64,000 nt of DNA from positions 62,248,001 to 62,312,000 of the forward strand of contig NC_092355.1 of NCBI RefSeq assembly GCF_963676685.1, written 5' to 3'. Made by a program: the position numbers and the translations under genes. The DNA is from Mytilus edulis. Taxonomy: Eukaryota. The notes under the pieces are model-generated. The model had not been told where the DNA came from. It did no database searches and saw only the letters and a program-made list of their open reading frames with translations. This document shows, in pieces, positions 1-64,000 of the stretch (positions within the stretch are counted from its first letter, which is position 1; the number at the start of each line of letters is the position of its first letter).

Positions 1-79
1 TTAAATACTATTCTAAATAAAATAGCTTTGAGAATCGTGTAAAAAGCGTTCGTTGTTCAGTCGTCAATGAATCATTCAA

Positions 80-300
80 CGTGCGTGTATCGTGCGTGTA
101 TCGTGCGTGCGTGTATCGTGTATTTATCATTCATCGTGCATCGTGCGTGTATCGTGCGTTCATCATTCATCATTCATTTTGCGTTAATCCTCCGTGTAAC
201 GCTCATCGCTCATCGTGCGTGTATCGTGTATCGTGCGTGTACCGTGCGTGTATCGTGCATTCACCGTGCGTGTATCGTGCGTGCGTGTATCGTGCGTGTG
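80..300. repeat. Imperfect minisatellite (CGTGCGTGTAT)n
   Basis: Repeated cgtgcgtgtat/cgtg units; explains the low-complexity ORFs 67..366, 81..317 and 184..411. Confidence 0.9.
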
Positions 301-325
301 GTCAGTTTGAATTTTAGAAGGTCTG

Positions 326-2467
326 TACAAGTGGAGACAGCTGAACACAGTGCTATTTCTATATAAAACTTTATGAAATATGAGATACAGGCGGACACAA
401 GGGGACACCACGTTATTTCTATATATGAAACTGATAAAATCTGCTGGCTACAAGTGGACACAGCTGGACACAGTGCTATTTCTATATAACACTTTATGAA
501 ATAGGGGATACAGGCGGACACAAGTGGACACAACGTTATTTCTATATGAAACTGATAAAATATGCTGGCTACAAGTGGACACAGCTGGACACAGTGCTAT
601 TTCTATATAAAACTCTATGAAATAGGGAGATACAGGCGGACACAAGTGGACACAACGTTATTTCTATATATGAAACTGATAAAATCTGCTGGCTACAAGT
701 GGACACAGCTGAACACAGTGCTATTTCTATATAAAACTTTATGAAATAGGGGATACAGGCGGACACAAGTGGACACAACGTTATTTCCATATAAAACTTT
801 ATTAAATGGGGGCTACAGGCGGACACAGCTGGACACAGTGCTATTTCTATATAAAACTTTATGAAATAGGGGATACAGGCGGACACAAGTGGACACAACG
901 TTATTTCCATATAAAACTTATAAAATATGCTGGCTACAAGTGGACACAGCTGGACACAGTGCTATTTCTATATAAAACTTTATGAAATAGGGGGATACAG
1001 GCGGACACAAGTGGACACAACGTTATTTCTATATATGAAACTGATAAAATCTACTGGCTACAAGTGGACACAGCTGAACACAGTGCTATTTCTATATAAC
1101 ACTTTATGAAATAGGGGGATACAGGCGGACACAAGGGGACACCACGTTATTTCTATATATGAAACTGATAAAATCTGCTGGCTACAAGTGGACACAGCTG
1201 AACACAGTGCTATTTCTATATAAAACTATGAAATAGGGGGATACAGGCGGACACAAGTGGACACAACGTTATTTCCATATAAAACTTATAAAATCTGCTG
1301 GCTACAAGTGGACACAGCTGAACACAGTGCTATTTCTATATAAAACTTTATGAAATATGAGATACAGGCGGACACAAGGGGACACCACGTTATTTCTATA
1401 TATGAAACTGATAAAATCTGCTGGCTACAAGTGGACACAGCTGGACACAGTGCTATTTCTATATAACACTTTATGAAATAGGGGATACAGGCGGACACAA
1501 GTGGACACAACGTTATTTCTATATGAAACTGATAAAATCTGCTGGCTACAAGTGGACACAGCTGGACACAGTGCTATTTCTATATAAAACTCTATGAAAT
1601 AGGGGGATACAGGCGGACACAAGTGGACACAACGTTATTTCTATATATGAAACTTATGAAATATGCTGGTTACAAGTGGACACAGCTGGACACAGTGCTA
1701 TTTCTATATAAAACTTTATGAAATAGGGGATACAGGCGGACACAAGTGGACACAACGTTATTTCCATATAAAACTTATAAAATATGCTGGCTACAAGTGG
1801 TCACAGCTGACACAGTGCTATTTCTATATAAAACTTTATGAAATAGGGGGATACAGGCGGACACAAGTGGACACAACGTTATTTCCATATAAAACTTATA
1901 AAATATGCTGGCTACAAGTGGACACAGCTCGACACAGAGCTATTTCTATATAAAACTTTATGAAATAGGGGGATACAGGCGGACACAAGTGGACACAACG
2001 TTATTTCTATATATGAAACTGATAAAATCTGCTGGCTACAAGTGGACACAGCTGGACACAGAGCTATTTCTATATAAAACTTTATGAAATAGGGGATACA
2101 GGCGGACACAAGTGAACACAACGTTATTTCTATATAAAACTTATAAAATATGCTGGCTACAAGTGGACACAGCTGGACACATGCTATTTCTATATAAAAC
2201 TTTATGAAATAGGGGGATACAGGCGGACACAAGTGGACACAACGTTATTTCCATATAAAACTTATAAAATCTGCTGGCTACAAGTGGACACAGCTGGACA
2301 CAGTGCTATTTCTATATAAAACTTTATGAAATAGGGGGATACAGGCGGACACAAGTGTACACAACGTTAATTCTTTATAAAATTTGTAAAATCAGCTGGC
2401 TACAAGTGGACACAGCTGGACACAGTGCTATTCCTATATAAAACTCTAAGAATTTGGGGGCTACAAG
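326..2467. repeat. Tandem satellite, ~122-bp unit made of two related ~61-bp subunits, ~17 copies
   Basis: Unit tacaagtggacacagctggacacagtgctatttctatataaaactttatgaaatagggga + tacaggcggacacaagtggacacaacgttatttctatatatgaaactgataaaatctgctggc; a variant block recurs at a 977-bp offset. Confidence 0.95.
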
Positions 2468-2528
2468 CGAGAAGCAATACGTAGAGAATCATCAATTTAA
2501 GGGCATTTAATATCTTAAATATACAAGA

Positions 2529-2653
2529 TTAGGTCAATGTCAGAAAAATATAAACTTTTTTGTACGAGGCTGAGAAACTTGGGAAGGGCGAGCCTCGCCC
2601 CCAGTTTTGCGCCGAGTACAAACAAAGTTTATATTTTTATGACATTGACCTAA
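2529..2653. mobile_element. Palindromic (fold-back) miniature element
   Basis: Arm ttaggtcaatgtcagaaaaatataaactttt pairs with aaagtttatatttttatgacattgacctaa; central hairpin gggcgagcctcgccc at 2586-2600. Confidence 0.7.
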
Positions 2654-2747
2654 ATTAATATTGTTTTCATACTGCAACTTAAATTAATAAATTGATAGTT
2701 TTTTAAATCGTAACACAAATGTAAAACTTATTTTCATCCCTTAATTG

Positions 2748-2910
2748 AGGGAGTCCTGATCCCGAATTCCTGGGCTTAAAAACACGCAATCCCGGGGTCC
2801 CGAATTAAAATAAATTTAAATCCCGACATCCCGAAATTCAAATTAGAATTCCCGGATCCCGAAAGGGTCAATCCCGAAATCCCGAGCTTTAAAACACCCG
2901 ATCCCGGACA
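2748..2910. repeat. ATCCCGA-rich interspersed repeat fragment
   Basis: About ten dispersed atcccga/tcccgg motifs within 160 bp, as in subterminal repeats of non-autonomous DNA elements. Confidence 0.5.
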
Positions 2911-3157
2911 TATGAACATATTCTAATTCAGTTTATGCTCTTTAGCTTTGGAAATTATAAAACCGGTACATGCTGGTGTATTTCAGATACATGTTTTGTT
3001 GGAATTATTTTTGTATTGTATCTCTTAAGAAGGAGATGCGAGTTGTATTTAAGAGCAACAATTCCCTTTAATTTCAGTCAAAGTTAGAAATTCAGTATAT
3101 GGCTTGACCACATGTTATTTTGATTTTTGAAGATAAAAATCCTTCAATTTATTTAAA

Positions 3158-3620
3158 TTTTTTATGCCCCACGATAGTAGAGGGTCATTATGTTTTCTGG
3201 TCTGTGCGTCCGTTCGTTCGTCCGACTGTTCGTCCGTCTGTCTCGCTTCAGGTTAAAGTTTTTGGTCAAGATAGGTTTTGATAAAGTTGAAGTCCAACCA
3301 ACTTGAAACTTAGTACACATGTGCCCTATGATATGATCTTTCTCATTTTATTGCCAAATTAGAGTTTTGATCCCAATTTCACGGTCCACTGAACATAGGA
3401 AATGATAGTGCAAATTTCAGGCAACCGTTAAAGTTTTTGGTCAAGGTAGGTTTTTACGAAGTTGAAGTCCAATCAACTTGAAACTTAGTATACATGTTCC
3501 CTATGATATGATGATTCTAATCTAAATGTCAAATTAGAGATTTTATTCTAATTTCACGATCCACTAAACATAGAAATAATAGTGCGAGTTGTGCATCCGT
3601 GTACTATGGACACATTCACC
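3158..3620 (+). mobile_element. Non-autonomous Helentron-like (HINE/DINE-type) element
   Basis: T-rich start tttttatgcccc, short stem-loop, (GTCC/GTTC)n microsatellite, two tandem ~180-bp core repeats (3250-3420, 3428-3590), 3' end gcatccgtgtactatggacacattc. Confidence 0.7.
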
Positions 3621-5496
3621 GGCTTATTTTCTATGCATACAAAAACTCCAGTTGAATTTTATCCAAATATATTAAATTATATTGTGACTTTTTTCTTGTG
3701 ACTATTTTCCCTTAACTTTATTCCTAGGTATTTTGTGACTTTATTAAGTTCAAGATTTTCTTAAAATGAGCACTTTTGTGTTAGGCTTACTAAAACATTT
3801 TACAATGTCACATTTTTTTATTTGTTGGCCTATAAACCCATAAGAAACAAAATAAAAAAAATCTCAAAAGAACTGTTTCCTTCCATTTTTATGCGAGAAA
3901 ACGTCAACAGTCATCATTATCGTCTTTTTTTTTACATATTCACCAGCACCAATCAGGACCAAATCACAAGTACAGAAAGTGTTTTTGTAGGACAACCCAC
4001 CGTGATGTAGACATTTTTTCGTATCGTACTGCACGCATGGAGTGTGTTACGAAAATGAAAAACTTAATTTTGATAATTAGATAAATCAGTACCCAAATGA
4101 CAGAAACTGAATGGAAAACGAATATAAATTAATTTTTCAGAATTTATCTAAATGCATTCAAGGCCTAGCTGTTATACTAGGTCCGAATGCATCAAGCTTC
4201 TTATGTAAAAAAAAATGTTTCGAAAACGGACTGATTTTTTATATAAGTCGTCGTCCTACGATGAATTACGATACAAAACAAAATTTGCTGAGAAATTCTT
4301 TCTTCAAATTTTTTAATAGGGTTATAGATCTTACTACGTAAAATTTGAAATTATTTTGTATTTTTTTTCCCTCAAAAATAGGCTTTCGCAATAAAGATAA
4401 GAACTAAGTAATATTTCAGAATTTCAATATTTCAAGAAATGTATTTATTACTGGACAAGAATTAGTTTCATGAATTTTTCTAAAAAAAAAAAATAAAAAA
4501 AATTAACATACTGAGTATGTAAGCAGGAACATATATATTGACATATTTAGATAAACTGTTCCCATATGTAAGCTGTCTATGATAAATTATAATGTTCAAC
4601 TATATCAGGAGTTTCTAGAAAAATAGGATGAAAAAACGATAAACTATGCAAAACGAATGTCTAACTTGTGAAGCTTACTTTGGTATTCTAAGCAACAAAA
4701 ATAGTGATTCTTTATGTAGATTTAGAACATTGAACACAAAAAAATCTTTTGAAACTTGTAGATGGCAGATTAATCAGAGAGAAAATTTCATTTGTATTTT
4801 AAATGTTTATCCTATTGAGGACGCGTTTCATTATGTTTTTGAATATTCTGCAAAAGTAGACAAACGCTGTTAAAACTATAGTTGATCCCTAAGGATGCCA
4901 CATTTTGTAATGAATTCGATCAATAATTTAACGTTTGCAAATGAAATAAAATGAATGGAAATTTTTCCGACTTTGTGTAGATTTCTCAATTGGGTTCATA
5001 GATTCTGGTAACAATATATATGTTCCTGATAAATTACAAAGTTGAAACTAAACAACAAGTTTATTTAACATTTTTGCAAATACAATATATATTTTTTTTC
5101 TTCAAAGGAACCCTTTTTGTTTGTTTACCGGGGCGAGTTTACTTGTATGTGTTTATTACCTTCACAGTGACACACCTAATTATTAGAGATCAGACGACCT
5201 AATCAACGCAGTTATCTTGTAACTTGTATTGCATAACTTCCTCCAATAAAGGAGCACCTCAATTAATGAGTATTCCACCACCAGTTCAAAAGTACATATA
5301 TCTGAATTTTTAAAATATAAAAGTCACACAGGTAGACATCTATCATCATTAAAAGGAATATTAAAAGTGTTTTGTATTTTTGTGATTTTACTTTTTTTTT
5401 GTATATACATATGTATCGGCATAAAACTATGAGCTCATTCAACGTCATGAAATTTAAAATTTAAAATACTTCCTCGATATTTACAGTTTATTTACA

Positions 5497-6321
5497 TATA
5501 TATATATATATATATGATCAGCAGAAATCGTTCTTCTGGTTTTACTTAAGATAGCCAACTTTTATCTGTATACAGTGTAGTGTGGCCACGTACCCACGCT
5601 TACTGCTTCATAGGACTTTATGCTGAGTTGTAGTAAGTTTCATTAAAGTGTGGCGAGATCCACGCTTATTCTCTGATAAACAATATATATTTAGCCTCTT
5701 CAGTAAAGTGTGGCGAGATCCACGCTTTTGTTGTGTTGACGTATATGTTTGCATTAGAAGGCGTTATGGACTATGGTTGAGTTAACAAGTGTGGCGAAAT
5801 CCACGCTCATTTTGAATTAATGTTGAGATCGCTTCGTAGTTGTGTCCGTAGAGTGTGGCGTAACCCACGCTCACGGTGTCTATCAAGCTAACTTGATGTT
5901 CGATCGATATCATTGAGAATTCTCGACCTGCTTGTGTGTAGTAGAAAGCATAGTCTCCTTGATTGAATTGTCACAACTGGGTTCCGGTAATCCAATTGTA
6001 CTTGAATCAATTATCACTTGGATAAGGTCTACTTCGCTACCGTTGTGTTTGAATTGAATACTGAGCTTTTCGTTTAGCAGTTGGATATTGCTTAAAATTG
6101 ATTTTCTCTGGTTCGACAGTGCAGGACAAAGCAGAAAGAAATGTTCCAAGGTTTCATCTGATGTTCGGCACAAAGGACACGTTGCCAATAGTCCTTTGTT
6201 TTTTGAATGCCTTGTTCTGTCAGCCATGAGTATATAACTTCCTGTTGCTATTCTTAATTTTACAGGTATTCTCATAGCTTCTTGCATAGCATTACTAGCA
6301 GATAGGTTTACCAATACATGT
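5497..6321 (-). mobile_element. 3' part of APE-type non-LTR retrotransposon (RTEX-like): ORF2 C-terminal CCHC zinc knuckle, 3' UTR, (TA)n tail
   Basis: ORF 5910..6314 VKLRIATGSYILM...CPLCRTSDETLEHFFLLCPAL; (TA)n at 5497-5515; joins the 9176 fragment in frame once the insertion is removed. Confidence 0.85.
5579..5871. repeat. Array of five 20-22 bp palindromic repeats (AGTGTGG-loop-CCACGCT) with 40-61 bp spacers, in the LINE 3' UTR
   Basis: Repeats at 5579-5600, 5647-5666, 5707-5726, 5788-5807, 5852-5871; stem arms invariant, loops variable. Confidence 0.85.
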
Positions 6322-7199
6322 CAGTCGGAAACACGGTTGAAATAGAACAAAAGAATCGAAGCTCTTTGTTAGAGAAGGCGATAAATGTGTACTGTAATGT
6401 TTACTATAGTGACAAAAAAAAAAAAAAAAAAGTTAATAGAAACAAACAAAATTACAATTTTCTTCTCAATAACGAAGTGTTATATTTCAAAAACACCATT
6501 TGCATAAGTTTTCAATTTATCTAGTACATAGTTAAGCAGAACAATTAGATAGCAGGTCGACAATATGGGTATCTTTCAAGTTGGATGTAGAAAATGCATA
6601 TCCTCCGATTTCTTTTAAAAAATTACCACGGACGGAAAACATATCAATCTATTAGTTCAGTAATTTTCGTGTCTGCCCTTCTATTATGTGACTCAAGAAA
6701 ATATTCCAAAAAATGGGTAACAATAGTATCGAGAAGAGAAAATCGAGTGCACCTTTTTATTTTAGGGCGTGTTTGAGTTGAATATTTTGTCTTGATATCG
6801 TACAAAGCAAGCATGTTTCATACACCGTCTCGCTTCAGATTCTATCATATTTATATATCAAAGCTACAGGTTGACTTTATAACATAAAAATCACAGTACT
6901 AAAAGATGAAGTATATGGGTCAAGTGAAATACCTATCTAATGAATCACAAAAACAGAGTAGGTGTGTTCGAATAGCTATTATTTTACTAAAAGTACTTGA
7001 CGACAGTCTTTCAAGTTGGATGATGAAAATGCATATCTTCGAAAAATTATAATTTTCTGTGTGTGATAACTAGGGTTTGTAGTCTTCAACAACTAAACAA
7101 ATCTAGTCTGCCCTTCCACGAAATATTTAATTAGAATATTTTAAATGTTTATGAATTTTCAAAAATTCCACCTGACAACCGATCAGACAATAGTTTTAA

Positions 7200-8936
7200 G
7201 AGGGGGGGCAAGGGGGGTCCCAATAACAGTAAAACAGCAAATTGATTTGGCTCATAACAGATAACAAGGAATTAAAATGGACAAAAACAGATAACAGTAA
7301 ATGAAATATTAAAATAATTCGGTTTTTGACAAATCAGTATTTCTTATTACGGATATAATCCTTTGTAATGCATTCCATTTTTTATGACTATGTTTTTAGT
7401 ATTAATTTATGTGTCTAGAATGTGTTTAAACTACTACTCAATATATTATAATATTTTTTATACGCTCGTTCACGGAACGTATTATGGTATACTGTTGTCC
7501 GTCTGTTGTCAAAATGTCGGACATTAACTCAAAAACACTTTAACCATTTGAATTAAACTTTGGGAAATTGTTTATATCTATTGACGTGAGCTCCCTTTTT
7601 GGTTTTTTTTTTTTTTTATAAATTTTAGATTTTAAGTTTCTGGGTAGGTAATGGGTTTTTATTCAATAAAATTGGTGGTTTTTTTTTCAGTTTTCTGATA
7701 ATATCTCAAAAATGCTTTCAAAAAGCAAGGAATTTTGGTGAATTGTTTATATCTATTAACATGAGGTAACTTTCAATTTTTATAAATTTTAGATTTTACG
7801 TTTCCGAGTTAACGGGTTTTATTAATTAAAAAGGGGTGATTTTCCAGTTTTCAGACATTAACACAAAAATGTTTTCAGCAGTTCTCATGAAACGTTGGTG
7901 TATTGTTTATATATATTGACTGAAGCTCCCTTTGTTGCTAATAAAAAAAGAGTTTGAATATTCTGACTTTTTCTAAATGACCATTTAATGAGGTGTGTGA
8001 ATTTTTATTAATAAAACTATGAGGCAAAGTGGTATATAGGGTAGAAAAATCAAAAGCACCAATTATAAGAATGCAATTTATCAAGTACTTCGAACGAATT
8101 TTGACACTCTAAAAGCAATTTATTCCACTATTTTCAAAGGCCTTATTTGAACAATTTTTTATCAGCTGAGGTTTTTGATTGTACCAAGTGTACTAGTAAG
8201 TAGAATACATAGTTTAGTAGGGAAACAATGGCTTGAAACGAAATAAATCTTTGTTTGTAATGAGTTATGTGCAGCTTCGGACCCAAGTACATGGTTGGAA
8301 CTTTCATTGTACAATGCATTTGGTTCTGCTTTGAAAAGAATTACAGAGCTGAGTCTATGTACCATATAATATAAAAGGTTAAGTGGTTGTTAGGACCTTG
8401 TCCTTAACTGAGATCCTTGTAAGATACTCCTGGCCATATGTTTTCCTTTTTGTCATATTAAGAATTGTTTTAATTTAATATGTTCGTACGGAAAACAAGG
8501 AACATTATTCTCATACAAAAAATTAAGATAATTCTAAATACACATTCATAAAAAAAAATGGAATTTATTACAAAGGATAATCATAAGATATACTTGAATT
8601 GTCCTGGACCTCACTTCTGTGATGTGTATATGTTAATGGAATCCTTCTCTGAATACGGGACAAACATATTAGTAGTGGTAGACCCCAATGGCCAATGATC
8701 TTCAATTTATACCGAATATTGACTGTCAAAAAAAATGCTAACATTCCAATTTTCAATAACAGTTAACAGCAAATACATTATCACAATAACAGATAACAAA
8801 AAAACTAAAAGCCCAATAACAGCTAACAAAGAATAAGACAATAACAGCTAACAGCAAATATATTTTCAAAATAACAGATAACAAAGAATTAAATTGCCCC
8901 ATAACAGCATAACAGTTAAACCCCTTGCCCCCCCTC
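7200..8936. mobile_element. Nested TIR element, 16-bp perfect TIR GAGGGGGGGCAAGGGG, flanked by TTTTAA direct repeats
   Basis: TIRs at 7200-7215 and 8921-8936; TTTTAA at 7194-7199 and 8937-8942; ATAACAG repeat clusters near both ends. Confidence 0.8.
7454..7945 (+). mobile_element. Helentron-like non-autonomous element nested in the TIR element
   Basis: tttttatacgc start, gtccgtctg microsatellite, ~175-180 bp tandem core repeats (aattgtttatatctattgac...). Confidence 0.55.
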
Positions 8937-9175
8937 TTTTAAGTTGAATAAATGCAGATAAGATCATTAACTGATGCTCATTAGCGAGTTGATACATTTC
9001 TCTTATAAAATGCAACTGACATATAAGGATCGTACTGGTGCAATGGGGATAAATTTATCGGTTTCCAAGAGCAAAATTGGTAGCGCGTCATCCCTACAAT
9101 GGCTTCCATTTCTACGATTGTGAAAATGAACTGGCGTAATGGGGAGACAATTTTGACGAAGTAGGATCCTGACTG

Positions 9176-11700
9176 ATGTGTCTTTTCTGGTATATATTGA
9201 CTATTTAAATACTTTAGTGAGGGTACAGCTTACAATGACCCTCGATAAAATGTTTCCAATACTTTGATACTTCTTTATTTACCATGGTCTTCCATTTTAA
9301 TTTTTGAATTTGACTGTCTAATAGATATAAAGTTGATGGTAAGTTGTATTTCGCTAGAATCGTTTTAACAATAATAAACCAGCTGTGACTATCATCCGTT
9401 TTCATAGGTAGTTGTCTATATGCAATTTGTTTTTCTAAACTATTATGTGGTTGTCTAGATATATTTCCAAATAATGATAAGATCTTTTTATGTATTTGGC
9501 CCTCTATTGGTAGTTGTCCAGAAAGGATGTATATGGCGGGCGTAGCTGTACTTGTTGGTAAAGAAAGTAATTGCTTAATGCATTTTTTATGGAATATGTC
9601 AATAATATCCAAGTTTTTTCCTGTAGGAGTTACTAATTCCAGGCAGTACAGAAGTACAGATATGACATAGATGTTAAATATATGTAGTAAGGATTGTATG
9701 TCCAGTCCATTTTACCCATGCAAACCAGCTGGTATTAGACTGTACATGGTCGTCTAGCTTTTTTCACGTTTTCATACAACGGATTAGGATCATCTGGTTT
9801 TGATGTGCGTAAGACCCTCTTATGGGTTGTTTGGCTAACTATTGGCATTATTGAGTTACCTATACTCCATGGAAAGGAAGGTTCCTGCTGTTTTCTACGA
9901 TTTGGATACACTGGAAGAATAACACTCTTCACTGGTTGAAGCTTATATCTCTCCCTTCGACTGTAGTTGTATGCCATGTTAATAAGTACCTGTAGTTCCT
10001 CAGGGTTGTCGCTCATTAGTGCCACATCATCTGCACAAGTCGGAGCTGCGCAACAAATGGATCCTATTTTTGCTCCCAATCCTGAGTGCTCGATATCTGT
10101 TAGGAGGTTATTGATGTACAGCTTGTACAGGTCGGCGTTCAGTATACCCCCTTGTTTTACGCCTTGACATATTGAGAATGGTTCAGATATTATACCATTA
10201 AATTTAACTACACTGCTAGTCCATGTGAAGACTATGTATAAGTTTCCGTAGTAGCCAATCTACACCTGCTATGTATAGCTTTCTTAGGATACTCTCATGC
10301 GTTACCACATCAAATGCCGATTTAGCATCTAGAAGCGCTATATATATTATTTTACCAGCATCCCTGCACTCTCTGACAAATTCTTCTATAAAGAAGGAGC
10401 AGTTCATTGGAGCTGAGTTCTCAGTCAATCCTCTTTGTAGCCTATTTTGTTCTTTCAATATTTTAGGTTGGACCTTAGCCTTTGCTACAGGCTCAATTAG
10501 TTTCAGCAGTATTGGCATGATAGTAATCCCGCTATAGTTGGTGACGTTCTTGTTACTTCCTTTGTTCTTGAATACAGGAGTGAGGAGACCCATTTTGAGT
10601 ATTTCAGGTATTGATCATATTTTAAATGATGATACTATCATATTTGTTATAACTGTTTGCAGCTTTTCACCACCATATTTGATATTTTCAGAGGATATGC
10701 TATAATTGTCTGGAGATTTGTTTATTTTCAATCCATTTATGGCATCTTGGACATCTTTTTTCAGTTACAGAGATGGTATTAGTTTGATTGTTACATATAT
10801 CAATTATATTGTCTAGATCTAATGCTAGCTGTTTGTAATATTCGTCGTCGTCATATTCAGGATCATTTGCTGGTTGAGCTAATTTATTGAAATGATGTTT
10901 CCATCCAACTATAATTTCATTGTCAGATTTATATATATATTATCTTGTACATTCAGTTCGGATATACAATTCTTCAGGTTTCCCTTTTTTTTACCAAGTA
11001 ACTTGTAAAATATTTGATCATGTTTAGTTCTAGCATCTAAAATTTCTTGTCTATCATTGAGGACTTTCATCGCTATCTCTTTTCTACATGTTTTTCAAAG
11101 TTCGTATTTCGCAAATTTCATATCACAGTATATTTTGTTGTTCGATGATGTCGGTCTTTCATTTGCTTTCCATTTTGGTAAAGCTTCTTTACATCTTTTA
11201 CTCGCTTGATTTGTTTTAAAGGATCTTATTTTAGGTTTTTGTTTCTTTCTTTTGTATACCTTGGCTCTAGGTGCTGATTCTATTGCTGCATTTTTCATAA
11301 TGGTTTTAACTTGTGTCATAACTTTAATTAGCTCATGACCCGATTGAATCTCACTTGAAATAGCTGTTAGTGACTTGTTAACATTGTCCTCGTATAGATT
11401 CACGTCAATAGTACTCCATTTAATTTTCCTATTAGTAGGCAATATTTTTGTACTTTGTTGCCTATGTTCTATTTTGACATTTAGTCTGCAGGTTATAGGA
11501 TAATGATCAGAGACTAAAGAACTACAGGAGTCAAGTTTAAGATAACTGGAATGGTTCTCAAACAGCTCTTTATCTAGTAATATGTAGTCAATAGAGGATG
11601 TTTCTTCATGCTTATAGTTTATGAATGTATCGGTATTGAATATGATCATCGCTCGTGCATGACTAATCCCAAATAACGGCACTACCGATAAAATTGATTT
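9176..11700 (-). pseudogene. Degenerate LINE ORF2 (APE endonuclease C-terminus + reverse transcriptase); same element as 5497-6321
   Basis: APE motifs SSIDYILL and SDHYPI; RT motifs NYSGITIMPIL, QRG, LLDAKSAFDVV, GVKQGG, PTCADDVAL; broken by stops and frameshifts. Confidence 0.92.
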
Positions 11701-11819
11701 TACAAAAAAAAAGAAAACTGTAAGCATTCCTTAACGCTCACTCTGTCCTGAGTTGACTTTTTTATGTCCTGACGTACCTCAAAATTGTTGCTTCATTTTG
11801 TTGATTTAGGAAAAAATGA

Positions 11820-12015
11820 ACACAAAAATCCATAAAGAAATTGGTAGCTGGCGAAAAATTCAGAGAGAAAATCGTGTTTGTACTTTGTGTAATTTCTGTG
11901 ATATTGGCGACGAGTTCCATTTTAGAATGTCCGGCAATAGACAAAAGTAGACGAATGCTACTAAAGCATCAAAATAATATCCACATTAATTTTTTATTTA
12001 AGTAAAATAATAAAA
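11820..12015 (+). mobile_element. Short 3'-end fragment of another LINE (CR1/L2-group-like)
   Basis: Translates KEIGSWRKIQRENRVCTLCNFCDIGDEFH..LECPA (C-terminal cysteine motif), followed by an AATAAA-rich tail. Confidence 0.6.
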
Positions 12016-12029
12016 TCTCTGTAAAAATA

Positions 12030-14560
12030 ATAATAACAAAATAATAGAATAGTATTCAATTTTATTAAAACATACGTAGAACAATCAACACCCAGCCATA
12101 CCTATAATTTGGCTTATGAGACACATTGCACAAAATATAGACATCTTCTTAAAAATCCAAAGATACTTTTATATTTTTAAATTATAAATATGATTTAAGA
12201 GTACTTTCAACATGATGAATAAAACTAAAGTAAAATATTTACTTTACATATAATTTTTATCTTAAACTTCACACTGCCTAATATGTGAAAATATTTACGT
12301 TAAGATGTTACGAAAAAAAGAAAAAAAACCTTATCTGCATAATTCAAATGAACATAATTAATTAGAATAATTATTCACGGAAAATTGTTAACAATTTATG
12401 TCGCATGAAAAAAATTTTACATAAAAATTGGCTGAATCTCTGAGCAATACATGATATAAATAAATTTTGTAAAAATTTTAAATCATCATTCAAATTGTCG
12501 AAACTATTTTATATGTTGTGAACATTATGAGTAAAGGTCAAATCTCAAGTCATTATATAGACAACAGTTCAATAAAAAACGTCAGAGCAATGAGTACATA
12601 AACGATCTTCAACAGGCTTGGTGTATCTTCCAGTCTGGATGGCTAACGAGATCAAGCCTTCACGAAAAAAGGACTATATGACGCCGGTACGACCGTGGAA
12701 TAATTTTTGAACCAAACGGTCCACGGAACATTTGCATTTGTATTGCCTGTATGTTATAAGTTTCCATTGTCTTTTCCGCGATCGTTAAAGTGTTCTCTCT
12801 GTGTTATTTAAGATGTTAAATTGTTCAACAATTTTTTACATGGCTACTTTTGTACTTATTGTCACATCACTAACAATGTTCCTAATTTCCAACACGTTGA
12901 CCGTCTTGTTCACCTCTGTATTTCAGCCTTTCCGTCGACGTGATATCCAACTCCAAATATCATATACGGTCATGACGGCTCAACTATGATCCATTCGTGT
13001 AAGTTTACACTGAAGCCGAACACAAGAAACGAGCTGCCTATTCAAACATGATGTTCATCCTAGGCCGCCCATTGTAGAAATATAAGACGTATTTCTTCCA
13101 ACTGATAAAAAGATAAAAAAAATACCTACATATAAAAACGATGATTTGGTATGATTGCCAACGAGACAACTGTCCACAAGAGACAAAAATGACACAGAAA
13201 TTAACAATTATAGTTCACCATACGGCCTTCTACAATGAACAAAGCCCATACAGTATAGTCAGCTATAAAAGGCCCCGAAATGACAATGTAAAACAATTCA
13301 AACGAGAAAACTAACGGCCTTATTTATATATATATAAAAAATGAACGAAAAACAAATATGTAACACATAAACAAACGACAACCACTGAATTACAGGCTCG
13401 TGACTTGGGACAGGCACATACATACGTGTAATGTGACGGTGTTAAACATGTAAGCGGGATCCTAAACCTCCCTCTAACCTGGGACAGTGGTATAACAGTA
13501 CACAGGCTTTATTTTGAACCGAATTAGTTGCGCTAAACGATCCCCCTCCCCAAATTCCACTTTCGCGTACATTAAGATAGGTTCACCATTGAATTGTACA
13601 TTTTTGTATAAACCTTATAGGAGATACCACCGGATAAAACAAAACATCCAAAAAACAGTCCCAATGGTTCGGCTTGCTGATTTTGCTAGTTCCTTGGTAT
13701 TATTTGTAATTGTAAGGTGTTCGTCAAGCCAAATCCAAGGGTATTTATAAGAATACGTTATTGTTAAATCATAATTACTGCTTGTAAAATTACATTAAGC
13801 ATGCGTTGTAAACTCTGTTCGACCGGCGCGATTAGGGCAATATCATCAGCATAAAGCAAAATACCTAATTTTTTTTTCACTCAAAGACACTCCACAATAA
13901 AGAACATTTATTCGGTCGGCCAAGTCATTAATATATAAAGAGAATAAAGTAGGCGAGAGAATTATATATTTATTTGCATTCCTGTTTAATTTCAGATGAC
14001 ATATCAAACCACGGTGTTAGCATATTATTTACTATAACTGTGCACTGAACATCTTCATATCATGATTTTATTGCATTAATGCTCGTTCCTCGAAGCTTCG
14101 TTTCTCTCTGAATCCGTTCTGTTCATCACACAGTACTTTGTTTACATCGGCGAGCCATAAATTAAAACGAGTATTGAGAACATGCAATATATTTTACTAG
14201 GCACACATATTAATGTAATTCCCCGGTTATTTAAAGGAATCTTTCTATCTTCAGATCCAGGTTTAAAAATTGAATTGATTATGCTACTGAGTAGTCCATT
14301 TATCTGGTACCTTTCCCAGTTCGAAACAATCGTTACAAATTATATACAAAAGTTCAATGGCTGCTGTGTTTTTAATTACTAGTACTGCAGGTATCTCATC
14401 AAATCCAGAAGCTTTTCGTAGTTTCGCGCATTCCACTGCACTAGCATGATTTTTTTTTCATGTGGTGGGTTCATTCAGCGTCGAAATTTCACGTTGGTTA
14501 TAATCGATGTCGCTATTATTTAAGCTGGCATTTGGTTAAATCCCATGATTGGACTTCATA
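12030..14560 (-). mobile_element. Old, highly degenerate LINE (L2/CR1-group), RT to 3' end, interrupted by a SINE
   Basis: Minus-strand remnants EQNGFR (~14115), GILLYADDIALIAP (~13850), GRYTKPVEDRLCTHC...FLLNCCLYNDLR (~12540-12630); 3' tail with aataaa near 12060. Confidence 0.75.
13130..13500 (-). mobile_element. SINE-like interspersed repeat (Nin/Deu-domain-like, bivalve type)
   Basis: Reverse-complement match to the copies at 15100-15280, 17215-17495 and 59880-60070; contains a gtgcctgtcccaagtc core. Confidence 0.7.
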
Positions 14561-15099
14561 AGTAAATTATACATGAAAAAATCGACAAAAGTAGTATTTT
14601 ATCCTGAAACTTGCATATGAAGAACTAGGGAAAGGTGTTTGAGAAAACCATCTTCGCTAGCTCCGAGAGCGGGAGTTGATCGTAATCCTTGGCTAGCGAA
14701 GATGGAGAAAATAGGCCACTGGAAACGTCTACTTTTGCTTGCAGGAAACAGATTATGGTTCGGTTCCTTCCGTGCAATATATTGTTTGGTACTAACAACT
14801 CTCAAAAAATTAATGTTTATACTTGAACTTGCCGGGATCGTTTTTCTCCGTTCGAAACCGCCACCCCGTGTCAAACATAGCCGACATACAGTATATGGCG
14901 TTCTACACGGTGTTATTGTACTATAAAGGTAGAAAAATAATGAAAAGTAATATTGTAATATGTATTTGAAATTCAATTTGTTTTAGATTCGTTTAGTCTA
15001 TTCTACAAAAATAAACGTAAATTTAAGGACCATATTTTGAAAGGTGACAAAAAAGGGGAAGTAACTCAAATTGTTTGTAAACAACTTTCGTACATTAAC

Positions 15100-15280
15100 T
15101 AGGCCGTTATATTAGTTTTCTCGTTTTTATTGTTTTGAATTGTCATTTCGGGGTCTATTATGGCTGACTATGAGATGCGGACTTTACTCATTGTTACAGA
15201 CCGTGCGGTAACCTAATTTCTGTGTCATTTGGTCTCTTGTGGAGAATTGTCTCATTGGCAATCCGCATATATTCTTTTTT
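15100..15280 (+). mobile_element. Truncated copy of the same SINE-like family
   Basis: ggccgtt...ttgtcatttcgggg...gctgactatg...tgtgtcatttggtctcttgtggagaattgtctcattggcaatc. Confidence 0.7.
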
Positions 15281-16583
15281 TTATTTGAAATACACATATT
15301 ATTTTAGACCTAAAGCTAAGGTAATTAGTGTGTTTGACACCAAAGCTATCAAGAGAAGCCATACACTTAATGGGTCAGTTAAATTGACAGTACAATACAT
15401 TGACAACTCAAGATATGAACCCTACAAAAATCGAGTGTGGAATCAGGTACTTCGGACGGGTAAGGAATTCCTGTCCCACATGTGACACCTACAGTATTGA
15501 TCATGCGAGTAAAAATCAGAAAAAAACCTCGATTTCTGAAATGTCAAAAGCGAGGAATAGAGAACCGGATGGTGGTTACAATAATGTGTACCTCTAATGG
15601 TATATGAACATAGCTGTAACTTCCACACGCTTCAAAAGTAAGCCCACCAAACAAATAGCTCAGCATTTCATTTATTTACATCAAATACAATTGTGTTATC
15701 AAAGATTGACCAAAAATAAATTTGAACGCATTTCTGTTAATGTTTAAAACATGTGAACACCGTTTAACAATACATTGATAGACTAAAACAGCAAAAGCAA
15801 TGTAGTTGTGGTAGTAACACAGATATCTACGTTGTCAAGGTATTACGTAGCTCAAGAGAGAAAGCCCGTAGTTTTAAATCAGTATTGGCAACTGAGTTAT
15901 TGTTAAAATGTTAGGAGGATTTGTCTAATATGTATCCCATCACTCAACTGCCAGACTTTTGTCTTAAATATCGTTTGAAGAAACAACATATTAATTTTGA
16001 AGAATAATACATAATGTTGCATTTGATTAATGTCAATAATAATTATAACTTTTAGTAAAATATTTTAAAAAGGCCGTTGCAGTTTATTTCACGATGTTAT
16101 CTTAACAGGTCACACGAACTATGTTCTAAATAAGTTTTTAAGTTTGACAATACAGTTCTTTTGCAACAATGTCATGTGACTTTAACATAGATTTCAAGGA
16201 TGTATTTATTCACTTAAATAGCTATGCAGGTTATTGATTTGTACAATGTCTATGTATATCTATGTTCAGAACATGAATTCAAATGCCAGTGCTTGCCACA
16301 TATTATACTATTTTCACATAAAGGATATAAAACCCTGGGCTTACCTTTATAAGTTATATTCATCTAGGTGTATCAAGGTCATGAACATACAATAAACCTT
16401 TTCAGCAAACGAATACTTTACTCAAATCCCAAATAATTTTATTCACATCAATTATTATCTTAATTGTAATTCTACTTCATTTTCATTGACACATGTTAAA
16501 CATCTAATTATCAATTAATTTGTTTAGCAGATAATACTTCATATGACGCAAGTTCCTAATTTATTTATTGATTGAAAACGACA

Positions 16584-16819
16584 TACAATGTGGATTCATT
16601 TACTTTCGTGGATTCATTTATTTTCGTGGGTATCAATTTTCGTGGATTGCTGAAAACCTGCATATTCGTGGATATTTGATTTCGTGGTTTTGCCAATCTC
16701 TGTATACAAAGCCTATTGAAAATTAGATATTTATTGAACATTTGAATCCGTGGTTCACCTGTTCCCACAAAACCCACGCACGAAAATTGGTATCCAACGA
16801 ATAATAATGAATTTACAGT
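16584..16819. mobile_element. MITE (Tc1/mariner-like, ...CAGTA end)
   Basis: Imperfect terminal inversion gtggattcatttattttcgtgggtatcaattttcgtg / cacgaaaattggtatccaacgaataataatgaatttacagta. Confidence 0.6.
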
Positions 16820-17214
16820 AATTTGTAGGGACTTTTAATATCATTAATCTTGCAAATGATAAACTATTTTATCATATATACTATTTATTAATTTTGTTAA
16901 ATAAAAAGAAGCAGGAAAATCAGAACTATTGTGACGGCTCATCCTTAGAATATTTCTTCTTTCATTCTTTTTCACATGACCCTCTCGAAAAACATGCTTT
17001 TTCATCGCTAGCTTATAACAATTTTAACGAACGACTATGATACTATAACTTCAATGGGGTTATAACCTTCTTCAAACTTTGATAACAATTTTAATAACAG
17101 ATTATTTAACTTCCCTAAGAGTGATTACAAGGGTCATTGAGAAGGTGTTGAAATCCTACAGAAGATTGTAAAACACCACTGTACCAAGTTTTGGAAGGGT
17201 TGGCTCCTTTAAAC

Positions 17215-17495
17215 GAGCTTTATCCCACCACATTCTGTATGTGCCTGGAGCTTGTTTTTAGTGGTTGTCATTTGTTGCTGTGTAAAATATTTGTTTTTCG
17301 TTCATAATTTTGTACAAACATTAGTCTTCTCGGTAGAATTGTTTTACATTTGTCATTTCGGGGCCTTTTATAGCTGACTATGCGGTGTGGACTTTGCTCA
17401 TTGTTGGAAGCCGTACGGTAACCTATATTTGTTAATTTCTGTGTCATTTGGTTTCTTGTGGAGAATTTATTAGCTATCCAATTGTGAACATCTTC
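17215..17495 (+). mobile_element. Truncated copy of the same SINE-like family
   Basis: ttgtcatttcggggccttttatagctgactatgcggt...ccgtacggtaacctata shared with the other copies. Confidence 0.7.
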
Positions 17496-18294
17496 ACAAT
17501 ACACATAGATTTATATATAAGAGAAGAAAAGATGGAAAAGTGGAGGGGACTTTTTGAACTCTCCGTCGTCATTTATGAAACAGATATTTAATAACTGTTG
17601 ACGGGTGATTGGGTCCATGAAATTTTCGAAGGAATAATTCTATATTTACCACTCGGAACTATCGGTTTAAAAGCCTGTGTTTAAATCGAACTTGACTTTA
17701 TAAAGTACGGTTTATCTCTCCCGAAGACACGATACTTGTATCTGCGTTGGCCTTAATTCCTAACAAATATAACTTTTTCATATAAACATTCTTATTGTGT
17801 GTTATAATTGTAGCTCTTTTGGAAACGTTGGCCATTGTTATCGACTTAATACTTGCACATTTATCTGTAGCGATTAATGATAACTTCCGGGGACGTCAAC
17901 AGTGAGCGGGGTAATTATTACCTTATAAGATTCGCCTCCAGGATCCCTGTGATATTGCCGTGGTCAAAACCAGTCATATTTAACTGCTCTTTATAAACTT
18001 GAAAAATATTTCGATTTTACAATATACACCAAATAATAAAGATGGAGGAAACATTGTTTTTACAGTGCCAATTTGAAATATTAATAAAGTTAAATATGTT
18101 TTATATACGCGAATGGCTAAGTTATACTTTACCAAACGTATAAATATACTTTCTTATGTGCTCTATATCGCTTAAGGCTATATGCAGTGACCTTAACAAT
18201 GACACCTTTGTCAGGCATTAGGTAATCGTATAACGCAAGTACAAAGGAAAATAGTAATGAAAGAACGGGTAAAAAAACCGTTGAAAGTGTCGGT

Positions 18295-18382
18295 TAGTGT
18301 ATGGAAGGTATATACTATGAAATTTAGAGCTAGGACTTGCCCCGAGCACTTAATTTCATAGTATATACCTTTCCATACACTA
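18295..18382. repeat. Palindromic miniature element, ~30-bp arms
   Basis: tagtgtatggaaggtatatactatgaaatt / aatttcatagtatatacctttccatacacta. Confidence 0.7.
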
Positions 18383-18749
18383 TCCAATTTAGCACATATT
18401 TACAACTTGAGTAATCCTGTAAGTAGTTTATTCATATGTTTTGGCTGACTAGGTGTGGCTCATTACGTAGTTTTGTAAATCTACTCACTAGTATTATTGT
18501 AAAATATGTGATTTTAAAAGGCCCTTGACTCCAGAATGAAAAGATGGTAGCTGCTGGTATAAGTATGTTTATTGATATAAAGCGGTGTTTTACTATATAA
18601 TTACTTCTTTACATAGTAAGATGACAAAATAAATTGACCAAAAGCAGGCAATAATTAAATTGCAGTGAATGCTTAACATTTTTTTTTTTTTTTTTTTTAT
18701 TTCACTTTAAAACTAAAACTATAATACATTTAACACATATAGATAGTTT

Positions 18750-18895
18750 GAAGTGGTGGATTTAAAAAGGTGGAGGGGGTGTGGAATACGCATTTTTCGT
18801 GATGATCAATGCATTTGAATGGGGACAAACAGTTTGACCCCCCCCCTTTATCTTTGGTTGGAACCCCTTTTAAAAAATGACTGGATCTGCCCCTG
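18750..18895. mobile_element. Short MITE with GGATCTGCCCCTG right end
   Basis: Degenerate left end gtggtggattt; internal G- and C-runs; right end ctggatctgcccctg. Confidence 0.45.
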
Positions 18896-20889
18896 GTATG
18901 TACCCATAGGTAGTCTAGTGGATAGTTAACATGCATAAAATATTTGTCACTGGACATTAAGTAACCAATAATCAATCGATACAAGTCGAAATAGATTTCC
19001 CTTCCCAAGGTTTCAAGGTTCACTCTTATTTGTGTACAAAGCAATTGCATGGAAAAAAATGGCATTGTACTCTAATCAAGGTATAAAGAGCCATATTTGT
19101 TACTCTTTATTTAAACGAAAGAAACTTTTAATCGTCAAAAACATTTTTAGATCAAAAGATTAATTAGTAGGATGTAACAAAAATTGAAAACTGATCACAA
19201 ACTATTCAGTTTAATTTGGAACACAGCATTTATTTCAAAATAGCCAAGAGCAATTTTTGTTTTAATATCTTGATTACGATACCATAAAATCGTACCCTTG
19301 TGGTCATTCATGCGTAGTTACTTAATACACGGAATAAGACTTTAAGTATGTACTATGAAAATAAGAAGGCACATATAGGCAATTTGATGGGAAGAGAAGT
19401 TGTCAGTATGTGCTAAGGATATAGAATTAACCAAATAGGAGGTAATAATTTAAAATATACCAAATCATTTAAAACTGTTATAACAGCGAAAATTTGTAAA
19501 ATGGGAACGCATGAAAAACATCATAAAAAAATATAATGCGCTCTATTATTACATCATTTTCATGTGTTCCATGTGAATTGTTTTTCATTATTTAAGAGTC
19601 GGTAAACTTCGGAACCAAATAAGGAAGGTTTATTTGTAATGAATGAAATATGTATTGTGGATTATAATATTTTGACTACCACCATTGATTGTCTTCTATT
19701 AGTCTTTGTTGAATTTGCACTTTTCAAAAACATTGTGCAGAATTTATCTTTGTTGCAAAGGAAGAAATACTGTGCATGAATAAACTTTAATCATGTGCAA
19801 AATTACAGACATAATTTCACATAACATTGCATTGCATATAAGAAAACACCATGATGTTAACCAATAAAATTTCACCCTTTTCCAGTATTCAAGCTTTAGT
19901 AACCATGTAACATCAAGTTTCCAAAATATATTATAGAAATGCAAAATGAAAATATAATCGAAACACCAAAGATATCTGTTTATGACAATTTTTTTACTGC
20001 AATGAAATGTAGAATTAATTTCCTACAACTATCCAATTCAAGCTAACCTTTTTTTCGATCTTTTTTCGTATGCAACCGTACATGACGTACTATGAGTTGG
20101 TGGTATAACAAATGAAACAGCTGCATTTACAAAACGCAACATATACTTACAATTATTCAAATAGTAAAATCTTAAAAAAACGTTTTTTTTCACAACAGTA
20201 CTTATTTATTAAATCATAGCCTAATAAAAGAAATCACTGTATCTACCAGTACTTTCTATTACAGTACATTTACTACCCATCCTAACCCTTGTTAAGATTT
20301 TTTAAGAATTAAAAAAAAAAACTTTGATGATTGTAAAGCCTCGGTCACACCTTACCGGATAGCACGAACGGACGCCTAACGGATGAAAATAAAAGTTGTC
20401 CGTTGACAAAATTGTTATCTGTTGGGAGTCCGTTGATGTACTGACCGAATAAAATGGACGTGTAACGGATGCATAACGGACACACTCCGGATAAGCAACG
20501 TACGAGAAACGGACACGTACCGGACAGAACGGATATCGAACGTGCATCCAACGGACGAGTACCGCATAAAACGGATACCTAACGGAAGCGTACCAGATAA
20601 AACGGATGAACAAGATATACGGAAAAATCAAAAGCGACAATAATAATACAATCATGTAAATCGCATATATATTCAAAATGTTTCTGTGTAACTGGTTTTG
20701 GTTTATTCTTCAAAATTCCGCCAAAGGGCAGTGTCTGGCCTGAATAGACCTTTTCAACAACTCTCGACACCTACAGTTGAGAACGACTACGACAGGTAAA
20801 ATGTTAGGGGTCGGCTCAAAAGTTGAAAAATAAATGAGATCATTATTGATTTCATTGCTTTCATTGACAGTTATACAATTTGGAAATTA

Positions 20890-21070
20890 GTATGGCGTTC
20901 ATTACCACTGAACTAGTATATATTTGTTTAGGGGCCAGCTGAAGGACGCCTCCGGGTCTGGGAATTTATCACTACATTGAAGACCGGTTGGTGACCTTCT
21001 GCTGTTGTTTTTTGCTATGTTCGGGTTGTTGTCTCTTTGGCACATTCCCGATTTCCATTCTCAATTTTAA
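20890..21070 (+). mobile_element. SINE-like fragment nested in the Harbinger element
   Basis: ggggccagctgaaggacgcctccgg...tcgggttgttgtctctttggcacattcc...atttccattctcaatttta; resembles a common bivalve SINE 3' half (recalled, not searched). Confidence 0.55.
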
Positions 21071-21249
21071 CTTTCCCACAGAGTCAAAATAACATGTATT
21101 TTTTTCATTTCTTTTAAAGAAAATGATGGACTGTAAGTCACATTTAATTTTTGTAGCCGTTGAGCTTCTAGCTGTCCTGGTGGAATTTGGAAAATGAAAA
21201 GAACAAAACATGTTTTATTGTACTTGATATTTGATTAAACAATGTTTTA

Positions 21250-21475
21250 TGTCTGTTGACAAGGGCCGCAAATGTTCCCAAAATGCTTGCTAGTTTTGGC
21301 CTTAGGTGCCTTGGGTGTCTCCATAATGTACTCAATACTTTGTTTCTTTTCACCAAATTGGTGTTCCACTTGAATTCTGTATTCACCAATCACGCGATTA
21401 AATTTTCTTCTCTTTCTCTTCAAATCTTCTGGCTAACGATTAATTTGAGGTGTTGTAAAGGGTGTATGTAAGGTA
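21250..21475 (-). pseudogene. C-terminal remnant of a Harbinger-like DDE (DDE_Tnp_4-type) transposase
   Basis: Minus-strand translation TPFTTPQINR*PEDLKRKRRKFNRVIGEYRIQVEHQFGE, then frameshift to KVLSTLWRHPR; fits the FN..I...R..VE..FG catalytic-Glu motif. Confidence 0.65.
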
Positions 21476-23072
21476 TGACAAAACCTCCCTTATGTATGGT
21501 GATAGATGAGATAAAAAAAAAACTAAGTACGAAACAAAAATTGAAAAATGTACATATACAAAACCAAAGCTATGTACCAGAAATTTGATATAGAGAAACA
21601 AATTCTGACCCAGTAAAAACAAAACACAAATAGCAATGACGACATTTGATCATCTTCTTGAAAGAAACCAAAAAGAAATTTTCAGGAACAGGGGAAGGAC
21701 ACTACGACGAAGGCACAAGGTATGTTGTTTTTCGGTATATCAGCCGTTGGTCTCCAAACCCCTGCTTGGCACTGTCCAAAAAGATTTTGCAATGTCAACA
21801 AGCTCTTTAGTATAAACTAACAACTTGAAATATAAATTCGATACGAAGGAATGTACAATAAAATGCACTGCTTAAACACTGAAACGAGAATTCAATAATA
21901 TTTTTTTTTCAAAATTCATCAAGGAAAACATCAACACTAACAAGATACTATGAAGCAGAGAGGTCCGTCGTTGATAAAAAAAAAAAGAAAAAAAAGAATA
22001 GATGTGAAATTTTTATTCGACCTTAAAAATCAATATGTGATTATCCCTCCAGAAATTGTATATGTACATCAACTAAGGTGAAGATCGGTTGAAAAACACC
22101 AAGTTGGTCGTGTTCACAAGTGTGATACGGATGGACGGACAGTCCAGTAATTATTTTTCATCACTCTGAAAAAAATCATAAAAAATCTTTTACACCAACA
22201 AATTCATCATTATTGGCATGCGGCAAATATTTGGCGACTCACATACTCATAAATTGAAGAGAATGCGGATCAGGATGCAGAATGACTGCATTTTTTTTTC
22301 AATTCAACATGCAAAAGAAGAATATGACAGAGACATATATTTATTTATTTATTTATTTGGTTGATATATTTTATGAAGCTATATAGTCAAGACAGTATAT
22401 ACCCGCAAATCCAATATGTTACGTAATGATAATCATGATGGTTTTGTCTTTGAGACGACCCATCCATTTAACCTGTAAACTGTAGGTGTCATTGGTCGGT
22501 GTCGAGAGTTGTTAAAAATGTCTAATAAGAGCTGCTTGATTGTTGAGACGTGCCTATACTCTAAGATCGATTATGAATAATAAGAATTCATGAACCTTAA
22601 GAAATCTGACAAACCAATAATTGGCATTTCTGATGTGAAATTTTCAATTGGCATTTATCCGATTCAGATCCGTTCTTCATCCGTTTTATCCGTTATACGT
22701 CCGGTAGAAGTACGTTTCTCATCCGTTAAACATCCGTTTTATCCATTAAACGTCCGGTAGAAGTCCGTTGGTGAATTTATCTTCCAGACCTCCAACGGAT
22801 GTATAACGGAAACGTAACGGATACAAAAAGGAAACGAAACGGACGAGTAACGTACAAAACAAACGCCTAATGTCCGTTGAACGTCCGTTCATAGTTTTGA
22901 ACATGCTCAAAATTTTCCACCGGACAGAACGAACGCCGACGGATAAAACGTACGCTTAACGGACATGCAACGTATATGGACGGACGTCTAACGGACATTA
23001 ATGGATTGAAAAAAAAGTAATCCGTTAGTCGTCCGTTCGAGCTATGCGTTAAGGTGTGACCGAGGCTAAAGT

Positions 23073-23650
23073 AAACTAAACTCATCATAGATACCAGGAC
23101 TAAATATTATATATACGCCAGACGCGCGATTCGTCTACAAAAGACTCATCAGTGACGCTCGAATCCAAACAAGTTAAAAAAAAACCAAATCAAGTACGAA
23201 GTTGAAGAGCATTGAGATCCAAATTTCGTAAAAGGGTTGCCAAATACAGCTAAGGTAATCTACGCCTGAGGTAGAAAGCCTTAGTATTAAAAAATTCAAA
23301 ATTTTGTAAACAGTTAATTTATAAATATAACAATATCAATGATAATCCATGTAATCACAAAAAGTGGTGACTGCTGGGCTTGTGATACCAGGACTAAATA
23401 TTATATATACGCCAGACGCGCGATTCGTCTACAAAAGACTCATCAGTGACGCTCGAATCCAAACAATTTAAAAAAAAAACAAATCAAGTACGAAGTTGAA
23501 GAGCATTGAGATCCAAATTTCGTAAAAGGGTTGCCAAATACAGCTAAGGTAATCTACGCCTGAGGTAGAAAGCCTTAGAATTAAAAAAATTCAAAATTTT
23601 GTAAACAGTTAATTTATAAATATAACAATATCAATGATATTCCATGTAAT
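23073..23650 (+). repeat. Two tandem ~294-bp units of a dispersed repeat family (tacgccagacgcgcg...gactcatcagtgacgctc)
   Basis: Units start near 23091 and 23385; homologues at 37334-37587, 55170-55660 (diverged) and 60140-60740 (reverse). Confidence 0.85.
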
Positions 23651-25789
23651 CCGTCCGTTAACTTTTACAAAAATCTTCTCCTCTGAAACTACTCGGTAAA
23701 ATTGAACAACACTTGGCCTAAGTCATGCTTAGAGTATCTTATTAAAAAAAATGTACCCAAAGACACAGCCTACCAACCAAGATGGCCGTCATGGTGTAAA
23801 ATGTAGATTTTGGCTTATATCTCTGAAACCAAAGCATTTAGAGGAAATCTTATTGGGTGTAAATTGTTCATCAGTTCAAGATCTATCTGCCCTGAAATTT
23901 TTAGAAAAATCAAACAACATGTTGTTGGGCTGCGGTCCATGAATTAATAGTTAAAAGAACATCTTGCAGTTTTTTGTTATATTTCTCATTATTATTATAG
24001 ATAGAGATAATCTGTAAACATCAAGAATGTTCAGTAAAGTAAGATCTGCAAATTAGTCGAAGTGATAAAAAATGTTAATTGATCCTTTTTAAAAAAAATT
24101 GCCAAGTAAAATTAAACTTAGCCAAATTCTTATTTGAGTATCTTGACTGAAAATATTTATCTGATGACGCTGCCCTACAACCAACATGGTCACGATGGGT
24201 AAAAGTAGAATTATTCACTGTTATTCTTGTTCTGAAAACCATTGTTATATCTTTTTTTCAGCATACTTACATCGGGTGAATGCCCCCAAGACCAGACAGG
24301 TTAGTCAGGATCAAGACCCTTGTCCAAATTCTTTTTCAAAGTTTAAAAAAACATATAAAGGCATTTTCAGCATTTTATAGGACCTGGGTGAAATAAATTT
24401 TGAAGCGGAAGAAAGGAAATTTTGCATTTTTTGTTAATTATTTTGAATATCATTATAGAATAAGATATACGATAAACAGCAAAACTATAAAGCAAAAGTT
24501 AAAAAATTAAACCAAACCAGGCCTCAATTAGTATTAGAGTAACTTATGATTTTAACCGTATTTTACATGATTTCCAAAACCACAGTAGAAACCGGTTAAC
24601 GACACAGTCTTTTGAGAGCCTCCAGTTGTATAACCTTGACAAAAAAAAATTGATGTTGCTAAAAATTTTCATAAAAAAAAAACAGGACAACATTACAATT
24701 GCAAACACATACTTTGATTGGAATAGAATAAACGAAAAATGCTTCAATCCAAAAACATGCAAATAATTATTATAATTCTATTTCAATTGATATTTACTTC
24801 AGATAGACAAATTAAAGTTTGTTCTGGGAATCAAACATGTTAGGCGATATTAATACACTACAAAGCATAACATATATGTTTATTATGATACTTGATAGAT
24901 AGTTGAAACGTTATTCCACACAGTACACGTTGTTTTCTTTTTTTTAAGCTGCAAGCCCTATTGTCTATTTTAGATTATTTCGTTGTTGTGAATTTACAGT
25001 ACTATATCCTTTCGATATAGATTTTTGATTCATCTGGATTAAGTGCCGATACATTAGAAGGCATCTTTCACAGACCCCTGCCGCGAAGGTATTTAAATTA
25101 TTGTTTATGCGTCGGGAAACCATACGTCGAGTCTTATCTGCAGAATGTTACGTTGGATTTTGCAATAAGGAGTTGAAGATGAGTGGTGAAAAACAAACTT
25201 TTTTTGTCATTGAAATTGGGAAGGAATAATAAAGAAACTATATTGTACTTAACTTTTTCTTTTAAAATGATACTTTCAGGACCCGAACACAATAATGGAT
25301 AACGGCTACAACATGCACATAGGAGCTGCTACCATGGAAGGATACAAAGAATGAATATTATCTTATTTAGAAATTCGGACCACGGATTTCAAAGTGTTAT
25401 ATCAGTGTATCTTTAACAACCAATTATATGGCAGAACACGCAATAGTTCAGTGACTGTTCAGTGCTGACATATAGGTCATAATAATGCTCCTATCTTTTC
25501 ACTTTATAACTTTTAATTCGTACGGTGTAGTGTTGGAGCATTTTAATCCCCGAACGTGTATATAGTCTGATAATTACATTTGGAAGTTTATCATATTTTA
25601 TTTCTCAAACTTAAGTAAGGTTTAATAATGTATATTCCCATGATGCATCCTTCTTCCTCTCGGCTTTCATTAATGCAAGACGACTTTTTGAATTCAATTT
25701 TTTAAATCTATCAACATCAACGGTTACGAACAATTTCTAACGCAAATAATTAATTCTTATTGGCACAAAGTGCAAAGAGAAGATCATAT

Positions 25790-27268
25790 ATGGATGATTT
25801 GCATGATTTAGGGACAGAAGTCCACAAAGATGCATCGTCTGCTACGGCAGACCATGCTACCGGCCAAGATGGCAAAAAATGTCTAAGAGAATATAAGATT
25901 CCCAAAAAGACTCGCACAAGCAAATACGATTATAGAGAATCCTCAGATGACGATTCCGAGACCGACCCATATGAGGAGCATAGCTCCGAAGAAGACTGTA
26001 TTTCGGGCTCAGAAGCTGAAGGCGGGGAAATTATGAAATCGAAAAGTCGCAGAAGCGATTGTGCCAAATCAGGAGTATCTGATGACAAATCGGAATGTGA
26101 GAGATTCGATCCGTTGGATAAGGAGTCCGAACTATTTATGTCTGGCAGTATGGCAAGGTATGTGCAGACGTATTTTAGTACTTACATGAGTAAAAGTTGC
26201 TTGAAAGAAAAGGTTCTTGGTGATTCACCCGTCCCTTCAAACACCATACTTTCGCCTCCTTCAATCGACAAGTTCATTGAAGACTTGATAGGAAATCGAA
26301 AGGCTTGGCGATCCATGAAACTGCATGATAACAGTTTGAAATTTATTCAAAAGAAAGTAGCTCTAATAATGGGCCCTCTTTTCAAAATGTGGCAAGAAAT
26401 CGATGGAGCGAATCACGGGAAAGAAACATCCGAGATGTCCATTACAGATGTACTGAATCTAATTGAACGAACAGTGCTCTTGGTGGGACAAGTAAATGTG
26501 GCATGACTTTACGAAAGGAGAATAAATTTCATGGCCAAAATTCTGAAAGGCATGAAGCAAGCTAAACAAACTTTGTCGCATAATCAAATCATGTTAACTG
26601 AGTCCGGAGAGGCCCTTTTCGGGGACAACTTTTATAATGTCCTTGACAAGAAAAGCAAGAACAGGAAAAGAGCCAGGGAAATGGAAAAAGAAATGGGTCT
26701 TGAGACGAAGAGTAGGCGAGTAGACAAGACGCCCTTTCAGACCGGCCCATCCGGTTACCAACAAAGTCAGACGGGTGGATCTGGTAGGGGCCGTACATTT
26801 AACTCGTCAAATGAACAGTCCAAATGGTTCCCAAAATCTGGATTTATACCAGAAAAAAGAAAACCAGCTGGTCTCAAAAAGAGAAGTTACGTATCTGGTA
26901 AACAATTGTCAAACGTTTTCATTGGTAGACGATCAGGTGTCAAAAGTGCAAAACATAGCATTGAATGTCCACCAAATAGTAAAAGATCTGAATTTTGTAA
27001 AGGTGAATCAATCAGATATACCCCTGGGTGGTCGACTTCAATTTTTCGGGGAAAATTGGAGGAAAATAACCTCAGATCAGAAAATTCTAGAGAACATAAC
27101 ACAGTACACAATAGAATTTCTAGAAATGCCCGTACAAGAAACGGTATATACCCCACTCTTTGCGAAAACAGAACGCACATGCATAGAGGGGGAAATAATA
27201 GACATGTTGAGAAAGGGGACTATAGAAAAAGTGAAAACGTCCAATCCCGGTCAATTTCTCAGCCATAA
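25790..27268 (+). pseudogene. gag: DIRS element 1 gag-like ORF1 (one in-frame stop at 26504)
   Basis: Acidic/Ser-rich N-terminus; IQKKVALIMGPLFKMW...LIERTVLLVGQ...ERR...LFGDNF, typical of DIRS ORF1; ORFs 25760..26506 and 26531..27268 share a frame. Confidence 0.8.
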
Positions 27269-28996
27269 CAAAAGTGTGAAATATCAACATTTCAAAATGG
27301 AAGGGTTCCAAACGGTAAAAACATCTCCTAAAAAGAGGGACTGGATGGTCAAGCTGGACTTAAAAGAAGTGTATACATGTCTACCGGTGTTAAAATTGCA
27401 CCGAAAATATCTGCGCTTTCAACATGGTCAAAAGATGTACCAATATCAAACACTTCCGTTCGGCCTGGGGTCCGGCCCAAGAATATTTACAAAAGTAATG
27501 AAACCCATTGTTGCACTAATGAGGCGCATAGGCATGCGGATAGTAATTTATTTGGACGACATTCTAATCCTAAACTAGTCAAAACATGGTTTAGTGAAGG
27601 ACCAAAACATATTAGTGTGGACACTTCACTGTCTGGGTTGGATAATAAATTGGTCAAAATCTGTAACAGAGCCGTCGCAAACTATAGAATTTTTAGGGAT
27701 GATAATAGACTCCATGGAGATGAAAGTTTATCTCCCGGAGGCGAAATACAAATCAACAGTTCAAAAATGCAAACATATGCTAGAATCCCTCCAAGTCTCT
27801 ATTCACGATCTAGCAAGTCTGATAGGTACTCTGAACGCGACTGCAGAAGCAGTAATCCCGGCGTCCCTTTATGTCAGGGAACTACAAATGTTCAAAACAA
27901 AGAGTTTATTGAAAACGACACAATACCGGTCGCTTATAACACTAACGCCCGAATGTAAGAACGAGATGAAATGGTGGGCCCTACACTTAGAAAAATGGAA
28001 CGGGAAATTCATAATGTCCTCAAACCCAGATTTAATTATAGAAAGCGATGCTTCATCAAAACAGGGTTGGGGAGCAGTAGATGTGGATCAAAACATCAGA
28101 ATGGGAGGTCCTTGGGAAGAAACAGAAAAGGCTTTACATATAAATTCTCTAGAATTAAAAGTCGCAGACTTTGGTTTAAAGTTCTTAACAAAAGACAAAA
28201 CTGAAATTCATGTTCATTTAAAAATGGACAATGTGTCCGCTGTAGCGCATATAAACAGAATGGGAGGGACACGATCCCCAATTTTACTAAACATAAGTCA
28301 CGAGATATGGGAATATTGTCTACAAAGGAGAATAACTTTAACAGCCGAATACATCCCGGGGGTTCTAAACGAAATTGCGGACTGGGAGAGTCGTCACACA
28401 GAAAGTTCAAACAATTGGACTCTGAACAGGGCAATATTTCAACAGATCAACAAAATAATGGGTCCTTTGAAATTAAATCTGTTCGCAGATCGCCTGAACG
28501 CACAATTGAACAATTATGTGAGCTGGAGACCAGATCCATTTGCGATCCAAACAGATGCGTTTCAAGTGAACTGGTCGAACAATAACCCATATGCTTTTCC
28601 CCCGTTCTGCTTGATAACTCGTTGCCTAGCGAAAGGAACAAAGAACGCTCGAATCTAGTTATCATAACTCCAGCTTGGCAGTCACAAGCGTTTTACCGAA
28701 TGCTATTGGAAATGTCAATATCAGCACCAATACTGCTCCCTCCAATGAGGGATTTATTGACAAACCCACAGGGCGGGACCCACCCACTAATAGAAAACAA
28801 AACCTTAAAACTAGTGGCGTGGAAAGTTCCCGGACTGAGCGAAAAGCAATGGGACTTTCGGAAGACGCTTCCAAACTCTTGGTTAACGGATGGAGGAAAG
28901 GCATCCAATCCTCTTACAACAGCTGCTGGCGACACTGGGATCGCTGGTATTTTGAACGGGACCTGGATCCCTTTCAGGCCCCTGTGGAATCTATAG
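26775..28996 (+). pseudogene. pol: DIRS element 1 pol: RT, RNase H and methyltransferase-like domain (disrupted)
   Basis: GGRLQFFGENW, HFKMEG, KLDLKE, LPFGL..GPRIFTK, YLDDILI, ESDAS..GWG, HINSLEL, MDN, GGTRS, NLFA..LN, YAFPPF; stop at 27576, frameshift near 28650, apparent deletion of the LRPV-type RT motif near 27265. Confidence 0.92.
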
Positions 28997-29802
28997 CAAA
29001 CTTTATTGCATATTTGTTTAAGTCTGGCTACGAGTATAGCACGTTAAATCTTTGCGGGTCAGCTATTTCGGCATTTCACAAAAATGTGTCTTCCGAAAAA
29101 ATAGGCAAACATCAGTTGATTAAGCAGGTCATGGCGGGGGTTTTTAACGAACGCGCTCCTCTTCCAAGATACACAAAAACTTGGGACGTAGATATAGTTT
29201 TAAAATTTATAAGTTCTATGGGGTCGAATAAAAATTTGAGTTTGAAAGAATTGACATTGAAATTGACCATGCTTTTAGCTCTTACTTCAGCGAGTAGGTC
29301 GTCGGACATTCAGAAACTGGATATGAATTATATGAATGTTCGTACAAATGAAATTATTTTTACAATGGTAAAACTAACAAAGACTAGAAAGACTGGTTTA
29401 CAACCATACCAAATAACATTTAGCTCCTTCCCGGAGAATGACAATCTTAATGTCGTTCAATGTATCTTAGACTACATTGATAAAACCGTGAGTCTTCGTC
29501 CTAATGAGTGTAATCAATTGATCATTAGTTTTATTAAACCTCACAAACCTGTCAAATCATGCACAATTGCGCATTGGTTAAAACGTATGCTAGAATCTGC
29601 TGGCATAGATACTGACATTTTCAAACCACATTCAACTCGGGGTGCGAGTACATCAAAAGCAAACAAGTTCGGAGTTTCAATAAAACAAATTATGAATATA
29701 GCAAACTGGCTATCTAGGGGAACGTTCGAAAAATTCTACCACAAACCACTAGAAACAGAAATTGAAGCAGGTAGCTTCCAATCAACTGTCCTTAAACTGT
29801 GA
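28675..29802 (+). CDS. DIRS element 1 tyrosine recombinase (open ORF, start uncertain)
   Basis: SAM-like N-domain (SYNSCWRHW...YSTLNL..SAISAFH), PLPRY..TWDV, catalytic R (SASRSSD), HSTR, W (ANW) and Y (FEKFY) all present. Confidence 0.9.
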   Translation: MAVTSVLPNAIGNVNISTNTAPSNEGFIDKPTGRDPPTNRKQNLKTSGVESSRTERKAMGLSEDASKLLVNGWRKGIQSSYNSCWRHWDRWYFERDLDPFQAPVESIANFIAYLFKSGYEYSTLNLCGSAISAFHKNVSSEKIGKHQLIKQVMAGVFNERAPLPRYTKTWDVDIVLKFISSMGSNKNLSLKELTLKLTMLLALTSASRSSDIQKLDMNYMNVRTNEIIFTMVKLTKTRKTGLQPYQITFSSFPENDNLNVVQCILDYIDKTVSLRPNECNQLIISFIKPHKPVKSCTIAHWLKRMLESAGIDTDIFKPHSTRGASTSKANKFGVSIKQIMNIANWLSRGTFEKFYHKPLETEIEAGSFQSTVLKL

Positions 29803-29961
29803 TTATACAGAAACCAAAAAAGGAAAAGTTAAAGCAGTGTAAAAATGTTTATAAGAAAAAAAAAAAATCATAACAAAACAAAACAAAAAAACAATTTGAT
29901 AAATCTATTTGTATATAGTGTAATATAGTGTATATAAATAAATAATTAAACAACTTTGAAC

Positions 29962-30064
29962 ATACATTATTAAACCTTACTTAAGTTTGAGAAATAAAAT
30001 TGAAAATAAGTGCACGAAATGCACGCAATGAAATTAAGATTTTATGATCAAACTTAAGTAAGGT
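29962..30064. promoter_or_regulatory. Internal complementary region (ICR) of DIRS element 1
   Basis: Reverse complement of the left end, then a gtgcacgaaatgcac hairpin segment, then reverse complement of the right end. Confidence 0.9.
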
Positions 30065-31110
30065 ATGGTTCCCACCCACCCGACCGCTTTATTTGGGCGT
30101 GTGTATTTACATATATTCATTAAGATTTATAATCGTATTTCCTTTGTTTTGCAGTACATCTTTCAAAAAGGATTAACGGATGAAGACAAGAGAGATTGTT
30201 GTCAGCTAATATAAAAAAGAAGACGAAAAAGACAGTTTATAGAACTTTTATTTCGTTGGGACAGTTAGCATGCAGAAACAATATTTGATTTCGTTATTAC
30301 AATTTTGTAGAACAGACCACATTTGTTATATACAACTGGAAGTAATAAAATGATTGATTAAGAAGTTCTTTTTGAAATGGCATTTTAATTGATGGAAAAG
30401 GGTACTTTTGTCAATGAGATAACTCCATCGTTACTTTTGCATACTGAGGAAATTAGGCAATGTTTTAAAGAAACTCAAACACAAATAAAAAAAAAAAAAG
30501 AAAGAAGAAAAATGATAAATTTAAATCTTTCCATATTCAGCCTCGTTAAGAAGGATGCATCATGGGAATTTTCCCATGAGCCATAGCTTTGAAGGGCTTT
30601 ATATGGGGAATTCAGGAAGAATACATTATTAAACCTTACTTAAGTTTGATCATAAAATCTTAATTTCTTTGTCAACGATAAAATTCTCAGTACATTCTAA
30701 TCAGGTTCAGATATTATTCAATGTTACAGGGATATAAGTATCCCTTACATACCTACATAAGAGTTATTTCTTTCAGAACGTCAGGTCACCCAGACGATAC
30801 CAAGTTTCAATGAAATTTGCTTCAAGGTCATTAATTTCCCGATTGAAATGCAAACTATAATTATATTTCTAAGATTTTCATGAGATATAATAATGCATTG
30901 ACCTTCAATTCTAATTAAATAACATCTCTTTAAAGTACACCCCTGAATAAAAAAATGTTACAACCCAGGTAATACCTTACTGCGCATGCCCATAGGTAAC
31001 ATCGTATACCCCGGGCTACAATAGATCGACTTTCAATTTAGTTTTCTTTGAGTAAAGACGTTTTTTTTTCAAATTATTTAAAGGTTAGTGGGTTTATTAT
31101 TTTAGTTAGC

Positions 31111-32399
31111 ATGGCTAACGACCAACTCAATGACATTCCGTTAGGGATGTCTACACCGTCTCGAGAGAGCGGTGCATTTGATTCGGAAGACCATAGGGTC
31201 AATGAAGAAAATGTAAGTTTTACCGCAGTGGCGATAGAAACTGATAAGGTAGTCGAGTCTTTGGGCTCTTCTCACAAGTCGAGGAGAAATATCTCTTCTA
31301 GTCAAGATGATGAAATGTCGTTGGTCGACGGGACAGAAGAAGATGTCAGACAGAGCTGGTCTGACCTTGATACCAAAAACCCTAAACGGAAACGGGACGA
31401 TTCCGGACCTAGCAGAAAAGGTAAGATTAAACACAGGACAGTTGTTAATCATTCTAGCAGTTCCTCTGAAAATACTAGTAGCAGTAAATCATCTTCTAGT
31501 AACTCTGAATCAGAGAGTTCAGAAGACAATAAAGCGTTTGACAAAGAACCTTCTTTGTCTAAAGATAAAAAAGAAAAAGTACCATCTCATATTACCAAAT
31601 ATATAGAGAAGTAATAGCTAAACTAAAGGGTATAAGTAAAAAGACGAGACAAGATATGTCTTTGAATTGGCCTATTCCTTCGTCTAAAGGGTTATTTAAA
31701 GGCTCTTGAAAGAGATAGATTTTTAGAAAAATTATTTTCAAGGTAGAAAGTGGAATGCTAAACTAGAAAGAAGTAAAATTAACACACAGCTACGCATTCT
31801 AGATGTTATGGGTCCTCTGTCCCGTTTATGGTCTGAAGCACATAGGATTAAGAAAGATAATCAAGGTATGGACCCTGCTGATGTAATTCAGTTTACACAG
31901 AGGGCTATTGTGCTAGCTTGTAATACTCACTATGTTTATAACACTGACAGGAGAAAAGCAATGTTAGTTAAAACTATGCCAGATAGTCTAGATTTTTTAA
32001 ATGAGAAGAAAGGCAAGAAAGCTTTGGCAAAATCTAAGGGTCAACTTTTTGGTAATAAATTTCTAAAATCTTTGGCTAAAGAAAACAAGGATAACAAAGA
32101 ACTTAGAGAAATGTTGTTGTTTTCTAACAAGAAAAAAACATGCTGGTAAACCTCATTTTAATAGAAAAAATGATCATTTTTTTCAGCAGGGGCCCACAAA
32201 CAACCTGCAGTCTGTGGGCGGCAGACAAGCTCTCCATCCACAAGTTTCAGGGAAGAGACCTTGGCAGGGAAACCAGTCACAGAACAGACAGGGGAACAGT
32301 TATGGTCAGCGCCAGAATCAGCGCCAGAACCAGACCCAGAACCAAAGCCAGACCCAACCTCAGAACAACCAAGTGTTCAAGAAACCTGCAAACCGATAG
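31111..32399 (+). pseudogene. gag: DIRS element 2 gag-like ORF1 (frameshifted)
   Basis: Ser-rich N-terminus; ILDVMGPLSRLW...QRAIVL...TDRRKAML...QLFGNKF; Q/N-rich C-terminal tail. Confidence 0.75.
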
Positions 32400-34484
32400 A
32401 ACGGGTAGGTCAAGAGAAAACTTTAAGTCATATACAAAACTATTTCCAATTACCAATGAATTGCATTATCAATCAAAATTCTATTCCTGTAGGGGGAAGG
32501 GTAAGTCTTTTCCTACAGAATTGGAACTCAATTACAAAAGATCATTGGGTTCTCCAGTGTGTAAAAGGAATAAAATTAGATTTCTTAGCAACACCTTACC
32601 AAAATCATATACCAAATCAAGCTTTTTTCAATCAAGAGAATCAGGAACTGATAAACAAAGAAATAACAGGACTTTTGAACAAGAAGGCCATAACACAGTC
32701 TTTCCTGACAAAGGATTCGTTCATAAGCAACATTTTTTCTGGTACCAAAGAAGGGAGGGGGTCAAAGACCTGTTATAAATCTAAAAGGCCTAAATGTTTT
32801 TTTACGTTACGAACATTTCAAAATGGTGGGAATTCATTTGTTGAAAGATCTTCTTTTGAAGAACGATTGGATGGTAAAAATAGACCTAACCGATGCATAT
32901 TTGACATTGCAAATAGCAAATGAACACAGAAAATACCTCAGATTTTTTTGGCAGGGAAAAATAATGGAATTCAGGTCCCTCCCGTTTGGGATTGCAGTAG
33001 CCCCAAGAATATTCACAAAACTGATGAAGGTTCCCATGACTTTATTGAGACGTTTAGGTGTACGTCTGATAGTTTACCTAGACGATATTCTAATAATGAA
33101 TCAGTCATCTCTCAACAGTTTTGTCAATATTAAGTTTAGGTTTTCTGATCAATACAAACAAGTCCGTAATGGAACCTTCACAAACAATGGAGTTTCTGGG
33201 TTATGCAGTAAACTCAAAGTTGTTGACTTTGTCTCTCCCGAAGCAGAATGTAGAAAAAATAAAGAACAGTTCAAAATTGATGCTAGAACACAAGAAAGTG
33301 TCAGCAAGAGATTTAGCTCAGTTGATAGGTCAGTTAACAGCAACCAATCAAGCTGTCCTTCCAGGTCCTCTGCATTATCGCAGTTTACAAATATTGAAAA
33401 CAAAAGCCCTGCATTTGGGGGGCCATTACGATCACCGAATCCAGTTAAACGTTGAAGTTCAGAACGAGTTGCATTGGTGGGTAACCAAGCTGGGGTCTTG
33501 GAACGGGAAAGCGTTACTAAGACCAGAACCACATTTAACCATTCAGTCGGATGCAAGTCTGTCGGGATGGGGAGCAACATGCCAACAGATAAGTATAGGT
33601 GGGCTTTGGATAGACGAGGAAAAATCCCTCCATATAAATCAGCTCGAGCTAAAAGCAGCAATGTTTCGCAGTACAATCTTATGCCAAAAATCTACAAAAC
33701 AAGCATATTCTTATACAAATGGACAACACGACAGCAATTGTATATGTAAGCAAAATGGGGGGAACGGTGTCAAAAAAACTAAATTCAGTTTTGGGATTGG
33801 TGTCTTCAAAGGCAATTAACAATCACTGCGGACTATATCCCAGGAAAAAGCAATGTTATAGCAGACTGGGAAAGCAGGCATTATGCGGATTTCAGCAATT
33901 GGCGGTTAAGTCCGATACTTTTCAAAAGTCTCATGAAACGCATAGGCCCATGCAACGTAGATCTGTTTGCAGACAGGTCAAATACTCACCTGAATCAATA
34001 TTTCAGCTGGAAGCCAGATCCCCAAGCGAAAGCGGTAGATGCCCTTCTCCAATCCTTGAGAGAGATAAAGGGTTATGTTTTTCCCCCGTTCTGTCTAATA
34101 AGTACGTGTCTGGCGAAAGTTCGGGAGGAGAACAGTCAGATAATTCTGATAACTCCAGTTTGGCAATCCCAGGCTTGGTACCTGCTGTTACTTCAAATGT
34201 CAGTAGATTACCCAGTGTTACTTCCCATGAGTCACAACACTTTATTGTCTCCCATGAAAGAGCCACACCCACTGATTCTGAACAAAACATTAAAATTAGT
34301 AGGGTGGACGGTCTCCGGAGATCATTTAACTCAATTGGAATTTCAGAAGAAACTAAAGAATTACTCCTTGGGTCTTGGAAATCGGGAACAAGATCTTCTT
34401 ACGACAGTGCCTGGAATAAGTGGTCTAGCTGGTGTAACTCACGGGAAATTGATCCCTTTTCAGCACCTTTGGCCGCTATCTTAG
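32261..34484 (+). pseudogene. pol: DIRS element 2 pol: RT, RNase H and methyltransferase-like domain (frameshifted)
   Basis: GGRVSLFLQNW, KIDLTDAY, LPFGIAVAPRIFTK, YLDDILI, QSDASLSGWGA, HINQLELKA, MDNTTA, VDLFADRSN, YVFPPF. Confidence 0.92.
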
Positions 34485-35298
34485 ATTTTTTGACTTGGAT
34501 GTATAAAGAGGGGTATCAATACAGAACTTTAAATGTTCACCGTTCGGCCATATCTTCAGTCCTGCCATATATCGGTGGCGTCCCAATTGGTCAATTACCT
34601 ATAGAAAAACAATTAATGAAAGGTGTTCTACAAAATAACCCACCTTTACCAAAATACCAATTTTCATGGGATTTGGATATTGTTCTCAAATATTTATCCG
34701 CTTTACCAATAAACAAAAAACTTGATTTTTCAGTTTTAAGTAAAAAGTTATCAATTTGATTGGCTTTGGCAGCGCCTAAAAGAATATCTGAAATTGCAAG
34801 GTTAGACAGAAGATTCATGTCCAGAAACAAAAGTAGTATAATTTTTCATTTATCGGGTCTGTCTAAAACACAAAAAGATTGCAATAATAGATCAGTGAAA
34901 TACTGCAAATTTTCAAAGAAAAAATTATGTGTTATTTCTTGTATACATGAATATGAATCGAGAACGGAACATTTAAGGCCTGTTAGTAAACATGAACCTG
35001 ATCCTTTATTAAGGTCAACTAAGAAACCTTTTAAAGGTCTATCTTCACAGACAGTTGGAAATTGGATTAAATGGATTATGAAGGAGGCAGGAATCGACAT
35101 CTCATAGTTTCAAGCCAATTCTTGTCGCATGGTATCAACTAGCAAGGCAGCTATGAGTGGCATCAGTATGGATGATATTTTGTCAATGGCAGATTTGTCC
35201 AACACTAGAATGTAGAACGTTTAATAAATTTTATTTTAGGACTAATGAAAAAGCGGGTTTTGCAGATGAAGTTTTAAAAATGGTAAGCTTGCCTTAAA
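34150..35298 (+). pseudogene. DIRS element 2 tyrosine recombinase (inactivated)
   Basis: SSYDSAWNKW...YRTLNVHRSAIS, PPLPKY..SWD, APKRISEI; stops at 34757 and 35105; HxxR box reads NSCR. Confidence 0.88.
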
Positions 35299-35300
35299 CG

Positions 35301-35420
35301 TGCATTATTATATCTCACGAAAATCGTAGAAATATAATTTCAGATTTTATGAGGGCGCAAAGCGCCCGAAATGAAATATTGATTATATGATAAGAATAGA
35401 GTGAGATATAATAATGCATT
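35301..35420. promoter_or_regulatory. ICR of DIRS element 2 (circle-junction template)
   Basis: Reverse complement of the left end + AATT + reverse complement of the right end, including the gggcgcaaagcgccc hairpin. Confidence 0.92.
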
Positions 35421-37296
35421 TCCCACCCATCCCACCCAAATGCATTATTATAGAGAAATTAAATACATTGCAAATAGATGTGGTATGATAACAATAAGAC
35501 GACTCTTGATCTAAGTATTTCTAAACATTATTTATAAAATATAAAATGTTACACAGAATGTTTATTCTCGAATGCAAACTTGAAATATACATCTATATCA
35601 TTATATTTTTCAGAAAGGATAGAGTTGGATGGACATGTATATGACTGGTATTCCAAACAATATTTGCAGTATTGTAGCAGTGTGGCGGAATATGATAAAC
35701 ATTTATATGCAGTTTTTTCGTGGACTATAAAGAAATTACTGACTTTACCGTGTATACTCTGTGAAATATTTTAATGACCATTTGACAATACAAATGATTA
35801 TTTTCTGTAGTTATTTTTTTTAAGTAACTGCCTTATATCTATTCAGTCCAAACAGTTCAGTTCAGATGTTTGGTCAGACTTCACAGGTCGTAATACTTGG
35901 TCTTGTTGGATTTTGCTTTTTGCTAAGTGAATTGATAATTGGTATTTTGTGTGTCAATTTGTTTATTCATTATCCAGAGGCGTAGAAATATGTCTATGGT
36001 AAAAACTATATCCATTGTTTACTGAATCGGTTACTTTCGTAGCAGATCTTTTGATCAAGAACATGATATTTTATTGGTTCAGATCATTGGTTTTTGTTGT
36101 TTTATATCAAACATAATTGTTTGAAGTTTAAGGTTTGGCTTCATTGACGGTCAATATATTGTAGCCCGAGGTATACGATGTTATCTATGGGCATGCGCAG
36201 TAAGGTATTACCTGGGTTATAACATTTTTTATTCAGGGGTGTACTTTAAAGAGCTGTTATTTGATTAGAATTGAAGGTCAATGCATTATTATATCTCACT
36301 CTAATCTTATCATATAATCAATATTTCATTTCGGGCGCTTTGCGCCCTTATAAAATCTGAAATTTACTGTAACATTTAATTCGGTCGATAGTTATTGTGT
36401 GTTGTTGCCAACTGATGGTTCACTTTTAAATTTTTCATCTTTGTTGTTTTAAGGCAGTAACATTACTTCCATTCTTTCGTCTGTAGCATTTTGAAAATCC
36501 TATTGATTCACATTGTTTTGGAAATAAAACTTTGACTTATCCATGGAAGTTTGTTTTTCGTGTTACATATATGTGCATCATAATTTCGTTTTCCTTTGAT
36601 CCCAGTTCTATTTTTACATTTTTATATGTCTTTTACTCTATCTAATGATGAATTGACTCAATATTTTTTTTTCTGGAGAAAAAATGCGTACTTTTTAAAT
36701 GGGGAGTGAAAATTTGCATTGCCAGACAAAAGTGAAAAAAACGATATATTTGGTTTTTTTTCAGAGATACAAATGCCTTGAAAAATGTTGAAAAAACAAT
36801 AAAAACAAAGCATTCCCCTTGCATATACAAAGTTGAAAAAAGTACAATAACTAACTTATAAAATGAAGTTTGTTCATACACCGAAACAATTCGTGTCTTT
36901 CTTTGTGCAGTTACAGAAATATTTCTATTGTAACTGGACAATGATTCCTTAAGTTTATATCTAGAATAATTATAGAGTTGTATTTCACATAACGAAATGA
37001 GCCGTAGGGTGTATTAAAACCTGATTGTAATCTGAAAAGAATATTTCACATTATTTGTATCTGTAAAATAGGATGAAAATACTACAAATCTTTGCAAAAA
37101 ATAATATTTGTTGACGTAATATAAGTCAGATAATGCATATTTATAGGTTTTTCCTGTCGTGTCACCCGCCTCGGGGCGTCAGGATTGTTCATTTGAATTT
37201 CAATTACTGACTACTAGACAATTTAGAATTTAATGCTTCATATCTCAATTGAGATACGCATTGCAATTATAGAATCTACAATTGTTAATTGACGCT

Positions 37297-39210
37297 ATGC
37301 ACTATGCAATAAGAATTCGTAACAAGACATAATAGTTATCAAAGGTACCAGGATTATAATTTTGTACGCCAGACGCGCGTTTCGTCTACATAAGACTCAT
37401 CAGTGACGCTCATATCAAAATATTTATAAAGCCAAACAAGTACAAAGTTGAAGAGCATTGAGAATCCTAATTTCCAAACAGTTGTGCCAAATACGGCTAA
37501 GGTAATCTATGCCTGAAATAAGAAAATCCTTAGTTTTTTCAAAAATTTAAAGTTTGGGAAACAGGAAATTTATAAAAATGACCACATAAAACGTTCCGAT
37601 AGATATTTGATTAACTTAGCACTATGCAATTAGAATTCGTAACAAGACAAATACTATCCGATAGATATTTGATTAACATAGCACTATGCAATCAGAATTC
37701 GTCACAAGACATAATACGATCCGATAGATATTTGATTAACTTAGCACTATGCAATTAGAAATCGTTACAAGACATAAAACGTTCCGATAGATATTTTATT
37801 AACTTAGCACTATGCAATTAGAATTCGTACCAAGACAAAATACAATCCGAAAGATATTTGATTAACCTAGCACTATGCAATTAGAATTCGTAACAAGACA
37901 TAATAGAATCCGATAGAAATTTGATTAACCTAGCACTATGTAATTAGAATTTGTAACAAGACAAAATACAATCCGAAAGATATTTGATTAACTTAGCACT
38001 ATGCAATTAGAATTCGTAACAAGACAAAATACAATCCGAAAGATATTTGATTAACATAGCACTATGCAATTAGAATTCGTAACAAGACAAAATATAATCC
38101 GAAAGATATTTGATTAACATAGCACTATGCAATTAGAATTCGTAACAAGACAAAATACAATCCGAAAGATATTTGATTAACATAGCACTATGCAATTAGA
38201 ATTCGTAACAAGACATAATAGAATCCGATAGATATTTGATAAACTAAGCACTATGCAATTAGAATTCGTAACAAGACAAAATACAATCCGAAAGATATTT
38301 GATTAACATAGCACTTTGTAATTATAATTCGTCACAGAATATATTATGATCCGACATAATTTTGATTAACCTAGCACTATGCAATCAGAATTCGTAACAA
38401 GACATAATACAATCCGATAGATATTTGATTAACCTAGCACTATGTAATTAGTATTCGTCACAGAATATATTATGATCCGACATAATTTTGATTAACCTAG
38501 CGCTATGTAATCAGAATTCGAAACAAGACTTAATACAATTCGATAGATATTTGATTAACATAGCACTATGTAATCATAATTCGTAACAAGACATAATACA
38601 ATCAGATAGATATTTGATTAACTCAGCACTATGCAATTAGAATTCGTCACAGAATATATTATGATCCGACATAATTTTGATTAACCTAGCACTATGTAAT
38701 CAGAATTCGTAACAAGACTTAATACAATCCGATAGATATTTGATTAACTTAGCACTATGCAATCAGAATTCGTAACAAGACTTAATACAATCCGATAGAT
38801 ATTAGATTAACCTAGGACTATGTAATCAGAATTCGTAACAAGACATACTACAATCCGATAGATATTTGATTAACCTAGCACTATGCAATTAGAATTCGTA
38901 ACAAGACATAATACAATCCGATAGATATTTGATTAACCTAGCTCTATGCAATTAGAATTCGTAACAAGACATACTACAATCCGATAGATATTTGATTAAC
39001 TTAGCACTATGCAATCAGAATTCGTAACAGGACATAACACAATCCAATAGATATTTGATCAACCTTGCACTATGCATTAGAAGTCGTAACAAGACATAAT
39101 ACGATCCGACATTATTTTGATTAACTTAGCACTATGCAATAATAATTCGTAACAAGACATAATAGCACCAGATAGATATTTGATTAACATAGCACTATGC
39201 AATTAGAATA
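37297..39210. repeat. 63-bp satellite array (EcoRI-containing), interrupted at 37334-37587 by a dispersed repeat
   Basis: Unit gcactatgcaattagaattcgtaacaagacataatacaatccgatagatatttgattaactta. Confidence 0.95.
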
Positions 39211-40739
39211 AATTATACTGGACTGATAGAGATTTTTTTCTTTTTACTTGTAGCAAGAAAACAAATTCGGTGACACCATTTTTTTTTCTTTTTATTTTCT
39301 TAAAATATATTACAAAAACTATCTTTTCATATTTTATTTAAAAATTCTATCTCATAGATTTTTTTATGCACACAAATGTGTTTTTTCCATTAACAATCTA
39401 ACCAAATTTAGGCAATTTTCAACGACTCATAGCTTGAAAAATAGCACGGTGACCTATAATTTTTATTATATTTTTGAAAAGAGCATAATAAAATCTTCAT
39501 TTTGGCTAAGTATAAGAAAATTCTGTCTCAAAAAATATTTACTTATGATCTACCTTAATATCTTTATTGAAAAGTCGAAATGATTTAAATCATAACAGGA
39601 GAGAACATTTTTCACATTTTATCGAATTTTAACATGAACGAACAAAAAAAAAACCAATTAAAAATAAATAGATTCTAAAATATAAAATGCACTTAGATCT
39701 CTTTATCGAACAGCTAGCATGCCTTAAAACTTCTAACATGCTCAGGTATGTTTGCATTGAACATACTGAATAGGGGTAAATGTTGTACGTAGTCACTTTG
39801 TTTTCTTTTAAATATGGCCTGTATACAGTAACAAGCCTTATAACTGGACAGTACTACGTCAGATACAATATGATATGTGTTCTATATTACAAACAATCAA
39901 AGGGGCATTAGCTATAATTACTACAAAAATAAAAATCTAATTTATTTCTCTTTCAATTTTTCATAAAAAAGAATATTGAAATAATTTTCGACATTGCAAG
40001 ACAGATATCAACTTGATACTTGACGTTCAAATCAGTCTTTTTTGTTGTTTCACTCATAAGAAGCTGGAAAAAAACATCAGTGATGTTATTTTGCCTTGTA
40101 AGTCCTCATGCATTCAACATTTCATTATGTTAACTTTGTTAGAGATAGGTTGCGCTGTCAGCTGTAAAGAACGAAACTAGGGGAGGCAGCAGCAGTATAC
40201 TAAAATAGATGATGCCACCAGGAAATACGCCCATCGAATAAGTGGCCAAGGTTCACATATCAATGTAGATTATTTGAACGTCATGTATCATGTTTATTAC
40301 ATCAAACAAATTGACTTACCTTCTAATAGTTATAAGTCTATTGATGAAACATTCATTTTTTTAATGATCATACGATGTATAGAGTTCTAAAGTGGATGTT
40401 GCTACGTGATTTCACATACGGGTATGATTATATTATTTGAACTTTGTCTACTTCGCCAGTCTGATTAAGTCACCCCAGTAAGATATAGACTGTTTATTGT
40501 CATCGTTGTGATAACGTGATGTCTAAAGATATCCGCACAATCTGTTTATTTTATTTTCAGATAGAAGCATTACGTATCATATGGAAAACCTTTTAAATAT
40601 TCATATTTGTTTACCTTAGTCCTGTTTCTTATTTTAGATATTCTACATAAAATGTAAAGCAATAAACTGAATAACTGAATAACATACAACGAGATCACGT
40701 ATATCAGATTGAATGAATTGATAACATAACATTATCATC

Positions 40740-41080
40740 GGAATCATGAGAATCATCAAAATCAAAAACATGAGAATCATCAAACTCATTAAAATCAAAA
40801 GCATGAGAATCATCAAACTCATTAAAATCAAAAGCATGAGAATCATCAAACTCATTAAAATCAAAAGCATGAGAATCATCAAACTCATTAAAATCAAAAG
40901 CATGAGAATCATCAAACTCATTAAAATCAAAAGCATGAGAATCATCAAACTCATTAAAATCAAAAACATGAAAATCATCAAACTCATTAAAATCAAAAAC
41001 ATGAGAATCATCAAACTCATTAAAATCAAAAGCATGAGAATCATTAAAATCAAAAGCATGAGAATCATTAAATTAGAATG
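40740..41080. repeat. 33-bp minisatellite, ~9-10 copies
   Basis: catgagaatcatcaaactcattaaaatcaaaag; source of the repetitive ORFs on both strands. Confidence 0.95.
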
Positions 41081-41329
41081 ATCAGAATCAGAACAATCGT
41101 CTTCCTTATTGTCTTTAGATTCATTAAATTTATAATAAAAATAGATACTAGTTTGAATAAATGTTCATGCACTCATCTTTAAATTATATGCATTTAAACT
41201 TCTCTTGTTTTAACTGGATGACGTCATTACGAGTTTGTTAAACGTTATAGTATATCTGTTGACGAAGGATGTTCCAATCGTCGTTATCACAATTCTGTCC
41301 TCATTTCCCAAAATCTGATCTAACAATTT

Positions 41330-41510
41330 GAAACTAGACTTATCACTACTTTTTTACTTACATGCACAACATGACGGGTGCCACCTGTGGAGGAGCATTT
41401 ACGTACCCTTCCAGAGCACCTGAGATCACCGCCGGTTTTTCGTTGGGTTTGTGTTGCTCAGTCTCTAGTTTTCAATGTTTTGTTTTGTATACTATTGTTT
41501 GTCTTTTTGT
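41330..41510 (+). mobile_element. SINE fragment (Meta/MESC-core-like)
   Basis: acgggtgccac...tacccttccagagcacctgagatcacc...gttgctcagtct resembles the widespread molluscan SINE core (recalled, not searched). Confidence 0.6.
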
Positions 41511-41634
41511 CTTTTTCTCCTTTTTTTCTCCTTTTTTTTTGTTTCTGTCGTCTTTCTATTATAGTAATCTTTTCTATCGGAGGATATACAAATTTGGGAC
41601 TCTTATGACACAATTTAACTTGTTAAATTTAGAA

Positions 41635-42420
41635 AGGGGGGTCAAGTGTGCTTTTTCTCGTCACTTGGCGACCGTCGTTCGTCGTCGTTAGTCGTCGTCC
41701 GTTAACTTTTACAAAACTCTTCTCCTCTGAAACTACTCGGCCAAATTGAACAACACTTGGCCTAAGTCTTCCTTTGAGTATCTTATTGAAAAACATGTAC
41801 CCATAGTCACAGCCCACCAACCAAGATGGCCGTCATGGCGAAAAATAGAACATATGGGTAAAATGTAGATTTTGGCTTATATCTCTGAAACCAAAGCATT
41901 TAGAGCAAATCTGATATGGTGTAAAATTGTTCATTAGTTCAAGATCTATTTGCCCTGAAATTGTTAGAAAAATCAAACAACATGTTGATGGGCTGTGGTC
42001 CCTGAGTTATTAGTTTTAAGAACATCTTGCAGTTTTTGGTTATTTTCTTCAATATTAGTGTAGATAGAGATAATCTGTAAACAACAAGAATGTTCAGTAA
42101 AATAAGATCTACAAATTAATCAAAATGATAAAAATTGTTAATTGATCCTTTTTTTTTTAAATTGGCCAAGTAAAATTAATCTTTGCCAAATTCTTATTTG
42201 AGTATCTTGATTGAAAAAAATTATCTGATGACGCCACCCTACAACCAAGATCTACAAATTAATCAAAATGATAAAAATTGTTAATTGATCCTTGTTTTTT
42301 AAATTGGCCAAGTAAAATTAAACTTAGCCAAATTCTTATTAGAGTATCTTGACTGAAAAAAATTATCTGATGACGCTGCCCTACAACCAACATGGTCACC
42401 ATGGGTAAAAGTAGAAATAT
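41635..42420 (+). mobile_element. Helentron-like non-autonomous element (second copy at 23652-24210)
   Basis: tcacttggcg, (GTC)n microsatellite, aactcttctcctctgaaactact core, accaagatggccg motifs. Confidence 0.65.
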
Positions 42421-44815
42421 AGGTGTTTACTATAAAAGTTAAGGGGGAAATGTAAAAATAAACAATTTCAAAACTTGAAAACTAATTTAAATAATGATAA
42501 GGGGTCTTCAGTAACTATTGTAAGACAGCAATGGGATGACTTGCATTTTTGTCTTTGAGGGGATGCAAGTTGTTCACGGGTTTGGGGAGGGGGTGCTAAT
42601 AACTCCTCCTTGATATGTTCCATTTTCAGAATTATTCAGTGTTTTTTCTGAAAACCATTGTTATATCTTTTTATAAGCATAGATTCATCGGGTGAATGCC
42701 CCCATGACCAGACAGGTAAGTCGGGGTTTAGACCCTTGTCCAATTTATTTTATTCTAAAAAATTTCATATAAAACAGAACAACATTACAATTTCAAGCAC
42801 ATACTTTGATTAAAACAGAATAAAAGAATAATGCTTCAATCCAGAAACATGCCAATAATTATTATAAATCTATTTCAATTGATATTTACTTTAGATAGAC
42901 AAATTAAAGTTTGTTCTGGGGTCAAACATGCTAGGCGATATGTATACACTACAAAGCATAACATATATGTTTATTATAATACTTGATAGAGTTATTCCAC
43001 ACAGTACACGTTGTTTTCTTTTTTTGGAAGCTGCATTCACTATGGTTTATTTTGGATTCTTTCGTTGTTGTGAATCTACATTCTATATCCTCTCGATACA
43101 GTTTTTTTATTCATCTGGATTAAGTGCCGATACATTAGAAGGCATCTTTAACAGACCGCTTCCGCGAAGGTATTTAAATTATTGTTTATGCGTCGGGAAA
43201 CCATACGTCGAGTCTTATCTGCAGAATGTTACGTGGGATTTTGCAATAAGGAGTTGAAGATGAGTGGTGAAAAACGAACTTTTTTTGTAATGGAAATTGG
43301 GAAGGAATAATAAAGAAACTACATTGTACTTAACTTTTTCTTTTAAAATGATACTTTCAGGACCCGAACACAATAATGTATAACGGCTACAACATGCACA
43401 TAGGAGCTGCTACCATGGAAGGATACAAAGAAAGAATATTATCTTATTTAGAAATTTAAACGACGGATTTCAAAGTGTTATATCAGCGTATCTTTAACAA
43501 CCAATTATAAGACAGAACACGCAATAGTTCAGTGACTGTTTAGTGCTGACATATTGTATAAGGTCATAATAATCCTCCTATCTTTTTACTTTATAACTTG
43601 TTATTCGTACGGTGTAGTGTTGGAGCGTTTTAATCCCCGAACGTGTATATAGTCTGATAATTACATTTGGAAGTTTATCGTATTTTCTTTGTCAACGACA
43701 AAATTCTCAGCTACATTCTAATCAGATTCAGGTCTTATTCAATATTACAGGGATATAAGTATCCCTTACATACCTACATAAGAGTTATTTCTTTCAGAAC
43801 GTCAGGTCACCCAGACGATACCAAGTTTCAATGAAATTTTCTTCAAGGTCATTATTTTCCCGATTGAAATGCAAACTATAATTTACTGTAACATTTAATT
43901 CGGTCGATAGTTATTGTGTGTTGTTGCCAACTGATGGTTTACTTTTAAATTTTTCATATTTGTTGTTTTAAGGCAGTAACAATACTTCCTTTCTTTCGTC
44001 TGTAGCATTTTGAAAATCCTATTGATTCACATTGTTTTGGAAATAATACTTTGACTTATACATGGAAGTTTGTTTTTCGCGTTACATATGTGTGCATCAC
44101 AATTTCGTTTTCCTTTGATCCCAGTTCTATTTTTACAATTTTATACTCTTTTTCTCTACTCTATCTAATGATGAATTGACTCAATATTTTTTTCTATAGA
44201 AAAAATACGTTCTTTTTAAATGGGAGTGAAAAGTTGCATTGACAGACAAAAGTGAAAAAAAACGATATATTTGTTTTTTTCAGTAATACAAATGCCTTGA
44301 AAAATGTTGAAAAAACAATAAAAACAAAGCATTCCCCTTTCATAAACAAAGTTGATAAAAGTACAATAACTAACTTATAAAATGAAGTTTGTTCATACAC
44401 CGAAACAATTCGTGTCTCTCTTTGTGCAGTTACAGAAATATTTCTATTGTAACTGGACAATGATTCCTAAAGTTTATATCTAGAATAATTATAGAGTTGT
44501 ATTACACATAACGAAATGAGCTGTAGGGTGTATTAAAACCTGATTGTAATCAGAAAAGAATATTCCACCTTTTTTATATCTAGAATAATTATAGAGTTGT
44601 ATTACACATAACGAAATGAGCCGTAGGGTGTATTAAAACCTGATTGTAATCAGAAAAGAATATTCCACCTTTTTTTCTCGGTATCATAGGATGGAAATAC
44701 TACAATTCTTTGCAGAAAATAATATTTGTTGACGTAATATAAGTCAGATAATGCATTTTTAAGGGTTTTTCTTGTCGTGTCACCCGCCTCGGGGCGTCAG
44801 GATTGTTTATTTGAA
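41695..44815 (+). other. Segmental duplication copy B (empty of both DIRS elements)
   Basis: Collinear with copy A; uninterrupted at 43682 and 43880; has private ~100-145 bp tandem duplications near 42105-42390 and 44476-44675. Confidence 0.9.
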
Positions 44816-45049
44816 CAATACTGACGTCCCTCGGTATGTTCTACTTCAAGAAAAACTTTTAAAATATGCATTTTCCATAACAACTAGTAGCATGGTTTCA
44901 TAGTGTATCTAGTTGGTGTTGGGCCAGACCACTAATCACCATTTTCTGTGAAAAATAACCTCAACATCGAGATATGAGTGTCGTCATTGTGTCTATCTTA
45001 GTTATAATGTAAAGAAGATTTCTTTTGCAAGCAAATTTACCATCGTGTC

Positions 45050-46857
45050 AATCGGACATAATACAATCCAATAGATACTTGATAAATGTAGAGTTCGTAA
45101 CAAGTTATAGTACATTCCATTAGATACTTCATTTACTTAGCACTATAAAATAATAATTCGTAACAAGACAGAACACAATCCAATAGATATTTGATAAATG
45201 TAGAGTTCGTAACAAGTTATAGTACATTCCATTAGATACTTCATTTACTTAGCACTATGCAATAATAATTCGTAACAAGATAGAACACAATCCAATAGAT
45301 ACTTGATAAATGTAGAATTCGTAACAAGTTATAGTTCATTCCATAAGATACTTCATTTACTTAGCACTATGCAATAAGAATTCGTAACAAGACAGAACAC
45401 AATCCGATAGATACTTGATAAATGTAGAGTTCGTAACAAGTTATAGTTCATTCCATTAGATACTTCATTTACTTAGCACTATGCAATAAGAATTCGTAAC
45501 AAGACAGAACACAATCCAATAGATACTTGATAAATGTAGAGTTCGTAACAAGTTATAGAATATTCCCTTAGATACTTCATTTACTTAGCACTATGCAATA
45601 AGAATTCGTAACAAGACAGAACACAATCCAATAGATATTTGATAAATGTAGAATTCGTAACAAGTTATAGTACATTCCCTTAGATACTTCATTTACTTAG
45701 CACTATGCAATAAGAATTCGTAACAAGACAGAACACAATCCAATAGATACTTCATTTACTTAGCACTATGCAATAAGAATTCGTAACAAGACAGAACACA
45801 ATCCAATAGATACTTGATAAATGTAGAGTTCGTAACAAGTTATAGTACAGATTCGTAACAAGACATAATACAATCTGATAGATATTTGATTAACTTAGCA
45901 CTATGCAATCAGAATTCGTAACAAGACTTAATACAATCCGATAGATATTTGATAAACCGTACACTATGCAATCAGAATTCGTAACAAGACATAATACAAT
46001 CCGATAGAAATTTGTTTAACTTAGCACTATGCAATTAGAACTCGTAAGAAGATATTATACAATCCGATAGATATTTGATTAACTTAGCACTATGCAAGTA
46101 TAATTTATGACAAGACATAATACGATCCAAAAGATATTTGATTAACTTAGTACTATGCAATTAGAACTCGTAACAAGACAAAGAACAATCCGAAAGATAT
46201 TTGATTATCATCGCACTATGCAATCAGAATTCGTCACATGACATAATACAATCAAACAGATATTTGATTAACCTAGCACTATGCAATTAGAATTCTTAAC
46301 GAGCCATAATACGATCCGACAAATATTTTATTAACTTAGCACTATGCAATTAGAATTCGTAACAAGACATAAAACGTTCCGATAGATATTTCATTAACTT
46401 AGCACTATGCATTTAGAATTAGTAACAAGATATAAAACGTTCCGATATATATTTGATTAACTTAGCACTATGCAATCAGAATTTGTCACAAGACATATTA
46501 CGATCCGATAGATATTTGATTCACTTAGCACTATGCAATTAGAATTTGTAACAAGACATAAAAAGTTCCGATAGATATTTGATTAACATAGCACTATGCA
46601 ATTATAATTCGTAATAAGACATAATACAATCCGATTAATATTTGATTAACTCAGCACTTTGCAATTATAATTCGTAACAATACATAAAACGTTCCGATAG
46701 ATATTTGATTAACTTAGCACTATGCAAACAGAATTCGTACCAAGACATAATACAATCCGATAGATATTTGATTAACCGTACACTATGCAGTCAGAATTCG
46801 TAACAAGACATGATAATACAATCCGATAGATATTTGATAAACCGTACACTATGCAAT
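45050..46857. repeat. 63-bp satellite; first ~800 bp organised as a 112-bp (63+49) dimer
   Basis: gagttcg recurs at 45091 and 45203; plain 63-bp units from ~45850. Confidence 0.93.
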
Positions 46858-47256
46858 TGGTTCATGACAATCCAATAGGCTCAACATATATAGCTAGAGC
46901 AATTCTTACAATCAATGACCTTATCATTTCAGTGAATGTGATGATCATAAAATATTATATATCAAGAAGTTCAATATTATAGGTACAATTTTGTTAAATA
47001 TTTGTGTATTATCGAATGAGTATGACAGTTACATGAATACATAATGTCAAGTATATTATACTTCAAATTTGTTTACTTATCTCATTTAGATAAACGATAG
47101 TTTAACACAACACTTATTTTTATCAGTTGTTATATTTACAATGTTGTAATCCTCGTGCGAAATTACTGACTGCTAGACAATTAAGAATTTAATGCTTCAT
47201 ATCTCAATTGAGATACGCATTGCAATTATAGAATCTATAATTGTTAATTGACGCTA

Positions 47257-48600
47257 TGCACTGTGCAATAAGAATTCGTAACAAGACATAATACAATCTG
47301 ATAGATTTCTGATTTACATAGTACTATGCACATGATGCAATCAGAATTCGTTACAAAACATAATACAATCTGATAGATATTTGATTAACTTAGCACTATG
47401 CAATTAAGCTCGTAATAAGAAATAATACAATTCGATAGATAGTTGTTTAACATAGCACTATGCAAGTATAAATCATAACAAGACATAATACGATCCAAAA
47501 GATATTTGATTAACTTTGCACTATGCAATTAGAATTCGTAACAAGACAAATACAATCCGATAGATATTTGATTAACATAGCACTATGCAATCAGAATTCG
47601 TCACAAGACAAATACAATCCGATAGATATTTGATTAACATAGCACTATGCAATCAGAATTCGTCACAAGACATCATACGATCCGATAGATATTTGATAAA
47701 CTTAGCACTATGCAGTTAGAATTCGTCACAAGACATTATACGATCCAATAGATATTTGATTAACTCAGCACTATGCAGTTAGAATTCGTCACAAGACATC
47801 ATACGATCCAATAGATATTTGAGTAACTTAGCACTATGCAGTTAGAATTCGTCACAAGACATCATACGATCCAATAGATATTTGAGTAACTTAGCACTAT
47901 GCAATTAGAATTAATAACAAGACATAATACAATCCGATAGATATTTGATTAACTTAGCACTATGCAATTATAATTTGTAACAAGACATTAAACGTTCCGA
48001 TAGATATTTGATTAACTTAGCACTATGCAATTGTAATTCGTAACAAGACATTATACGATCCAATAGATATTTGATTCACTTAGCACTATGCAATCAGAAT
48101 TCGTGACAAGACATAGTACGATCCGATATATATTTGATTAACTTAGCACTATGCAATTAGAATTCGTAACAAGACATAATACGATCCGATTGATATTTGA
48201 TTAACTTAGCACTATGCAATTAGAATTCTTAACGAGACACAATACGATCCGATAGATATTTGATTAACCGTACACTATGCAATCAGAATTCGCAACAAGA
48301 CATAATACAATCCGATAGAAATTTGATTAACTAGTAAGCACTATGCAATCAGAATTCGTAACAAGACAAAAACCAATCCGAAAGCTATTTGATTATGATA
48401 GCACTATGCAATTAGAATTCGTAACAAGACATAATACAATCCGATATATACTTGATTAATCTAGCACTATGCAATCAGAATTCGTAACAAGACAAAAACC
48501 AATCCGAAAGCTATTTGATTATGATAGCACTATGCAATCAGAATTCGTAACAAGACATAATACAATCCGATAGATATTTGATTAACCGTACACTATGCAA
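47257..48600. repeat. Third 63-bp satellite array
   Basis: Same unit; preceded by the same ~100-bp lead-in as 37202-37297. Confidence 0.95.
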
Positions 48601-51600
48601 TTGGTTCATGACAATCCCATAGGCTTAACATATATAGCTAGAGCAATTCTCACAATCAATGACTTCAAATTTGTTTACTTATCTCCTAACCCACTGAGAT
48701 AAACGATAGTTTAACACAACACTTGTTTTTGTCAGTTGTTATATTTACAATGTTTTAATTATTGACAACAATGTGTGAACAAAACAAACAGACATAATAC
48801 ATTTTGTAGGTAAAAATGTCAAAATAGGGATACACAAGTCAACAAGATTTTAAAATGTTAATCACTATAATAAAAACAAACAAATATACAATGATTGTCC
48901 CGGCAAAATTAAAATGTCATAGAATGTGTGACAGTTCTCGTTTTTTTAACTTATTGACTATGTAACAATTGCAATGGGTGTCGACCGTGAGGAAAACCAA
49001 CAACGCATAACACACTAATATAGATTTCTAAAGTTTTATAAATCATAACTAATGATAATCATTGTTGTCACTGATTGTTTGAATTCATCGAAAACGACCG
49101 CCTTATTTAACATTGAATAAGTTTAAAGTATGATAGTGAATACAATTCTTTATCACTTAAATCATAAAAATACTCAAATTATCTAGATTTTCATGTGGAG
49201 ATGATATGTCAACTGTTACCATTTTTTCTCACTTTTACATATTTGGCTCGCGCATACTATATCAAAAATTGACTTTTCAAATGGTCGTTTTAGATAAACT
49301 TTATCATTCTATAGTTCAATCATGCTGACAGCATCGTTTGCATTCCCAATAGCTGATTATAGATAATTACATTCAACTTTTAAACAATCTGTGTGAAACA
49401 CCATGATATCAGTACGGTTTTGACTTCCGTCTTGTAAATATACTTTGGATGTTTTGAAATATTTTGGCAAGATTAATTACATTCTTTTCAGTTCATGGTA
49501 AATCGACATGGACGAAGAGTCTCCTCGCTGTATTGACTTTCGATTTATCAGCAGCTTTGGTCTGTATAGTTTTAACACATCTTTTTAAGCCAGACTCGTA
49601 CTGTTTTTGCTTTTTAAACATGCTGACATGATACTATTGGCTTTGCGTTTGCATAATCAGTAAACAGTTACGAGCAGTAGAAACTTTTTATCAACTTATA
49701 ATAAGTTTAATTTACCAGTAGATGGGAAATTTAATAGTTTTAAGGACGCTTTGTCTGTGTGCAGGGTTTTCAACTCTAAAAATAATAGCTTGATACAATC
49801 AAAATAATTTCCTGATTTCCGAAGATCTGTTCATTATGTTCACCTCGTAAATATTGGCAAACAATTGAACGTTCTGGAAATTCTGGTCCATCAAATCTTA
49901 TGGAGTTGGAACATATACATCTTTCATAAGGTAGAAAATGGCATCCATATAAACCTTCAAAACATAAATAAAAGTATAAACAATGTACGATAATAAACAT
50001 TAATCATTGACTGCATTTAGGGACGACATAAAAAAATCAATGAAGGATAAAAAACTTAATTCAAATAGTTAGGGGGTGGGGGGGGGGGGGGGTCAAATTG
50101 CTGCAAGTTTTGTATAAATTGACATCGATTTTTACATATATCCTTATTGGTCAATCAATTTGTCAAGAATAACAGGTATGATACGTTACCGTTAGGTGTA
50201 TTTGAGTTTTGTTTAGATTGAAGAATTTTACCACGGATGGAGATGATTCAAACACATATACTTATGATATGACATTAAATGTATTAGTTTTAAGCAATTC
50301 TTTGTAACCACAAACCAAGTTGCAGCACGCATTGTCTGAGATTTTCTTGAAATTTGGTTTTTATTGGTAGGTATCGATAAACAAACAAGAAATATGTTGA
50401 AAAAAAACTTGTTATGCCTCCGTTGCCATGGCAACGGGTCCCCATGGATTTTGCCTCAAAAATACATATTTCGACGAACAAAAATTACCCATTTTAAGCA
50501 GTCATCGTGCACACATTTCAATTTTGATGAATATTTTGACTTTTGTTGATTAAAATTTAACACTTAATGAAGTAAGATGAAGTATAAAAATTAATTCTTA
50601 CAAAAAGGGAAGAAGGAGGCAGCACTGATTTAAATAGTGGAGTGTTCAATGTATTCAAGCAGGCTAATAATTTTAGTCATTTTGCATCACATGATTTTAC
50701 AATTTTGCATCCACAACCAATTATAATAAGGCACTAAATGTAAACTATTACTGTTGCATAGAAATAATTAATCACTCAAGGTTTGAGAAATAGGTTGCTA
50801 GGGTGGTAGCTATTGGAACGAAAAAGTGTCATTTTTGGTATTTTGTGAAAGAATTTTGACATTGTTATTAAAATAGCTTTTAACAGTGACAGATACAAAA
50901 TAAAAATCACCTGGGACATGTTGTGTAATGTAAAGGATAATTTTGACAAAAATATTACATTTTTAAAAAAACACTTCAGTGTGTACTTCACTCGATTCAA
51001 TCAGTTTGTGTTACAGACTTGAACTGATTTGGTCATTACAAACGCTAAAATTCAAGTTCAAATATGAAAATCTATCAAATGTGCTATTAAACTTCATTTT
51101 TATAGATGGTTTTTGTCTAAAATGGAAGAATGACATAATGTTTCAAGTACCTGACGCGTGTCAATTTGTATTGTCAAAAACTACTCATATTTATCTAACA
51201 AACGCATTCTACTTTCTTATAAATAGCTTTAGGGTTTACATTTTTAGCAACTTTGTAAAATGCTATATTTTGGGGCCAAAAAGGGGTCTTGATTGGCCTA
51301 GTCCGTTCGGTTATAAGTTTCAGAGGAGAATATTTTGTAACAAGTTAACGACGAATAGCCTAATGTTATGAGAAAATCTCACTTGGCCCTTAGGCTCTAT
51401 TAAAAAAATATTTTTTGCTAAACACACAACATATTTTTTTTTCTAACAAAGTTTTTTTTTTAATCTTCCGCTGTTGAAATAAATCATTACTGTTGAAATA
51501 CAAACATAGCAATGAGCGGATGCAGGGTTGTTCTATCAGTTAGGGAGAACCATTTTATATTTTGTGATGGGGATAATGGATGCTTAATGGAATTAATTTG

Positions 51601-52879
51601 ATAGTGTCTTGAACTGAAGTTCAATAATATTGCACAAAACATGATGAAAAAGAATTTTCGGTACATTCAGATGCACATCAGCCACAATCGATTTGAAACA
51701 CGAAAAAGGTGTGTACATAATGAAAATGTGAAATAAGTAATCAAGCCTTATAACGAGTGAAAATGATTATTCTGTCTATGCATAAACTCTTGCCCGAAAG
51801 GCCAATCCCAACCAAAGATATAAACTGGTCGTTCTCTTAGCAGTTATACCCGTATTTCTTTTTACTTCTTCTTGTAATTCAAAGGACCTGTCTTAAAAAT
51901 AACATTTAGTGTCTTGAGGAGAGTTGTCTCCTCGGACGATATCTTTCAATTATTGCATTTGAATGTGTAATAAGTCTCATGAAATTGAATTTGCCATATA
52001 ATTTACTATTCTGGATTATACATGTGTTATTTTAAAAAAGAAAACTGCATATTTTATATTTTTTTATTTTTTTATGATTTTTGTCCCAATGAAACCTAAA
52101 ATATATTGTTACTGCGCAGTATTTCTATATAAATAAATGGTTGCTAGTCACTTTTTCAATATAAATAGATGGTTGCTAGGAACTTTTCTAATATAAATAA
52201 ATGGTTGCTAGACATTTTTCCACTTTAAATGAATGATTGTTTAAAACTTATGTGATGACAACCCCCCAAAACCTTTTAAGTTAGGTCTATGTAATTGTTT
52301 ATATAGTCCTAAATCTAATCATGTATGGTTGCTAGGTACTTTTTTTTAAATAAGGGTGGTTGCTAAGCACTTTTGACATGACCTTGGCTCTTTGATGTTC
52401 ATATGTTAATAAAAAAAAGTGGATTTAAACGTCCTGAACATTTTCTCCATGCATAGTATGCCTCTTTCTATTACATTTCCTTTCAAAATTCAAATAAATA
52501 AACACAAGTTCAAAGGTCAAGGTCATCAATGACCTTTGACCTCGGGTCAAATTCATGGTAATTTAATAACCAATAGTTTGCACATCATAATCATTTAATA
52601 ATTATAACTTTTTCATGGATTATCTTGATAACATGGTCACTTTTCAGAGTTAAAAAGGCAAAAAATACACATTTTTGTTTCCATAGCAACTGTCCTAGAA
52701 CCCAATATCCCAAACATTTTGTTATAATCTATTGACTAGAAACATTGATATTTTTCATTTATAACAACAGCTTAAAATGTCTAATTTGTTCTACAAAATG
52801 TGTAAAATTTGTCTACTCAACTACAATGAAAAATGACCTCTGCTCTTGCGGTTGTGACAATTTTCAACAAAAATATCGA

Positions 52880-54157
52880 TCAAATAAATAGACTTCTTCA
52901 TAAAGGATATGCATTTAAAACTGTAAAGATACGAGTCATGTAAGCTTATCAATCCAATAGACTTCTTCTAAAAGGATATATATTTAACACTGTAAAGATA
53001 CGAGTCATGTAAGCTTATCGATCCTTTAAATAAGCTTATTCTAAAAGGATATATATTTAACACTGTAAAGATACGAGCCATGTAAGCTTATCAATCCTAT
53101 AAATAGACTTCTTCTTAAAGGATATATATTTTACACTGTAAAGATACGAGCCATGTAAGCTTATCAATCTTTTAAATAAACTTCTTCTAAAAGGACATAT
53201 ATTTAACACTGTAAAGATACGAGTCATGTAAGCTTATCGATCCTATAAATAAACTTCTTCTAAAAGGATATATATTTAACACGGTAAAGATACGAGCCAT
53301 GTAAGCTTATCGATCCTATAAAAAAACTTCTTCTTAAAGGACATATATTTAACACTGTAAAGATACGAGTCATGTAAGCTTATCGATCCTATAAATAAAC
53401 TTATTCTAAAAGGATATATGTTTAACACTGGAAAGATACGAGTCATGTAAGCTTATCGATCCTATAAATAAACTTCTTATAAAAGGATATATATTTAACA
53501 CTGTAAAGATGCGAGTCATGTAAGCTTATCGATCCTATAAATAAACTTCTTCTGAAAGGACATATATTTAACACTGTAAAGATACGAGTCATGTAAGCTT
53601 GTCGATCCTTTAAATAAACTTTTTTCTAAAAGGACATATATTTAACACTGTAAAGATACGAGTCATGTAAGCTTATCGATCCTATAAATAAACTTATACT
53701 AAAAGGAAAAATATTTAACACTGGAAAGATACGAGTCATGTAAGCTTATCGATCCTATAAATAAACTTCTTCTAAAAGGATATATATTTAACACTGTAAA
53801 GATGCGAGTCATGTAAGCTTATCGATCCTTTAAATAAACTTCTTCTAAAAGGACATATATTTAACACTGTAAAGATACGAGTCATGTAAGCTTGTCGATC
53901 CTTGAAATAAAAGGATATATATTTAACACTGTAAAGATACGAGTCATGTAAGCTTGTCGATCCTTTAAATAAACTTCTTCTAATAGGATATATATTTAAC
54001 ACTGTAAAGATACGAGTCATGTAAGCTTATCGATTCTATAAATAAAGATACGAGTCATGTAAGCTTATCGATTATATAAATAAAGATACGAGTCATGTAA
54101 GCTTATCGATCCTATAAATAAAATTCTTCTAAAAGGATATATATTTAACACTGTAAA
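52880..54157. repeat. 73-bp satellite, ~17 copies
   Basis: aaggatatatatttaacactgtaaagatacgagtcatgtaagcttatcgatcctataaataaacttcttctaa. Confidence 0.95.
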
Positions 54158-54757
54158 ATGATCTTTGAACATTAGTTTTATCGGTACTAACATTGACTTT
54201 GTTATCAATGTATTAAAATATAAGATTTCTTTGTTGCATTGATTATTCATGCATGTTGCGAAGCTAGAATTTTGTACTTATTTTAAAATGTTGGTTACAA
54301 ATAAAGTAAACTGGTTCCGGAGTGCTTGGATTCACTTGCGGTTTTGTGTGCAAGTTCGTTCTGTAAGAGCTTCAATTCTTAATATTGATTCATTTACATT
54401 AAACAAATCGTGTAATTGTTTGTCTTGTATACTGATTGTTAAATTTTCATACTCTCTCTGATACAGATTGTACACATAACTTGATAAAAACTCAAACAGA
54501 AAAACTAACTGAATTTGTGTTGAAATTTACAGACAAGAGACATACAAGGAAATCCATATGCAATGTACTTTACTAATACGGTTAATAAGCGGTTTTACAG
54601 AAAATATTCATATGATTGTATAATAAATATAAGGTACATGTACAAGCATTGGGACAGTCTATACCATTTTCCGACATTGAGATAATAAATTTATTATAAT
54701 TTCTACTCCCTTATGTATGTCCTTATATAGACACGGGACGGCTTAAAGTTCGACATC

Positions 54758-55065
54758 AAGTTCTTCTCTCAGGTGTGTTCGAGTTCTTCTCTCAGGTGTG
54801 ATCGAGTACTTCACTCAGGTGTGATCAAGTTCTTCTCTCAGGTGTGATCGAGTTCTTCTCTCAGGTGTGATCGAGTTCTTCTCTCAGGTGTGTTCAAGTT
54901 CTTCTCTCAGGTGTGATCGAGTTCTTCTCTCAGGTGTGACCGAGTTCTTCCCTCAGGTGTGTTCGAGTTCTTCTCTCAGGTGTGATCGAGTTCTTCAATC
55001 AGGTGTGTTCGAGTTCTTCTTTCAGGTGTGATCGAGTTCTTCTCTCAGGTGTGATCGAGTTCTTC
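54758..55065. repeat. 23-bp minisatellite, ~13 copies
   Basis: gagttcttctctcaggtgtgatc. Confidence 0.95.
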
Positions 55066-56766
55066 ATTAAGACATGATCTAGATAAACAAAACGGAAATC
55101 CAACTCTATTAAATGTAAATGAACACGAAAAGCAAAAAAAGGCCACATGATTTTGAGAGAGACAAAATTGTAAACGACATGTTATTAATTCCATGCGTTC
55201 GCATCGCTTTTCTGGATTTACTTTCATAAGGAGGCTAACAGCTGAAAATTTGAAAGTATGGGGTGTATAATAACCGTCACAGTTGAAAAGCTATATAACA
55301 AAGAAAGGACTTATAAAATAGCCAAATCCATCTTAGGTCCAATTTGCCTTAGAGATTTGAAACCTTAGTTTCTTGATAATTTCAAAATATATCAGCGGAC
55401 AATTTTAGAAAGGTTTGTTACAAATCATGTCAGTACCGAAGTACTGACTACTGATCTAATGCTAATTTCAGGGACTGATGGTCCACTGGCAGCGGTATCG
55501 ACCCAGTATTGTAAAAAATTAAAACAACACGTTAATATTTTCATGCGTCCGAAGCGTTTTTCTTCTGTATTTACCTTGATCGCCTAGGATGCATGAGAAC
55601 CGAAACAGTTGAAGATCTATATAACCAAAAAGGACGTTAAAAATGGCAACTATTTAAGGTAAACTTTAGGAGTTGAAACATGAGAGACTGTCAAATCAAT
55701 AACACGTAGCTAAAAAGATAATAGAACAATAACTTGTCTAATCGGCAATACAACCTCATCTCATTATGTTAATATTCCTCGTGTATACCGAAATACCTTG
55801 GTGCACAATCAATCATAATAGACGTTCTGAAAATTATTAATCATGACAACAGGTGAGGTATTGTCTAAAGTTTTCACATTCTAACCATGTGCAAAATCGT
55901 TCTTGTGAACTGGAACCAAACTCAACATTAATGTTTATATCTGAAGGTGCATGTTCTCTCCATTACAAAATGAAAAGAAGTAGATGTGGTTTGATTGCCA
56001 ATGAGACAACTCTCAACCAGATACCATATGAAGTAAAAGTACGACTTGTGAATCTGAATTAAAAATTGATTCCAAGGGCCAATAATGTTGATTGCCTGAA
56101 ACTGCTAAAATCTTCTGGTAGGCATATAGATTCTACTGCAGAAATGATCCAATGATAGTGATATACCAATTTTGAGAGTTTGTTGACAATAGCCAAATTC
56201 AAGATGACCACCACCACTTGCATAAATGAAAACAGTAGAATGAATAGAACTATGAGCAATACGTATACATTCACATAGATTATTATCAGAAAACCTCTTA
56301 CTCTTTTAAATGAAACCAGCATGCATAAATTACTGGAGAACAATTTGTCAAATAATGGAAGTATTACTATATAACACTGCTAAGGTCAAACACACCAATA
56401 CGTTTCAAACAAGTACTATCCACACTGATATATGTGTCCACTCTTGTAGTGATAATAAAATCTGTCAACTTCATATTCTGTTAGTTACTAAGTTAAAAGA
56501 CATATGTTTATGATACTTCTAATTGAAACTGGATGCATCTTGTCGCCTCGACCACGAACAAAAAAATGTCAATTGATCGTCAGCAAATATTTGAACAAAA
56601 AAAAAAAACGCAAAAAAGGTAGTAAAATCCATCGACAAATACAAGACTTGGTACCGCCTCGTACGTGAACGACCATTTAACCTTAAGGAAAGTTTATATT
56701 ATTTTTCATTTTATATCTGTTATTTGTAAAACGCAAGAGCATAACATTTTAATTTTTTTAACTTAA

Positions 56767-57156
56767 GGATGTTTGCTACTCTGTTAAAAAATAACAAGCT
56801 TTCTAAAAGACTATTATAAATTAACAGTATATAAATAAAGAAACTAAAAAAGTAGAAAAAAAATGGAGGGTCTGTGTGCTCGCTTTCAAGATATAAACCA
56901 TTGAAAATTTGGCGGGAAATAATTCTCTCTAGATTTTTTATATATTTAACATTTGCACCTTCTTTGTTTCAAAAACTATGAAAAAATAACAAGAATTTTA
57001 TAAAATTTTGAAATATGGATTTTAAAACTTTATGTAATAAAGTTATGAAAAGAAAAGTAGGGGTTAGTGGGCAATTTTTTTTAATTACAATACATGGATA
57101 AAACTAGAGGATTCCGAAAATCTGGCAAAAATCAAAAGATGGAGGAGCAAACATCC
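56767..57156. mobile_element. Kolobok-like MITE with TTAA TSD
   Basis: TTAA|GGATGTTTGCT ... AGCAAACATCC|TTAA; RR termini with TTAA duplication. Confidence 0.8.
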
Positions 57157-57227
57157 TTAACAACAACACTAATAGTAAATACTCTCTATAAGATTTTTTT
57201 TCCTTTTCACTTTTTTGAAAATAACGA

Positions 57228-59450
57228 TACCCTCTGACTGTGAAGGATGTATAAATACGCAGCCACGTCTGCCTTTCGACATAAAACACATTCTAAAGAA
57301 ATGTATCACTTTACTGTTTGTGATGTATAAATTCGCATCTACGTCTGCTTTCCGACAGAAATCCCCATTCTAAAGAAATGCATCATTTATACTTTGAGGG
57401 ATGTATAAAAACACAGCCACGACTACCTTCCAACAGAAAACCTCATACTAAACAAATGCATATTTTTACTGTTTGCAATGTATAAAGACGCAACCACGTC
57501 TGCCTTCCGACTGGAAACAGCATTCTAAAGAAATGCATCATTTTTTATTTGTGGGATGTATAAAAACGCAGCCACGTTTTCCTTCAAACAGAAAACCAAA
57601 TTCTAAAGGAATGCACCACTTTACTGTTTGTGATGTATAAATACGCAGCTACGTCTGCTTTCCGACAGAAAACCCCATTGTAAAGAAACGCATCATTTTT
57701 ACTTTGGGGATGTATAAATATGCAGCCACGCCCGTTTTCCAACAGAAAACTTCTACCTAAAGAAATGCACCCTTTTTACTGTTTGTAATGTATAAATATG
57801 CCTCCCAGTCTGCCTTCCGACAGAAAACCCCTATCTAAAGATATACATCCTTTCTGACTGTGTAGGATGTATAAATACGCAGCAAATTCTGCCTTCCGAC
57901 TGAAAACCCCTATCTAAAAAAATGCATCCGTTCTGACTGTGAAGGATGTATAAATACGCAACCACGTCTGTCTTCCGACTGAAAACCCCATTCTAAAGAA
58001 AAACATCCTTTATGACTGTATAGGATGTATAAATACACAGCCACGTCTTTCTTCAGACAGAATACCCCGTTCTAAAGAAATGCATCCTTTTACTGTTTGT
58101 GATGTATAAATATGCAGCCACGCCCGTTTTCCGACTGAATACCCCGTTCTAAAGAAATGTATCCTTTTTTACTGTGTGGAATGTATAAATACGCAGCCAC
58201 GTAAGCCTTCCGGCAGAAAACCCCATTCTAACGATATGCATCCTTCCTGACTGTGTAGGATGTATAAATACGCAACCACGTCTGTCTTCCGACTGAATAC
58301 CCCGTTCTAAAGAAAAACATCCTTTATGACTGTGTAGGATGTATAAATACACAGCCACGTCTTTCTTCAGACAGAATACCCCGTTCTAAAGAAAAACATC
58401 CTTTATGACTGTATAGGATGTATAAATACACAGCCACGTCTTTCTTCAGACAGAATACCCCGTTCTAAAGAAATGCATCATTTTATTGTTTGTGATGTAT
58501 AAATACGCAGCCACAACTGCTTTCCGACAGAAAACTTCATCATAAAGAAATGCACTCTTTTTACTGTTTGTAATGTATAAACATGCCTCCCAGTCTACCT
58601 TCCGACAGAAAACCCCCTTTCTAAAGATATACATCCGTTCTGACTGTGTAGGATGTATAAATACGCAGTCACGTCTGCCTTTCGACATAAAACACATTCT
58701 AAAGAAACGTATCACTTTACTGTTTGTGATGTATAAATTCGCATCTACGTCTGCTTTCCGACAGAAATCCCCATTCTAAAGAAATGCATCATTTCTACTT
58801 TGAGGGATGTATAAAAACACAGCCACGACTACCTTCCAACAGAAAACGCCATACTAAACAAATGCATCTTTTTACTGTTTGCGATGTATAAAGACGCAAC
58901 CACGTCTGCTTTCCGACAGGAAACAGCATTCTAAAGAAATGCATCATTTTTACTTTGGGGGATGTATAAAAACGCAGCCACGTCTACCTTCCAACAGAAA
59001 ACCCCATTCTAAAGAAATGCATCTTTTTACTGTTTGCGATGTATAAAGACGCAACCACGTCTGCTTTCCGACAGAAAACCCTATTCTAAAGAAACGCATC
59101 ATTTTTACTTTGGGGATGTATAAATATGCAGCCACGCCCGTGTTCCGACTGAACACTTCATTCTAAAGAAATGCATCCTGTTACTGTTTGTGATGTATAA
59201 ATATGCCGCCACGCCTGCTTTCTCTGACAGAAAACCCAATTCTAAAGAAATGCATCATTTTTACTGTTTGTGAAGTATAAATTTGCAGCTACGTCTGCCT
59301 TCCAAAAGAAAACCCCATTCCTAAGATACGCATTATTTTTTACTGTGTGGTATGGATAAATACGCAGCCACTTCTGCCTTTCAACAAAAAAACCCATTCT
59401 CAAGAAATGCATCTTTTTTTATTGTATGGGAAGTATAAATACGCAGAAAT
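57228..59450. repeat. ~77-bp diverged satellite, ~29 copies
   Basis: ttctaaagaaatgcatc...actgtttgtgatgtataaatacgcagccacgtctgctttccgacagaaaacccca; a variant block repeats at ~1.4-kb offset. Confidence 0.93.
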
Positions 59451-59879
59451 GTGGGCACGGAAAGAGGATGTTATACATGTATCAATTGCTTGGTGTAGGA
59501 TATATGCCACGTCTTTATATAGCTACTGCCGTTAACGAAGCATTATAATAACTCTTTGAGAGGTCCGTATATATCCTAGACATTTTATAAGACACATTTT
59601 TATGCTCGCTTAATTACACCCCTTTTGCAGTGGACATCTATGTTGCCTGTCCTTCGTCCTATTTTACAATTTAGCATAATCATTTCAACTCTACATTTGT
59701 ATTTCAGTTGGTTTCAGTAACATTTTGAATTTCGTCATCCATTCAATGGCGGCAAACGTGCTAGCGAGGCTTTATTTTTCATTTTTCTTGTCTTTGATTT
59801 TGTTACTAACTGCTATATCGGTCATATCTATCTAAGTGAAAGTCTGTCATAATTGTTTTTCATTAATTGTTTTGTTATT

Positions 59880-60070
59880 AACTATGCCGTTAGTTATCTT
59901 AATTGAATTGTTAAATATTTTTCATGACGGGGCCTTTTAAAACTGACTATACGGTATTGGGTTTTCTCATTGACGAAGGTCGTACGGTTGCTTCAATTGC
60001 TTACATGCACTTCATTTGAACTTTGATGGAAGTTGTCTCACTGACAATCAAGCCCCATCTCCTTATTTTC
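59880..60070 (+). mobile_element. Diverged copy of the Nin/Deu-like SINE family
   Basis: ggggcctttt...ctgactatacggtat...gaaggtcgtacgg...gttgtctca. Confidence 0.6.
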
Positions 60071-60139
60071 AGATTGAGCAAAAGAATACCACTGATATCT
60101 GCTTCGTTTCACCAAAGTCAAGAAATAATGCAACGTGAA

Positions 60140-60740
60140 CTTTACAAATTTTTGAATTATTTAAAACACTAAGGCTTTTCTACCTCAGACATATATTATC
60201 TTAGCTGTATTTGGCAAAACTTTTAGGAATTTTGGTCCTCAATGCTCTTCAACTTCGTACTTTATTTGGCCTTTTTAACTTTTTTGGATTCGAGCGTCAT
60301 TGATGAGTCTTTTGTAGACGAAACGCGCGTCTGGCGTATATACAAAATTTAGTCCTAGTATCTATGATGAGTTTATTTACAACCACTGGGTCGATGCCAC
60401 TGCTGGTGGAGATTTATTTCCCCGAGGGTATCACAAGCCCAGTAGTCAGCACTTTTTGTGCTGACATGAATTGTCATTGATATGGTTATATTTATAAATT
60501 TGCTGTTTACAAATTTTTGACTTATTTTAAATACTAAGGCTTGCCTACCTCAGGCATAGGTAACCTTAGCTGTATTTGTCAAAACTTTTAGGAATTTTGG
60601 TCCTCAATGCTCTTCAACTTCGTACTTTATTTGGCCTTTTTAACTTTTTTGGATTTGAGCGTCACTGATGAGTCTTTTGTAGACGAAACGCGCGTCTGGC
60701 GTATATACAAAATTTAGTCCTGGTATCTATGATGAGTTTA
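60140..60740 (-). repeat. Two tandem units of the 23073-type dispersed repeat, reverse orientation
   Basis: gatgagtcttttgtagacgaaacgcgcgtctggcgta near 60302 and 60667. Confidence 0.85.
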
Positions 60741-61274
60741 TTTCCTTTTTAGTGTAATAATATATTCCAATAGCGACATCGTATTGAGAAGTCATTGTAT
60801 CTCTCTCAGTTGATACTATATTAAACACTTTTGTATTTCCTGCCCTTTCCTTGTTTACAAGGCAACTATAAAACCAAAGTTTTTTAAATGGTTGATGTGA
60901 AGTGATCCCTTTGAATGTTTTAAATGGTTGATGTGAAGTGATCCCTTTGAATGTTTTACGGACAACACCTTGATTTGGTTGACCGTTATGGAATATCTGT
61001 CTTAGCTGCAATGTGGTCCTCTTCTCATCAATTTTAACAAACCGCCTCGATGGCCTAGTGATAGCGAACTCGCTTCAAGTACAGTAGCTGGTGGGTTCTT
61101 ATAAAAGGCTTGATTCCCCATAAAGCACGTGTCACTTAGGAGTAAGAGTAAAAAATGGTGGGGTGTGTGGTTGGGGATTGGAGTCAACAATAATGTGCCC
61201 TGGTAGGTGACATGTCTTTTTGATGGCTGTTATCATGTGAACTAGTACGTTAAAGATCATTTGTCGGCTTAGTG

Positions 61275-61490
61275 CATATTTATATCATCTCAAAATGTGG
61301 TCGTCCTTATACGTATGTAATATTTGCCACTGGATGTTACACACATATTCATATCATCTTAACATGTTTTCGTTCTTATATGTATGTAGTATTTGCCACT
61401 GGATGTTACACAGATATTCATATCATCTCGACATGTTTTCGTCCTTATATGTATGTAGTATTTGCCACTGGATGTTACACATATATCCAT
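61275..61490. repeat. Three ~69-bp tandem repeats
   Basis: tatgtagtatttgccactggatgttacac...catatcatct...catgttttcg. Confidence 0.85.
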
Positions 61491-62889
61491 CATCATCATT
61501 TTCTGAATTACCGAATCACTCAAATTGTACAAACCATGAGCGCCACTAGTGGAGAAATTATTGATCCCTTTTTCAGAGGTAAATATTTATATTTCTGTGT
61601 ACTCTTTTCATAGACTGCTGTTGGACTTTGACTTGAGACGCCTTCCTTTTTGGCCATGGTATTGTCTTTCTGACAATAGTTTAGTTTAACATTGACCCCA
61701 TTGGTATCTTGTCCCACTTTTTATGAACCTATGGATTGCATTTATTGCTGCTTATTCTCGTACTGAATATACTGAATATATGAACTATTTGCCACTGCTG
61801 CATGTTTCGCAAACCAGAACCCTTCAATAAAAAAAGAGATGTGAACAATTTTTCCTGAAATTATTTCACACGTGCACCTGGGCAATTTATCCAGCATCTT
61901 TCACACGTACACCTTGCTTAATTTGCCTTTGTATTCCGCTGGACAACATTTCACAACTATCAATTGATCAATCAATCATCATTAGATCCTTTTATCATAC
62001 AAAAATTAGATATATTTTCCACCCAAAAGAAGGTGTTTTATTTCAGATAATGGTGATTTTTAATGGCCCCTTTTACATAATAACCAGACAAAAAATTAGA
62101 AGCATCTGATGGTCAAAATACAGTTTTCTGGGATAAACAAATAACAAAAAAATATGCTAGTCATCAACTCATACCTAGGTTAAAAAGATGTGTATGTGTT
62201 AAAGGAAATCTAACATCTACACCTAATTCTCTCTAGGACAAAAAGATTTAAAATAAATCATATATCTTTCTCATTAAGAAACATAGTCATAGAGGACATT
62301 GTCCTAAAAGCTTTATGTTGTCTCATGTTTCTCACTGTACTATACAAATTATTAGAACTATATATATATGTTTATAAACAGATATTCATTTTAATGTACA
62401 TAATACAGTTAATATGGTATTAAGCCATATCAACATTTAGTCATTAAAGTCTTTGCCGTATGTGATTACATTTGAAAAAAAGAATTTATACAATCCAGTA
62501 TTGATCCAATCTTTAACTTTAGTCCCATTATTTCCATGTGGTCCACGTTTTTCATCTTTCTCATTTCTTTCTAAAGTTTTATGACTATATAGTTTCATTC
62601 TAACTTTATAATGCTTCATCAACAGAATAACGTCTCAATTATAGATGATTGTCTTCTATCCAAAAAGGTTTGGTCTTCTGCAAATCTGTTGCTATGTTAG
62701 TACAATGTATGTATATTTCCAATGACGTGTATAACTAACTGTTTGATTTAGTGTTCAATTTCAACTTCAATCCTCATTCCTGAAATGAAATAAAATAAAT
62801 CAGAACTGATTCAATACAAGAAAACAATATGTTACTGATTGATCGATTGTGTTACTTAACGTCCAGTAACAATTATTTAATACATGTTA

Positions 62890-63055
62890 ATGGGGCTTCG
62901 ATGGTCCAGTGGTCTAAATAGTAGTAATCATGCCAAAGGTCGTGGGTTTCTCCAGACACTCCGGCTTCCTCCACCAATTAAACCTGACCGCCATGAAATA
63001 GTACACTGGTACAATCGTGCTGAAAGTGGTGTTAAATACCAATCCATAAATCACT
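62890..63055 (+). mobile_element. Deleted tRNA-derived V-domain-like SINE
   Basis: A-box-like ggggcttcgatggtccagtggtctaa; core gggtttctccagacactccggcttcctccacc; tail gctgaaagtggtgttaaatacc. Confidence 0.6.
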
Positions 63056-64000
63056 TTATTAATACATGTTTAAGACAAGAACAAATTAACAAGAAGTTCA
63101 ATCATAGATTTATATGCGGGTTATATTTCTAAATGCGAAAATAAATTGCTTGTGAAAATAAATCGCTCGCGAAAATAAGTTGGTTTACAGTAAGCAAGAA
63201 ATTTATACATTTCCCTTAATTGAAAAGACACAAAGTTTGAAGTACTCACAGTAACTGACAGCTTAAGTTAAAAGCCATAAAAACTAATGCATGTAATAAA
63301 AAACAGGTTTATGAGCACTCGACCCTACCCTAACTTTAGACAGTGGTTTCACAGCTCAACATATATATATATATAAAGAACAAACTGCCTAAAATTGAAA
63401 GATTGATAAATGCACAAAATCAACTATTATAAGAACTATAGATAAAAGCATTCACAAGTAAGAAAGAAAATATATTTAAAATGTTAATAAACATGACAAA
63501 ATAAACTTTTATTGCTGTTTCTCTCTCCATTTATAACATTTTATTTGTTTATTTTGTGTATTTATAGGTGATCAGACATCTTGGTTTTCATGATCAATAG
63601 TTCATTACTGAAGAGGAAACTTAAAGTTGAAATTTATCTAAATAGTGCGCAATTGGATTAATTTGAACTGGAATGTGTGCTTTCCTGCAAAAAAACTTAG
63701 GAAATTTCATCATAATCACATGATAATGGCCATACACAAAATGGAGTTCTATCATAGATACACAAAAACACTATTGTATAAAAGCAACAACATATTATAT
63801 TTATTAGTCGAAAGAAAGAAGAAATGCAGAAAAAATATTATTTTGTTGTTGAAAAAAGGAACACTAGTTTTATCCACTCATTTACATCGCCCGCATATAT
63901 CAAATATACGGAAGATCATTGAAGAAAAATTTGCAAAAATGTTTTCTCTTAGAATTGAATGAAAATGTTTAGTGAATGGAATAATGTATTCACTGAATTC

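What the first reader, a model, noticed from the sequence alone, without database searches (positions are those of the whole stretch)
5579..5871. CRISPR-like repeat-spacer array in the 3' UTR of a LINE retrotransposon
Seen: five copies of a palindrome, AGTGTGG-(CCACGTAC/CGAGAT/CGAGAT/CGAAAT/CGTAAC)-CCACGCT, separated by largely unrelated spacers of 46, 40, 61 and 44 bp. They lie between the LINE ORF2 stop (5910, minus strand) and its (TA)n tail. The 7-bp stem arms are invariant in all five while loops and spacers diverge, which argues for selection on a structure or binding site rather than simple tandem slippage. In the LINE transcript the stem has a fixed C-A mismatch; on the opposite strand this is a U-G wobble. 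Known: many LINE RTs recognise a single 3' stem-loop. Inference: this is a multimerised RT-binding/packaging array, or a set of processing sites releasing ~60-80 nt RNAs; if spacers vary between copies it could be an RT-linked spacer array. Caveats: no cas genes are present, and spacers 1 and 2 end similarly (ttcattaa/ttcagtaa), hinting at ancient duplication.
Basis: partly seen in the sequence, partly recalled or inferred. Interest (0 to 1): 0.78.

Follow-up and report, generated by a model that had tools for sequence, protein, structure and literature searches.

The report
Conserved hairpin array in mussel LINE
The five palindromes are real, but they are a fixed, conserved part of a mussel jumping gene (a LINE retrotransposon), most likely repeated RNA hairpins where a protein docks, and not a CRISPR-like array that collects spacers.

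Summary
The five palindromes at 5579-5871 are real. The motif is expected 0.06 times per window by chance. Genome-wide the strict pattern gives 82 hits against 0 for the control.

They lie in the 3'UTR of a minus-strand LINE of a Mytilus genome. The (TA)n is internal. The element ends at 5216 in (ACAAGTT)n.

The CRISPR-like reading is refuted. Twelve aligned copies, of 28 places found, carry the same spacers in the same order.

Selection on the hairpin is supported. Across subfamilies, shared substitutions hit 0 of 70 arm columns against 15 of 163 spacer columns. Private mutations hit both equally. The spacers show no similarity to one another.

Full-length copies are about 8.3 kb. They carry a stand-alone SGNH esterase ORF0, a PHD ORF1 and an APE-RT ORF2. 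They hold the same hairpin 3-4 times between ORF0 and ORF1, and 5 or 9 times after ORF2.

With a free loop the motif has 221 genome hits against 0 control. It forms arrays of 6-17 units behind the esterase ORF of other LINE families.

Its third pair is always non-Watson-Crick: C.A in some families, U.G in others, in the same orientation. The outer stem covaries.

Best reading: multimerised sense-RNA protein-docking hairpins with an unknown partner.

The scan earlier found an analogous array in another mussel LINE.

The parts
5852..5871 (-). Hairpin 1 in LINE sense (AGCGTGG-GTTACG-CCACACT). It is the first after ORF2 and has an extra outer stem CCGT/ACGG.
   Evidence: covariance model R1 47.7 bits
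5788..5807 (-). Hairpin 2 (loop ATTTCG)
   Evidence: R1 37.1 bits
5707..5726 (-). Hairpin 3 (loop ATCTCG)
   Evidence: R1 28.5 bits
5647..5666 (-). Hairpin 4 (loop ATCTCG)
   Evidence: R1 46.2 bits
5579..5600 (-). Hairpin 5 (8-nt loop GTACGTGG), with outer stem CAGT/ACTG
   Evidence: R1 37.3 bits
5216..5887 (-). 3'UTR of the LINE copy. It is 672 nt if the stop is placed where open copies have it. It ends in the (ACAAGTT)2 tail at 5216-5229.
5496..5515 (.). (TA)10 microsatellite inside the 3'UTR. It is not the element's tail.
5888..6321 (-). C-terminal part of ORF2 with the CCHC zinc-binding motif. It is frameshifted in this copy, so its own ORF stops at 5910-5912.
6322..9175 (.). A 2854-bp foreign insertion that splits the LINE copy. 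It contains a ~1.75-kb repeat seen in at least 40 other places at mostly 94-97% identity.
9176..11633 (-). ORF2 body of the same LINE copy (end of APE, then RT). It is 5'-truncated and 95.9% identical to the copy with open ORFs, L068.

Best explanation
The array is a fixed cis-acting module of a Mytilus LINE (non-LTR retrotransposon).

The element is about 8.3 kb when full length. Its order is ORF0 (stand-alone SGNH esterase), a spacer, ORF1 (PHD finger plus coiled coil), ORF2 (APE, RT, zinc motif), a 3'UTR and an (ACAAGTT)n tail.

The unit is a roughly 32-nt hairpin in the element's sense RNA. It has a 4-bp outer stem, a small asymmetric internal loop, a 7-bp inner stem whose third pair is an obligatory wobble-type pair (C.A or U.G), and a 6-8-nt loop that starts R-U.

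The units arose by tandem duplication. The hairpins were kept while the spacers drifted to unrelated sequence. Copy number still changes: 5 units, or 9 in the youngest lineage.

Most likely mechanism (inferred, not shown): each hairpin is a docking site for one RNA-binding protein, and the array loads many copies of it on the transcript. The leading candidate is one of the element's own proteins, assembling the RNP in cis. A host factor acting just downstream of stop codons is the main alternative.

Shown: the anatomy, the conservation, the covariation and the spread across families. Inferred: that the active form is sense RNA, and that a protein binds.
For: (1) Part of the transposon. 35 matches in 28 places at 78-100% identity, with the same hairpin order where covered. 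The 12 aligned copies share the same spacers.

(2) Purifying selection in the active lineage. In 12 aligned copies, substitutions shared by 2 or more copies hit 0 of 70 arm columns against 15 of 163 spacer columns (Fisher p = 0.0066). Private substitutions hit 10 of 70 against 25 of 163 (p = 1).

(3) Spacers are unrelated to one another. All 15 pairwise local alignments gave z < 1 against shuffles.

(4) The same hairpin sits in a second non-coding interval. There are three exact units and one diverged unit between ORF0 and ORF1 of full-length copies. The diverged unit keeps pairing through a G-C to A-U double change and keeps the C.A pair.

(5) Other families share it. AGCGTGG-N6-CCACACT gave 221 genome hits against 0 control. 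Of the first 100 listed, 39 are in this family, 52 are in arrays beside the esterase ORF of other LINE families, and 9 have unexamined context.

(6) The third pair is never Watson-Crick. The U-A version has 3 sites (control 6) and the C-G version has 3 sites.

(7) C.A and U.G are exchanged in place. In family L090 the LINE-sense unit reads TGGT-A-AGTGTGG..CCACGCT-AN-ACCA. Here and in L087 it reads CAGT-A-AGCGTGG..CCACACT-AN-ACTG. The internal-loop asymmetry is the same in both.

(8) Covariation over 17 units of 3 families. 92.9% of helix cells are paired. 4 of 10 pairs change on both sides. The score is 0.162 against 0.100 +/- 0.017 in shuffles (0 of 500 reach it). Slid controls are 21-44% paired.

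(9) The array grew from 5 to 9 units in the two copies that have all ORFs open. They are 99.57% identical, on different chromosomes, with unrelated flanks.

(10) A different mussel LINE family has another hairpin type around a homologous esterase ORF.
Against: No experiment or read data shows that the RNA folds or binds anything.

RNA-seq coverage was 21, 16 and 9 reads, in both orientations, with no pile-up of ends.

Folded as a whole, the sense-strand array is not more stable than shuffles (z = -1.3). The opposite strand is (z = -3.2). Unit by unit the antisense is about 1.6 kcal/mol better on average. The strand is therefore not settled.

The inner arms are invariant, so most of the covariation rests on the outer stem and on three families. 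The tool itself warns that related sequences can beat the shuffles without any structure.

The hairpin is absent behind the esterase ORF in 3 of 5 other families fetched. It is also absent in 7 loci (6 of them by the model too) from symbiont-MAG records, taken here as bivalve-host DNA. It is therefore not essential to this kind of LINE.

The selection test used 12 copies that fall into a few subfamilies.
Confidence: 0.55

Rival explanations
1. Post-termination element. The hairpins, with a bound host factor, act just downstream of stop codons of a multi-ORF RNA. They would shield it from nonsense-mediated decay or allow ORF1 to be translated after ORF0 (re-initiation or internal entry).
For: Arrays start 34 nt after the ORF0 stop and 16 nt after the ORF2 stop. 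In other families single units start 48 nt after the end of the esterase match. The conserved position across families is the ORF0-ORF1 spacer. The RSV stability element and SART1 stop-start coupling are precedents, recalled and not checked here.
Against: Non-coding intervals begin at stop codons anyway. A spacer of 12-17 hairpins over 1.6-2 kb looks more like a barrier than an aid to re-initiation. No downstream ORF follows the 3'UTR array. Three esterase families manage without it.
Confidence: 0.2
2. Multimerised recognition signal for the reverse transcriptase (ORF2p) that starts target-primed reverse transcription, as in stringent-type LINEs.
For: Stringent LINEs need a cognate 3' stem-loop bound by ORF2p (PMC4176376, abstract read). 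A stem with an internal loop is required in eel UnaL2 (PMC1636434, abstract start in a search listing). The last 128 nt here have no notable fold of their own (z = 0.14).
Against: The array ends about 350 nt before the 3' end. In the family at C2:76.53 Mb there are 17 units between ORF0 and ORF1, but none in the 1.3 kb after ORF2 (L080).
Confidence: 0.1
3. Double-stranded DNA site: a palindromic transcription-factor binding site, repeated like promoter or enhancer monomers upstream of ORF1 and in the 3'UTR.
For: It is an imperfect palindrome. Tandem units lie upstream of ORF1, for example 17 units at a ~118-nt period. That recalls the mouse L1 promoter monomers (recalled, not checked here).
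Against: A dimer site should tolerate the perfectly symmetric versions, yet these are 3 and 3 sites against 221. Loop length varies between 6 and 8 nt. Flanks keep complementarity through double changes. The C.A to U.G exchange keeps the orientation of the flanks.
Confidence: 0.08
4. A neutral, decayed tandem repeat with no function. The arms look conserved only because of recent duplication or gene conversion.
For: Units 3 and 4 share 48 nt at 79%. A recent 259-bp block duplication exists.
Against: Spacers are at random-level similarity while all 14 arm positions are identical. Selection shows in shared but not in private substitutions. The same hairpin occurs in LINE families whose esterase profile scores differ widely.
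Confidence: 0.05
5. A CRISPR-like or RT-linked spacer-acquisition array, or a set of processing sites that release 60-80 nt RNAs.
For: Only the look of it: short palindromic repeats with dissimilar spacers of similar length.
Against: Spacers are the same in the 12 aligned copies. No cas-type gene is in the element. It lies in a eukaryotic transposon. No read ends pile up, although coverage was far too low to exclude processing.
Confidence: 0.02

Closest known systems
3'-tail stem-loop of stringent-type LINEs (eel UnaL2, zebrafish ZfL2), bound by ORF2p
   Same: A family-specific, conserved hairpin in non-coding LINE RNA, in an element that ends in short tandem tail repeats. A non-canonical feature inside the stem matters (PMC4176376 abstract; PMC1636434 abstract start).
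   Different: Those are single hairpins at the very 3' end. Here there are 5-9 units that end ~350 nt before the 3' end, plus 3-4 units between ORF0 and ORF1. In sister families the hairpins were seen between ORF0 and ORF1. The one 3' flank examined from a hairpin-bearing sister family (L080) has none.
Hairpin array around the esterase ORF of another Mytilus LINE family
   Same: Many small hairpins with unrelated spacers flank a homologous stand-alone esterase ORF (25% identity, E 3e-17). The hairpin feature is kept while the rest diverges.
   Different: The hairpin is different. There the loop G-AAG-C is constant and the stems covary. Here the arms are constant and the loops vary. A 3'UTR array was not examined there.
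Iron-responsive elements (five in the transferrin-receptor 3'UTR, one in the ferritin 5'UTR) and phage coat-protein operator hairpins / dispersed packaging signals (recalled, not checked here)
   Same: Short hairpins with a required non-Watson-Crick feature, repeated with unrelated spacers in untranslated regions, each binding one copy of a protein.
   Different: No sequence relation. Those belong to host genes or RNA viruses. No binding protein is known here.
CRISPR repeat-spacer arrays
   Same: Short partly palindromic repeats separated by dissimilar spacers of 40-61 nt.
   Different: Spacers are fixed in all copies. There are no cas genes and no leader. The loops of the repeats differ. The array is inside a eukaryotic retrotransposon.
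CR1/L2-type LINEs with esterase and PHD domains in ORF1 (Kapitonov & Jurka 2003, seen only as a reference entry; Metcalfe & Casane 2014, PMC4120745, passages read; Schneider et al. 2013, PMC3905857, listing only)
   Same: SGNH esterase plus PHD finger plus APE-RT content.
   Different: The esterase is a separate ORF0, set apart from the PHD ORF1 by ~550 nt that carry hairpins. The host is a mollusc, whereas the 2014 survey found esterase ORF1s only in two vertebrate subgroups.

Membership tests
CRISPR array | Spacers differ between loci or lineages because they are acquired | tested here: not met
   The 12 aligned copies carry the same spacers in the same order. The only differences are point changes, one 27-nt indel and one block duplication.
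CRISPR array | Near-identical direct repeats with unique spacers | tested here: inconclusive
   The 14 arm positions are identical and the spacers are dissimilar. However, loops differ between units and one unit is 22 nt rather than 20 nt.
CRISPR array | Associated cas genes in a prokaryotic or viral genome | tested here: not met
   The element's ORFs are an SGNH esterase, a PHD protein and APE-RT. The genome is Mytilus. The rest of the 64-kb window was not scanned for cas genes.
LINE (non-LTR retrotransposon), CR1/L2-type by domain content | ORF2 with APE endonuclease and reverse transcriptase | tested here: met
   RVT_1 E 2.1e-18 and Exo_endo_phos E 5.1e-08 on the 1187-aa open frame of L068. 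Weaker hits on the window's own fragments fall below Pfam's cut-offs.
LINE (non-LTR retrotransposon), CR1/L2-type by domain content | Many 5'-truncated copies that share one 3' end with a short tandem-repeat tail | tested here: met
   Copies start at different points and all end at ...ACAAGTTACAAG with 2-3 repeats.
LINE (non-LTR retrotransposon), CR1/L2-type by domain content | ORF1-region domains of the esterase / PHD types | tested here: met
   PHD: 24.4 bits against a cut-off of 24 on L035, but 20.7 bits, below the cut-off, on L068. ORF0 model pLDDT 91, with top PDB fold matches to GDSL/SGNH esterases at E ~1e-6. D-S-K-G, G and N are invariant and D..H nearly so in 16 sequences. There was no Pfam hit and no PDB sequence hit for ORF0.
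LINE (non-LTR retrotransposon), CR1/L2-type by domain content | Target-site duplications | tested here: inconclusive
   Only 4-7-nt matches between flanks in three full-length copies.
LINE (non-LTR retrotransposon), CR1/L2-type by domain content | Placement in a named clade (CR1, L2, CR1-Zenon, RTE-X ...) by RT phylogeny | not tested
No reference RT set was at hand.
Stringent-LINE 3'-tail stem-loop (UnaL2/ZfL2 type) | Hairpin within the last ~60-80 nt, next to the tail repeats | tested here: not met
   The nearest unit ends ~350 nt from the 3' end. The last 128 nt fold no better than shuffles (z = 0.14).
Stringent-LINE 3'-tail stem-loop (UnaL2/ZfL2 type) | Bound by the region between EN and RT of the cognate ORF2p | not testable with these tools
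   Needs a binding assay (PMC4176376, abstract).
Any Rfam family | A match to a curated covariance model | tested here: not met
   For window 5150-6350 on both strands, the only row was Ocean-VII at 14.2 bits (gathering 53.5), E 0.42, outside the array.

The most novel reading that the evidence does not exclude
The AG(C/U)GUGG-N6-CCAC(A/G)CU hairpin, with its obligatory A.C/G.U-type wobble pair, is a new class of retrotransposon RNA element. It is shared by several esterase-bearing mussel LINE families. It forms arrays of up to 17 units that load an element-encoded protein (ORF1p or the esterase) onto the RNA. Unit number would then be a tunable determinant of activity, which fits the growth from 5 to 9 units in the youngest copies with open ORFs. 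Different families would have evolved different hairpin-protein pairs, as in the G-AAG-C type of the other family. That would give each family private recognition of its own RNA.
Probability: 0.3. Interest if true: 0.7.

Novelty: new variant of a known kind. Interest (0 to 1): 0.5.

Why it matters
How a LINE's proteins pick out their own RNA is known for only a few elements, and there a single 3'-terminal stem-loop does the job.

Here a small hairpin with a strictly kept wobble pair is repeated up to 17 times. It sits in non-coding intervals of several related, apparently still active, LINE families of a mussel, and no Rfam family matches it.

If it is a docking site, it offers a simple, testable system. 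There is a defined 32-nt RNA, natural C.A and U.G variants, natural differences in unit number, and three candidate partner proteins encoded next to it. Such a system could address cis-preference, RNP assembly, and the unexplained role of the esterase in CR1/L2-type elements.

It also shows that short palindromes with unrelated spacers in a eukaryotic genome can mimic a CRISPR array without being one.

Tried and rejected
CRISPR-like acquisition: rejected, because spacers are fixed in the aligned copies.

Decayed tandem repeat recognisable in the spacers: not found. TRF reported nothing. All 15 comparisons among the four spacers and the two outer flanks gave z < 1.

Known RNA family: none.

Same motif in public metagenomes: the exact 20-mer gave one hit, in a GC-rich contig that I read by eye as a bacterial NAD-synthetase-like coding region. 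I took it as chance.

Same motif after ORF2 of 14 other LINE loci of this genome: none by regex with up to 3 substitutions or by covariance model R1.

Same or any repeated hairpin behind esterase ORFs in 7 loci from symbiont-MAG records, taken as host contamination: none by regex. Six of these were also scanned with the model; L093, a near-duplicate of L092, was left out.

Expression, strand and processing: 9-21 reads per run in both orientations, so uninformative.

Terminal 128 nt as a classical RT stem-loop: no notable fold.

Target-site duplications: not resolved.

Sequence profile of ORF0 against the PDB: nothing below E 0.6. The fold search was needed.

Rows dropped before the count:
- L010, because its flanks are identical to L009.
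- L004 and L021-L030, because they are partial or interrupted.
- L014-L016 and L018-L020, the 9-unit copies, because their alignment is ambiguous.

In alignment A3 the two 8-nt-loop units and the four duplicated units of L068 were left out.

A full tally of all 221 hits was not made. The tool listed only the first 100, on contigs C1 to C7.

Novelty rests on these searches. Searches returned no listed title that describes repeated hairpins in LINE untranslated regions. PMC10294476 has 0 occurrences of 'esterase', 'hairpin' or 'stem-loop' in its main text.
Full report
WHAT IS THERE

On the + strand of the window, five copies of AGTGTGG-loop-CCACGCT lie at 5579-5600, 5647-5666, 5707-5726, 5788-5807 and 5852-5871.

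This is far beyond chance. The pattern with up to 2 mismatches gave 4 sites in the window, reported on both strands as 8 rows. The expected mean was 0.06, and 0 of 100 shuffles reached 8. Genome-wide, the strict pattern gave 82 hits against 0 for the reversed control.

Tandem Repeats Finder sees no tandem array. No Rfam family matches: the only row was 14.2 bits against a gathering score of 53.5, and it lay outside the array.

THE ELEMENT

Proteins 96-99% identical to the element's ORF2 are named Mytilus edulis or M. galloprovincialis in public sources. The genome is 1.37 Gb.

The stretch 5520-5920 recurs in 35 matches at 28 places, at 78-100% identity. Homology among copies runs from 5216 to 6321 and, in longer copies, further upstream.

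The window's copy is on the minus strand. It consists of two pieces:
- 9176-11633, the ORF2 body. It is 5'-truncated and 95.9% identical to the copy L068.
- 5216-6321, the ORF2 C-terminus plus the 3'UTR. It is only 82-88% identical to L068.

A 2854-bp insertion separates the two pieces. They are contiguous in element coordinates.

The (TA)10 at 5496-5515 is an internal microsatellite. The element ends at 5216 in ...ACAAGTTACAAG, with 2-3 copies of the 7-mer in different insertions.

In copies with an open ORF2, the stop aligns to window 5888-5890, 16 nt before the first hairpin. The window's stop at 5910 comes from a frameshift.

FULL-LENGTH COPIES

Three full-length copies were found (L035, L067, L068). 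They share about 8.0-8.3 kb.

L067 and L068 lie on different chromosomes and have unrelated flanks. They are 99.57% identical (30 mismatches in 8313 columns) and have three open frames:
- ORF0, 250 aa from the first Met.
- ORF1, 758 aa from the first Met. It contains a PHD finger. On L035 the PHD score is 24.4 bits against a cut-off of 24; on L068 it is 20.7 bits.
- ORF2, an open frame of 1187 aa with APE, RT and a weak zinc-motif hit.

ORF0 has no Pfam hit and no PDB sequence hit. It has 17 homologues. In the alignment of 16 sequences, D-S-K-G, G and N are invariant, and the D and H of D-G-V-H are nearly so. I recall this pattern as the SGNH signature.

Its AlphaFold model has a mean pLDDT of 91. 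It matches GDSL/SGNH esterases and acylhydrolases in the PDB at E ~1e-6. So ORF0 is a stand-alone esterase.

Esterase and PHD domains are the ORF1 types described for CR1/L2-type LINEs. The 2014 survey found the esterase type only in two vertebrate subgroups (PMC4120745, passages read).

I did not place the RT in a named clade.

NOT A CRISPR-LIKE ARRAY

In the 12 copies aligned, the spacers are the same sequences in the same order. Differences are limited to:
- ordinary point changes;
- a 27-nt indel in spacer 3 between subfamilies;
- a 24-nt insertion in one old copy;
- a 259-bp duplication of a four-unit block. It gives 9 units in three insertions on three chromosomes.

Nothing is acquired.

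SELECTION ON THE HAIRPIN

I aligned the window copy with 11 other copies that cover the whole 3'UTR. The dropped rows are listed under Tried and rejected.

Substitutions shared by two or more copies arose in the active lineage. They hit 0 of 70 arm columns against 15 of 163 spacer columns (Fisher p = 0.0066).

Private substitutions reflect decay after insertion. They hit 10 of 70 arm columns against 25 of 163 spacer columns (p = 1).

The four spacers and the two outer flanks show no similarity to one another: all 15 comparisons gave z < 1. Only a few flanking bases are shared.

So the units are old duplicates in which only the hairpin was kept.

A SECOND LOCATION, AND OTHER FAMILIES

The strict pattern also hit three sites about 6.3 kb upstream in each full-length copy. 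These sites lie between the ORF0 stop and the ORF1 start, the first 34 nt after the stop.

A fourth, diverged unit lies there too. It keeps pairing through a G-C to A-U double change and keeps the C.A pair.

A note of this scan (s1-838860) reported hairpins around an extra esterase gene in another mussel LINE. I fetched that place (L085) and confirmed three things:
- an esterase ORF that is 25% identical to ours (E 3e-17);
- 2 hairpins before it and at least 7 after it;
- a different hairpin type, with a constant G-AAG-C loop and covarying stems.

Following that lead, I found that a profile of ORF0 matches 153 places in this genome.

Behind one of them (L087) lie six units of our hairpin with different loops.

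With the loop left free, AGCGTGG-N6-CCACACT has 221 hits against 0 control. Of the first 100 listed:
- 39 belong to our family;
- 52 lie beside esterase ORFs of other families, including arrays of 6, 12, 14 and 17 units;
- 9 have a context I did not examine.

Three other esterase families have no such hairpin within 700 nt. None was found in 14 other LINE 3' flanks. None was found by regex in 7 loci from symbiont-MAG records, taken here as bivalve-host DNA; six of the seven were also scanned with the model.

THE WOBBLE PAIR

In LINE sense the third pair is C.A in our family and in L087. In the families at C1:0.75, C1:0.85, C1:88.05 and C2:76.53 Mb, the coordinates and strands show that the LINE-sense strand reads AGTGTGG..CCACGCT, that is, U.G.

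The 301 nt I could still fetch (L090) show that this is not an inverted unit. The flanks read TGGT-A-[hairpin]-AN-ACCA there, against CAGT-A-[hairpin]-AN-ACTG here. One unpaired base sits on the 5' side and two on the 3' side in both.

So C.A and U.G were exchanged in place, and the outer stem covaried.

The Watson-Crick versions are almost absent:
- U-A has 3 sites, two of them private mutations in dead copies of our family. The control gave 6.
- C-G has 3 sites.

I recall that a protonated A.C pair is isosteric with G.U. On that basis, the data say that a wobble geometry at pair 3 is required.

A dimeric DNA-binding protein would be expected to accept the symmetric versions. This is my main reason to prefer a single-stranded hairpin over a duplex DNA site.

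COVARIATION AND STRAND

Over 17 units of three families:
- 92.9% of helix cells pair;
- 4 of 10 pairs change on both sides;
- the covariation score is 0.162 against 0.100 +/- 0.017 in shuffles (0 of 500 reach it);
- slid controls pair at 21-44%.

The tool warns that related sequences can beat the shuffles without any structure. Most inner pairs never vary.

A covariance model built from these units scores the five window units at 28.5-47.7 bits on the minus strand.

The strand is not settled:
- The whole array folds better than shuffles on the + strand (z = -3.2) but not on the LINE-sense strand (z = -1.3).
- Unit by unit both strands form the hairpin, at -147.6 against -168.1 kcal/mol summed over 13 units.
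- RNA-seq gave 21, 16 and 9 reads in both orientations, with no pile-up of ends.

I favour the sense RNA because it is the obligatory single-stranded intermediate. That is an inference.

MECHANISM

What is shown: a conserved, multiplied hairpin in the non-coding intervals of an apparently active LINE.

What I infer: it is a docking site for an RNA-binding protein, repeated so that many copies load on the element's RNA.

- The array ends ~350 nt before the 3' end.
- Sister families carry the hairpin between ORF0 and ORF1.
- The one examined 3' flank of a hairpin-bearing sister family (L080) has none.

A role just downstream of stop codons (decay shielding or re-initiation) is the strongest rival.

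A processing role could not be tested.

VERDICT

The CRISPR reading is wrong.

The scan had already met the same kind of array in another LINE family of this genome.

I rate it a new variant of a known kind, the cis-acting hairpins of LINEs. Interest is 0.5.

Noticed in passing
L068 1972-2724 (G000:C8:38510271-38511023) and 153 matches genome-wide: A stand-alone SGNH/GDSL esterase ORF0 sits upstream of the PHD ORF1 in many mussel LINE families. A 2014 survey found esterase ORF1s only in two vertebrate CR1/L2 subgroups (PMC4120745).
   Followed up: partly
window 6322-9175: A 2854-bp insertion splits the LINE copy. Its part at about 7195-8945 is a repeat found in at least 40 other places, mostly at 94-97% identity. 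It has a ~75-nt internal inverted repeat. Its class was not determined.
   Followed up: partly
window 5216-6321 versus 9176-11633: The 3' module of this copy is 82-88% identical to the copy with open ORFs, while its ORF2 body is 95.9% identical. The copy looks like a mosaic of subfamilies.
   Followed up: no
L067 (G000:C7:40016500-40026499) and L068 (G000:C8:38508300-38518299): Two full-length copies with all three ORFs open are 99.57% identical and lie on different chromosomes with unrelated flanks. Both have the 9-unit 3'UTR array. This points to very recent activity.
   Followed up: partly
G000:C2:76531629-76533631 and G000:C1:88048622-88050355: Arrays of 17 and 14 units of the same hairpin lie at a period of about 118 nt behind the esterase ORF of another LINE family. 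This is a satellite-like expansion of the unit.
   Followed up: no
L071 620-840 (G000:C14:3922800-3924050, minus strand): A tandem repeat of 28-nt period follows the ORF2 of another LINE. Its units are themselves palindromic (AGGTCTG-loop-CAGACCT).
   Followed up: no
L022/L028 (G000:C12:60.236-60.240 Mb): A segmental duplicate of the window's LINE copy lies 2 Mb away on the same chromosome. It shares the flanks, and its array part is 98% identical.
   Followed up: no
L091-L097 (records titled MAG: Sedimenticola sp. and Candidatus Thiodubiliella endoseptemdiera): Contigs filed under bacterial symbiont genomes encode LINE esterase ORFs (27-35% identity) at 37-45% GC. They are most likely DNA of the bivalve host.
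   Followed up: partly
L084 453-472 (metagenome contig Ga0097621_100281833): The only exact public-metagenome match of the 20-mer lies inside what reads as a bacterial NAD-synthetase-like coding region. It is a chance match.
   Followed up: yes
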